From contig OZ024740.1 of assembly GCA_964016885.1 (NCBI GenBank), positions 400,210,001 to 400,274,000 of the forward strand: DNA of 64,000 nucleotides. Direction: 5' to 3'. The notes beneath the pieces are model-generated. The model was not told the origin of the DNA. It did not search any database and saw nothing but the letters and a program-made list of their open reading frames with translations. This stretch comes from Eledone cirrhosa (lineage: Eukaryota). Position numbers and translations under genes: made by a program. This document shows positions 1 through 64,000 of the stretch, piece after piece. How positions within the stretch are numbered: position 1 is the first letter of the stretch; every line of letters starts with the position of its first letter.

Positions 1-38
1 TGGCCTTGTGCCAAAAGTAGAAACAATTATCTAACACG

Positions 39-222
39 GATTGGCAGTATCGGTAGAGGTTCGGACGCCATGCTTTGACGCATAGAGTTACGGCCCTTGC
101 CATTCTGAGTTCAAATCCCGCCGAGGTTAACTTTGCCTTTCATCCTTACGGGTTCTATAAAATAAAGTACCAGTAATACACTGGATAATTGCTGGCCTTG
201 TGCCAAAAGTAGAAACAATTAT
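39..222 (+). mobile_element. tRNA-derived SINE (dominant family in window), full-length copy preceded by the tail of another copy (1-30)
   Basis: A-box-like TGGCAGTATCGG, B-box GAGTTCAAATCC, central GCCTTTCATCCTTACGGG..TAAAATAAAGTACCAG (resembles the Meta-SINE domain from memory), 3' tail GGCCTTGTGCCAAAAGTAGAAACAATTAT; many other copies in window. Confidence 0.85.
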
Positions 223-294
223 CTAACACGAGGATGATGATATGATCCCCACCACTATCCCTCCCCCATCATCATCATCAGCAGCAGAAGCAAG

Positions 295-325
<31 letters not shown>

Positions 326-396
326 AACATGCAAGGACAATAACACCATCAATAACAACAATCTGCAGCAAGAATAACAACTACAAATAAAACAAG

Positions 397-3300
397 AACA
401 ACTACCACAATAGCCACCACCATAGCCACCACCACACGACCTGACCATACTACCTCCCATACAACAACAACAGGGAAACAACTACCACAATAGCCACCAC
501 CATAACCACCACCACACGACCTGACCATACTACCTCCCATACAACAACAACAGGGAAACAACTACCACAATAGCCACCACCATAACCACCACCACACGAC
601 CTGACCATACTACCTCCCATACAACAACAACAGGGAAACAACTACCACCATAGCCACCACCATAGCCACCGCCACACGACCTGACCATACTACCTCCCAT
701 ACAACAACAACAGGGAAACAACTACCACAATAGCCACCACCATAGCCAACACCACACGACCTGACCATACTACCTCCCATACAACAACAACAGGGAAACA
801 ACTACCACAATAGCCACCACCATAGCGACCACCACACGACCTGACCATACTACCTCCCATACAACAACAACAGGGAAACAACTACCACAATAGCCACCAC
901 CATAACCACCACCACACGACCTGACCATACTACCTCCCATACAACAACAATAGGGAAACAACTACCACAATAGCCACCACCATAGCCACCACCACACGAC
1001 CTGACCATACTACCTCCCATACAACAACAACAGGGAAACAACTACGACAATAGCCACTACCATAACCACCACCACACGACCTGACCATACTACCTCCCAT
1101 ACAACAACAACAGGGAAACAACTACCACAATAGCCACCACCATAGCCACCACCACACGACCTGACCATACTACCTCCCATACAACAACAACAGGGAAACA
1201 ACTACCACAATAGCCACCACCATAGCCACCACCACACGACCTGACCATACTACCTCCCATACAACAACAACAGGGAAACAACTACCACAATAGCCACCAC
1301 CATAGCCACCACCACACGACCTGACCATACTACCTCCCATACAACAACAACAGGGAAACAACTACCACAATAGCCACCACCATAACCACCACCACACGAC
1401 ATCACCATACTACCTCCCATACAACAACAACAGGGAAACAACTACGACAATAGCCACCACCATAGCCACCACCACACGACCTGACCATGCTACCTCCCAT
1501 ACAACAACAACAGGGAAACAACTACCACAATAGCCACTACCATAACCACCACCACACGACCTGACCATACTACCTCCCATACAACAACAACAGGGAAACA
1601 ACTACCACAATATCCACCACCATAGCCACCACCACACGACCTGACCATACTACCTCCCATACAACAACAACAGGGAAACAACTACCACAATAGCCACCAC
1701 CATAGCCACCACCACACGACCTGACCATACTACCTCCCATACAACAACAACAGGGAAACAACTACCACAATAGCCACCACCATAGCCACCACCACACGAC
1801 CTGACCATACTACCTCCCATACAACAACAACAGGGAAACAACTACCACAATAGCCACCACCATAACCACCACCACACGACCTCACCATACTACCTCCCAT
1901 ACAACAACAACAGGGAAACAACTACGACAATAGCCACCACCATAGCCACCACCACACGACCTGACCATACTACCTCCCATACAACAACTACAGGGAAACA
2001 ACTACCACCATAGCCACCACCATAACCACCACCACACGACCTGACCATACTACCTCCCATACAACAACAATAGGGAAACAACTACCACAATAGCCACCAC
2101 CATAGACACCACCACACGACCTGACCATACTACCTCCCATACAACAACAACAGGGAAACAACTACGACAATAGCCACCACCATAGCCACCACCACACGAC
2201 CTGACCATACTACCTCCCATACAACAGCAACAGGGAAACAACTACCACAATAGCCACCACCATAGCCACCGCCACACTACCTCACCATACTACCTCCCAT
2301 ACAACAACAACAGGGAAACAACTACCACAATAGCCACCACCATAGCCACCACCACACTACCTCATCATACTACCTCCCATACAACAACAACAGGGAAACA
2401 ACTACCACAATAGCCACCACCATAGCCATCACCACACTACCTCACCATACTACCTCCCATACAACAACAACAGGGAAACAACTACCACAATAGCCACCAC
2501 CATAGCCACCACCACACGACCTGACCATACTACCTCCCATACAACAACAACAGGGAAACAACTACGACAATAGCCACCACCATAGCCACCACCACACGAC
2601 CTGACCATACTACCTCCCATACAACAGCAACAGGGAAACAACTACCACAATAGCCACCACCATAGCCACCGCCACACTACCTCACCATACTACCTCCCAT
2701 ACAACAGCAACAGGGAAACAACTACGCCAATAGCCACCACCATAGCCACCACCACACTACCTCACCATACTAGCTCCCATACAACAACAACAGGGAAACA
2801 ACTACCACGATAGCCACCACCATAGCCACCACCACATTACCTCACCATACTACCTCCCATACAACAACAACAGGGAAACAACTACCACAATAGCCACCAC
2901 CATAGCCACCACCACACTACCTCACCATACTACCTCCCATACAACAACAACAGGGAAACAACTACCACAATAGCCACCACCATAGCCTCCACCACACTAC
3001 CTCACCATACTACCTCCCATACAACAACAACAGGGAAACAACTACCACAATAGCCACCACCATAGCCACCACCACACTACCTCACCATACTACCTCCCAT
3101 ACAACAACAATAGGGAAACAACTACCACAATAGCCACCACCATAGCCTCCACCACACTACCTCACCATACTACCTCCCATACAACAACAACAGGGAAACA
3201 ACTACCACAATAGCCACCACCATAGCCTCCACCACACTACCCCACCATACTACCTCCCATACAACAACAACAGGGAAACAACTACCACAATAGCCACCAC

Positions 3301-4056
3301 CATAGCCTCCACCACACTACCTCACCATACTACCTCCCATACAACAACAACAGGGAAACAACTACCACAAGAGCCACCACCATAGCCACCACCACACGAC
3401 CTGACCATACTACCTCCCATACAACAACAACAGGGAAACAACTACCACAATAGCCACCACCATAGCCTCCACCACACTACCCCACCATACTACCTCCCAT
3501 ACAACAACAACAGGGAAACAACTACCACAATAGCCACCACCATAGCCTCCACCACACTACCTCACCATACTACCTCCCATACAACAACAACAGGAAAACA
3601 ACTACCACAATAGCCACCACCATAGCCACCACTACACTACATGACCATACTACCTCCCATACAACAACAGTAGGGAAACAACTACCACAATAGCCACCAC
3701 CATAGCCATCACCACACTACCTCAACATACTACCTCCCATACAACAACAACAGGAAACAACTACCACCATAGCCACCACCACACTACCTCACCATACTAC
3801 CTCCCATACAACAACAACAGGGAAACAACTACCACAAGAGCCACCACCATAGCCAACACTACACTACATGACCATACTACCTCCCATACAACAACAACAG
3901 GGAAACAACTACCACAATAGCCACCACCATAGCCATCACCACACTACCTCAACATACTACCTCCTATACAACAACACCAGGGAAACAACTACCACCATAG
4001 CCACCACCATAGCCATCACCACACTACCTCACCATACTACCTCCCATACAACAACA
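397..4056. repeat. 80-bp tandem satellite/minisatellite, about 45 copies, strongly C/A-skewed
   Basis: Unit AACAACTACCACAATAGCCACCACCATAGCCACCACCACACGACCTGACCATACTACCTCCCATACAACAACAACAGGGA recurs every 80 nt; ORF track repeats at 80-nt spacing. Confidence 0.97.
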
Positions 4057-4310
4057 AATCTACTACCACACACACAACAACAAATCTTCTACCACACATA
4101 CAACAACAAATCTACTACCACACACACAACAACAAATCTACTACCTCCCATACACAACAAATCTACTACCACACACACAACAACCTACTACCACACACAG
4201 AATAACAAATCTACTACCACACGCACAACAACAAATCTACTACCACACGCACAACAATAAATCTACTACCACACGCACAACAACAAATCTACTACCTCCC
4301 ATACAACAAC
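4057..4310. repeat. ~27-bp degenerate tandem repeat at the edge of the satellite
   Basis: AAATCTACTACCACACACACAACAAC-like unit repeated about 9 times. Confidence 0.8.
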
Positions 4311-4529
4311 GGGGAAGTATTGGAAGATGTTTCACAGTAATTATATCAGATAGGGTAGTTGGAAAAAGTGAAATTTTTGCATACTTTTGTCGTTTCTTCT
4401 AATTAGTTTCGTTTCGTTGAGTTGAGTTACGTTGTTGGAATAATTAACAAAGGTAATTGGAGATAAGAGTTGAAAAGCGGCCGAAAACAAAATTACAAAC
4501 AGCTAATGTTATAATAGGGGTGAAGTAGA

Positions 4530-4610
4530 TAATGATGATGATGGTGATGATGATGGCGATGGTGATGATGATAATGGTGATGGTGATGGTGATAATGATA
4601 CTGGTGCTGG

Positions 4611-4660
<50 letters not shown>

Positions 4661-5450
4661 GTGATGATGGCGATGGTAAAGATGATGATGATGGTGATGA
4701 TGGTGATGGTGATGATGGTGATGATGATGGTGATGATGAAGGTGAAGATGATGATGATGATGGTAATAGTGATGATGGTGATGATGATGATGGTGGTGGT
4801 GATGGTGATGGTGATGGTGACGGTTGCTGATGGTAAAGATGATGATGGTGATGATGGTGATGATGATGGTAATGGTGATGATGGTGATGGTGATGAAGGT
4901 GATGATGATGATGGTAATGGTGATGATGGTGATGGTGATGATGATGATGGTGATGATGATGATGATGATGGTGATGATGATGGTAATGGTGATGATGGTG
5001 ATGGTGATGATGGTGATGGTGATGATGAAGGTGATGGTGATGCAGGTGATAATGGTGACGATAATGATGATGGTGATGGTGATGGTGATGATGATGGTGG
5101 TGGTGATGGTGATGATGATGGCGATGATGATGATGGTGATGGTGATGGTGATGGTGGTGATGGTGATGGTGGTGGTGATGAAGGTGATAATGATGGTGGT
5201 GATGGTGATGGTGGTGATGGTGATGGTGATGGTGGTGGTGATGAAGGTGATAATGATGGTGGTGATGGTGATGGTGGTGATGGTGATGGTGGTGGTGATG
5301 AAGGTGATGGTGGTGGTGATGAAGGTGATGGTGGTGGTGATGAAGGTGATAATGATGGTGGTGATGGTGATGATGGTGGTGATGGTGATGGTGGTGATGG
5401 TGATGGTGATGGTGGTGGTGATGAAGGTGATGATGATAATGAGGAGGGGG
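4530..5450. repeat. (GAT/GGT)n compound trinucleotide microsatellite
   Basis: Direct reading; followed by (GAA)n at about 5672-5790. Confidence 0.95.
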
Positions 5451-5981
5451 AGGAAGTGGAGTAGTTTAATGTGGCAGACGAGGAAGATGACGATGACGAT
5501 GATAATAACGAAGAGGAGAAGGAGGAGGTACTCAGTAATTAAGATGGTGGCGACGACGGCGACGATGGTGATAATGAAATGTAGGAGGGTGAGAATGGCG
5601 GCCAGGTACGGGAGAAATGTAGATGAAGAGATGACGAGATTTTGGGGGGTAGAAACAGCAGGAGGAGTGATAGAAGAAGAAGAAGAAGAAGAAGAAGAAG
5701 AAGAAGAAGAAGAAGAAGAAGAAGAAGAAGAATAAGAATAAGAAGATGAATAAGAAGATGAAGAAGAAGAAGAAGGAAAAAAGAAGAAGAAGGAGGAGGT
5801 GTGTGGGAGGACAAGAAGGAGAGTCAATGAGATAAGTCTGTAGAATGAATCAGATTTATGAAATAAGAGCGAACGTACATATCTATCTATCTAACTATCT
5901 CTCTCTCCACCCCCTCTCTCTTCTCTCTATCGCTCTCTCTCTCTTCTCTCTAACGGTCTCTCTCAATCTCTCCGCCTCTTT

Positions 5982-6036
<55 letters not shown>

Positions 6037-6296
6037 ATCCAATCTATGTATCTGTCTATCTAGCGAGGGAAAGTGTGAGATGGGGAAAGCAGGATGGAGA
6101 GATTCTGGTAGGAAGAAAGAGATGGTGATCGAAGAGAGGGAGTAATCTATCAGTGAGAGAAACAAACTAGATAATTGCAGATTAGTGCATATAATGAAAT
6201 TAAAAAGACAGACTGATAGTATCGCAAGGAAACAATAATGAATTCCTCTCTCTTGTATTCTGTCTCTCCCCCTCCCTCCCTCCCCCTCTCTCTCTC

Positions 6297-6375
<79 letters not shown>

Positions 6376-6381
<6 letters not shown>

Positions 6382-6575
6382 GTGAGGTTTTTTTTACAAA
6401 GTGAAAAATAACCGAGGTGTCCTACACGAGTGAAAGTATAAAGAAAAAAAGATGAAATCGGAAATGCAACTGGAGTCTTATTTTAAAAAAAATATATATA
6501 TTTATTTGATTCCTTTACCGGTTTCGCAGTTCTTCTGTTTTTAAAAGTAGAGTTGAGATGAAGGGTCTGTGGTTT
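6376..6575 (-). mobile_element. Single-arm copy of the short hammerhead-bearing element seen at 60739-61100; ribozyme core degenerate
   Basis: Near-identical to the reverse complement of 60890-61100; abuts a (TA)n tract; core reads UUAAAAA instead of UUGAAAA at about 6512-6548. Confidence 0.75.
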
Positions 6576-7447
6576 TATCATATATGCAACAACACAGCTC
6601 GCAATTTTTCATTCATATATGCTTTCCCCTTCAATGTGACCTCTCTTTTTTGTCTTCCCTTACTGCTATCCTCTTTCTCTCTCCTCCTTCTCTCTCCTTC
6701 TCCCTCTTACTTTCACTCACCCCCTCTGCTAGTCACACTCTCTCGGCTAGCCTCCTCCTCACACTTTCACTCACTCACTCTCTGCTACTCACCCTCTCTC
6801 TCACTCCATCGTCCCACACCGTACGAAATTCTTTCCTCGCTCACATTCGCACGGCCAAGATGTGTCTTTGCCTTCTCCTCAATATTCGCAAGTTCTTATA
6901 TTCAAAATCAATCATTGACTTGATTTTCTCATTTTTTTCTCTCTTTACGTTGCCTCACCATTCATGTTTGTTTACCTGTCTCTCTTCCTCCACCCAATTC
7001 TTTTTATCCCAATAACTTATTTTAGTTATTGTGTTGCTCTAGCCGGAGGTATATGGTCTGTAATGCGAAGAAATACCAATGATGCTAGTAGACAACTGAT
7101 GATGGATAGTCCTGGCTTCTATTTCTAATTCTTCATTTTATTATATATATCATATATGCAACAACACAGCTCGCCATTTTCATTTATTTTTATGTGTAGA
7201 TAGTACGGCAGTTACTTAAATGTAAGTATGTATATATGTATACGTACATACATATATGTATACAGACGTACAGTACTATGTATATATATATATATATGCA
7301 TACATGCACACATATATATATGCACGTATTGGTTTACCGAACATTTATTATAATGCTCGGTTTGTTTGTAAACAAACAAACAGCCCGAATTACGCCGTAC
7401 AGTGTTTAGGCAAACACGTCACCTTTTTGTTCAATACTGACACAAGA

Positions 7448-7490
7448 ACGATGTACTAGTTTCAAGCTTATTAGCTATCGTCAGCATCGT
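7448..7490 (-). ncRNA. Minimal type I hammerhead ribozyme
   Basis: Reverse complement reads ACGAUG-CUGACGA-uAGCU aaua AGCUu-GAAA-CUAG-UA-CAUCGU. Confidence 0.8.
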
Positions 7491-7887
7491 ATACCTTCCT
7501 GCCAGATGGTTGAACGTCTGAAAGTATATACTTTCCTTATGCATATTAACGGCCGAGCAGCCTAATTTGTATATCGAGAGAGTTTAGTCGGCCAGGCGCA
7601 CCGAAAACGATAAATGGAATAGAATGAAACGAAATTTCATTTCTCACTCTTAGTACAGCAGTTACTTAAATGTAAGTATGTATGTATACGTACATACATA
7701 TATGTATACAGACGTACAGTAGTATGTATATATATACATACATGCACACACATATATATATGCACGTATCGGTTTACCGAACATTTATTATAATGCTCGG
7801 TTTGTTTGTAAACAAAGAAACAGCTCGAATTACGCCGTACAGTGTTTAGGCAACCACTTCACCTTTTTGTTCAACACTGACACAGGA

Positions 7888-7930
7888 ACGATGTACTAGT
7901 TTCAAGCTTATTAGCTATCGTCAGCATCGT
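7888..7930 (-). ncRNA. Minimal type I hammerhead ribozyme
   Basis: Identical to 7448-7490, 440 nt away. Confidence 0.8.
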
Positions 7931-8348
7931 ATACCTTCCTGACAGATGGTTGAACGTCTTCCTTATGCATATTAACGGCTGATCAACATAATTTGCATAT
8001 CGAGTGAGTTTAGTCGGCCGGGCGCACCGAAAACGATAAATGGAATAGAATGAAACATTCGGTAAACCGATACGTGCATATATATATGTGTGCATGTATG
8101 TATATATATATACATACTACTGTACGTCTGTATACATATATGTATGTACGTATACATACATACTTACATTTAAGTAACTGCCGTACTAAGAGTGAGAAAT
8201 GTAATTTCGTTTCATTCTATTCCATTTATCGTTTTCGGTGCGCCCGGCCGACTAAACTCACTCGATATGCAAATTAGGCTGCTCAGCCGTTAATATGCAT
8301 AAGGAAAGTATATACTTTCAGACGTTCAACCATCTGTCAGGAAGGTAT

Positions 8349-8391
8349 ACGATGCTGACGATAGCTAATAAGCTTGAAACTAGTACATCGT
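8349..8391 (+). ncRNA. Minimal type I hammerhead ribozyme
   Basis: Stem I ACGAUG/CAUCGU, core CUGACGA, stem II AGCU/AGCU (closed by U-U), GAAA, palindromic stem III ACUAGU, GUA cleavage triplet (cut after 8385). Confidence 0.82.
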
Positions 8392-8623
8392 TCCTTTGTC
8401 AGTGTTGAGAAAAAAGGTGACGTGGTTGCCTAAACACTGTACGGCGTAATTCGGGCTGTTTGTTTGTTTACAAACAAACCGAGCATTATAATAAATGTTC
8501 GGTAAACCGATACGTGCATATATATATGTGTGCATGTATGTATATATATATATACATACTACTGTACGTCTGTATACATATATGTATGTACGTATATATA
8601 CATATATATATATATATAAATGC

Positions 8624-8760
<137 letters not shown>

Positions 8761-8809
8761 CATATTTATACATATATATATATACATATTTATACATATA
8801 TATATATAC

Positions 8810-8840
<31 letters not shown>

Positions 8841-10019
8841 ATATATATATATATATATACATGCGTACATACCTTTATAGTAAATTAGTTCATGATAGTG
8901 AAATCTGTTTGGACCAGTGCGTAATATCATTTAACAGAAAAAAACCCAGAAACAATTGTTTTGTTTACTTGTGCTTCTAATTGACAGTCAATACTTCAGT
9001 ATGTAATTATCACCACTATAGTTATGACAATATCTATGTACTTGAGTAATTTAGGATGTTAATTTTGCTTACTGATAGGTTTGAGATTTACCTGTGAAGA
9101 TCGCGCGATGCATAGAGAAATTTTACTGTTCATTTGTATATATTTGTATATGTGCATAAAGGATTTGTTGATTAACTACGTAATGCGAATATAATTACTG
9201 TGACTCCCGCATGATTTGGTATTTTAACAGAACAGACGTAAACTTTGTTTCCTTTCCACATATATAGGAAAAGATCATCGAATGGGATCTTCCTATTTAT
9301 CGACGGTAAGGTGTGGTTTGAGGGGAATTTGGTTACCATTTTAGCAGGTCATTGAGTTCGTAGATTTTTAATAAAAATATACACAATATATTTATAACTC
9401 CCGGTGAAGTATACTGCATTTAACCTGTAAGTTTAACTTTCTCACTCTATTCACCAGTTCGATTTATTTTTTCATCGTTTGCTGTACTGTATTTGTTTTC
9501 TATTTGAAAGCCCACAGGTAGAGTGCTTTAGGGAATCGTCATATTTTTTCAATGTGAATTTTCATGCCAACGTGTATTCCTGTAAATGGTCAGGCCTGGC
9601 TTATCATTTCTTTGACGTGACGTCACGCGTCATTAAAGGGTTTACTTCTACAGTCACTTGTCACTAGCAACTGAACGTGGTAACACGCCATTTTTCTCTT
9701 TCCATCACAGGGAAGTGAACTCTCGCTGACGAACCGGTACGACGTCTAATTACGTAATGTGTACTATCATTATCTAATATTTACACATGGCTGCTCCTTT
9801 CGGAACACTGCTAACAGATCGGGACGGCAGAAACTGTTGCAACAATCTAGGCTTCTTAGTATTCTAGCCCATACGAAGTCGTCTTCCTCACTGATTAGCA
9901 AAAATGTGCACTCTGGCAGCTGGGATCGAATTTTAATAATACTAACTTAAGTGGTCATTGAGTGAGTGATGAAACGACCGAAGCTATGTCCTTTCTATTC
10001 GACATGCTTCGACTCTTAC

Positions 10020-10078
<59 letters not shown>

Positions 10079-10083
<5 letters not shown>

Positions 10084-10136
10084 GTAAGTATGTATGTATA
10101 CGTACATACATATATGTATACAGACATACAGTAGCA

Positions 10137-10188
<52 letters not shown>

Positions 10189-10221
10189 CAGGTACACATA
10201 CATGTATGTACGTATCAGTTT
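10079..10221 (-). repeat. Fragment of the hammerhead repeat family (no ribozyme)
   Basis: AAATGTAAGTATGTATGTATACGTACATAC... matches 7668 onward and 23374 onward. Confidence 0.7.
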
Positions 10222-10706
10222 ATATATATATAATTATAGGAATAACCAAAGAGTGCTTAGAAATACAATATACACTCTTTGGTTATTCCTATAACTATAA
10301 CGGCTCTGTAGTATACTAGTTATCCTACATTGAGCTAAAACCACACTGTCATACCAAGGGCAATATATCTACATGTCTAGGCATATTGATATATTTGTCA
10401 ACGAAATATATATATATATATAATCACCCATACATGCATTATAAGCATACGGATACACACACACACATTCATATATATATATATATATATATTAACGGGA
10501 TCTTCTGAAACTAAAAAGAAGATCCCGTTAAGGGTGAAAGCAGCGATTCTTTGCTTAAACTTTAATCTGTTATTTTAATAAATATTTGCTCTAGGGTTCT
10601 TATATATTTGATATATATTTATCCTTATCGAGCCCTCTTTGGATTTTAGTCTTCACATTTATTATTATTACTATATATATATAAATGGGTGAGGAAGCTG
10701 GATGCG

Positions 10707-10760
<54 letters not shown>

Positions 10761-11389
10761 CAGAGAAAGAGGGGGGGGTGAGAGAGAGAGAAAGAGATCC
10801 ACACTGAAGGAAAAGGTGTCCACTTGTGGTAGATTACATACATTCTAGCAGCATTATGATTTTTTATCATTATAATACAGGTTCCTTGCAGATTCTTCAA
10901 CGGGACGAGGAAATAATGAAGACGGGCTGAAACCTCAGCTTCGAATTAATACTTATGTGTGTGTCTACATGAAGGTGTGTGTGTGTGTATGCGCGCGCGC
11001 GTGTGTGTGCGTGTATGTCTGTGAATACATATTAAAATAAGTTGACAAGATGGCATTCAAACACACACAGACACACGCACAAATATATATGTATGAGCGA
11101 CAGTCACATAAATACATGTGAGAGTGTGTGTGTGTGCGTGCATGTGTGTGTACATACCTGCGTGCGTGTGCCTGTTTGGGTGTGAGAGGAGTGATTGCGT
11201 GGATGTGTCCGTTTAGATATATGTAGAAGACTATTTGGCATTCATATAATAGCCATGTGTGAGTACCAGTATTCCGGTGGTTATATGTCTAAATACACAC
11301 GCATGTTTCAATTGATATGCAGACATGACTGCCCGTTCTAATATGTGTAGATATGCATGTAATCATATACATACATACATCTCTCTCTC

Positions 11390-11444
<55 letters not shown>

Positions 11445-11445
11445 A

Positions 11446-11538
<93 letters not shown>

Positions 11539-11549
11539 GTGTGTGTGTA

Positions 11550-11607
<58 letters not shown>

Positions 11608-11612
11608 TATAT

Positions 11613-11682
<70 letters not shown>

Positions 11683-11723
11683 GTGTGTGTATGTACATAT
11701 ATATATGTGTGTGTGTACATACG

Positions 11724-11773
<50 letters not shown>

Positions 11774-12631
11774 CACGAAGATATTACGATTGTGTGTACG
11801 TGAGTGTGCGTGTGTCTGTGCATGTCTGCATATGTGTATTATATGTTATAAATGTGTACGTTTTCCGTGTAGGTGGATGATCCATGTACATGCGTGTTCA
11901 AGTTCTCTCTTCACCTCGCTACGAAACAGACAATAGCTATATGGCTTCTAAGTAACAAATTAGAAGATTAGAAATACCAGGAGACAGCCGTGAGGTCACG
12001 TGGTACATCCCTCCTTTTAACCTTAACGGTAATCATACAATGGCAGCTATAATTATTCTTCGACTACATCCTCTAATTAACCGTGCTTCTTGTCTCTCGG
12101 GAAAAGCGCACGATCGAATAACATGCTAATCTATGCAAACATCCGAACAGTACACGGTAGGAGAACGCGTGCGGGTTTGTCAGCACACGTGTATACATTT
12201 TCACAGTGCGAAGTGGGCATCGTAACGTCTGTGTATACATTCTATCAATTCCTTACCCCTATCATCATACATACAGACACACAAACACCAATACGCACAA
12301 GCACACACAATAGAGACACGCACATATATATGTATATATCTACATACACACAAGTACACACACATATATACATCTATATATCTACATACAAGTACACACA
12401 CACGCACCCATATATATATATACATACATACATGCATGTGCAGTCATACATATTCATATACATGATTCTATAAAAACATGTATGCGTATATAGATCAATT
12501 TTTAAGTAACAGTACATATTTGGATTCTATTGTAAGCGTGTGTACGAGTGACATAGTATATCGACATGTAAACAACATCTGAGATACTAAAATTCACTCG
12601 CACACACATATTAATTCATATATTCACATGC

Positions 12632-12694
<63 letters not shown>

Positions 12695-12716
12695 TCTCTC
12701 TCTCTCCCTCTCTATG

Positions 12717-12776
<60 letters not shown>

Positions 12777-13097
12777 AATTATAAGTTTGAAGAATAGTCT
12801 GGCAAAATTTATCAATTATTTTCTTCTTAGTCCGTAGAAATCAACTAGATAAATAATCATTTAAACGGAGTTAAGTTTAAAATGTAACTTTGAAGAAATA
12901 ACAGATAAATATTATCGATATTCCTCTATGAGGAACAGTCACACAAAATTTACCTAGTTTTTCCTCTTAGTCCGTAGAAATTAACTAGACAAATAATCAA
13001 TTAAACGGAGCTAAGTCGAAAATGTAAATTTGACAAAAAAAAAAAATATATATATATAAAATAATAAGTTGACGCGACTAGCATAAAGTTTCCATGC

Positions 13098-13157
<60 letters not shown>

Positions 13158-13244
13158 TTGTAAGTTTCCGACCGCGCCCGCCAAGCGGTTTCGGCTTGTG
13201 TGTTCAGCAAGCCTTACGAGAGTGAAATTATATTTGTAGGTTGT

Positions 13245-16200
13245 GTATAGATAAAGTGATTGTACCTGATGTTATTGAAAGTCAAAATCTTTGGAGCAAT
13301 ATTTGGAGTAAAGAGGAGTACAAGAAGGACACTGAATGGTTAGAAGAACCTAAACAAACAATAGTTTGCTCACAATAGGCAGCACTAACCGTTTCAGCTA
13401 GGGACATGAAGGAAGCCAGAAAAAAGATGGGCAACTGGAAGTCTCCTGGGCGAGATGGAATTCAAAGATGCTGGACCAAAAATTTAGTCAAAGTCATGAA
13501 CGAATAACTGAAAAACTCAACACATTTCTAAATGCTGATCCAGTGATACCGGAGTGGCTGACAAGAGGCAGGACAGTTCTTTGCTTAAAAGATATCACTA
13601 AAGGGAATGCGGTAGACAACTACAAAGCGATAACATGGCTACGATTGATGTGGAATTTATTGACTGAAATAATCACAGAATCAATGTACGGGTATCCTGA
13701 AGAAATAGAGTTCTACCAGATGAGCAGATATGTTGCAAGCGTAAGTGCAGAGGTACAAAGGACCAGCTTTTGATTTGATAGCTAGGACTACACTTCAGGA
13801 GACCAAGAGGAGCCAAACCAACTTGACCATGGCGTGGATCGATTACCGCAAACAAGATTCCGAACTCTTCGATTATGGAACGCATTAACGTATTTGGTAT
13901 TGCATCAAATGTTTAGCGATTCCTAAGGAAAAGTATGAAATAGTGGAAGACTGGAGTGATAGCATGTGGTAGAGATTTAGCGACAATAGAAAGGAAGAAA
14001 GGTATATTCCAAGGGGACAGCCTGTCTCCACTGATGTTTATTCTGTGCATGATAACACTGACAATGATTTGAGAAAAGCTAAGGCTGGGTATGAATTTAA
14101 AAGTCGCCAGCAAAAAATCAATCACTTATTATTTAAAATGTCACATTGGTTTTTAATATTTGGTGGGTGTTTTTAGATTTATTATTCACTAGCTGACGTA
14201 CCCAGCTTCGCCCGGGTAAACAAATGATAAGAGAAGACAGGTAAAAGAAAACATGACTGTATTGGATGTTTGTCTGGTTACAGTATGAGGCGAGTCCGTG
14301 GTGTCTGTATGATACAAAAAACAGTAAAAAGAATCTTCCAGATATACCAGATTCTTCGTTGTACCGTTTGTGCATAGTGTATGAACAATTCTAGGTGCTC
14401 CCACCTAGAATAGTGACCTCTAGGAGATGGTTCATCTTCTGCCTGACTGTAAAACGTGTATCATTGCATAGACGTGGTTGTTCCACGTTTCTTAAAAGGA
14501 TGATGGAAGTTCCAATCTTTTATATTATATGAAGATATAGATATAGATGACTTCTGTATTGCGCTGGCGCTGTTCAGCCAGCTCCTCTTCATCCATTGCA
14601 GCACGCCGTTGCTGCTGAATTCCGGCCATCTGCTGATGAGGCTCAGTCAGTTCGTCTTCAACCATCGCAGCACGCCGTCGCTGCTTGGCTCCAGTGTTTC
14701 GTTGGCGTTGTTCAGCCAGCTCCTCTTCATTCATGGCGGCACGTCTTCGCCTCTGAAGCTCGGCGTTCCGATGGCGCTGTTCGGCCCGTTTTTCTTCATT
14801 CCTGGCTGCACGCCATCGCCGCTGTAGTTCACTGTTTGATAAAGTCGAATTGCTTTTACTTTCTGTGGAACGCTGCACGCAAGCACACACACATGAACAT
14901 ACGCGCACGTACATACACACGCACACATGGTAATAGTTACAGCGTTCACTTTGCCTCTCTGTTTCTTACTCTCCCCTCTCACTCCCTCATTGGCATTATG
15001 CATATTAATTTAAGTTTGGCGTCGTTGAGGTGGGCGCAGTCGTTTGAAACCTATGAATGAATGATAATCTAGAAATATGACACACGGAATACTGACATTG
15101 TTGAAATTAATATATAGATGGACGACTTTAAGCTTTATGGTAAGAATGTATCCCAGCTTGGTTCCCTCGTTGATACGGTATATACGTTTAGTGCTGACAT
15201 CAGAATGGAGTTCGGATTCAATAAGTGTGGTGTGTTAATCTTGAAGAGAGGCACATTTAAAAGCACTGAGGGGTTGGTGCTTTCATCAGGGAAGGTTATG
15301 AAGCAAATAGATGAGGAAGATTATAAGTACTTAGGGATATTGGAAGTTGATAAGATAATACAGGAGGAAATGAAAGAAAAGTTTAGGGTGGAATACATGC
15401 GGAGACAGATTTATTCTCAAGTCTAAACTGAATGATCGGAAATAAGATGGGAGCTATCAATACATTGGGCGATATCATTCCTTAGATACAGGACGGGTGG
15501 GGGGAGTGATCACGTGGATAGTGGGAGCGCTAAACAGATTAGACCAAAAGACAAGAAAGATATGGGCTAGATATGGGGTATTTCACCCCAAGAGCGACAC
15601 AGACAGATTATATATACCAAGAAAAAGAAGAGGACTGATGGGGCCCGAAGACAGAATTAGAACAGAAGAAAATGTCATGGTGTGGTACATAAAAAATTCC
15701 ACAGAACCGCTGTTGCTGGAAGTAAAAAGGTCAGGGTTGTGCAAAATAGAAAATTATAACGAAGAAACACAGCACAAGAATTTTAAGATGAATGAAACTG
15801 AAAGTAGATGGACATAAAAAAAAAAAAAAGAATGTATGGACAATTCCATAGAGATGTTGAAGATAGGACAGAGAAAAAAGATGGTTATCGATGGCTAAAA
15901 GTGATCTAAAACCGGAAAGAGAAGACTTAATCTGTTCTGCTCTAGAACAAGCACTAAGAATTAACTACATCAAGTATAGAGTAGACCACACAGTGGAAAG
16001 AGATAAGTGTAGAATTTGAGGAATGAAACTGTGTGGCATATTACCAGTCAGTGGACACCACTAGTTCAGAAATAATACAAGAGACGTCGCGGCAAGATAT
16101 CGAGGATAGCCCATTGAGCCCTTTGTGACAGAGCAGAAAAGTGGTAGGAACATAACCCTGAGGGTGTTATCAAAATTGATGATGCAAAAATCCTGTGGGA

Positions 16201-16604
16201 CTTTGTGATCAGTATGACCATGGAATTGAGCATAGGTGACCGGATATTGTATTAGTTAAGAAAGAAAGCAAACACTGTTGGATCAGTGGTATAGCCTCTC
16301 CAGCTGATAAGGTAAATAAATTGATAGATATGGCAGGTGTGCTTGGGGGTTAAGCAGTTGTGGTCACTGAAAAAGGTGGTGGTAATAACAATAATAATTG
16401 GATTCTTGGGAACAACAAGTAAAGATCTTTAAAAGTACATTGAACAAATAGGGATTGCAATACGGATGGAACACTTACAAAAAACAGCAGGGCTTGGAAC
16501 AGCTCGAATACTCCGGAGGGTATTCGAAAAATTGAGGCTACAGGTAGCGTCTTGATGTTCATTTGAACAAACTTTCCAGTTAAATAACATCAATGACTGA
16601 GACT
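13245..16604 (+). mobile_element. Decayed R4/Dong-clade non-LTR retrotransposon (RT + REL), 5'-truncated, interrupted by a Helitron
   Basis: Fragments NWKSPG.DG, PEWLTRGRTVL, GIFQGDSLSPL, NHLLF/MDDFKLYGK, MEFGFNKC, YKYLG, HPKSDTDRLYIPRK; many stops and frameshifts; 3'UTR followed by (TAA)n. Confidence 0.85.
14189..15118 (-). mobile_element. Internally deleted Helitron with Pif1-helicase fragment and Rep N-terminal-type repeats
   Basis: Minus strand starts TCTATATATTAA (15118), ends GC hairpin plus CTAG (14189), A|T target; 14513-14400 encodes GTSIILLRNVEQPRLCNDTRFTVRQKMNHLLEVTILGG; 14525-14926 has RRAAM.EEELAEQRQRN repeats. Confidence 0.85.
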
Positions 16605-16616
16605 CCATTATTAATA

Positions 16617-16808
16617 ATAATTGTTTCTACTTTTGGCACAAGGCCAGCAATTATCCCAGTGTATTACTGGTACTTTATTTTATCGACCCCGTAAATAATA
16701 ATTGTTTCTACGTTAGGTACAAGGCCAGCAATTATCCAGTGCATTACTGGTACTTTATTTTATCGACCCCGTAAGGATGAAAGGCAAAGTTAACCTTGGC
16801 GGGATTTG
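16617..16808 (-). mobile_element. Two 5'-truncated SINE copies
   Basis: AATTGTTTCTAC..GGCACAAGGCCAGC..GTACTTTATTTTATCGACCCC occurs twice. Confidence 0.8.
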
Positions 16809-16816
16809 ATAATAAT

Positions 16817-17260
16817 GGTTTCATTTATTGGCCACAAGGACCGAAATATAATGGACAGTACAATAGACGGGGACAGTGGGGGTTTTACACAAAAATTGAG
16901 TAAAAAATAGGAAAACAATAACAATAAACAGGAAAAATACAACAATGAAAATTCTCCAATAGGGGGGATAACCCCCTAGGGTTGATTCAGGTACCCCACC
17001 AATTCTGAACCACCTGACGCTCCGAGGGCACCTGGGAAGAGCACCCCTCTCCTCCTCAAATTCACCAGCCTACAGGCGCATGATTAGAGTAGGCCCACAC
17101 ACACGGGCGATTCTCGTCACATTCACCCACCTTTCAGCAAATGTAGGGGGGGGGGGGCAGTACTCCTCTCTCCCCACCATCACCTTCCTTTCCAAGTGAA
17201 ATTTGAAAAAGTTGATGAGGGATCGGCCGAAGAGAAAAGTGTCTGTCTTCAGTCCTTTCA
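16817..17260 (-). mobile_element. 5'-truncated Tx1-like LINE (ORF2 C-terminus + 3'UTR), subfamily B
   Basis: KGLKTDTFLFGRSLINFFKFHLERK homologous to the end of the 27933-29768 ORF; 3'UTR similar to 33122-33360; flanked by (TAA)n. Confidence 0.85.
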
Positions 17261-17277
17261 ATAATAATAATAATAAT

Positions 17278-17467
17278 AATTGTTTCTACTTTAGGCACAA
17301 GGCCAGCAATTACCCAGTACATTACTGGTACTTTATTTTATCGACCCCGTAAGGATGAACAGCAAAGTTAACCTCGGCGGGATTTGAACTCAGACCATAA
17401 AGGGCCGTAACTCTTTACTGCAAAGCATGGCGTCCGACCCTCTACCGATACTGCCAATCCATCGCCC
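17278..17467 (-). mobile_element. Full-length SINE
   Basis: Reverse complement of the 39-222 family with A and B boxes. Confidence 0.85.
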
Positions 17468-17691
17468 AATAATTATAATAAAAAAAATAATAATAATACG
17501 ATGATGATGATGATGATAGCAATTATCATAATAGTTTATATTATTGCCACAAGGGCGACGGGTGGTTTATAAATAAACATTACAAAACTTGTATTTTATA
17601 TTCATTGAGATATGGGAACAGAAATTTCGAAACGGGTAACAGAAATTAATGGTAACGATTATATTGACAACGGTATCGCTGATGGTGATGG

Positions 17692-17766
<75 letters not shown>

Positions 17767-18935
17767 CGACGATGATGATGATGATGACGTTAATAACGGG
17801 GTCGATGACGATGATAATGATGTTGATAATGTGTGTAATGATGGCGTAACTCAAACCTTCATTATCATCCATATTGTCCTCAGTAGCTCATTATTCGTGT
17901 CGTACGAGGAAACAACGTCAGGCGTTCTGTCATTGAGTCACGTGAAATGTGGTGGTACTATTTTTTTTCTGTCAAGGTGGTGTCCGATGAAAGAAAAAAT
18001 GTCTAAATTTTTCTTTTGTTTTTTCCTATCAACGAAGATTTGTCGGTGACGAATTGTGTTTGGAAGTAGTTTTCTCTCCCTTCCTTTCTCTTTTTTGTTG
18101 AACAATTCATTTAGCATTGTCAAACGATCCTGTTACGACTAGATAAGGGAGAAGACATATGGTTGAGGCAAGATGGGCTGAGATGGGGTAAGACGGGTAG
18201 ACAATATATGGGACAGAGAGAAAAGGAGATAGATGGACTTAAAGATAAATCAATAGATGCGAAAGAGAGTGAGAGAGAGAGAGAAATAAATAGAAAGAAA
18301 GAGAGTGAGTGAGAGAGAGACAACGAGGTGCAAACAGACAGAGAAAAGGGCACTGATAGTCACAGAGAAACACATTCAAACACACACACACACACATACT
18401 CACACACACTCACACACATATATATGTATATATGAGTGTATGCGTGTGTGTGTGGCTCTGTGAGTGCGTGTGTATAAATTACGATTCAACGAGTGAGGCT
18501 GTATGTGGTCGCTCGAAAAGCTCGATATTATAGCCAAATCCTTAACATATACAGAAACATCTTAAAAAGGGAAGGACATATAGGGGAACGTTGTATAATA
18601 TATATACTAAAATGAATTGATAAACAGGACTGGAGCGTAATAAATCATACGATTTCATAACAGCTATCTAAATCCCCGCATACGTACACACACAGGCGTG
18701 TGTGTATAGTATAGGATAGTGTATAGTATAATATAGTATACAACGGTAGAATGATGAGTGTGTGGATAGTGGGAAAGAAAAATCAGGAATTCAAAGAAAG
18801 AAAGCAATGAAGTCAAACCGAACATACGTATCGTTTGTTGATAGCTGGTACATAATATACATAAACACTTATATTGAATTGGTTTTCTCGCTGGCCTGGT
18901 AAGTATACATTAATACACTATTCTACTGCTTAAAA

Positions 18936-19352
18936 TAATGTTTATACTTTTGGCACAAGGCCAGCAATTATTCCAGTGTATAACTGGTACTATATTTTAT
19001 CGAACCCGTAAGGACGAAAGGCAAAGTTGGCGGGATTGGAACTCAGAAATAATGACTACAAACACATATTTACTATCTTGTCTTAATTGTAGGTGTTTTA
19101 CTACCAGTCAGTTAAATGGGCCCAGCTATACCGAGTTGACAATAACAAGAATATTCTTCCACGCCAGAAGCCTCCCAGTCTCACACAACCAAGACCCTTA
19201 AACCCCAAAGTCACAGTTTTTTTCTGTAGAATAATGAGCGACCCGCCGAGGTTAACTTTGCCTTTCATCCTTATGGGAGTCGAGTCGATAAAATAAAGTA
19301 CCAGTAATACACTGGAATAATTGCTGGCCTTGTGCTAAAAGTAGAAACAACT
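18936..19352. mobile_element. Two partial SINE copies in opposite orientation (18936-19050 minus; 19240-19352 plus)
   Basis: Family core and tail motifs. Confidence 0.7.
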
Positions 19353-19601
19353 ATATCCAACAGCAAAGCACTCATCATTTCATTCCGTAAATTCTTCACT
19401 TATCACTTTCCGCTGTGTGGTCTACTCTATACTTGATGTAATTAATTCTTAGTGCTTGTTCTTCAGCAGCAACAGATTCAGTCTTCTTTTTCCGGTTTTA
19501 GATCACTTTTAGCCATCCATAACCAGCCTTTCTTTTCTCTGTCTGTCCTATCTTCAACATCTCTACGGAATTGTCCATACATTCTTTTTTTTTCAACTCT
19601 A

Positions 19602-19637
19602 TCTTCTGATGAAGAACTAGTGTCCGAAACGTTAAGA
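19602..19637 (+). ncRNA. Minimal hammerhead-like motif in a probable Penelope-like pLTR remnant (about 19355-19712)
   Basis: UCUU-CUGAUGA-a-GAAC uagu GUCC-GAAA-CG-UU-AAGA; one stem II mismatch; remnant ends in (TA)n. Confidence 0.55.
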
Positions 19638-20029
19638 CACTCTTCTTGCTCTTTCAAGCGTTAAACTAATACATTTCTCCATGTACTGTGCCGTTTGTTT
19701 TGTTGATTTTGTATATATATATATATATATATATTAAAGAATTAGAAAACAAGGTGAATAATTAATTTATTCATTGTTTCATAGTTGTTGAGCAGACTAA
19801 TGTATAGCAGTTAGACAACTTCATACCACCAGCTACGGAAAGGCACGTCTTATGTGGTGTCTATCATCAGAAACTATGCATATATATATATATATACACA
19901 CCTACACACACACATATATATATATATATACACACACACACGGACACACACACACACATATATATATATACGTATATCCGCACATATATATGTATGTATA
20001 TATATATATATACGTATATTATGTATATG

Positions 20030-20124
<95 letters not shown>

Positions 20125-21589
20125 TTATATATATATATATTTATATATATATATTTATTTATATATATATATGTGTATGTGTGTGTCTCTCTCTCTCTGT
20201 GTAAGTTTGTTTTTAACAAAAAGTAGAATATGTGTATACAGATTGGAAGGCATTTAAATAAACGAAAACAAGATGGTCGTATTTTAAATAGCAACGAATC
20301 GGACAGGCATGGGATCACCTTCTTTTCTGTTAGATTTTTGATAAACGGTAAGAATGTGTGTATGTATGCATGTGTGTGCGTGTCTAAGTTCTTGTTCTTA
20401 GGAGCGTGTTTGTGTATGCGTGTGTGTGTACATGTATGTCTGTAGAGGAGTGCTTGGATGTTTGTGTATGTAGATGTACGTTTGAGTACATACGTGTGTG
20501 CCTGTGTGTAAATGTATATGTGTGTGCTCATTGGCGACGAAAAGAAATTATCTACTCGCATCTGGACTGACAACAAAAGGGGGTAATTAGACAACAAGAA
20601 GAAGAACAGCAAGAAAGAAAGAACAACAACAATTATAAAATAAAGTTAAAAGCAAAGAAAAGAGAACCGTTATCAGAATGATGGACGCAGTTTCTCTGGA
20701 GATTCCACTGCCAACTCTTCCCCCTCCGCTCATATGCCACCATCATCACCATGTCACAACCCCACCCCACTCTTACACTGTTAGCAGTATCACCATCACC
20801 AATTCTTTGTCGGTAAATTGTACTACAAAAGCCAGATTCAACTTCTACGTTTCCATACCAGCTGCCAGAATTCGTTTATTTTGCGCTGACGGAAGTAATG
20901 AAAGTGAAGGCTCTTGGGAAGATTTTGTTTCTTTCGCAGTCAGTACATTGAAATATAAGGTTTAACACGATTCACTTTGCCCGCTCTCACAAGCTAAAAG
21001 AAAAAAAAAAGAAAAAAGAAAAAAAAAAGGAAGTAATATAAGATGAAGAGGGTGATGATGGTGCAGATAATGATGATAATTATGATGATGATGATGATGA
21101 TGATGATGATGGTAACGATGATAATTATGATGCTGATGATGATGATGATGGTAATGATAATAATAGTTATGATGATGGTGATGATAATGATGTTTATGAT
21201 ACCCGTTACAGATGTTGATGATGATGATGTCGATGATGACGATGAAATAAAAGAAGGAACATAAGAGTAATGATAGAAGATGAAAACAGACAGCAGAAGA
21301 CGAATAAAAAAAAAACTTAGATAAGAGAAAAAAATTTAACGATAGTGGTGTATGATAGTGATGAGGATGGTTATAATGATGATGATGATGCAAAAGAAGA
21401 AGGGTAAAAAATAGCGAAGCTGATCTTTTTGTTTAGTCATTTACTTATTTCGCCTTTCTTTTATTTTCTGTTTCTTTGAAGGATGATCTTACAAAAATGA
21501 CAAGATGACCCCGGAAAGATCATTTAAAAGTGAAATGCAGTTTTTCCAAACGAGTCACGCAGTAAATCTATATATATATATATATATTA

Positions 21590-21655
<66 letters not shown>

Positions 21656-21665
21656 TATATATATA

Positions 21666-21741
<76 letters not shown>

Positions 21742-21808
21742 TATATATGTATATATATGTATATATATATATATATATACATGCACAGACACAGACACAG
21801 AGACACAG

Positions 21809-21854
<46 letters not shown>

Positions 21855-21917
21855 ATATATACACATATATATATACATATATATATATACATACATATAT
21901 ATAAATACATACATATA

Positions 21918-22000
<83 letters not shown>

Positions 22001-23313
22001 GTGTTTGTGTTTAAATGCTTAGCTAATATGTATCTGTGTGTATGTGTGTGTGTGTATGTGCTGTCTGTATGTGTTCTTTATAAATTTGGAAATAATAGAT
22101 TGAGACATTATTTTCAATGTCTTAAGCAGCATAGAGGTATCTTGATAATATTCTCATTGGACTGACCCTAACCATACTATTCATGGAGACCAATTGTTTC
22201 ATCGAATTTTTGCTCCCATTGGATCGTATCACAGACAGTTCATATTCTTAATAAAGTCGAGGATAATTAATTAGGTTAAAAATATATTCAGTCATTCGCT
22301 AGATATATTAAAGTGAAGTATATGAAAATACCATGAGAATATACTTAATACCAACGAATGAAGACTTAGTTCTCAAAGACAATGTCATTTTAGAATGTTC
22401 TTCAACGTTGAAAGGAAAAATAAATGCTAACACAATAAACATTGTGTTTGTTTGCATATATATATATATATATACATCTCGTATTTGGCCGGTCTTTCTA
22501 TAAGATATTTCTTTGGTGGTTTTACAGGTTATTATCAAACTGGAAAAAAAAAACTATTGGAGACAACGTGGTGAATATCATGATTATAGCTTGCAAAAGA
22601 CTAGCTATTCACGCAAAAGCTCGGGTAACCAGTAGGCTTCACTTTTCATACTAGATCGAGAGCGTGAAATTTGGACGGATAGATAACTAAACTGTCAATT
22701 TAAAATCTTACTGAATTCAGTAGCTTCAATAGTATGAGAAGTCATAGGAGATACTAATGTGAGAGGAGATAGGGGATAGTTTCCCCAAAAGAGGAAACCA
22801 GTTTTCTTGCACCATACCGAGTGTTTTATAGAGCTGTATGTGCTCATCCCCAGCAGCCTCTTCGGCTATACTGAACTAGGACTTCAATAATATATATATG
22901 TGTGTATGTCTTATGGTTCACCAAGAGATAAAACTGGTCATTCCGTTTAGTTAACCATGATGTAATAGTAGGAAAAGCACGCTACGTTACGTAACTCATC
23001 CATCGTTGAAGTTGAATCCCGTGGATGGAGCAGGAACAGAGTTAAATATTAATTTGATTAAAATAACAGGAGACCGGACTGGTAATATCCCATTAAAGTT
23101 TTATTGTTGCAAAAACACTATATATATTTCAATGTCCTGGTTACATAAGATACAATCAACATCATCAGATGCGAATTGCATACTTACGGCAAAAACAAAC
23201 AGAGAATAGAGAAAATATTTGGCTCGGAGATGGCCCACGAAATAGGTGCAGACCATTTCCGACTGCATATTATTATATAATATCGATTAACACTCACACA
23301 CACGCACACGCAT

Positions 23314-23371
<58 letters not shown>

Positions 23372-23374
<3 letters not shown>

Positions 23375-23430
23375 AATGTAAGTATGTATGTATACGTACA
23401 TACATATATGTATACAGACGTACAGTAGCA

Positions 23431-23478
<48 letters not shown>

Positions 23479-24096
23479 TACACATATGCATACAGGTACA
23501 CATACATATATGCACGCATCAGTTTAGCCGACGTTTATTATAACGCCGGCCGCTTTGTTCGTTTGTTTGTCAACAAACCGAACACCCTGAATTTATTTTT
23601 TTCAACTTATCGTTTTCGGTATGCCTGACCGATTTAACTCACTCAATATGCAAATTAGGCTGCTCAGCCGTTAATTTTCATAAGGAAAGTATATACTTTC
23701 GAACGTTCAACTATCTGGCAGATGGGTAAACGGTGCTGATGATAGCTAACAAGCTTGAAACTAGTACATCGTTCCTGTGTCAGTGTTGAACAAAAAGGTG
23801 ACGTGGTTGCCTTAACACCGTATGGCATAAATTCAGGCTGTTCGGTTTGTTGACAAACAAACGAACAAAGCGGCCGGCGTTATAATAAACGTCGGCTAAA
23901 CTGATGCGTGCATATATGTATGTGTACCTGTATGCATATGTGTATATATGTATATATATATACATATATATATATATGCATGCTACTGTACGTCTGTATA
24001 CATATATGTATGTACGTATACATACATACTTACATTTAAGTAAGTGCCATACTAAGAGAGAGAAATGAAATTTCGTTTTCATTTTTTTCAACTTAT
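23372..24096. mobile_element. Second locus of the retrozyme-like family: partial minus-sense arm (23372-23594) plus one complete permuted plus-sense unit (23595-24096)
   Basis: Homologous to 7201-8600; ATTTTTTTCAACTTAT at both 23595 and 24081; flanked by (TA)n. Confidence 0.8.
23729..23773 (+). ncRNA. Minimal type I hammerhead ribozyme (variant copy)
   Basis: AACGGUG-CUGAUGA-uAGCU aaca AGCUu-GAAA-CUAG-UA-CAUCGUU; differences from 8349 fall at N7, loop II and a G-U wobble. Confidence 0.82.
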
Positions 24097-24769
24097 ATAT
24101 ATATTGACATATACATATAAAATAACAGATCAAAGTTTAACAAGAGATAATCTGTACAGAATGTAACAACATATAGTTCCGTAAGGCAACATAATAAAAC
24201 ATAACAAGAAATTCAAATATAGATACCTGGCAAAAATTATTTATATTCCTTCGTACATATTCATTTGTTACTCTTGAAATATGTTTCACCAATATATAGT
24301 GTAGTTCAATAGTCAATCTAGGATTGTCAGCGTAGTAAATTGAGCTATCTGAAATTACACGCATGATACAGATCAGGGACTGACACAAGTCGCACATGGG
24401 TTTTGGAAAACCAATGCGCCTCAGTGACGTGAATAGGTTTACCGACAGCTAGAAATAGCAGCCAAAACCTTTCAATAGTGTAAAGCTAAACTAAAAAATA
24501 TTTAGGAGCATATTACATTCCAAATTATAGATGTCATATTTGAGAAAATCTGAAAAATGCACCATATCACCTGTAGGAGATGCTCAAGGAATGATTCCAA
24601 GGAACAAATCCGAGAATTTATTATTAAATATCGATTGACACGTGTATAAATATGTATATATCTATTGACATATAAAATAACATATCAAACTTTAACAGAA
24701 GATAATCTGTAAAAATGTAATAACACAGTTCCGTAAGGTAACATAGTAAAATTGAACAAGATGCCACAT

Positions 24770-25080
24770 ACTTTAACACCAAGAGGCAATCTGGTCCGTT
24801 AGGCTACGAGCCCAGGTTCTGCTACCCACCAAAACGAAGAGTTACAAACTCTCCAAGTATCGGCCGCTCTCCGATAGGTTTGTGTTGGAGACTTTAGTAG
24901 TGGAGACTTCCGGTGTTCTAGTCCCCTAGACCACATCCCTACTCATTGCTATCGGAGCAGAGTTGACCACCCGCAGGTGCGAGCGCTGCGAGATGGAGTA
25001 GTTGTTCCAGCGTGTCTCCCTCGCCGTCCTCCAGGGCCATGCATTCTGCATCTTGTCAAGTGGAACCCAGAGGCGGATGG
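24770..25080 (+). pseudogene. CRE-clade non-LTR retrotransposon REL-domain 3' fragment
   Basis: Manual translation: KLSKYRPLSDRFVLETLVVETSGVLVP*...LFQRVSLAVLQGHAFCIL, matching the CRE C-terminal pattern (KY..L..F.P.AVET.G..G / LFQRISLA..RGNA). Confidence 0.65.
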
Positions 25081-25629
25081 TAATCTTGTTCTTTGGTTGA
25101 CTGAGAAGTGCATCTTGTTCAAAATGACGAACTTCGGAAATCTCGTTTCTAAAATGACGTACATAACACTCACCTTATAGTAAGTCTTACTGATGCCGAC
25201 ATCACATACGGCATACTGCTCTAATTACACAAATAATATTAGAAGCGTCTCGTTTCAAATCCTGTTCTAATTCGGAATTTCTGATGTTAGGTAACGTCTA
25301 TCGACATTTTGAATCAATGTTCGTTGAGCTCGAGACACATTTGAAAGTTTACAAAGTTCTTGATAGTATTAGAATAAGACGAAAACACCTAAGAGCGAAA
25401 GGTTGTTTATAAAAAAAAATAAAAATAAACTGACCCTGCCGAAAGAAAGAAACAAACAAACAGAACAAAAGCAAAAACAAAATGAATTCGAGGAAGTTGT
25501 TATCAGCTCCTGCTAATTGAAATGCTTACACGGTTTCTTGAAATATCAAATTACATATAAACGTAAAGGATATAAATGAAATACATACAAAAGGCAATAA
25601 TAGTATACCTAATAATAATATCATTAATA

Positions 25630-27205
25630 ATGTTATTTAACATAGGCACAAGGCCACCAATATTTGGGAGGGGTAAGTTGGTTAAATTGACTCCAGTATT
25701 TGAATGATAAATGGCAAGGTTGACCTCGGTGGGATTTGAATCCAAAATGTAGAGGTCAGTAACCAAATACTGCAATGTATTTCATTCGGTGCGTTGACAA
25801 TTCGGCCAATCCATCACATTCATTATATTAATAATGATTTCTAATTTAGGCACAAGGCCACCAATTCGTAAAGAGACGAAACTGTATCCCCAGAAGCATG
25901 TTGTCCGACATTCTATCGATACTGTCGACCCCTGCCCTTTACAATATCATTAATGTGTTCTGATTTAGGCACAAAGCCAGCCATTTGGGGGGAAGATAGA
26001 TAGTCGATTAAATCGACCTCAGTGTATTACTGGTGCTTTATCGACCGCGTAAGGATGAAAGTCAAAGCTAATCTCGGCTGGATTTGAAGTCAGAAAGTAA
26101 AGGGGCGTAACTCTATTCTATGCGGCAAAAGATGTTGTCCGACGCTCTATCGATCCTGACAATCCACCGCCCCAAATAATATCATTAATAATAGTCTCTT
26201 ATATAGGCACAAGGAGGGGGGGGGAGTCGATTAAATCAACCCCAGTGCGTGATTGGTACTTTATTTTATCGACCCTGTAAGGATGAAAGGCAAAGTTAAC
26301 TTTGGCGGCATTTGAACTCAGTTCGTAAAGGGATGTAACTAATGATACATAATAATAGATATAAAACAGATATATAATAATTGTTTCTACTATTGGCACA
26401 AGGCCAGCAATTATCGCAGTAGATTACTGGTACTTTATTTTATCGACCCCATAAGGATGAAAGGCAAAGTTAACCTCGGCGGGATTTTGAACTCAGACCA
26501 CAGAGGGAGGTAATTCTTTGCTGCAAAGCATGGCATCCGATCCTCTACCGATACTGCCATACAATAATAGATATAAACTATATATAATAATTGTTTCTAC
26601 TTTCGACACAAGGCCAGCAATTATCCCAGTGTATTACTGGTACTTTATTTTATCGACGCCGTAAGGATGAAGGGCAAAGTAAACCTCGGCGGGATTTGAA
26701 CTCAGACCGTAAAGGGACGTATAACAATAGATATAAGATATATACAATAATTGTTTCCACTTTTGGCACAAGGCTAGCAATTACCCAGTGCATTACTGGT
26801 ACTTTATTTTATCGACCCCATAAGTATGAAAGGCAAAGTTAACTTTGACGAGATTTGAACTCAGACCATAAAGGGACGTAACTATGTTAGAAAGCATGGA
26901 GTCCAACCCTCTACCGATACTGCCAAATCACCGTCCTACTGTACCTAATAATTGTTTCTACATTTGGCACAAGGCCATCAATTAACCAGTACATTACTGG
27001 TACTTTATTTTATCGACCCCGTAAGGATGAAAGTCAAAGTTAACCTCGGCGGGATTTGAGCTCAGATCATAAAAGGCCGTAACTCTATGCTGTACAGCAT
27101 GCTGTCTGAACCTCTACCAATACTGCCAAATAATAATTGTTTCTACTTTTGGCACAATGCCAGCAATTACCCAGTACATTACTGGTACTTTATTTTATCG
27201 ACCTC
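25630..27205 (-). mobile_element. Cluster of about 9 co-oriented SINE copies (older and younger variants)
   Basis: Repeated tails (..GGCACAAGG..) at about 25640, 25845, 25965, 26205, 26380, 26590, 26750, 26950, 27135. Confidence 0.85.
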
Positions 27206-27602
27206 TGTATGGATGAAATATACAATAATAGATATAAGATATATATAAGACCTGTACAAAAGAAAATATTGAATAATAATACTAATAACAATAAGTATAC
27301 ATATGATGAGGTAACTGATAATGATCAAAATAATGATGATAACAACGACGAAAACGACGACGCCGATTAAGACGACGATAACGACGATGACGCCGATGTT
27401 GATGATGATAATGATGATATTAGTGTTGTTGATCATGCTGAAGATTATGGCGATGAAACAATTCTGACAACGATTAATATAGAATTAACAAAATACAAAA
27501 CAAACAAAACAATGATTAACAATCATAAGACTTCCACAGAGAAAAAAAAAACAACAATCCTGATGATGATGATCACGACAACGATGATGATGATAATGAC
27601 GC

Positions 27603-27635
<33 letters not shown>

Positions 27636-27932
27636 TTTCTTTATTGGCCACAAGGGCTGACATCAAGAAAAACATTACAGACGGCACAGGACGGTACAGG
27701 ACGGTACGATGTGGGTTTTGTGCGTGTAAATATTTTTATTATTTATATAAGAAAAGAAAAAAAAAGGACATAGAAACATATATATATATAAACAATACAA
27801 ATGAAAATTTAAACAATGAAAAATTCCCCAATATGAGGGGAAACCTCCGAGGGTTACTCGTGGCGAAAACCACACAAAAGACCACGGCCACCCTGACCAC
27901 CAGGGCAAGCGCCCTCTCAATTTTTCCATCTC

Positions 27933-30900
27933 TCAAACTACAGACGTATATTCAGTGGTCCCGTTCACTCGGACCATTCTCGCTACATTCACCCACCTTT
28001 CAACAAACTTGCTAGAAGGCAGCACTTGCCTCTCCACCCTGATTTTCCTCTTCAAGTGAAACTTGAAAAAGTTAATTAGGGATTCACCGAAGAGGAAAGT
28101 GTTTGTCTTTAACCCTTTTAACCTTGTCCACCACACAATCTCTTTCGCCATGGCCACCAGGCAGTTGAAAACCGTCTGCCCTTCCTCCTCGAAGGAAGAC
28201 GGCGAGACCATCTGCCCAATGGACTCAGTCGACAAACGGATCAGTCCCACACGCGACAGCAACTGTTCGACATAGCTCCACAAGTCAGCAATGCTCGGGC
28301 ACTGAACGAGTGCGTGCACGACGGTTTCGTCGCTCTGCGCGCATCTCGGACAGGCTCGGCTGACGGCACTTCCGTGCCTGTAGAGCTTATCTCGAACCGG
28401 CAGCGCTCCCCGGTAGCACTGCCAGGCCAGGGATTTTGGGAAGTTATCCATAGGCCCCGGGCTGAAAGTTCTCCGGAAGAGAGCAAACAGCTGATCTTCT
28501 TCGACGCACAGGATCTCTTCGAGAATGTCGTCGCTCTTCCCCACGACTAGTCCTCTATAGAACGCCGAGGTGGATGTTCCACCGATACTGGTGCCCAGCT
28601 GGGAGAGGGCAGTGAGCGCCTGGAGACATTCCAGTTTCCAAGCGCTATCCCTCGGTCTTTTTCTGACCCAGGACTGCAGCTCCGTCAAGGAGACGAGCTG
28701 TGGAAAAACGTGCCTGGCGAACGGCGACCATACCTGTTCACCATCAAGGAAGCACCAGAGATGTCGCAGCCTTAGCGCATGTTTGCGCATCATCAGCCAT
28801 GGCATGCCCAGTCCTCCACGCAACGGGTGTTGACAGCAGATGGATCGTCTGACCATGGGAGCGCGTCCCTTCCACAAAAAGCGGAAGAGGAGGCGCTCTA
28901 TTTTGGTTAGAGTTGGGCTGGAGCAAGGGACGACGGTGAGGTGGTAGCAGATGACGGATGCGATGTACGCATTCGCCACCTCCGCCCGGCCTTTCAGGGA
29001 CAGCTTCCTCTCAGCCCATTTCTGGGTGAGGGAGTCCACCCTGCTCGTCACCTCGTTCCAGTTTTTCTCCATCTGGAGGTCCGGTCCGAACCAAACCCCG
29101 AGCAATTTAACCGGTCCGTCCGTCCAACGCCCCACGACGCTGTCGGACGGCATGGACTTGCCTCTCCAGGTGCCGAGCTGCAAACCCACCAACTTTTCCA
29201 GGTTTATCTTTGCTCCTGTCACAGCTTCGTATTCTTTGAGAGCGGTGCTGAGCATCTGGACGTGTCTGGTGCTCGACACCACCACGGTGAAGTCGTCAGC
29301 GTAAGCCGACTCGGATTTCCCGCATCCTAGTTCACGTGGGACGCCCCTCATCGTCCCCAGTTTGTGCAGTAACGGCTCGAGAGCCAATACGTACAAGAGG
29401 GACGAGAGGAGACAACCCTGGTGGACTGAGCGCATGATGCTGAACGGCTGCGATATGTGACCGTTCACTCTCACAACTGAGCAGATATCGCTGTACATTG
29501 CTGCGATCCAACCCCTGAATACAGGCCCGAAACCGGCTGCCTCGAGGACCGCCGCCAGGTACCGATGGTCGACCCTATCGAATGCTTTGGATTGATCCAA
29601 GTTGATCAGGGCCCCACCCTTGCCAGGTTCCTTAACCACCCTCTCTATGATGTATCGCATGAGGTGGAGGTTGTCGTGTATGGATCTGTCCGGAATGGCG
29701 CATCTCTGCGCCTCTCCCACCAGACCCTTGACGACAAGCTCCAACCTCGTTGCTAACACCTTGGCCAAAATCTTGAACTCTGCGTTTAGCAGGGTTATGG
29801 GCCTGAAATTATCAATAACATCCCCCCTTGTTCGGGTCTTTTCTCAGCAGCGCCACTGCTCCCCGGCTCACAAAACTGGGAATGCTCCAGTTCTGCTGCC
29901 AGTTACAGTAGACGTCTGCCAAGAGGTCACCGAAAAGGTCTGGCATAAATGCATAAAGCTCGTAGGGCAGACCATCCAAACCTGGCGATTTACCCCTTGT
30001 GCAGTTAACCATCGCTTCCCGTATTTCACCGGCTGTTATTGGCTTTTCGCAACACTGTGTTGCGGTCGTCGAGAGCCGAGGCAGTCCGTCGAGGTATGCA
30101 CTGAAGTCCATGCCCCGATCCGGGCCGCCGCCGCTCCCGAACAGTTCAGCAAAGTGCTGCTGAAAAGCTTCACACATCCGCTCGGGTTCGAGCATCACGC
30201 ACTCGTTTTGGTCAGACAAAGACCGAATTGTGGCTTTGTTGCCACGTCGCGCCTCTGCCACCCGGGCCCATTGGACGGCTCTTGTCCCCTCGTGTTTCAG
30301 AGCAGGCGCTCTAGCTCTGACAACGCAGCCTTCGTGTTTTGCGTTGAAGAATTGGTCGAGTGCCAATCTCGCTGCAAGCACGTCGGTTGCGATGCCTGTC
30401 CTAAACGCCTCTTCTAGCTTTCTGACTAGCTCTCCCTCTACTCTATTTTCCTTTATCATTACTCCTTTGCTAAACCTAATTGACGGGAGCAATCGTCAAC
30501 ACCTGTTGTTGACGATTGCTCCCGTCAACACCCGCTTAACTAATACGCTAATCCGGTCTCTGTAGGCTTTGCGCGCCGGGAAAGACCCGTTCAGCTTCCA
30601 GTAACCAGGCTCTTGTCTATGAAGTCTGTCTATGTCGATCTCACAGTTCACAAATTTGTGGTCTGTGTAGTCGACTATTTTAATTTGTGGACGACTTATA
30701 CTAGCCTTATCTAGTTCTCTGCAGAATACCCTATCGAGATACGAACTGGATGACCCGACGCAGTTTGTCCATGTCTACATTGGCACATTCGGGTGATCCA
30801 GTCGATACCTGTCAGATAATTCAAAACGTCTGAGCAGCTTGGTCAGGCTCTTGCACCCTCCTCCCTATCCACTAGCCCCACACGATCCATGCGTGCATCC

Positions 30901-31304
30901 AAGATACCGTTCCAGTCGCCCACTAACACTAAAGTGCAGGTCGTTCCAAGAAAGGTCTCTACGCCTGTTGGGGCGTAGACGGCTACTAGCCTGAAAGCAT
31001 TGCCTTCGCTGCCGGTCACGTCCAGCACCACCGACTTACCTTCTGGGTCTAGGAAGATGGCCCGTATCGCGAGGTCCAAGCCTCTCCGAAAAAGGACGCC
31101 CCCCCCCGATCCTGGACGGCTGGGAGATGCGTATACATCGTAGCCGCCGAAGATCGGTGCGAAAGCTTGTGCTTCGGAGATTCTGGTTTCACTGATGGCC
31201 ACCACATCTATGTTTAGTGACCTGAGGTCGTTGAGCAGGTGACCCTGCTTCCAAGATGACCCCAGGCCACGTGCATTTATACTTCCTATTCTGAGTACGG
31301 CCAT
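27933..31304 (-). pseudogene. Tx1-like ORF2: apurinic-type endonuclease, reverse transcriptase, C-terminal Cys/His finger; frameshifted
   Basis: SINARGL..SETR, VYAP, GDWN (APE); KSPGLDGLPYE, LDQSKAFDRVDH, QGCLLS, AYADD (RT); CPRC..DETVVHALVQC; split into ORFs 30843-31340, 29812-30492, 27933-29768. Confidence 0.9.
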
Positions 31305-31336
31305 GTTGGATGAGAAACGGGGCAAGTGAGAAAGGG

Positions 31337-33064
31337 TCACTTACCTTGTTCGTGTGGTGAAGGGACAGTAGAACCGTCCCTTTCGCTGGTCATGGGTGTT
31401 TCCAAGAGGATGTCAGTGTATATCCTTTTGGTAACCGACCCTCCAAAGTCTCCAACTGCGTTGGGGAATTTTTGTTTTAAAGGTTTGCTATGTTCTATTG
31501 AGATTTTGATGATGCTTATGTTTGTCGGGAGAGTTCTTGGTGTTGGTGGGGTGTAGTAGTTTTTTTTCTGTCATGTCTGTGTGCTGCTTTATATATTGTA
31601 TGAGTTCTTTTTTTGCCATGTTTATGGCTGTGTAATTTTTGAGGGGAGGGGTGATTTTGTTGCTGTTTTCTTCCTGTTGCTGTTTGTTGTGTGTGTCTTG
31701 TTGTGTTTGCGTTGTTGGTGTTTTTGGTGATGCTGGTGGTGGTGTGGTTGTTGTTGTCAGTGGTGCTTGTGGTGGTGATGGTGGTGGTGTTGCTGCAAGT
31801 TTCCTTGCTGCCTTTACCCCTCTTTGTATGCCTTCGCTTTTGGAGGGTGATCTTTTTTGTTTTTTGTGGCAGACCGTTTGCCACTTCACTCCCGCCTCAA
31901 ACTCCATGTCGGATTCTGTGGCGTCTGGGAGGGTTATGTGCTCCACGTCTGTTGGTGGTGGTAGTGGAGCCCTCTTCGGCAATTTTGTTGCTGGTGTAGC
32001 TACTTTAAATGTAGCTATTGGTGTTGCCGCCACTGATGATGCTGCTTTAGTTGTCCGTGGCCTTGGTACGGGTGCTACGGACATTGCCCTCCTACTCACC
32101 GTGGAAGGGGCTTCTTCGTTTGTTGCCTGCCCTGCTCTTGGTAGCAGCGGACCAGGTATTGCAAGGAGAGGGGCCTTCTTCGCTGTCTTCTGCGGGCAAA
32201 AGGCCCTGAGGTGACCCTTCGACCCACAGAGATAACATTTTGGCCGTCTTCCTTCTATACTTATAGGGAGTTGGAGTCCTTCCTCGATGTCTATGATATC
32301 GGGGATAGCGTCGATACATTCCTGGTCAGTTTGTATAAGCATTTGCATGCCTATACCTGACCAGTTCTCTCTCCATATTTTTTCTACTTGCAGCATGGTC
32401 GCCCTGTTCTCAATTCCAGCAAGGACAGACGCGGCCAGCCAAGGTATGGGCACGTCGGGGGGGGGGGGGGGGGGTCACTTTGACCCTCACAATTTTCTGC
32501 CCGCAGTAGGAGTAGGAGGGCACCAAGACTATCTCCTAACTCTTTAGGGTTTCCAAAGACTGAGACTTTGCTTCCGTGGCGGGGGGAGGGGGGGGGGGGG
32601 GGGGGGGGTTAGCGAAGAGTACGTCTACTGTGGCGTACTTTCTGCCTCGGGTGATGTGGCTTTTGCGTGCCCAGACGCACCCCAAGGCCTTTTGGATTTT
32701 AGCCTCCGTGGCTCTCTCCACTCGATGTGAGATTTTGCTTACGGTGCGGTAAGTCACCGTCCGTAGCTGCTGGTCCTTGAAAAAATCGGGTGGAGGTTTC
32801 AGGGAAACTCTATTTGCGCATCTTGTCACCATGGCCCTTGCGACTGCCATCTCCTCCTCTGTGACTAACACTGTCTCGATATTTCGGGCGACACCTGCAA
32901 AAGAAGTGGTCTCTTTTTCAGCAGCACCACTATTGCTGCCGCTACTGGTCTTACTGGTGGTGCTGAGGTCGCTATTACAGGTATCGGTATCATTGTTGTT
33001 GTTTTCGTTGGTACAGTTGTTGGTGTTGTTTTCGTTGATACTGTTGCTGTTGTTACTGTTATTG

Positions 33065-33066
<2 letters not shown>
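31337..33066 (-). pseudogene. Tx1-like ORF1 (gag-like nucleic-acid-binding protein), frameshifted at homopolymers
   Basis: SFAGVA motif, EGRRPKCYLCGSKGHLRAFC CCHC knuckle, Pro/Thr-rich tail. Confidence 0.8.
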
Positions 33067-33121
<55 letters not shown>

Positions 33122-33123
<2 letters not shown>

Positions 33124-33613
33124 TTTCATTTATTAGCCACAAGGGCCGACATGTAGGGGACAATACAAAGACAGGGACAGTGGGGGTTTACAATAAGGTC
33201 GAGTAAAAGTGCACAATGGAAAGACTAATATAACAAAATAAATTCCCCGATAGGGGTGGACGACCCTGGGGTGATTCGGGTACCCCACCAATCCTGAACC
33301 ACCCTGAGCTTCTAGGGCACCCAGGAGAGCACCCCTCTCCTCAAGTTAGCCAGCCTATAGGCGCATGGTCAGAGTAGGCCCATTCACACGAGCCATTCTC
33401 GCCACATTCACCCACCTTTTAGCAAATGTACTGGGGGGGGGGGGGCAGCACTTCTCTCTCCACTCTCACCCTCCTTTCCAGGTGAAACTTGAAGAAGTTG
33501 ATGAGGGATTGGCTGAAGAGAAAAGTGTCTGTCTTTAGTCCTTTCAACCTGGTCCACCATATAATCTCTTTCGCAACTGCCACCAGACAGAGGAAAATTT
33601 CCTGCTCTTCTTC
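33122..33613 (-). mobile_element. 5'-truncated Tx1-like LINE, subfamily B
   Basis: Homologous to 16817-17260 and to the ORF2 end at 27933-28190; (TAA)n on both sides. Confidence 0.85.
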
Positions 33614-33627
33614 TAATAATAATAATA

Positions 33628-33811
33628 ATAATTGTTTCTACTTTAGGCACAAGGCCAGCAATTATCCAGTGCATTACTGGTACTTTATTTTATCGACCCC
33701 GTAAGGATGAAAGGCAAAGTCAACCTCGGCGGGATTTGAACTCAGATCGTAAAGGGACGTAACTATGCTGGAAAGCATGGCGTCCGACCCTCTACCGATA
33801 CTGCCAATCCA
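33628..33811 (-). mobile_element. Near full-length SINE
   Basis: Family motifs; (TAA)n on both sides. Confidence 0.85.
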
Positions 33812-33832
33812 CAATAATAATAATAATAATAA

Positions 33833-35490
33833 TGAACAATTGCAAGGGCTATTATCCACTGTGAAGCAGTTCAGTGATGACATTAAAATGGAGTTTGGAC
33901 TGGATAAATGCGCCAAAGCAACGTTCACCAGAGGAAAGCTGCTGAAGAGTTCAGACATTAATCTTGATCGGGGGAACGTGATAAGAGAGCTTGATCAAGA
34001 ACAAACTTACAAATATCTAGGTGTTTGTGAAGGAGACGGAATCAAGCACTCGACAATGAGGGAAAGGATAAGGAAGGAATGTTACCGCAGAGTCAGAGCA
34101 ATCTTAAGAACGGAATTGAATGCAAGGAATAGGATCGATGCCATAAACACGCTTGCCATACCAGTAGTAACCTACAGTTACAATGTCATCAACTGGTCAA
34201 GCACAGAGATCCGTAGGCTCGATACAAAAATCCGAAAATTCTTAACCATGCACAGAATGCATCACCCTAAGGCAGACATAGATAGAATATATCTCCCTAG
34301 GAAAGAAGGAGGACGTGGGTTAATCCAGTTAGACATTGCGTTGAAAACTGCAACAATTGGATTATCCACATATCTAAGGGAATCACATGATTGGATGATC
34401 AAACTCGTTTTGAAACACGAAAGCACCAAAAGATCATATTCCATTACAAAAGATGCACAAAGATACAGTAATGGACTACAAATTTCAGAAGTCCCATTTA
34501 CTGCTGAAATGGAAATCACAGAAAAAGCAAAGCAGGTAAAAGTAACTGCAAAGAAAGAACTGCTACAGAAACTGGCTAAGAAATGGCAAGAAAAGCCTCT
34601 GTATGGAAAATACCCAGAGCGAGCTAACAATCCTGATGTTGACAAAACTTTAACCCATCAGTGGTTGGCATCCTCTGGACTGAAATCGGAGACTGAAGGA
34701 CTGATTATATCCGCACAAGATCAGTGTCTGCCAACAAAAAATTACCTAGCCAACATAATAAAAAATGGGTGCAGCCCATTATGCCGTGTATGCAAAAAAC
34801 AACCAGAGACCATTGACCATATAATTTCAATGTGCAGTCCTATAGCTCCAACCGAATACCTAAACAGGCATGACAGAGCTGCACAATACATACATTGGAT
34901 AATGTGTAAGCATTTTGACCTGCCCCATCAAAAGAATTGGTGGGAGCATCAACCACCTCCCATACTTGAAAAAGATCACATCTCAATCTTGTGGAACTTT
35001 AGCATCCAAACAGACCGAAAAATAGATGCAAATAGACCTGATATAATATTGAAGGACTTTCAAAGGAGGGTATGCCTGCTAATTGATATGTCTGTTCCAA
35101 TAGACAAGAATGTATCTATAAAAACATTTGAAAAATTGAGCAAGTATAAGGACCTGGAGATAGAAATTGGAAAAATGTGGAAATTGAGAACTAAAACAAT
35201 ACCAGTGGTTGTAGGCGCTCTGGGAATGATACCTAAGGGGTCTAACGACTACTTATCGCAAATCCCAGGAAACCCGCGTATAGGAGAAATACAAAAGATA
35301 GTACTAATGGGAACTGCCCATATACTAAGGAAGATCCTGTCAATATAAGTACATCACAAGTCTAAACACTAAGGATGCATGTGTGAATATGTGTGTTCTT
35401 TCTTGAACATGGCGGACCTTGTTGTCTCTTGAGGTCACTGGTTGTGACTTGGTGATAACTCGTATAAACATAAAGCAAGATAAATGCAAA
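33833..35490 (+). mobile_element. 5'-truncated R4/Dong-clade LINE with an uninterrupted RT-C/zinc finger/REL reading frame (stop at 35348)
   Basis: MEFGLDKC, YKYLG, RLYLPR-like RIYLPRKEGGRGL, CRVC..ETIDHIISMC, RHD, NRPDII..LIDMSVP..EKLSKY, VVVGALG; (TAA)n tail. Confidence 0.9.
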
Positions 35491-35515
35491 TAATAATAAT
35501 AATAATAATAATAAT

Positions 35516-35748
35516 GTTTTCTTTATTAACCACAAGGGTTTACATAAAGTAGACATTAAGGACAGTGCAGGACAATACAGGACGGTACAAATGGGCATTT
35601 CTGCGTGTAAAAAACAAAAACAGAGGATGTAACAAAAAATAACAATGAAACATTCCACAATAGGGGGGAGACTTCGGAGGGACATTTGTGGAGAATGCCC
35701 AGTAAAAGGCCACAGTGACCCTGACCACCAAGGCAAGTGCCCTCTCCC

Positions 35749-35750
<2 letters not shown>
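35516..35750 (-). mobile_element. Tx1-like 3'UTR-only fragment (subfamily A-like)
   Basis: Similar to 27634-27920 (CAGGACGGTACA, CCCTGACCACCA.GGCAAG.GCCCTCTC). Confidence 0.75.
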
Positions 35751-35779
<29 letters not shown>

Positions 35780-38596
35780 TAAAGAAACAAAAGCTAAGGT
35801 AAACAAAGTCATCCCATACCTTGAGGCGAGGAGCCATCACCAGTGCAACAATATCCTCAAAGCAACAGCAAATGCGGTGAGGAAATTACTTGGCGAGAGG
35901 AAACAACAAACAAGAAAGATCAGGACCTTGGTGGAAGAAACGACTGAATGGTCACATCAGGGAAATAAAAATGACATTGGAAAGCTTGAGTCCCTACTGA
36001 ATGGGACACTAAAAAACATAGACACTAAAAATAGACTGGAAATAAAGTACAAAACTAGGAGGAAAAAGCTAAATATTATCATAGAGGAACTGAAGCAACG
36101 CATTGTAGCAAGGAGTGCACACATTATGCGATACGAGAGCAGAGTCAGTCAGTATAGACAGAACAGCATATTTGACAACAACCAGAAAATGTTGTTTGGA
36201 CAACTTGAAGGGAAAGAAAGAGGCAACGACTTGATCCCTGAGGCGGAACAAACTAAGACATTCTGGAGAGGAATATGGAAGCAGGATGTTAAACATAATG
36301 ACCAGGCAGTGTGGATTGAGACAGTACAAAAGGAGATTAGTGAACAGGCGCACCAACAAACTGATTTGAGTATCACAGTTGAAACTCTTAAGGGGCAGGC
36401 CAAAAAACTAACCAACTGGAAATCACCAGGCCCAAATGGTGTGCAGGGGTATTGGATTAAAAATATAACATCCCTTCACCCGAAGCTGACCGCCATGTTC
36501 AATGACTGCTTGATGTCAGGTGAGGTACCAGAGTGGTTGACAAAAGGTACCACAGTTCTGGTAATGAAAGACCGAATCAAGGGTAATGATGTTACCAACT
36601 ATAGACCTATTACATGTCTGCCCGTAATGTGGAAACTGTTGACAAGCATTATGTCTGAGAAAATCTACCATCCCCTCCACACAAACAACTTGTTACCGGA
36701 CGAACAGAAAGGATGCCGAAAAAAGTCCCATGGTACAAAGGACCAGAGACTTATTGATAAGATGGTAATGAGGAATTGCAAAAGGAGACACACTGATCTT
36801 GCCATGGGATGGATAGACTACAAAAAGGCATTTGACATGGTGCCTCATTCTTGGATCACCAAAAGATTTGAGATCTTCAAGGTGGCAGATAACATCAGAC
36901 AGTTGTTGGGCAAAAGTATGAAGTCCTGGAAAACAGAGTTAACATCAGTTGGAGAATCCTGGGAGGCGTGAAGATCAAGAGAGGTATCTTCCAGGGAGAT
37001 AGTCTGTCCCCTCTGTTGTTTGTCCTTGCCCTGATGTCCCTGACCATTATACTGCGAAAAGTGAGAGCAGGATACAAGTTGAGAAAGGGAGAGCTTACCA
37101 TCAATCACCTCCTCTTCATGGACGATCTTAAGCTCTTCGGGAAGAGTGAGAAGGAGTTGGATGTGCTCGTTGACACTGTCCGTATTTTCAGCAATGATAT
37201 ATGTATGCAATTTGGTATTAGTAAGTGTGGAGTCCTTGTGATAAAGAAGGGGTAAATTGAGCAGAAGCAACGGAATCCAGGTACCAACAGGTGAGATCAT
37301 AAAGGAAATTGACACTGAAGAAGGATACAAGTATTTGGGTGTTCTGGAGGCTGATGACATCAAGAACAAAAAAATGAAGGAATTGATAAGATCTGAATAC
37401 ATTCGGAGAGTAAGGAGCGTATTAAAGTCACATCTGAACAGTAGGAATGCCATAAGTGCAGTAAATTCCCGAGCTGTGTCTATTATTAGGTACAGTGCGG
37501 GAATACTGAGATGGAATGTTGCTGAACAAAAAGAAATGGATAGGAAGACTAGGAAGCTATTGACTATCTACAACATGTTCCACAAGAGGAGTGATGTCGA
37601 TAGACTCTACTTAAAGAGATCTGAAGGTGGAAGAGGTCTTATCAGCATAGAGGACTGTGTTCAGAGGGAGAAAAACAACCTACACAAATACGTGACTGAT
37701 AGTAAGGAGCCAATGCTCAGAATTGAAGGAGAGGACAATAGACCAGGGGATGTCCAAAGAGGAAATAACAACAAGGAGAAAGAGCAGCCTTCATGAAAAA
37801 TCCCTTCATAGTACCTTCTTTGAGAAAACTGAATTCAGAGATCCACAGACATGGAACTGGTTGAAAAGAGGAGACCTTAAAAAGGCTACAGAAGGAATGT
37901 TAATGGCTGCGCAAGAGCAGGCCCTCAAAACGAAGTGGTTGAAACACCATATTTACAAGGAGGAGGCTAGCCCACTGTGTAGGATCTGTGGAGAGAGAGA
38001 GGAGACTGTGGCTCACATTGTATCCGAGTGTAAACACCTAGCCCAGACTTACTATAAAGGCTGGAGACATGATGTGATGGGCAGGATGATCCACTGGCAC
38101 CTATGAAAAGTAAACAATTTACCATATTCGGAGAAGTGGTATGAGCATAAGCTAGAGTCGGTGATGGAAAACGATCAGGTGAAGGTGCTGTGGGATTTTA
38201 GGATACAGACGGACAAGAAACTGGAACACAATAGAGGAAAAAAGATCGTGCCTTATTGTGGATGTGGCCTGCCCATTCGACACGAGAGTGCAAGAGAAGG
38301 AGAGGGAGAAAATTAACCGATACCAGGACTTAAAGTGGGAGGTAAAAAGGATTTGGAACTGCCATGAAGTCAAAGTGGTCGCGATTGTCAGAGGCGCACT
38401 AGGTACTATCTCAAAGAGTTTCCCGGGATGGTTAAAGAAAATTGGCCCCGTCACGCTTTTTGTAACGCTTCAAAAGGCATGCTTGCTGGGAACAGCAAGA
38501 ACCCTTCGATACGTCCTGAATATCTGAGGCTGCAGGTAGTGGCTTGATATTCATTTCAACAAACTTTCCAGTTAAATAACATCAATGACTGAGACT
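35780..38596 (+). mobile_element. Second R4/Dong-clade LINE (different family), 5'-truncated, several frameshifts
   Basis: NWKSPGPNG, NYRPITCL, WIDYKKAFDMVPH, GIFQGDSLSPL, FMDD, YKYLG, CRICGEREETVAHIVSEC, RHD, DVACP..EKINRY; (TAA)-rich tail. Confidence 0.9.
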
Positions 38597-39072
38597 AAAA
38601 AAACAATAATAATAATAAGAATAATAAGAATAGTAATAATAATAATAATAATAAGAATAAAAATAAGAACACGAATAAGAAAAATAAGAATATATGATTT
38701 CTTAATACGTGAAATTAGCAATGTGGTCCCTTAGGAAGGATGTTAGGTATATCTTGTGTTCGTTCTTTGTGTTTTAGCCATTAAAGCAACCAATTGCCTG
38801 CCGGAGGTGTTTCCCTGTCTAGCAAACCCACAAACTCTAATATACAAAGAAACATGTAAAAAAAACCTCTGTAAATAAAATCAATATATACATACTTATA
38901 TACACATCATAGACACACAGAGACAAACACGCAGACACACTCACATCCACCCCACACTCACCCACATACACACATATATATATATATAAATATAGGTTAT
39001 ATATACATATATAAATATATGTAAAATGTATGTATATATATATAAATATAAGTAATATGTATTATACATATG

Positions 39073-39149
<77 letters not shown>

Positions 39150-39151
39150 TA

Positions 39152-39201
<50 letters not shown>

Positions 39202-39666
39202 TAGATACAGGCATTGTTATTGCTGCTTGGTGTTTGGTTAATTGTTAACATTTTCTTTTCCTTTTTACAATTGATGTTGTAAGTTATGTTGATATTTTTC
39301 TGACGCAGAAAGAAATAATGGGAATGTCTAAACAATAATTATAATGTGTAATCTGCGATGTTCTACGTTACTTATTAAATTTGCTTCAATATATATGTGT
39401 TTTTACCTTCCTTTAATTTAGCTTTTTACGTGTCTTCTTAAAACATTGATGACAGGGAAAGGATGAAATAGTGCAAACTTCAGGAGTAATTTGACTTTGC
39501 TTTAAGCGACCAATAAGAAGGAAATTATTATACAATCATTGTATGTTTAGAACTAAGAATTTAGTTGCTGATACATCGCAACTGGATTAAATATTAAAGG
39601 TATAATGCCCGTGTGCATAAACATAGGCTCACACGCACATATATATACCTATTTCTCTCTCTCCCG

Positions 39667-39804
<138 letters not shown>

Positions 39805-39817
39805 ATATATATATATA

Positions 39818-39941
39818 TATTGGGTCGTCAAGTATGAAATTTGTAGAAACTGGTTGTTTTTTTTCATACAAATTTCTACAAATTTCATACTTGACGACCC
39901 AATATTTACACATATCTATATCTACAGTATATCTATATATC

Positions 39942-39981
<40 letters not shown>

Positions 39982-40098
39982 TAGATAGATATAGATATAG
40001 ATATGTATAAATATTGGGTCGTCAAGTATGAAATTTGTAGAAATTGTATGAAAAAAAAACAACCAATTTCTACAAATTTCATACTTGACGACCCAATA
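39818..40098. repeat. Pair of 87-bp foldback elements in mutually inverted orientation
   Basis: TATTGGGTCGTCAAGTATGAAATTTGTAGAAA and its reverse complement bound each copy (39818-39904, 40012-40098); the loops are reverse complements of each other. Confidence 0.85.
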
Positions 40099-40108
40099 TA
40101 TATATATA

Positions 40109-40400
40109 CTAGCATTAAAGCCCAGCGTTGCTCGGGGTCAGTAAGTTACCAAAGTTAGGTTGCACCACCCATTTTATGGCACCACTTTTTTGTCTGCCAG
40201 GCACTGGGTGAATGAATTGCTGACCTGGACTGCCGAAGCAGGAGCTGCGCCAGCAGTGACAATTGTAGTTTCGCCTATGGATTTTATCTCTGTGCAAAGA
40301 AGTGTTGAAATTTATTGTTTCACAGTACTTGCGCAACACGCGCGTAGACGATGCCAGCCGAACAACAGAGCTGCGATGGAATTGTTCTGCATGGTTGTCT
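40109..40400 (-). mobile_element. Helitron 3' end (5' boundary uncertain)
   Basis: CTAGCATTAAAGCCCAGCGTTGCTCGGGGTC is the reverse complement of the 60521-60551 terminus. Confidence 0.65.
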
Positions 40401-40406
40401 AATGTG

Positions 40407-40590
40407 TGTTTTCTAAATTTAAGACAGTAGGGAGGGGTGTGATAGGGGGGAGAGTTAGCTGCTGTTTCTAGCAGGTTTAGTGACCTCATAGAGGATATGT
40501 GTTTTCTAAATTTAAGACAGTAGGGAGCGGTGTGATATGGGGGAGAGTTAGTTGCTGTTTCTAGCAGGTTTAGTCACCTCATAGGGGATA
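40407..40590. repeat. Two tandem ~90-bp copies of a dispersed repeat (TTAGCTGCTGTTTCTAGCAGG motif)
   Basis: Direct duplication; related motif at about 9305, 24445 and 49220. Confidence 0.6.
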
Positions 40591-40771
40591 TTATTGTGTA
40601 TAGTAATATAGTAAATAAACTGATACTTCTTTCTTCCACGTTCGTTGAGAGATGTTTTAAAAAAGATTTATCGCTATTTTTGTTGTTGTTGAATAAATTT
40701 ATCTGTTGCTTTTGAATAATTGTTGTTATTGAAGTAAATAAATGTTTGACCGTTCCACACTCAAAAACAAA

Positions 40772-40818
<47 letters not shown>

Positions 40819-41149
40819 ACACACTCTCCTCTCTCTCTCTCTCCTTCATTTCTTTCTCTCTTCTTTCTTCCGAGTTCCTAAAGGAAGTTTTTAAGGAGTG
40901 GTTTAAGCGTATATAAGAGAAAGTTGCAGCATGTATGTAGTTTTATCGAATTTTAAGGGGAGTAGAGAGAGGTTCTCAGATTGTATTAGAGGGGTAAAGC
41001 GTCATGTATATAGTTTTATCGATTATTTCTGTAATTGTGGGAGAGTTTAAAAAAATAAATAGTCGTTGAACTAAATTTGACCATTTGCAACATTCATATA
41101 GACTTTGAGTCGAATCGGTTTGAAATTTTGCAAATGTATAAACATGGAA

Positions 41150-41576
<427 letters not shown>

Positions 41577-41989
41577 AGATTTGAATGGATACAGTTTAGT
41601 TGAAAGGAATTTATTGACACGTGTTTCTATAACAGTTACATAACCTAAAACAGCTATCTACAAACTTTTAGTTATGCAGACATTCAATATTTCAATGTTA
41701 TTGTTTACTGTCATTTCATCAGAATAATATTACTGAGGACCTATTTAGTTTTTATAGAGAATATTAGGAGGAAGGGGTGAAGTTGTTAGAAGAATAGTTG
41801 AAGGAGTGGTTTTTCGATAGCAGTGAGAATTCTTGGTGGCAGTGATTAATTAGATTCCCATCTGTTGTTTTGACATTTTTTATATGCTGATAATCTACTG
41901 TGTGTAATATTTATATTACAACACAACGGAAAAAACTGTATATATATATATATATATATATAAATATATATGTCTGTGTGTAACTGTTT

Positions 41990-43290
41990 TAGGAATGCGC
42001 TGATGAATAAATTGGTGGATTACCGATGATTTCTTCTTGTGCACCCTTTAGGACATGCATGAATGCACCGTTGATACTCTATCTCTCTTACGGAATACAT
42101 TGGCAATGTTAATGAATCCAGCCGTTCGCCCTGCCATGAATGAAATTCACATAGGCTAGTTGAAAACTGTTTCTGGCTGTCTTCCGTTACAAAAGTTTCT
42201 TAAGCCGAATGTTACGCTCACCCACAGTCTCCTCCCATGGAACACACTGTTCCTGCTGGCCACAGTGCACCAAGGCCGCATAGTGACTTCTCATTTCTTT
42301 CTTAACCTGCTTGACAAATGCGAAACTGCTTTCTTTCTGGTTAATGGCGAAGTATGACCTGAATTCTGAAATGCTAAGGCCATTTTATTGGGTTTTGTAG
42401 GATCTAATATATCTCCACATCCTAGAGAGAATAAACATATTTCCTTGCCTAAGATCTCATCCACGAACTTCCGGTTTTGAGCACTCTTGGGGAGGGATGG
42501 ATGTTATCGTTAGAATGACGTAGTAGCAGTATAGTCCGCAGCTTAACACGTTTGTACAGTTCAACAATTGATGACATAGGTATCTATCTGACCACAATTC
42601 TTATAGAGAGCCATATATGTAAAGACTCGTGACAATCATAGCCACTTATTCAGTATCGGTAGAGGCTCGGACGCCATGCAGTGCAACAAAGAGTTACGGC
42701 TCTTTATGGTTTGAGTTCAAATCCCGCCGAGTTTAACTTTGCCTTTCATCCTTACGGGGTCGATAAAATAAAGTACCATATATTGGGATAATTGCTGGCC
42801 TTGTGCCAACAGTAGAAACAATTATTAATATATTCAATGTATGAACTAACATACACAACCATACACAAGGATGTTTCAATTTAAGACATTCAATAGTCTT
42901 CATGTGTTACACATTACATACTTATTGCAGTATTTAATAGTTTTCTGGGATAATTGCTGGCCTTGTACCAAAAGTAGAAACAATTATATTTGCCTTTCGC
43001 TTAATTGTCTCGAATAATGCCATCAGTGCCACTTGGTTCAACATCAGCGGCCACTAAAGTTTTGTGTACTGTGCAAACGGCATACACCAGAGCAAGAACC
43101 TGCCTCGAAGCAATGTTTTCTCTATCATTGAATATCTATTCTCGGTCATCTTCGGTATATTAGTTCGCTCACCACTATAATTAAGTGACCCATAATACAG
43201 TTTCCCCAGGTTCTTCACAGATTTTTCTGCTATTATTGGTATGATCTATGCTGCAATCACGTATTTCACTTTCTTTTGCTTTCCTCATCC
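41990..43290 (-). pseudogene. Ancient Hero-like non-LTR retrotransposon fragment, interrupted by SINEs
   Basis: Manual minus-strand translation: SVKNLGKLYYGSL...IEKTLLRGRFLLW...L*WPLML and GQQEQCVPWEE..ERNIRLKKLL, resembling Hero PVKSLGK/LPGKFKAW/LLWPL and QQG.W.RWE motifs. Confidence 0.5.
42650..42988 (+). mobile_element. SINE copy (42650-42826) and tail fragment (42944-42988)
   Basis: B box GAGTTCAAATCC, core and tail motifs. Confidence 0.8.
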
Positions 43291-43748
43291 CAAAGTAACA
43301 TTAATCGATTTCTCTACCTTTCTTTCTTTCTCATCATGCCCACTCCACACAAATATGCTCACCCACAAACATATATATATGTATTTATAAATAGTGAATG
43401 TGCGTGGTTTAGTGGTTAAATTGTACCGCTCACATTCTAAAGATGGGGTGATGCAGCCTTCTCCGATGCTGCTCCAATTCAGACATCTTGAAAACAATGA
43501 ATTACACCTGTAGTTCTAAGGGCCAGCGTTGTTACATTATTTGTCATACGGTATCTCACAGAGAACTACGCACATTAAGAGTAAACATGCCAGTTTATTG
43601 CTAGCACGTTCATGTCACAAGATGGCTGGCAATCTCCTCATCCGAAGCAACAGAGATTCAACAACAACATATATGTATATATATATATATATGCAAACAC
43701 ACACACGCACATATATATATATATATTTATATGTATACACGCACACAG

Positions 43749-43788
<40 letters not shown>

Positions 43789-43896
43789 GCATAAAATGCT
43801 GTGACGAAGTCATCGGATAGGACGAAATATCATCCATCGTTTACTCCTTCTCTCTTTCTCTCGCCCTCACTCTCTCTCGCATGACGCTCACCCCCC

Positions 43897-43945
<49 letters not shown>

Positions 43946-44190
43946 AAGAGAGCGAGAGAGAGAGAGAGAAAGAGAGAGATAGAGAGAGATATGCTGTACA
44001 AGGTCTGTCATAAATAAACCAGCATTAACATTATGTTAATGTTTAAATTGTATCTCACTTCTGGGACACCCGGTTTAAGATGACTTTTAAATCATGTAAG
44101 CAGACATAAATGTTTACTAACTATAGACATGCACGCACGAACATATACGCTCATACATACGCACACATATCTATCTAAATATACGTATGC

Positions 44191-44243
<53 letters not shown>

Positions 44244-45038
44244 CGTGTTCATTATATCTAGATATATATGTTTACGTATACAAACATATGTGCACACACA
44301 CACATATATATATATATGTTTGTGTGTGTGTGTTTGTGTGTGTGAGTGCGTCTATGTGTACAAGCAAACAAAACGCAGAACATACAACACACACGTAGAG
44401 AGATGTGAAGTTAGGAAGTTAGTAAATTTCTGGTAAACGATATGTGTCAAAGAAACGCTACCGAACACTAATCGCTTGATCCATCCCATTACCTCTTTGG
44501 ATCTTCACCTTAGCAGACACCTCATTAGGCGGTGGAGCCGACTTAGATAAATACAGCAATTTCACTTCTATTAAACAAGCTTTCATCTTAATACTTTTCT
44601 TCTTTTAAATAGAGCCCGAGGCGGGGAAACTCTGTCAATTCTTTTGACACAAAATGCTCACCACAAAGACTGGGGTTGGTGCAGGTGAGGGGGAATTGAA
44701 TGAAGGAGAAAGTGTGTGTGTATGTCTGAATGTGTATGTGGGAGTGTGTATATGTGTGTGTGTGTGTATGTGTATGTGTGTATGTGTGAGTGTGGATGTG
44801 TGGGGGCGCGTGTATGCGTGTGTAAGTTGGATGGGAGTGGGTTGGGTCAACAAAGCGGAGGAGAGAACGAAAAAACAGAGACGATGGTGGCGAAGAAAGT
44901 ATTGGTGGCAGCGGCAGTGGTGAATAGTGAGATTGGTAGTGGATAAAGATGCAGATGCAAATGGATGGAGTATTTCTATCTCTGAAATGTCTTATCATAT
45001 CTTCAGGTGTATATACATATACATATATATATGTACAT

Positions 45039-45080
<42 letters not shown>

Positions 45081-45236
45081 GCCTATCCACATCCGCATAT
45101 ACACATATTTATACTCACGTAAATATGTATACGTGTATATATACATATACATATATTCATATACGTGTATATACATATATATATATATATTACTGTCATA
45201 CATACACCAACTCAGATATATACAAACACACACACA

Positions 45237-45287
<51 letters not shown>

Positions 45288-45597
45288 GTTGATATATGTG
45301 TGTGTGTTTGTATATATCTGAGTTGGTGTATGTATGTGAGTAATATGTTTGCGCCTGAGTGGTGTATATATATATATGTCTATGTGTATATATAAAGACA
45401 GAGGAAGAGAAAAGGTTATATAGATTTGCTGATATATACATCTGTCGACAGTAGCTGGTAAAGGAGAACTAGCAGGAGGAGGGGGGGGGTATAGATGGGC
45501 GAGTGAATACAATAGGTGTGATGTTGATAGTGAAGAAGGCGAATGGGTGGGTAGCATGTTTCGTAAGTAACCGTAGAAGTTGTAGCAGTGATAGCAC

Positions 45598-47180
<1,583 letters not shown>

Positions 47181-47595
47181 ATGAAATGAGGGATGCAATA
47201 ATAGTGAGGTATATATAGCATAACATGGTGTATTTGATGGTGGTGGTGTTGGTGGTGGTTGGATAATGCGCAGTTGGGGTGCAGCTTCCACGTTTTTCCT
47301 CCTCTGTTCGTAATTAGCGGCGGTAATTTACAATAAGTCGACGTGTGATAGGTAAACAAGATGGATGACAGATAGACTCGCTTCTCTTTCAACTGTTCAT
47401 TTGGCCGCCCCTTCTCTCACCCAGCCTCCTTAAAGTCGGCACCTCCAGTAAATGAATAAGGGACTATCGCCAACAACCTAACCAGTCAGCACACAGCCAG
47501 GCAAAATAGCAAATCCACCCTTAATCGAGGAAGGAACATATCTCATCGGCCATTACACCACCCGCCAGGATATTTTTCTTTTGTTCATTTAACAT

Positions 47596-47680
47596 TCTTC
47601 TTCTTCTTCTTCTTCTTCTTCTTCTTCTTCTTCTTCTTCTTCTTCTTCTTCTTCTTCTTCTTCTTCTTCTTCTTCTTCTT

Positions 47681-47711
<31 letters not shown>

Positions 47712-47830
47712 TTATTATTATTATTATTATTATTATTCTTCGTTGTCGTCGTCGTCGTCGTCGTCGTCTTCTTCTTTCTCACCGACGCCGCCACAACCAC
47801 CGCCGCCGCCGCCTCCACCACCACCAACAT
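47596..47830. repeat. Compound (CTT)n-(ATT)n-(GTC)n-(CCG/CCA)n microsatellite
   Basis: Direct reading. Confidence 0.9.
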
Positions 47831-48908
47831 CACTACCGTCGCCGCCACCACCAACCCTATCACCAGTAACATCTTCACTAGCACCAGCATCAACATTTAC
47901 TATCACTGTCACGACGACAATAAAGACGTCCCCAGCCTACCGCCGTGTTCACCCCCAAGACCACCACTAGCACCATCTTCGCCAGTTTGTCACTGCTAAT
48001 TCAGTCCACCCATCCACACCACCAACCTCTATATTTAACACACACTCTTCTCTCCTTCGGTCTGCTAATATGGCTGCCGCTGATAAGGAAGTCAGGATTT
48101 CTCGCTTACTGCTCTCTTTGAAACGGTGACAGGTTCACAGCTTTCCACCTTGTTGTGCCTTTTGTTCTTAACTGTCTCAAATTTATGTCGATTCTCCGGT
48201 TGATATTGTTGTGTTTGATTTTTTCTCTTTGTTTAAATTTCATCATCATCCTCATGATAAAACTATAACCAGCACTTCTCCCTCCCCTCTCGTTTCTCTG
48301 TAGCTACTTCTTATTCTTATTTCCTAATCTTATATCTTATTCTTCGTTCTTATCAACAACATCAAAGAACATCAAATACAGCCAACCGTCATCAGACTCT
48401 CACACACATACACCATCTCGCTCTCACACACACATCCACACGTACTCATACAAGCAAAGACAAAACTACACGGATTTAAATTCAAACCCTTTACAATGTT
48501 TGTTCACAAGACACAGAGAAGACATTGGTAAAGAAATTCAAAATGACACTCAAAAATCATAAGAGCACTCAGAGGTATCACATTAGTTCAACTGAAAGAA
48601 ACAACAACAGTCGTGTACAAACAATATATTAAAACAATTGCATATTATGCTAGCCATGTTTTGAACTCCCTAAATATCCGCAACAAATCCCACCATAATA
48701 TAAAAAACACAAAATATCATTTTTGTGTAATGAAGGGGTGTGTACTGACTAGACACAAACAAAACACTAATACAATGAAAGCAGAATATTCAAAATGAAA
48801 TCACACATGGACCTGCAAAAGACAGCTTACTGTATCTAAGATGACTATTCCCTTCTGTTATTATCACAGCTTGTACCCATGAGAACAATATTACAACACT
48901 ATCTAGAG

Positions 48909-49182
48909 CAGGCACGGCAAGCTTTTTCGAGAAGCGGGCCGCATGAGATATGGTTCATCACCAGGCGCGCCGCAGGTGCTAATTTACATTCGTGCCCACA
49001 TAAAAAAGGGTGATAACTCAGGTTGTTTTGATTTGTTTCTTCAGAATTCGTACTCGATTGTAAAAAAGATAGAAAGATAAATTACGACTGAAAAGTTGAG
49101 GTAAAATATCAGAACGATTCCACTTAGGTGACTTAAGCGGGCCATTCAGAAAGCTTCGCGGGCCGCAGGTTTCCCATGACTG
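48909..49182. mobile_element. hAT (Charlie-type) MITE
   Basis: Ends CAGGCACGG / CCATGACTG, subterminal GCGGGCCGCA motifs, 8-bp TSD ATCTAGAG / ATCTAAAG matching the NTCTAGAN preference. Confidence 0.75.
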
Positions 49183-49660
49183 ATCTAAAGCCAACGAAAG
49201 ACCATCTAAGCGGTCACTTGATCTGCTAGAAAGACAACCCAAACATGCCTCAAATTACATCTTCCTAACTTAAAATTGAAATAGGCATAAAAAAAATCTT
49301 GAACTCTTCATAAGATCACTAAGATATTTATATTACCATTAACATTAAATTTAGAAACTTCATATCCACTCCCAACACCAGCCTTTTAACCAGCTAAATA
49401 TATCAGCCAGAATCTTCCTAAAACCACAATTTAACGTTTTAAACAAAGAAAAGTATCAAAGGATACTGTAGTTCAAAAGTCACGAAAAATACAATAGTTA
49501 CGTTGGCTAAGTATCAACATCCTACGAGAAAGTTCTATGAAGTTTCTATGAAGATAACGTTGGCAGTTAAGAAATTATTGAAAAAAGGTGATACTTTTTC
49601 TTAAATTATTCTATTTTTAAACTCAAAAACACATTTTTCATTATATGTAAGGATGATATA

Positions 49661-50125
49661 TTCTGAGTTCAAATCCCGCCGAGGTTAACTTTGCCTTTCA
49701 TCCTTACGGGGTCGATAAATAATGTACCAGTCACGCACTGAGATCTATTTAATCGACTTTCACTTCGCCCAAAATTGCTGGCCTTGTGCCTATATAATTG
49801 CTGGCCTTGTGCTTATATACTTGCTGGCCTTGTGCCTATGTAAGGATGATCAAGGATGGAATAACTGTTCATTATATGTAAGGATGATCAGGGCACCATC
49901 GTTCTAACCTCCTCCTCCTTATTGTTATTATCAAGGGCAGTGAATTGGCAGTATCAGTAGAGAGTCGGATGCCATGCTTTCCAGCATAGTTAAGTCCCTT
50001 TACGGTCTGCGTTCAAATCCTGTCGAGGTTAACTTTGCCTTTCATCCTTACCGGGTCGATAAAATAAAGTACCAGTCATATACTGGGTTATTGCTGGCCT
50101 TGTGCCAAAAGTAGAAACAATTATT
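49661..50125 (+). mobile_element. Two SINE copies; the first has a triplicated tail motif TTGCTGGCCTTGTGC
   Basis: Family motifs at 49661-49840 and 49935-50125. Confidence 0.8.
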
Positions 50126-50289
50126 AACAATAACATCATCATCATCACCGCATGACCATCAATATAACAATTATCATTCTTGTTTTAGCTATCGTTGTAT
50201 CCATCTTGTGAGGCCCGAATACTAGTTCTCACTACCTTGAACATCTTCATCGTAATCATGTTCATCATCATGACCAGTGACAATCAATC

Positions 50290-50389
50290 CGCCTCCACCA
50301 CCTCCTCCTCCTCCTCCTCCTCACACCAAACTCCTCCTTCTCCTCCTCACACCCGACTCCTCCTCCCCCTCCCACCCCCTCCTCCTCCT

Positions 50390-50438
<49 letters not shown>

Positions 50439-50685
50439 CACCACCACCACCACCACCACCACCACCACCACCACCACCACCACCACCACTACTACTACTA
50501 ATACTACTACCACTACTACTACTATCACCACCACCACAACCACCACCTCCACCACCTCCACGACCACCACGACCACCACCACTACCACCACCATCACCAC
50601 CTCTACTACTACTACCACCACCACCACCACCACTACTACTACCACCAGGACGACGACGACGACCACCACCACCACCACCACCACC

Positions 50686-50756
<71 letters not shown>

Positions 50757-50785
50757 CGCCACTACTACTACTACTACTACTACTC
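50290..50785. repeat. (CCT/ACT/ACC)n trinucleotide tract
   Basis: Direct reading. Confidence 0.95.
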
Positions 50786-50982
50786 AATGACATCTTCCTT
50801 AAAATCTGATCCTCCCACTAACTTTCTTCGCCTTCGCTCTTTAACTTCTCCGCCACCTTATATTTCTTCACCTTTCCCGTTAGCCATTATAGTCTAACAT
50901 AAACTGGCCATATGTTCTCTCATCTTACGACAGGCGAACATATTGTTCTGTGAATGTGTTAATTGTTGTGGTTCTTACTGGT

Positions 50983-51095
50983 CCTTTAGAGTCCCTTTCA
51001 ATGTGCTACAGTCATCCAACACTATATGCTTTTTAACCTTGTGCACGTGTGTATAGCATATACATACATGTATTATATATGTATGTATGTATATA

Positions 51096-51165
<70 letters not shown>

Positions 51166-51278
51166 TATATACATACATACATATATAATACATGTATGTA
51201 TATGCTATACACACGTGCACAAGGTTAAAAAGCATATAGTGTTGGATGACTGTAGCACATTGAAAGGGACTCTAAAGG
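50983..51278. repeat. Near-perfect palindrome centred on a (TA)n tract
   Basis: CCTTTAGAGTCCCTTTCAATGTGC... is mirrored by ...GCACATTGAAAGGGACTCTAAAGG; the same peptide is predicted on both strands. Confidence 0.9.
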
Positions 51279-51336
51279 GACTCTATATATATATATACAT
51301 ATATACATGTATATATATGTATATATGTATATATAT

Positions 51337-51457
<121 letters not shown>

Positions 51458-51513
51458 TACATGTATATATATGTATATATGTATATATATGTACACACAC
51501 ACGCACACACACG

Positions 51514-51567
<54 letters not shown>

Positions 51568-51665
51568 TTCATATAAGTAGAAGGGATATTTAATTTGTTG
51601 GAAATGCAACAAATAAATATAAATGCTTATAATTGATTCAAAGCACTCGACAGCTTTCTGGAGTA

Positions 51666-51829
51666 AATATTCAATGATATTAAATAAATGGAAACTATAT
51701 TTATAACACGATATTTATTCAATTATATATATTTCAAGGGTACCAACATTTTGGTACCCTTGAAATATATATAATTGAATAAATATGGTTTTATAAATAT
51801 AATTTCCATTTATTTAATATCATTAAATA

Positions 51830-51831
<2 letters not shown>
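51666..51831. repeat. Palindrome with ~81-bp arms and 4-nt loop
   Basis: ...TTTCAAGGGTACCAA catt TTGGTACCCTTGAAA...; few mismatches. Confidence 0.88.
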
Positions 51832-51877
<46 letters not shown>

Positions 51878-51905
51878 ATCAAAAGATGGTTAAAAGAGTT
51901 CCATG

Positions 51906-51976
51906 TATTTTATTATGCGCATTTCAAAAACAAATATCATCATGCAATAATATTTGTGTTTTCATCAGATAAAATA
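51906..51976 (-). ncRNA. Type I hammerhead ribozyme (inverted pLTR copy)
   Basis: Reverse complement of 54961-55031. Confidence 0.82.
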
Positions 51977-52993
51977 GGAAGACATGATATGAAGGTTAAA
52001 AAACACTTGTGAATAGTGCAGTTTTAAATCAACATATGAAAAGTAGTTTTAGATTGATGTGTGATATTGGGAAAAATTTTTTTTGAGGTGGGGAGGTTGG
52101 AAAGGATGAAAAAGAGGAGGACATGAGAGTAAAAAGTGGAGGGGGAGGAGTATAATGAGGAAGGATGAGATAGGAGGAGAGATGGGTGATAGAGAGAGAG
52201 AGATAGCTTTTATAACTGAGAAAATTATATTGTTTTACATAGAGAGGTTGAAAAACCGTTGGAAGATAATGTATAAATTAAAAGAATTTAAAAATTAACG
52301 AAGAGAAAAATAATGTAAAGTTAAGGTTTGTATATTGAAGGGTTTAATAATATGTGCGATGAAAAGAAAATGTTAATATGTATTAAGAATAATATTTAAG
52401 GGTTTAATAATATGTGCGATGGAAAAAAAATGTTAATATGTATTAAGAATAATATTTAAGGGTTTAATAATATGTGCGATGGAAAGAAAATGTTGATATG
52501 TATTATTAAAAAAACAAAAGTAATGTAAGTAAGGATATATTGTGAGATGAGCATGAATAAGTTAGATGAAAGGGAGAAAAAAATAATGAATTGAGGATGA
52601 ATAATCTAACGTCAAAAAAATGTGTTTATGTTTACGAAGGATTTTTTCAAGGTGATATAAGGTAAGAATATATTGTATTGTGTAATAATTGTTTCTATGT
52701 TAGGCACAGTGAGAAAAGGTACAGATTAGGGGTTAGAAATTAAAAGAAAAAGAAAAGAAAAGGAAAAGGAAGAAAGGGAAGTGATAAATAGGAGTGATAT
52801 AGAATGAGTAACAAGTATTATATAATGTATAATAAATAACTTTGAAATAAGGTAGAAAGATGGGTATATTTTAAAGAAGTATATATATATATATGTGCCT
52901 TTGAGAAAAGGATTCTAAATTGATATTAGCTGTATACTTTATGGAATGTTCTGTGGAATTTATGCAAGCAGAGAGAAAACAAGTCAGTGCGTC

Positions 52994-53998
52994 TATAATA
53001 ACGCGCTTTCTAAAGCCGGCTATCCTGATAAAATCAAATATAGTAAAGAAACAAATTCTAGAAGATCTTACAGTAGAATAATTAATCATGATCATTCCAA
53101 TAACTTTAATAAAAGACCTAGATACAAAAACATAATCTGGTATAATGCTCCTTTCTCCATCTCTATTAATAATAATATTCCTAAATTATTCTTTAGTGCC
53201 TTAAATAAATGCTTCCCTCCCTCACATATCTATAGTAAAATATTTAACAAACACACTATAAAATTTTCCTATTCGACATCCTCCAACATTTCCAACCTTA
53301 TTTCTAAACACAACAATAAAATACTAAATACTAAATCTCTTCCTTCCAACACTGAATATCATAATAATAGTAATAGTACTCCCGACGTCATTGTAAACTC
53401 TAGGCTAATTTCTGCAAACCCAAATACAACGTCAAACACAACTTCGCTAAATGTTCTTAATCCCATTCTAAATCAAGAAACTATTATTCCTATCGCAAAT
53501 AACTTCTCCAATCCAATTCCTTCTATAGATAACACTAGGTCACTCGTTAATAATCTCTCTAATCGCAATTGCAATTACCCTGTTAAAAATAAATGTCCTC
53601 TCAACAACCATTGTCTTGATAAAAACTTAATCTACGAATATAAAGTTATAACTGACACCAATTCCTTCACCTATTTTGGCTCCACTTCCACCTCCTTTAA
53701 AGCTCGTCTTTATAATCATCATTCGTCTTTTAAATACCAACTTAAAAGAACCAACACGGCTCTCTCAGAACTCATATGGTCCTTGTAAGACAAAAATATT
53801 AAATATAACATCTCTTGGAAAAAAGTTTCTTCTGCTTCTTTATACTTGAACAGTTCTCTATCCAAGACTTGCAATCTCTGTCTAAATGAAAAATTTACCA
53901 TTATATCTAATTTAGATTCTATGATAAATAGACGCACTGACTTGTTTTCTCTCTGCTTGCATAAATTCCACAGAACATTCCATAAAGTATACAGCTAA
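52994..53998 (+). pseudogene. Penelope-like C-terminal region with GIY-YIG endonuclease; one premature TAA (53786-53788)
   Basis: IIWYNAPFS, KIFNKHTIKFSYS, CN..CPLNNHCL, LIYEYKV..YFGSTSTSFKARLYNH, LSELIW, CNLCLNEK, INRRTDL..CLH; read-through frame ends at 53998. Confidence 0.85.
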
Positions 53999-54960
53999 TA
54001 TCCTATACTTTATCAATTTAGATTCCTTTTCTCAAAGGCACATATATATATATATACTTTTTTAAAATATACCCATCTTTCTACCTTATTTCAAAGTTAT
54101 ATTTATTATACATTCTATAATACTTGTTACTCATTCTATATCACTCCTATTTATCACTTCCCTTTCTTCCTTTTCCTTTTCTTTTCTTTTTCTTTTAATT
54201 TCTAACCCCTAATCTGTACCTTTTCTCACTGTGCCTAACATAGAAACAATTATTACACAATACAATATATTCTTACCTTATATCACCTTGAAAAAATCCT
54301 TCGTAAACATAAACACATTTTTTTGACGTTAGATTATTCATCCTCAATTCATTATTTTTTTCTCCCTTTCATCTAACTTATTCATGCTCATCTCACAATA
54401 TATCCTTACTTACATTACTTTTGTTTTTTTAATAATACATATCAACATTTTCTTTCCATCGCACATATTATTGAACCCTTAAATATTATTCTTAATACAT
54501 ATTAACATTTTTTTTCCATCGCACATATTATTAAACCCTTAAATATTATTCTTAATACATATTAACATTTTCTTTTCATCGCACATATTATTAAACCCTT
54601 CAATATACAAACCTTAACTTTACATTATTTTTCTCTTCGTTAATTTTCAAATTCTTTTAATTTATACATTATCTTCCAACGGTTTTTCAACCTCTCTATG
54701 TAAAACAATATATTTTTCTCAGTTATAAAAGCTATCTCTCTCTCTCTATCACCATCTCTCCTCCTATCTCATCCTTCCTCATTATACTCCTCCCCCTCCA
54801 CTTTTTACTCTCATGTCCTCCTCTTTTTCATCCTTTCAAACCTCCTCACTTCAAAAAAAGTTTTTCCCAATATCACACATCAATCTAAAACTACTTTTCA
54901 TATGTTGATTTAAAACTGCACTATTCACAAGTGTTTTTTAACCTTCATATCATGTCTTCC

Positions 54961-55031
54961 TATTTTATCTGATGAAAACACAAATATTATTGCATGATGA
55001 TATTTGTTTTTGAAATGCGCATAATAAAATA
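54961..55031 (+). ncRNA. Type I hammerhead ribozyme in Penelope pLTR
   Basis: Stem I UAUUUUAU/AUAAAAUA, CUGAUGA, ~15-bp stem II, GAAA, palindromic stem III AUGCGCAU, AUA triplet (cut after 55023). Confidence 0.85.
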
Positions 55032-55145
55032 CATGGAACTCTTTTAACCATCTTTTAATCTTATATATTATGTCGTAGACTGTAGACTGCTTCTTATCCG
55101 ATATCTGCATTGCTTTATTGTACTACAATAAAACTCACCTCCTAC

Positions 55146-55180
<35 letters not shown>

Positions 55181-55182
<2 letters not shown>

Positions 55183-55522
55183 GGGCTGTTTGTTTGTTTA
55201 CAAACAAACAAACCGAGCATTATAATAAATGTTCGGTAAACCGATACGTGCATATATATATATGTGTGCATGTATATATATACATACTACAGTACGTCTG
55301 TATACATATATGAATGTACGTATACATACATACTTACATTTAAGTAACTGCCGTACCAAGAGTGAGAAATGAAATTTCGTTTCATTTTTTCCGTTTAACT
55401 CACTCAATATGCAAATTAGGCTGACGTCTGTATGCATATATGTATGTACGTATACATACTTATATTTAAGTAACAACTGTACTAAGAGTGAGAAATGAAA
55501 TTTCGTTTCATTTTTTCCGTTT
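55181..55522 (+). repeat. Rearranged fragments of the retrozyme-like family lacking the ribozyme
   Basis: TCGGGCTGTTTGTTTG.., GAGTGAGAAATGAAATTTCGTTTCATT occurs twice. Confidence 0.75.
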
Positions 55523-55876
55523 ACATATATATTTATATATATATAAATATACACCCCACTCTCAAGCATGAAACTAAAAACCATATCATTTGTACTGCCT
55601 CTCTGTTTTTTGTTCTCTGTTCATTTATTCAAATTTATATATATATATATTCCTTAGAACCTAACTAATAATTGTTCGTGGAAACCACCGCATATGCGCG
55701 AAATCGTAAATATCTTCCGCGATATTTTTTATGGACCACGTCCAATATTCGCGGTTATTCACTCTTCGCAGGTGCTCTTGGAACGTAAGCCCCACGAATA
55801 CATATATATATATAAACACACATATGCATACATTCATGCATACATACATACATACATACATACATACATACATACA

Positions 55877-55911
<35 letters not shown>

Positions 55912-57229
55912 GCATAGATATTTCTCTTTCTCTCTGTATATATACATATATATATATATGTATTTACATATATGAAATATCAATGTATTTGCCAATATTC
56001 ATTTACGTAGGCATACAAATATACAAACGTACTGAAGCGGATGGATGGGATTGCGAAATAAGAAAAAGGATTCTGTAGTTTGTAAACGAAATGTGTTTTG
56101 GATTGATAGGTAATATGAATTTAAAAAGATACTATTCGTGATGAAACGCGTTCACGAAGAGCATTTGTTATGTCAGTGTCATCTATATATATATAGAATA
56201 AGCTGCGTTTTCTCACATATAGCATTGCCATCCAAAGAAACCATTTCTCTGCTCACACAAAGTATATATTAATATGTTCGCCTTCGTAATCTTGTTAATT
56301 GCTTATCGTTGATTAGATACATCTGTGTGTTCCAGTTATAACATCAACGATACAAGTGACAAACATGAGGCCAATAACAACAACAACAATAACAACAACA
56401 ACAGCAACAACAATAATAAATGTATCTTCATAAGCGTCAATTTTCTACCACAGTAGAAAAACAGCAATTATAGCAACAGCAACAACAAAAACGGTTTCTT
56501 ATTTTTGGCCCGAAGCTTGCAATTACAGGGTTGGGGAGGTCAGCTTTGCCTTTCATCCTTCCGGGGGTCGATATAAGGTACTAGTAAAGTCCTAGGGCTG
56601 GTAAAATAGACTTTTTCTCATCCACCAAAATTGATGGCCTTTTTCCTAAATGAGAAATCATTATAGGTACTGCTATGCTACAGAGAATTGAATCCATAGA
56701 TTTGCTTGTTCTATATTTTCGACCCTTCCATTCGTCTATCTTCCAATAGTTAGAGTTTCACATCATTCAATCAGTGACTATGTTTAAATACTGGATTGGC
56801 AGCATAAAAAGCTGAGAGCTGTCAACTGGAACAGCAAAACGGAATTCCAAAGCTATATAGATTCCCTAAAAGTAATTAACCAAGTAAATATGAGACTTAC
56901 TACTGTATAGGCGGCACAATGACTACAATTAAATAATATTCTTTTATTTGTAACACCAAACTCTTACATCTGCAGCTACACATATCTTATGAGAGCTGTT
57001 ATGAGAGTTATTTGCCATTTTACTGCGGCAATTGTGTTGGATGGGGGCAAAATAACTTCAATTAAATCTTTGCTGGTACATGACTGGTATTTTATCTTGT
57101 TCCATTAAGTGTGGAACGAATTGACTGATTTTGATCATAAGTCAGCTCCATTCGGTCTTACGGACAATCAAATAATAGCAACAGCAGCTAAACAATAATA
57201 AATGTTAATATCGACATCAATGGAAGTTT

Positions 57230-57420
57230 GGGATGGGCAGAATTGGTGGAGCGTCCAATAAAATTGCATTACTGTATTTGTTCTGCCTCGCTACATTCTG
57301 CGTTTAAATCCCGCTGAGGTCAACTTTGCCTTGATAAAATAAATTACAAGTTAAATACAGGGGTTAATTTAATAAACTTTGTCTTTCTTCCAAATGCCCT
57401 GGCCTTGTGCCTCAATTAAA
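57230..57420 (+). mobile_element. Diverged SINE copy
   Basis: Degenerate A and B boxes, CAACTTTGCCTT, GGCCTTGTGCC tail. Confidence 0.6.
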
Positions 57421-58085
57421 GATCTATACTGTCATTAACAATTTAATTTTTCATTGGTCAGATATGCTGTTACACTACCGGTCTCTAATACTTTTGTAAT
57501 AAGGGAGATTAAACCCGTGTTAGCTGCTGGGCTGTAAGAGGTAATACTTATACAACTTTTTTTAAAACTAGGTTCTAAGTAGTATTAAAGTGAAAACATA
57601 CAAGCATTGTACTCTTGCATGGGTATGAACTAAGAGAGAATAAAGATTTTATCAAATTAAACAATAAATTTAAATATATATGAATCAACGAATCCGGGAT
57701 TCGGCTTTCCCATCAAGGGTTGAGCTTTGAAAGTTACTCACACACAGAGCCAACAATATTTTGAGTCATGTTTCTGATGAGAGAGATGCACTTCGGTAAA
57801 AAGGATTTATTTCTGATAAGAACGATATATTTCTAACTCATCGAACACTGACCTTTTAATTCCATCGATGAAAATACGCAGAGATTGTCCGAACAATTTC
57901 CATGTAGATTACGACCGTAAATGCGGCTCTTAAGGAGGTTCAGTCTGAGAGACCAGATCCTTTTAAGGGTCACTTTGTATGTTACAGTGAAATTCTTATT
58001 ATGTCATCTTTAACGTATCAGGTTTGTTGAGCCATTTCATCCGCGACAATTTTCATTATTCGTTTTCTGTGTATTATGTGAGTGA

Positions 58086-58280
58086 GGGTGGTAGATTGGC
58101 AGTATCGGTAGAGCGTCGGACACCATGCTTCGCAGCATAGAGTTATGGCCTTTTATGGTCTGAGTTCAAATCCCATCGATGTTAGCTTTGCCTTTCATCC
58201 TTACGAGGTTGATAAAATAAAACACCCGTAATTCACTGGGGTCGATTTAATCGATTTCCCCTTCCCAAATTGCTGGCTTT
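58086..58280 (+). mobile_element. SINE copy
   Basis: TTGGCAGTATCGGTAGAG, GAGTTCAAATCC, core motif. Confidence 0.8.
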
Positions 58281-58389
58281 GTTGTTGTTATTGTTACAGC
58301 TCACACCTATGCGGTTTAGTTGGCCTTCTCCAAGGTATATCTCGTTGGAGGTGTCTTAGGTGATTTAATGATAGGGACCCCAATCCCAT

Positions 58390-58532
58390 CATCTCATTTC
58401 TACAGCTGAGTAAACTGGAGCAACGTGAAATAAAGTGTCTTGTTCAAGGAAACAACACATCACCCGGTCCGAGAATTGAACTCACAATCTTTCGATTGCA
58501 AGCCCAATGCTCTAACCACTAAGCCATATGCC
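58390..58532 (-). mobile_element. Second tRNA-derived SINE family (CORE/V-like)
   Basis: Minus strand TGGCTTAGTGGTTAGAGC (A box), GAGTTCAATTC (B box), CCTTGAACAAGACACTT. Confidence 0.65.
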
Positions 58533-58887
58533 TATAGTACAAATCATTATGTGAGTCGGAATGTATTTTCATCTTCAATTGCTTAAGTGCCATTCTAGTT
58601 TTTGCAGAGTAGAAATATTGACGATCTTTCTCCACACACAGTGACTATAAAATGATTCTATATAAACCTCAGTTTCAATCGGCTATGGGTGGTAAACATA
58701 TGCAATACCTTTCTAAACTTTAACATGTAACCTTTCATCATTATTCTCATGAAAATTCCAACGATGATACTTTGTTTCTTTATTAGAAACCAGCTTCTTC
58801 ACATGAATAATTAAAATAATTAAAATACTTGTGTACATACGGACGTACATTTGCATACACTTACAACCTCATATATATATATATATA

Positions 58888-60609
58888 TAGAAAGGATGAA
58901 TATAAAATGAAAGTGCTTTTTTTAAAAAAGGAATTTATTAGGTATTGACATATGTTTCTGTAACAGACGGAATACCTATGTATCGCTGCTTGCGTAATCA
59001 TATAATGTTAGCATGTATTCGATAGCAAATGTATAATCAGTTGTCACTTCTTCAGAGATTTTGGATAAATTGGATAAAATCAGAAAAATTGAAGTATTTA
59101 TATTAGTAATAGAGGAAGAAACAGAGGGGATAGTATATGACAGATGGTAAATTAATTTACTGCTAAACAAGTATATAATGGGTTTCTAATGAGAATACCA
59201 TGAGTAAATCTAAATAAGAATTTTGGGAGTGCCAATTTTAATCTCTACTTGACCAACTGGACAGTGGACAGGGCTGGTCATTTGGTGCAGTAGTATTAAT
59301 TATAAAGTGTCAATTGGGGAAGGGGGAGATTTCGATTGCTACTAAATAACATCAATGCTAGTAGCTAGCTGGTATATGCATTAGGGAATTGAATCAAGAA
59401 ATCAGAAATCTCATTTTATCTATAGCAGTTTGTATTAAAAGGTAAATAATAGAAGAGTTGATAGAATTAAGACTAATAAAGAATGTTAATATCTATTTTG
59501 ACAATCAAACGGGGATAGAGACAGGCGTTCAATCCTGGTAGTATTTATAATATGAAAATGTAGATCTCTGAAGAAGTGACAACTGATTATACATTTGCTA
59601 TCGAATACATGCTAACATTATATGATTACGCAAGCAGCGATACATAGGTATTCCGTCTGTTACAGAAACATATGTCAATCTATATATATAAAACTGTGGT
59701 TGTCTGTCTGTCTATCGATTTTTGGCACACATCTCCTCTTAGAATCTCTCACGGAATTGCACCGAAATTGTTAGACCTGTACATTCAGCCCTAGCGAAGA
59801 CATCGGAAAAAAAAAATTTCAAATTGACCCACCCTATGTGACGAAATCGAATATAATGTATCGATTTTTGAGCGTAAGTTATCAGTTATTTCCCTTTGTT
59901 CTGTTTACATTGAGCGTCTTACGTAAAAAATTACGCTGGCCTTCTCAGCGTTTCGAACAGTTGTCGAGCCAGCAAAATATTGACCTGCAAAATTCATCAG
60001 TTCGAACACTAAGCTTCCGTTTTGCTTCATTTCCATTTAAAAGCATTTTAAAACAATATTTTTACTTGAAAACAAGTCTATTTAAAGACTACGTAAAACA
60101 AGCAAATATTTCGTCGTTAGGCGTGCAGACAGACAGTCGTGCAGAGAGGTGATATAGGCGTGCAGACAGATAGTCGTGCAGAGAGGTGATATAGGCGTGC
60201 AGACAGACAGTCGTGCAGAGAGGTGATATAGGCGTGCAGACAGACATAACTGATAATTTGGTTACGCTAATGTTTTTCTCTGCGTTGCAGTGTTTACATT
60301 TTCGATCTTTGTTAATAAATAACCAGTGCAGTTTCTATCCCCAGCATCCTCTTTTGTTATAACATTCGGGTTATCGTTATGTTTTCTTAACTTCATAAGG
60401 CATATTGTTGGTTGAGGGAATATTAATCAAAAACACCACATGCAAGTCAGCACAGTAGACACTACAGTTTTTAAGCCAAGAAAGAAACTTAACATTGTAA
60501 CTTTAACACAGCTACTGAGCGACCCCGAGCAACGCCGGGCTTTAATGCTAGTACCTAATAAATTCCTTTTTTTAAAAAAAGCACTTTCATTTTATATTCA
60601 TCCTTTCTA
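58888..60609. mobile_element. Inverted-arm element (arms 58888-59059 and 59564-59678 + 60552-60609), probably Penelope-derived, split by a Helitron
   Basis: The ~170-bp arms are reverse complements once the Helitron is removed; left end abuts (TA)n. Confidence 0.75.
59679..60551 (+). mobile_element. Complete 873-bp non-autonomous Helitron
   Basis: 5' TCTATATATATAAAA, 3' hairpin CCCGAGCAACGCCGGG then CTAG, A|T target with no TSD; internal ~38-bp repeat about three times (60118-60246). Confidence 0.92.
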
Positions 60610-60814
60610 CATTTTCTCCGGAATATAATTTATACTCGTTGAGCAAACCTGCACGTACGCTGTTCATCTCTAACGTAACGATATATTATCACTACATTAT
60701 TGATAACCTGAAATGTTATATATATATATATATATATATATAAAGAAAAAGGGATGAAATCGAAAATGCAACTGAAGTCTTATTTTTAAAAAAAATATAT
60801 ATATTTATTTGGTT

Positions 60815-60852
60815 CCTTTACCGGTTTCGCAGTTCTTCTGCTTTTCAAAAGG
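60815..60852 (-). ncRNA. Hammerhead ribozyme, U3-A8 variant
   Basis: Reverse complement of 60925-60962. Confidence 0.72.
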
Positions 60853-60924
60853 TGAGTTGAGATGGAGGGTCTGTGGTTTTTCTCACATCTGTGAGAAAAA
60901 CCACAGACCCTCCATCTCAACTCA

Positions 60925-60962
60925 CCTTTTGAAAAGCAGAAGAACTGCGAAACCGGTAAAGG
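60925..60962 (+). ncRNA. Hammerhead ribozyme, U3-A8 variant
   Basis: CCUU-UUGAAAA-GCAG aagaa CUGC-GAAA-CCGG-UA-AAGG. Confidence 0.75.
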
Positions 60963-61093
60963 AACCAAATAAATATATATATTTTTTTAAAAAATAAGAC
61001 TTCAGTTGCATTTTCGATTTCATCCCTTTTTCTTTATACTTCCACTCGTGTAGGACACCTCGGTTATTTTTCATTTTGTAAAAAAAACCTCAC

Positions 61094-61153
<60 letters not shown>

Positions 61154-61220
61154 TTATTTATTTATTAAAATAACAGATTAAAGTTTAAGCAAAGAATCGC
61201 TGCTTTCACCTTAACCTTAT

Positions 61221-61283
<63 letters not shown>

Positions 61284-61962
61284 ATTGAACCCGGGATAAA
61301 TTTATATATATATATGTATACATACATACATGCATACACACACACATACACATATACATGCATGCAGCCATTCATACATACATAGATATAGATAGATACA
61401 TGCATACATTCATACATGCATACATACATACATACATACATACATACATACATACATACATACATACATACATACATACATACATACATACATACTTACA
61501 TACATACATACTACTCACACATATATTATATGCCAATCAATATTTATTCAAGTATATATTCGAGTCAATAATATCTGAAATGTGATACAGAAGAAGAATT
61601 TCTTTGTTCTATAGATGGTGTAAAAATGTTGAAAATCTCGGAAGGTGCGATATTGAGATAATGGAATCGAAAAGTGGTAGGTTTGCGGTATTTTAAAGAG
61701 AAAAGCAAATAATTGTTTTATGATTAAAACTGATAGCTGCTGGCATGTAAGAAAATTTCACTGACTATGAAAGCGAGTTTAGAAACGAATAATGTGATAA
61801 ATTAATTGAATGCCTCCTGGTCATATATTAGCTAATATTTTGCAACCGTAATTATCATTAGTTCTGATATCAACAAATATCATTAATTTTATTCGTTAAT
61901 TAAACTGCTTAATTTGTTTGCTTGTTTATTGTTGTTGTAAGTTATGATTATTATTGTCATTA

Positions 61963-62083
61963 TTCTGAGTTCAAATCCCGCCGAGGTTAACTTTGCCTTT
62001 CATCCTTACGGGGTCGATGAAATAAAGTATCAGTAATACACTGGGTATTTTGCTGGCCTTGTGCCAAAAATAGAAACAATTAT
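61963..62083 (+). mobile_element. 5'-truncated SINE
   Basis: B box, core and tail motifs. Confidence 0.8.
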
Positions 62084-62379
62084 TGTCATTATTTAAAATG
62101 GTGGATGAGGATTTGTAAATCGATATTTTACCGGAGCAAATCTTGTGTCATTTAGTTCTGAATTCAAATCTCATCTGGGTGAAATTTGTACCTCTATTCT
62201 TCCGTAGTTCACAAGGTAAGCTCTAGTCATATATTTAGTACAATATATGTGTATGTATGTATGTTCTTCTGGTTTTATAATTTCACAAATTTTTACCAAT
62301 TGAGAGAGAGTCAGTTTCTAACATCGACACAATACTCTCTCATTGGAATTTACACAACATCAACTAGGTAGATTATGTA

Positions 62380-62795
62380 TGCATGTCTACATGTGTAGAT
62401 ATGGATGTTATTATATGTGGATGTGTATGTTTTGAGTTGTATGTGTGCATGTGTATATGCTTTGTATCTGTACATGTGTATATGCAGTTATTAGATGCAC
62501 AATTTTTGGAATGTTTTACATATTTTTACTGTTCCATTAATGGATTGTACTTGTAATTTCCTAACTAGTTGTGTTCTTTCTGGTCCTGTGAAGCCCAGCT
62601 TCTCAAGATTTGTATTGAGGCAGTTACTAACATATCCCAGTGCCCCAATAATCACAGGCATAAATTTGAAGGTGTAATCAGGGTGGAGTATCTGCAGATT
62701 TCTCATCAGTTCTGCATAAATATTCTCCTTTTCGATAATCTTTGATATTATATTGGCATCTGCTGGGCAGCTAATTTCCACTACTGTGCATGCTT
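62380..62795 (-). pseudogene. REL-endonuclease 3' fragment of an R4-like LINE next to (CATA)n
   Basis: EISCPAD..EKENIY..PVIIGALG..LQVQSINGTVKICK. Confidence 0.7.
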
Positions 62796-62900
62796 TCTAT
62801 GTATGTATGTATGTATGTATGTATGTATGTATGTATGTATGTATGTATGTATGTATGTATGTATGTATGTATGTATGTATGTATGTATGTATGTATGTAT

Positions 62901-63175
62901 GTCAAGTCACCAGTTGGTGCTACTGGTAACATATATCCCAGTACAACCTGTTTCATGGTCGGGTCGTTGGCGACTAAACTGGCAACCCCACCAAGGTTTC
63001 TTGGTGAGGAGGGTGACTTTGGAGATCCTGCAGGACTAAAAACAAAACCTGTCAAAGGGCAAAGGAGCTCTTAAGAGTCAATGGCCATTCAAAATCACCG
63101 GGAGAGATGACCCCTTAGCCTTTGTCAAGGCAGAATTCTAGGAGAAGGAAAACTCTGATACAACACCTGCAACTC
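62901..63175 (+). repeat. Dispersed repeat resembling an RTE-type 5'UTR; related copy at 63852-63968
   Basis: GCGACTAAAC.G.CAACCCCA..CCTGCAGGAC.AAAACAAA.CCTG.CAAAGGGC is shared; CTAGGAGAAGGAAAACTCTGA motif. Confidence 0.45.
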
Positions 63176-64000
63176 TGATGGTATCCAATGATGTTGACTT
63201 GTTCTTCTTTTTGGTAAATATCATATTGGTTAAGAGAGTGGGACTGGCTTTGTGCAGTGCCTTTGCTCACTATAAAAGCTTCACAGCACAGGCATTGCTT
63301 TATATCTGGAGATCTCTCTGCACTTGTCGCCACATGGTACCATGGGCCCAGCACTATGTGTCAATAATTGTCACAGGCGTAGTGTTTGTACCAGAGTTTT
63401 CAAGTCGCTGGTTGGACTGTAAAATCACACTTGTTCAGCGCATCGGTAGGGGTTCTCCTACATGGATATAAAGTAGTGGCCGTACTCTATAACGAGTTGG
63501 CAGCCACCATGTATGTATGTATGTATGTATGTATGTATGTATGTATGTATGTATGTATGTATGTATGTATGTATGTATGTAGGGATGTATGTACGTATGT
63601 TTAAATTCAAATAATGTAGACCAGTTCTTCTTTTTCGGTAAATGCATTTGATGTTCAGAGAGTGGGATTGGTCCCGTGCAAAGCCTTTCCTCACTTAAAA
63701 ATGCTTTAAGCACTGGCATCGCTTGATATGTGACAATTCGTTGCAAAGTAAGGAATTGCTGGCCTAGCAGGGCTAAAATGCCAAGTATCAAGTGATGACA
63801 TTTCTCGATATCGACTTGCATTCATCATGTATATATGTATGTATGTATGTAGTCGTCGGCGACTAAACCGTCAACCCCATCAAGTTTACTTTTTGGACAC
63901 CCTGCAGGACAAAAACAAAGCCTGACAAAGGGCGGAAGATCTCTTAAGAGTAAACGGCCATCCAAAAATGTATAAATATGTATATACATATGTACATATG

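Follow-up and report, generated by a model that had tools for sequence, protein, structure and literature searches.

Positions 23372–24096 of the window, the 64,000-nt stretch of DNA analysed here, hold a single insertion into a (TA)n microsatellite. The inserted sequence is a hammerhead-bearing monomer of ~420–540 bp, present as two arms in opposite orientation. Monomer positions are given relative to one natural 506-nt unit, with the predicted ribozyme cleavage site at 0/506. The parts of the insertion are:

23319–23371, no strand: left (TA)n target microsatellite (from the sequence and tandem repeat rows at 23320–23480)
23372–23596, minus strand: inverted arm, 5'-truncated and without a ribozyme (monomer ~59–293); its 3' end, 23372, is fixed site 1
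23595–23596, no strand: head-to-head arm junction, a 2-nt overlap within an imperfect 5-nt match
23595–24096, plus strand: plus arm, monomer 335 to 350 (486 nt of monomer plus 16 nt); its 3' end, 24096, is fixed site 2
23705–23791, plus strand: predicted extended stem I hairpin bearing the ribozyme (fold with z = −1.66 only; lineage changes at 23711 and 23718 retain pairing)
23731–23771, plus strand: type I hammerhead motif (from the motif scan, variation and covariation)
Within it, plus strand, from the motif scan: stem I 23731–35/23767–71, core 23736–42, stem II 23743–56 and GAAA 23757–60
23910–24030, plus strand: AT-rich, microsatellite-like segment inside the monomer (from unit-to-unit length variation)
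24040–24096, plus strand: 57-nt "tail" from site 1 (24035–24039) to site 2 (24096), with a predicted hairpin; plus arm only
24097–24104, no strand: right (AT)n target remnant (from the sequence)

The two arms are 99% complementary over 151 nt (23446–23596 and 23827–23977). The inverted arm ran for ~225 nt, and the plus arm for one lap of the monomer plus 16 nt. No target-site duplication can be read in the flanking (TA)n/(AT)n, and no open reading frame (ORF) of 150 aa was found overlapping the insertion. There is no LTR and no coding capacity; the ends are truncated arms joined to TA, and it is from this end structure that PBS/PPT are judged to be absent.

A sequence-only reading of this DNA had taken the insertion for one circularly permuted unit, overlooking the inverted second arm at 23372–23596. 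It had also pointed to a 16-nt repeat at the two ends of the plus arm. The repeat is as described: exactly 16 nt are identical at 23595 and 24081, with a period of 486, and the exact match stops on both sides. Its special status was not borne out, the 16-mer being a normal part of every monomer, with 1,286 exact read-through matches; as internal monomer sequence, it is also ruled out as a target-site duplication. Because 5' ends are scattered in this family and 3' ends are fixed, the 16-nt redundancy is a truncation just past one unit beside a fixed end.

Four full hammerhead cores of the family lie in the window, at 8355 and 23736 on the plus strand and at 7484 and 7924 on the minus strand. 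The other family copies in the window are:

7201–8056, minus strand: subfamily B inverted arm of two units (cores 7484 and 7924), with an atypical 3' end at 7201, ~15 nt past site 1, and a non-TA flank
8058–8620, plus strand: subfamily B plus arm (core 8355), with its 5' junction at 8058 and its 3' end blurred in (TA)n
10079–10222, minus strand: short truncated family arm ending at site 1, with (TA)n on both sides
55179–55523, plus strand: internally deleted copy without a ribozyme, ending at site 2 and adjoining AT-rich DNA

The difference in register that had been noted between the 23372 copy and the starts at 7201 and 8058 compares unlike kinds of position: 7201 is the 3' end of a minus arm, while 8058 and 23595 are 5' inversion junctions.

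Elsewhere, the window contains LINE-type RT frames (RVT_1 and/or zf-RVT) that are unrelated to the insertion (27933–29843 on the minus strand; 33753–35348 and 35706–36971 on the plus strand), as well as an 80-bp minisatellite (46 copies; 397–4057) and a (GTA)n run (526 copies; 45600–47177). Inverted 60-bp tandem units ~2 kb apart (52332–52505 and 54433–54606) surround a 289-codon frame (52919–53788) with no Pfam hit; the whole of 52332–54606 may be a DNA transposon bounded by terminal inverted repeats. A ~130-bp repeat at 19583–19715, which ends in (TA)n, carries a hammerhead-like motif of a different, minimal kind, with its core at 19606. This repeat has 3,595 candidates in the genome, 88–92% alike, and is probably the end of another Penelope-like family.

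The 23372 copy is an ordinary, young member of its family. In the 3.0-Gb genome, a 33-letter core pattern has 24,518 exact matches (control, 0), and a looser core pattern has 28,026. Of 1,081 candidates for a 301-nt query from the 23372 copy, 40 were scored, and nine of these places, the query's own copy included, are 100% identical to it; the subfamily is therefore young. Units measured from cleavage site to cleavage site are mostly 419–544 nt, with up to 11 per arm, and fall into three lineages: A (the 23372 copy), B (the 7201/8058 copies) and C. At monomer position 25, the A run that follows the extended stem has grown to 13–44 nt in some units (L142, L021 and L182), and in L142 this expansion is found in alternate units. 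Three further organisms (runs X4–X6) have 68–74% of the sampled words, at low depth or without any contig placed, reflecting either relatives or traces.

Two more distant families, D and E, share the motif layout and inverted arms of the monomer family, as seen in fetched flanks. Family D (460-bp unit; L170:195–1499, also L247, L101 and L268) aligns along its length with the monomer; it has a canonical, G-C-closed stem II, a different stem I and the same two-arm, two-end layout. Family E (L129:5640–8001, L123 and L163) has a 310-bp tandem hammerhead unit in at least seven units, with an inverted arm and a U.U at the base of stem II.

Arm ends, pairing and junctions

Arms of this family end at two places. 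At site 2, 446 loci of this subfamily genome-wide end exactly as the plus arm does at 24096, running into TATATA. At site 1, ~57 nt upstream, 1,726 loci end as the inverted arm does at 23372. Copies that read through the site-2 stretch outnumber those that terminate there, 1,286 versus 446. Ends that abut a TA run and lie no more than 6 nt from the cleavage site are rare (16 matches at 12 places), and with 12 places only, priming at the cleaved RNA end is ruled out.

The same two sites emerge from 78 loci picked on internal motifs, not on ends. Of their 149 arm ends, 53 fall at site 2, 41 at site 1 and 26 elsewhere, with none at the cleavage site and 29 not assignable within the monomer's microsatellite; some short calls in this set are spurious CATA repeats, and old copies blur ends. 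A TA repeat lies within 24 nt of 49/53 site-2 ends and 32/41 site-1 ends. The freely permuted ends of the earlier reading are therefore ruled out by the two fixed 3' sites, 24096 itself being a family-wide fixed 3' end. Fixed termini, which that reading had named as evidence against its view, were found in part: 3' ends are fixed, at two sites, and 5' ends vary. Variation confined to 5' ends is what any truncated retro-insertion shows, and the 16-nt redundancy is no sign of free permutation.

The two sites are divided between the arms. We considered 84 site-2 loci (the first of 100 listed of the 446; the 23372 copy is included, and L189 and L190 are probably one duplicated locus), 55 of which have an adjacent inverted arm. 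The partner arm ends at site 1 (276–293) in 44 cases, at site 2 in none and elsewhere in four, with seven not assignable (two of them at the locus edge); two further site-2 loci have inverted site-1 arms of ~12 nt. Starting from site 1 (30 loci, the first of the 1,726, tallied by eye), 21 have an inverted arm: 17 of these end at site 2 (338–350), one is cut by the locus edge and three end at 127, 222 and 278. The 78-locus set holds 47 pairs, of which 20 are mixed, one is site 2 with site 2, none is site 1 with site 1 and 26 have another or an unassigned end. A free choice per arm would put about half of the partners at the anchor's own site. The one site-2 pair, L026, is set aside, having arms of different haplotypes and probably being two insertions. 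Inverted pairs use one site per arm, with none clearly sharing a site, and this is the Penelope "tail" signature.

At the other end of each arm, 5' ends in the 84-locus set are scattered over the whole monomer. A cluster of 5' starts at 471–478 has unrelated flanks and hence marks no common larger element. Arms that stop at whole laps (window 330–370) number 11, versus 5.2 expected under a constant-hazard model of 82 loci (p = 0.018, uncorrected, 10 windows; the other windows fit); the test is open to AT-microhomology bias, and the L172 arm was entered with a wrong negative length. This excess is a hint, and the sole sign, that more than chance lies behind the 16-nt overshoot. Of the site-2 arms, seven fall short of ~70 nt, and five of these stop at 288–302, where the other arm was primed; stops at the other arm's priming point are suggestive only. 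The arms overlap at 28/55 junctions, with 14 further junctions not assignable.

Variation in the hammerhead ribozyme

All core nucleotides of the hammerhead are present in the 23372 family. Stem II has a U.U at its base, a variant described as active in the accessible text of PMC7229834; stem III is 2-bp palindromic, and cleavage is predicted after 23766. A scan of the window at the Rfam gathering score gave 0 matches, and minimum-energy folds of the ribozyme region barely beat shuffles (z = −1.66 and −0.25). Eight of nine Xenopus retrozymes tested in vitro showed no cleavage (10.64898/2026.07.22.740005).

The sequence-only reading had argued for selection on catalysis from a comparison with the copy at 8349. 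The 41-nt ribozyme does differ from that copy at three positions only: 23733 (stem I, A-U to G-U), 23740 (N7) and 23750 (loop II). The flanks are more diverged, with 58 of 281 other aligned columns differing, but in this one pair the difference from the ribozyme is only marginally significant (Fisher p = 0.053). Changes between the two copies also fall in the extended stem I and the internal loop (23701–23729 and 23777).

Across the family, common variants are rarer in the ribozyme than in the flanks. We compared 100 units from 60 loci picked on a motif outside the ribozyme, scoring a column as variable when its second allele occurs in at least seven loci. Counting substitutions only, 4/41 ribozyme columns vary, versus 23/84 in the flanks (p = 0.036); with gaps, the counts are 4/41 and 42/103 (p = 0.0003), a signal that is carried by only about three lineages and has low power. 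None of the 14 catalytic and stem III positions varies. The four variable columns are N7, loop II and the two partners of a single stem I pair (G-U, 22 loci; U-G, 27; A-U, 13; other, three). The 3' strand of the extended stem is similarly quiet, with 1/20 positions variable. Private substitutions per column in the core (1.5) equal those of the upstream flank; the downstream flank has 3.2, a value inflated by small lineages.

Stems I and II covary across related families. With families D and E added, 8/12 pairs change on both sides and 93% of cells pair; the covariation score is 0.51, versus 0.17 for shuffled and at most 0.14 for slid alignments, in a set of 10 hand-picked sequences, with D and E contributing the majority of the double changes. 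Selection on the ribozyme is thus supported at the level of sequence comparison. The constraint that the earlier reading saw stands, and it appears to cover RNA structure more broadly than catalysis alone.

Template, priming and candidate enzymes

Units and arms of one insertion have a common history. Wherever 100 or more positions could be compared (31/31 loci), a locus's two arms differ less from each other (median 0.5%) than from arms elsewhere (5.3%), and in eight loci the two arms share a variant that is absent from the rest of the 84 loci. Among loci with arms of at least four units, 6/17 carry a locus-unique variant in every unit; L155 has 11 units without a difference in the scored parts. 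In L142, two haplotypes alternate (ABAB) along each of the arms, which finish with a unit of the same type. Inside arrays, the cleavage site is read through seamlessly. A circular or multimeric RNA template, as proposed in the sequence-only reading, is supported because of this read-through, the haplotypes common to units and arms and the one array with ABAB in both arms; the route by which that reading arrived at it, permuted starts, does not hold, since the 3' ends, where reverse transcription starts, lie at two fixed sites. The common haplotype of arms and units favours, without proving, rolling-circle reverse transcription, and a circle would be the simplest way to carry a new variant into all units and both arms. 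Because patterns of DNA-level duplication are seen in L117, L130, L148 and L197, not all period-2 patterns come from circles; in L117 and L130, ABAB points to DNA duplication and not to a dimer circle.

Several RT/GIY-YIG-like ORFs lie in the flanks of insertions of this family. One is part of a near-intact Penelope-like partial tandem (L134:465–4922). Its frame has 1,047 codons; an endonuclease-like part lies downstream, separated from the RT part by one stop, and each repeat contains a hammerhead-like core. The L134 ORF has no hit in Pfam or PDB; the nearest Atlas clusters of a sister ORF have HTH_animal, GIY-YIG and RVT_1 in part of their members. Copies of the coding Penelope-like element end in (TA)n at two positions 45–57 nt apart, and at L059 and L241 the two inverted arms each end at a different one of these positions. 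Among 279 fetched loci, there is no DNA similarity between the monomer and coding elements.

The L134 ORF also has a long asparagine-rich stretch, which recalls the N-rich inserts of rotifer Penelope (PMC3846280, accessible text). At least three further families of RT/GIY-YIG-like ORFs adjoin insertions (L051, L076, L097, L129, L171, L182, L209 and others), which would fit common (TA)n targets and the nesting of insertions. The flanks also contain at least six other recurrent hammerhead-like cores.

We give a probability of about 0.6 to the reading that the insertion belongs to a young, high-copy, non-coding hammerhead repeat whose two inverted arms were placed at two fixed sites in (TA)n, likely by a Penelope-like RT/GIY-YIG protein acting in trans on a probably circular RNA. 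Tandem copies would be transcribed and self-cleave, probably as dimers because stem III is 2-bp palindromic, and be ligated to circles. A Penelope-like protein would nick both strands of (TA)n, and reverse transcription would be primed internally on the RNA, from one nick at site 1 and from the other at site 2. Both polymerases would then run on, for anything from a few dozen bases to more than ten laps, and the two cDNA ends would be joined head to head, often via an overlap of 1–7 nt. In its most specific form, that of twin-primed rolling-circle reverse transcription, a Penelope-like enzyme dimer would work on one circular ribozyme RNA (a monomer or heterodimer), with two strands primed at two fixed sites and both polymerases lapping. 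We hold this form tentatively, at a little short of even odds. If it is true, retrozyme circles are tied to Penelope enzymes by mechanism, and the one-sided tail and inverted ends are brought into one model.

A second reading keeps the element and Penelope-type twin priming and changes the template to an uncleaved linear multimer transcribed from the donor array, with the ribozyme serving another step, such as freeing the RNA from read-through transcripts. With a purified anole Penelope-like protein, uncleaved RNA was the main substrate in vitro and ribozyme mutants inserted normally (PMC11167929, accessible text). A homogeneous or ABAB donor array would yield the same daughters, and the whole-lap excess is weak. 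However, the 11 identical units of L155 and the variants found in every unit at 6/17 long loci need a monomer to be re-read at some generation, the arms overlap on the monomer and so are not two non-overlapping parts of one short linear RNA, and the catalytic core is constrained. We consider this reading rather unlikely.

Alternatively, one target-primed cDNA could fold back and prime itself, making the inverted arm a DNA copy of the first. Self-priming has been suggested for Penelope inverted junctions (PMC3846280, accessible text) and accounts for common haplotypes. Exact fold-back junctions occur at L142, M18, M31 and L255; the L142 junction is a perfect fold-back (291/293), and the second arm of this locus may have been copied from the first as DNA. 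Most junctions, however, join different registers. A many-unit inverted arm can accompany a sub-unit site-2 arm (L133, L206 and L207), and the reverse is also found, so neither arm is always the template. Self-priming also leaves the second fixed site joined to (TA)n unexplained, and as a general account it is improbable.

Spread at the DNA level, from a satellite or microsatellite-seeded repeat by recombination or a DNA rolling-circle element with an incidental ribozyme, would fit the unequal-exchange patterns of some arrays and the lack of a readable target-site duplication in (TA)n, but is largely refuted, and scarcely credible, in view of thousands of dispersed short insertions with fixed 3' and scattered 5' ends, compensatory changes in the ribozyme stems and a coding RT element with the same end signature.

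Comparison with known systems

By its sequence, the element is of a known type, and is classed as an animal non-LTR retrozyme and non-autonomous Penelope-like element. A SINE/LINE-type insertion is ruled out by the two internal fixed ends, the excess of read-through over terminated copies and the rarity of ends at the cleavage site, and an autonomous Penelope-like element by the absence of an ORF with RT and GIY-YIG endonuclease. A literature search found nothing on this family or on arm-specific ends in retrozymes, with most subscription papers, Repbase and the supplements of the 2026 preprint outside the search. The family is young and its units are short; with at least 24,518 intact cores, it offers thousands of insertions in which to count priming sites, arm asymmetry and laps. 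Its value lies in these clean, family-level end statistics, which connect retrozymes with the two-site mechanism of Penelope and open the circle model to testing.

In L1 twin priming, the two arms represent separate stretches of a linear poly(A) RNA, and the position of the second priming is variable. The insertions described here are similar in having two arms with 3' ends outward and a microhomology junction. They differ in having arms that cover common parts of the monomer, two fixed sites and no poly(A) tail.

Plant LTR retrozymes are likewise non-autonomous, and have a hammerhead-processed circular RNA of the kind that we infer here; their type III hammerhead, LTRs, PBS/PPT and 4-bp target-site duplication are all absent from our family (10.64898/2026.07.22.740005, accessible part).

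The likeness to animal non-LTR retrozymes, as far as the accessible text of PMC7229834 and 10.64898/2026.07.22.740005 describes them, is extensive: in both, the monomer is non-coding, low in GC and a few hundred bp long, carries a single type I hammerhead with a short palindromic stem III, occurs as dimers up to multimers and reaches copy numbers in the tens of thousands, in a genome that also has Penelope-like elements. Axolotl HHR_Amex2, an animal retrozyme, likewise has a U.U at the base of stem II (PMC7229834). Unlike other animal retrozymes in these texts, the monomer is 420–540 bp long with an internal microsatellite. Expression, cleavage and circles have been shown for published animal retrozymes and are proposed for the 23372 family. 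Their circles, with ligation by RtcB, are described in PMC7229834; mobilisation by Penelope-like elements has been proposed, with both texts leaving the mechanism open. The two fixed 3' sites, one per inverted arm, and the TA targets are mapped here and are not described for animal retrozymes in the accessible parts of these two sources.

The end structure has its closest counterpart in EN+ Penelope-like elements (Penelope/Poseidon, Neptune and Naiad), taken here from the accessible text of PMC11167929, PMC8557442, PMC3846280 and PMC4209133. These also have partial tandems with an inverted, 5'-truncated copy and a one-ended tail, internal starts of reverse transcription at two sites, AT-rich or (TA)n targets, a hammerhead upstream of the starts and opposite-strand ribozyme pairs 100–700 bp apart. 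A tail on one of the two inverted pLTRs is reported in PMC3846280. In vitro, reverse transcription starts at two internal sites, to which the tail corresponds, and both strands are cut and extended, with no strand difference seen in the start (PMC11167929). The tandem and inverted insertions of Penelope were described as unexplained in PMC8557442, which called for an in vitro system. Unlike these elements, our family has no ORF (RT + GIY-YIG), and its hammerhead is a full one with an extended stem I, not the minimal motif; its tail is 57 nt, versus the 30–40 bp reported, and its arms reach at least 11 short units.
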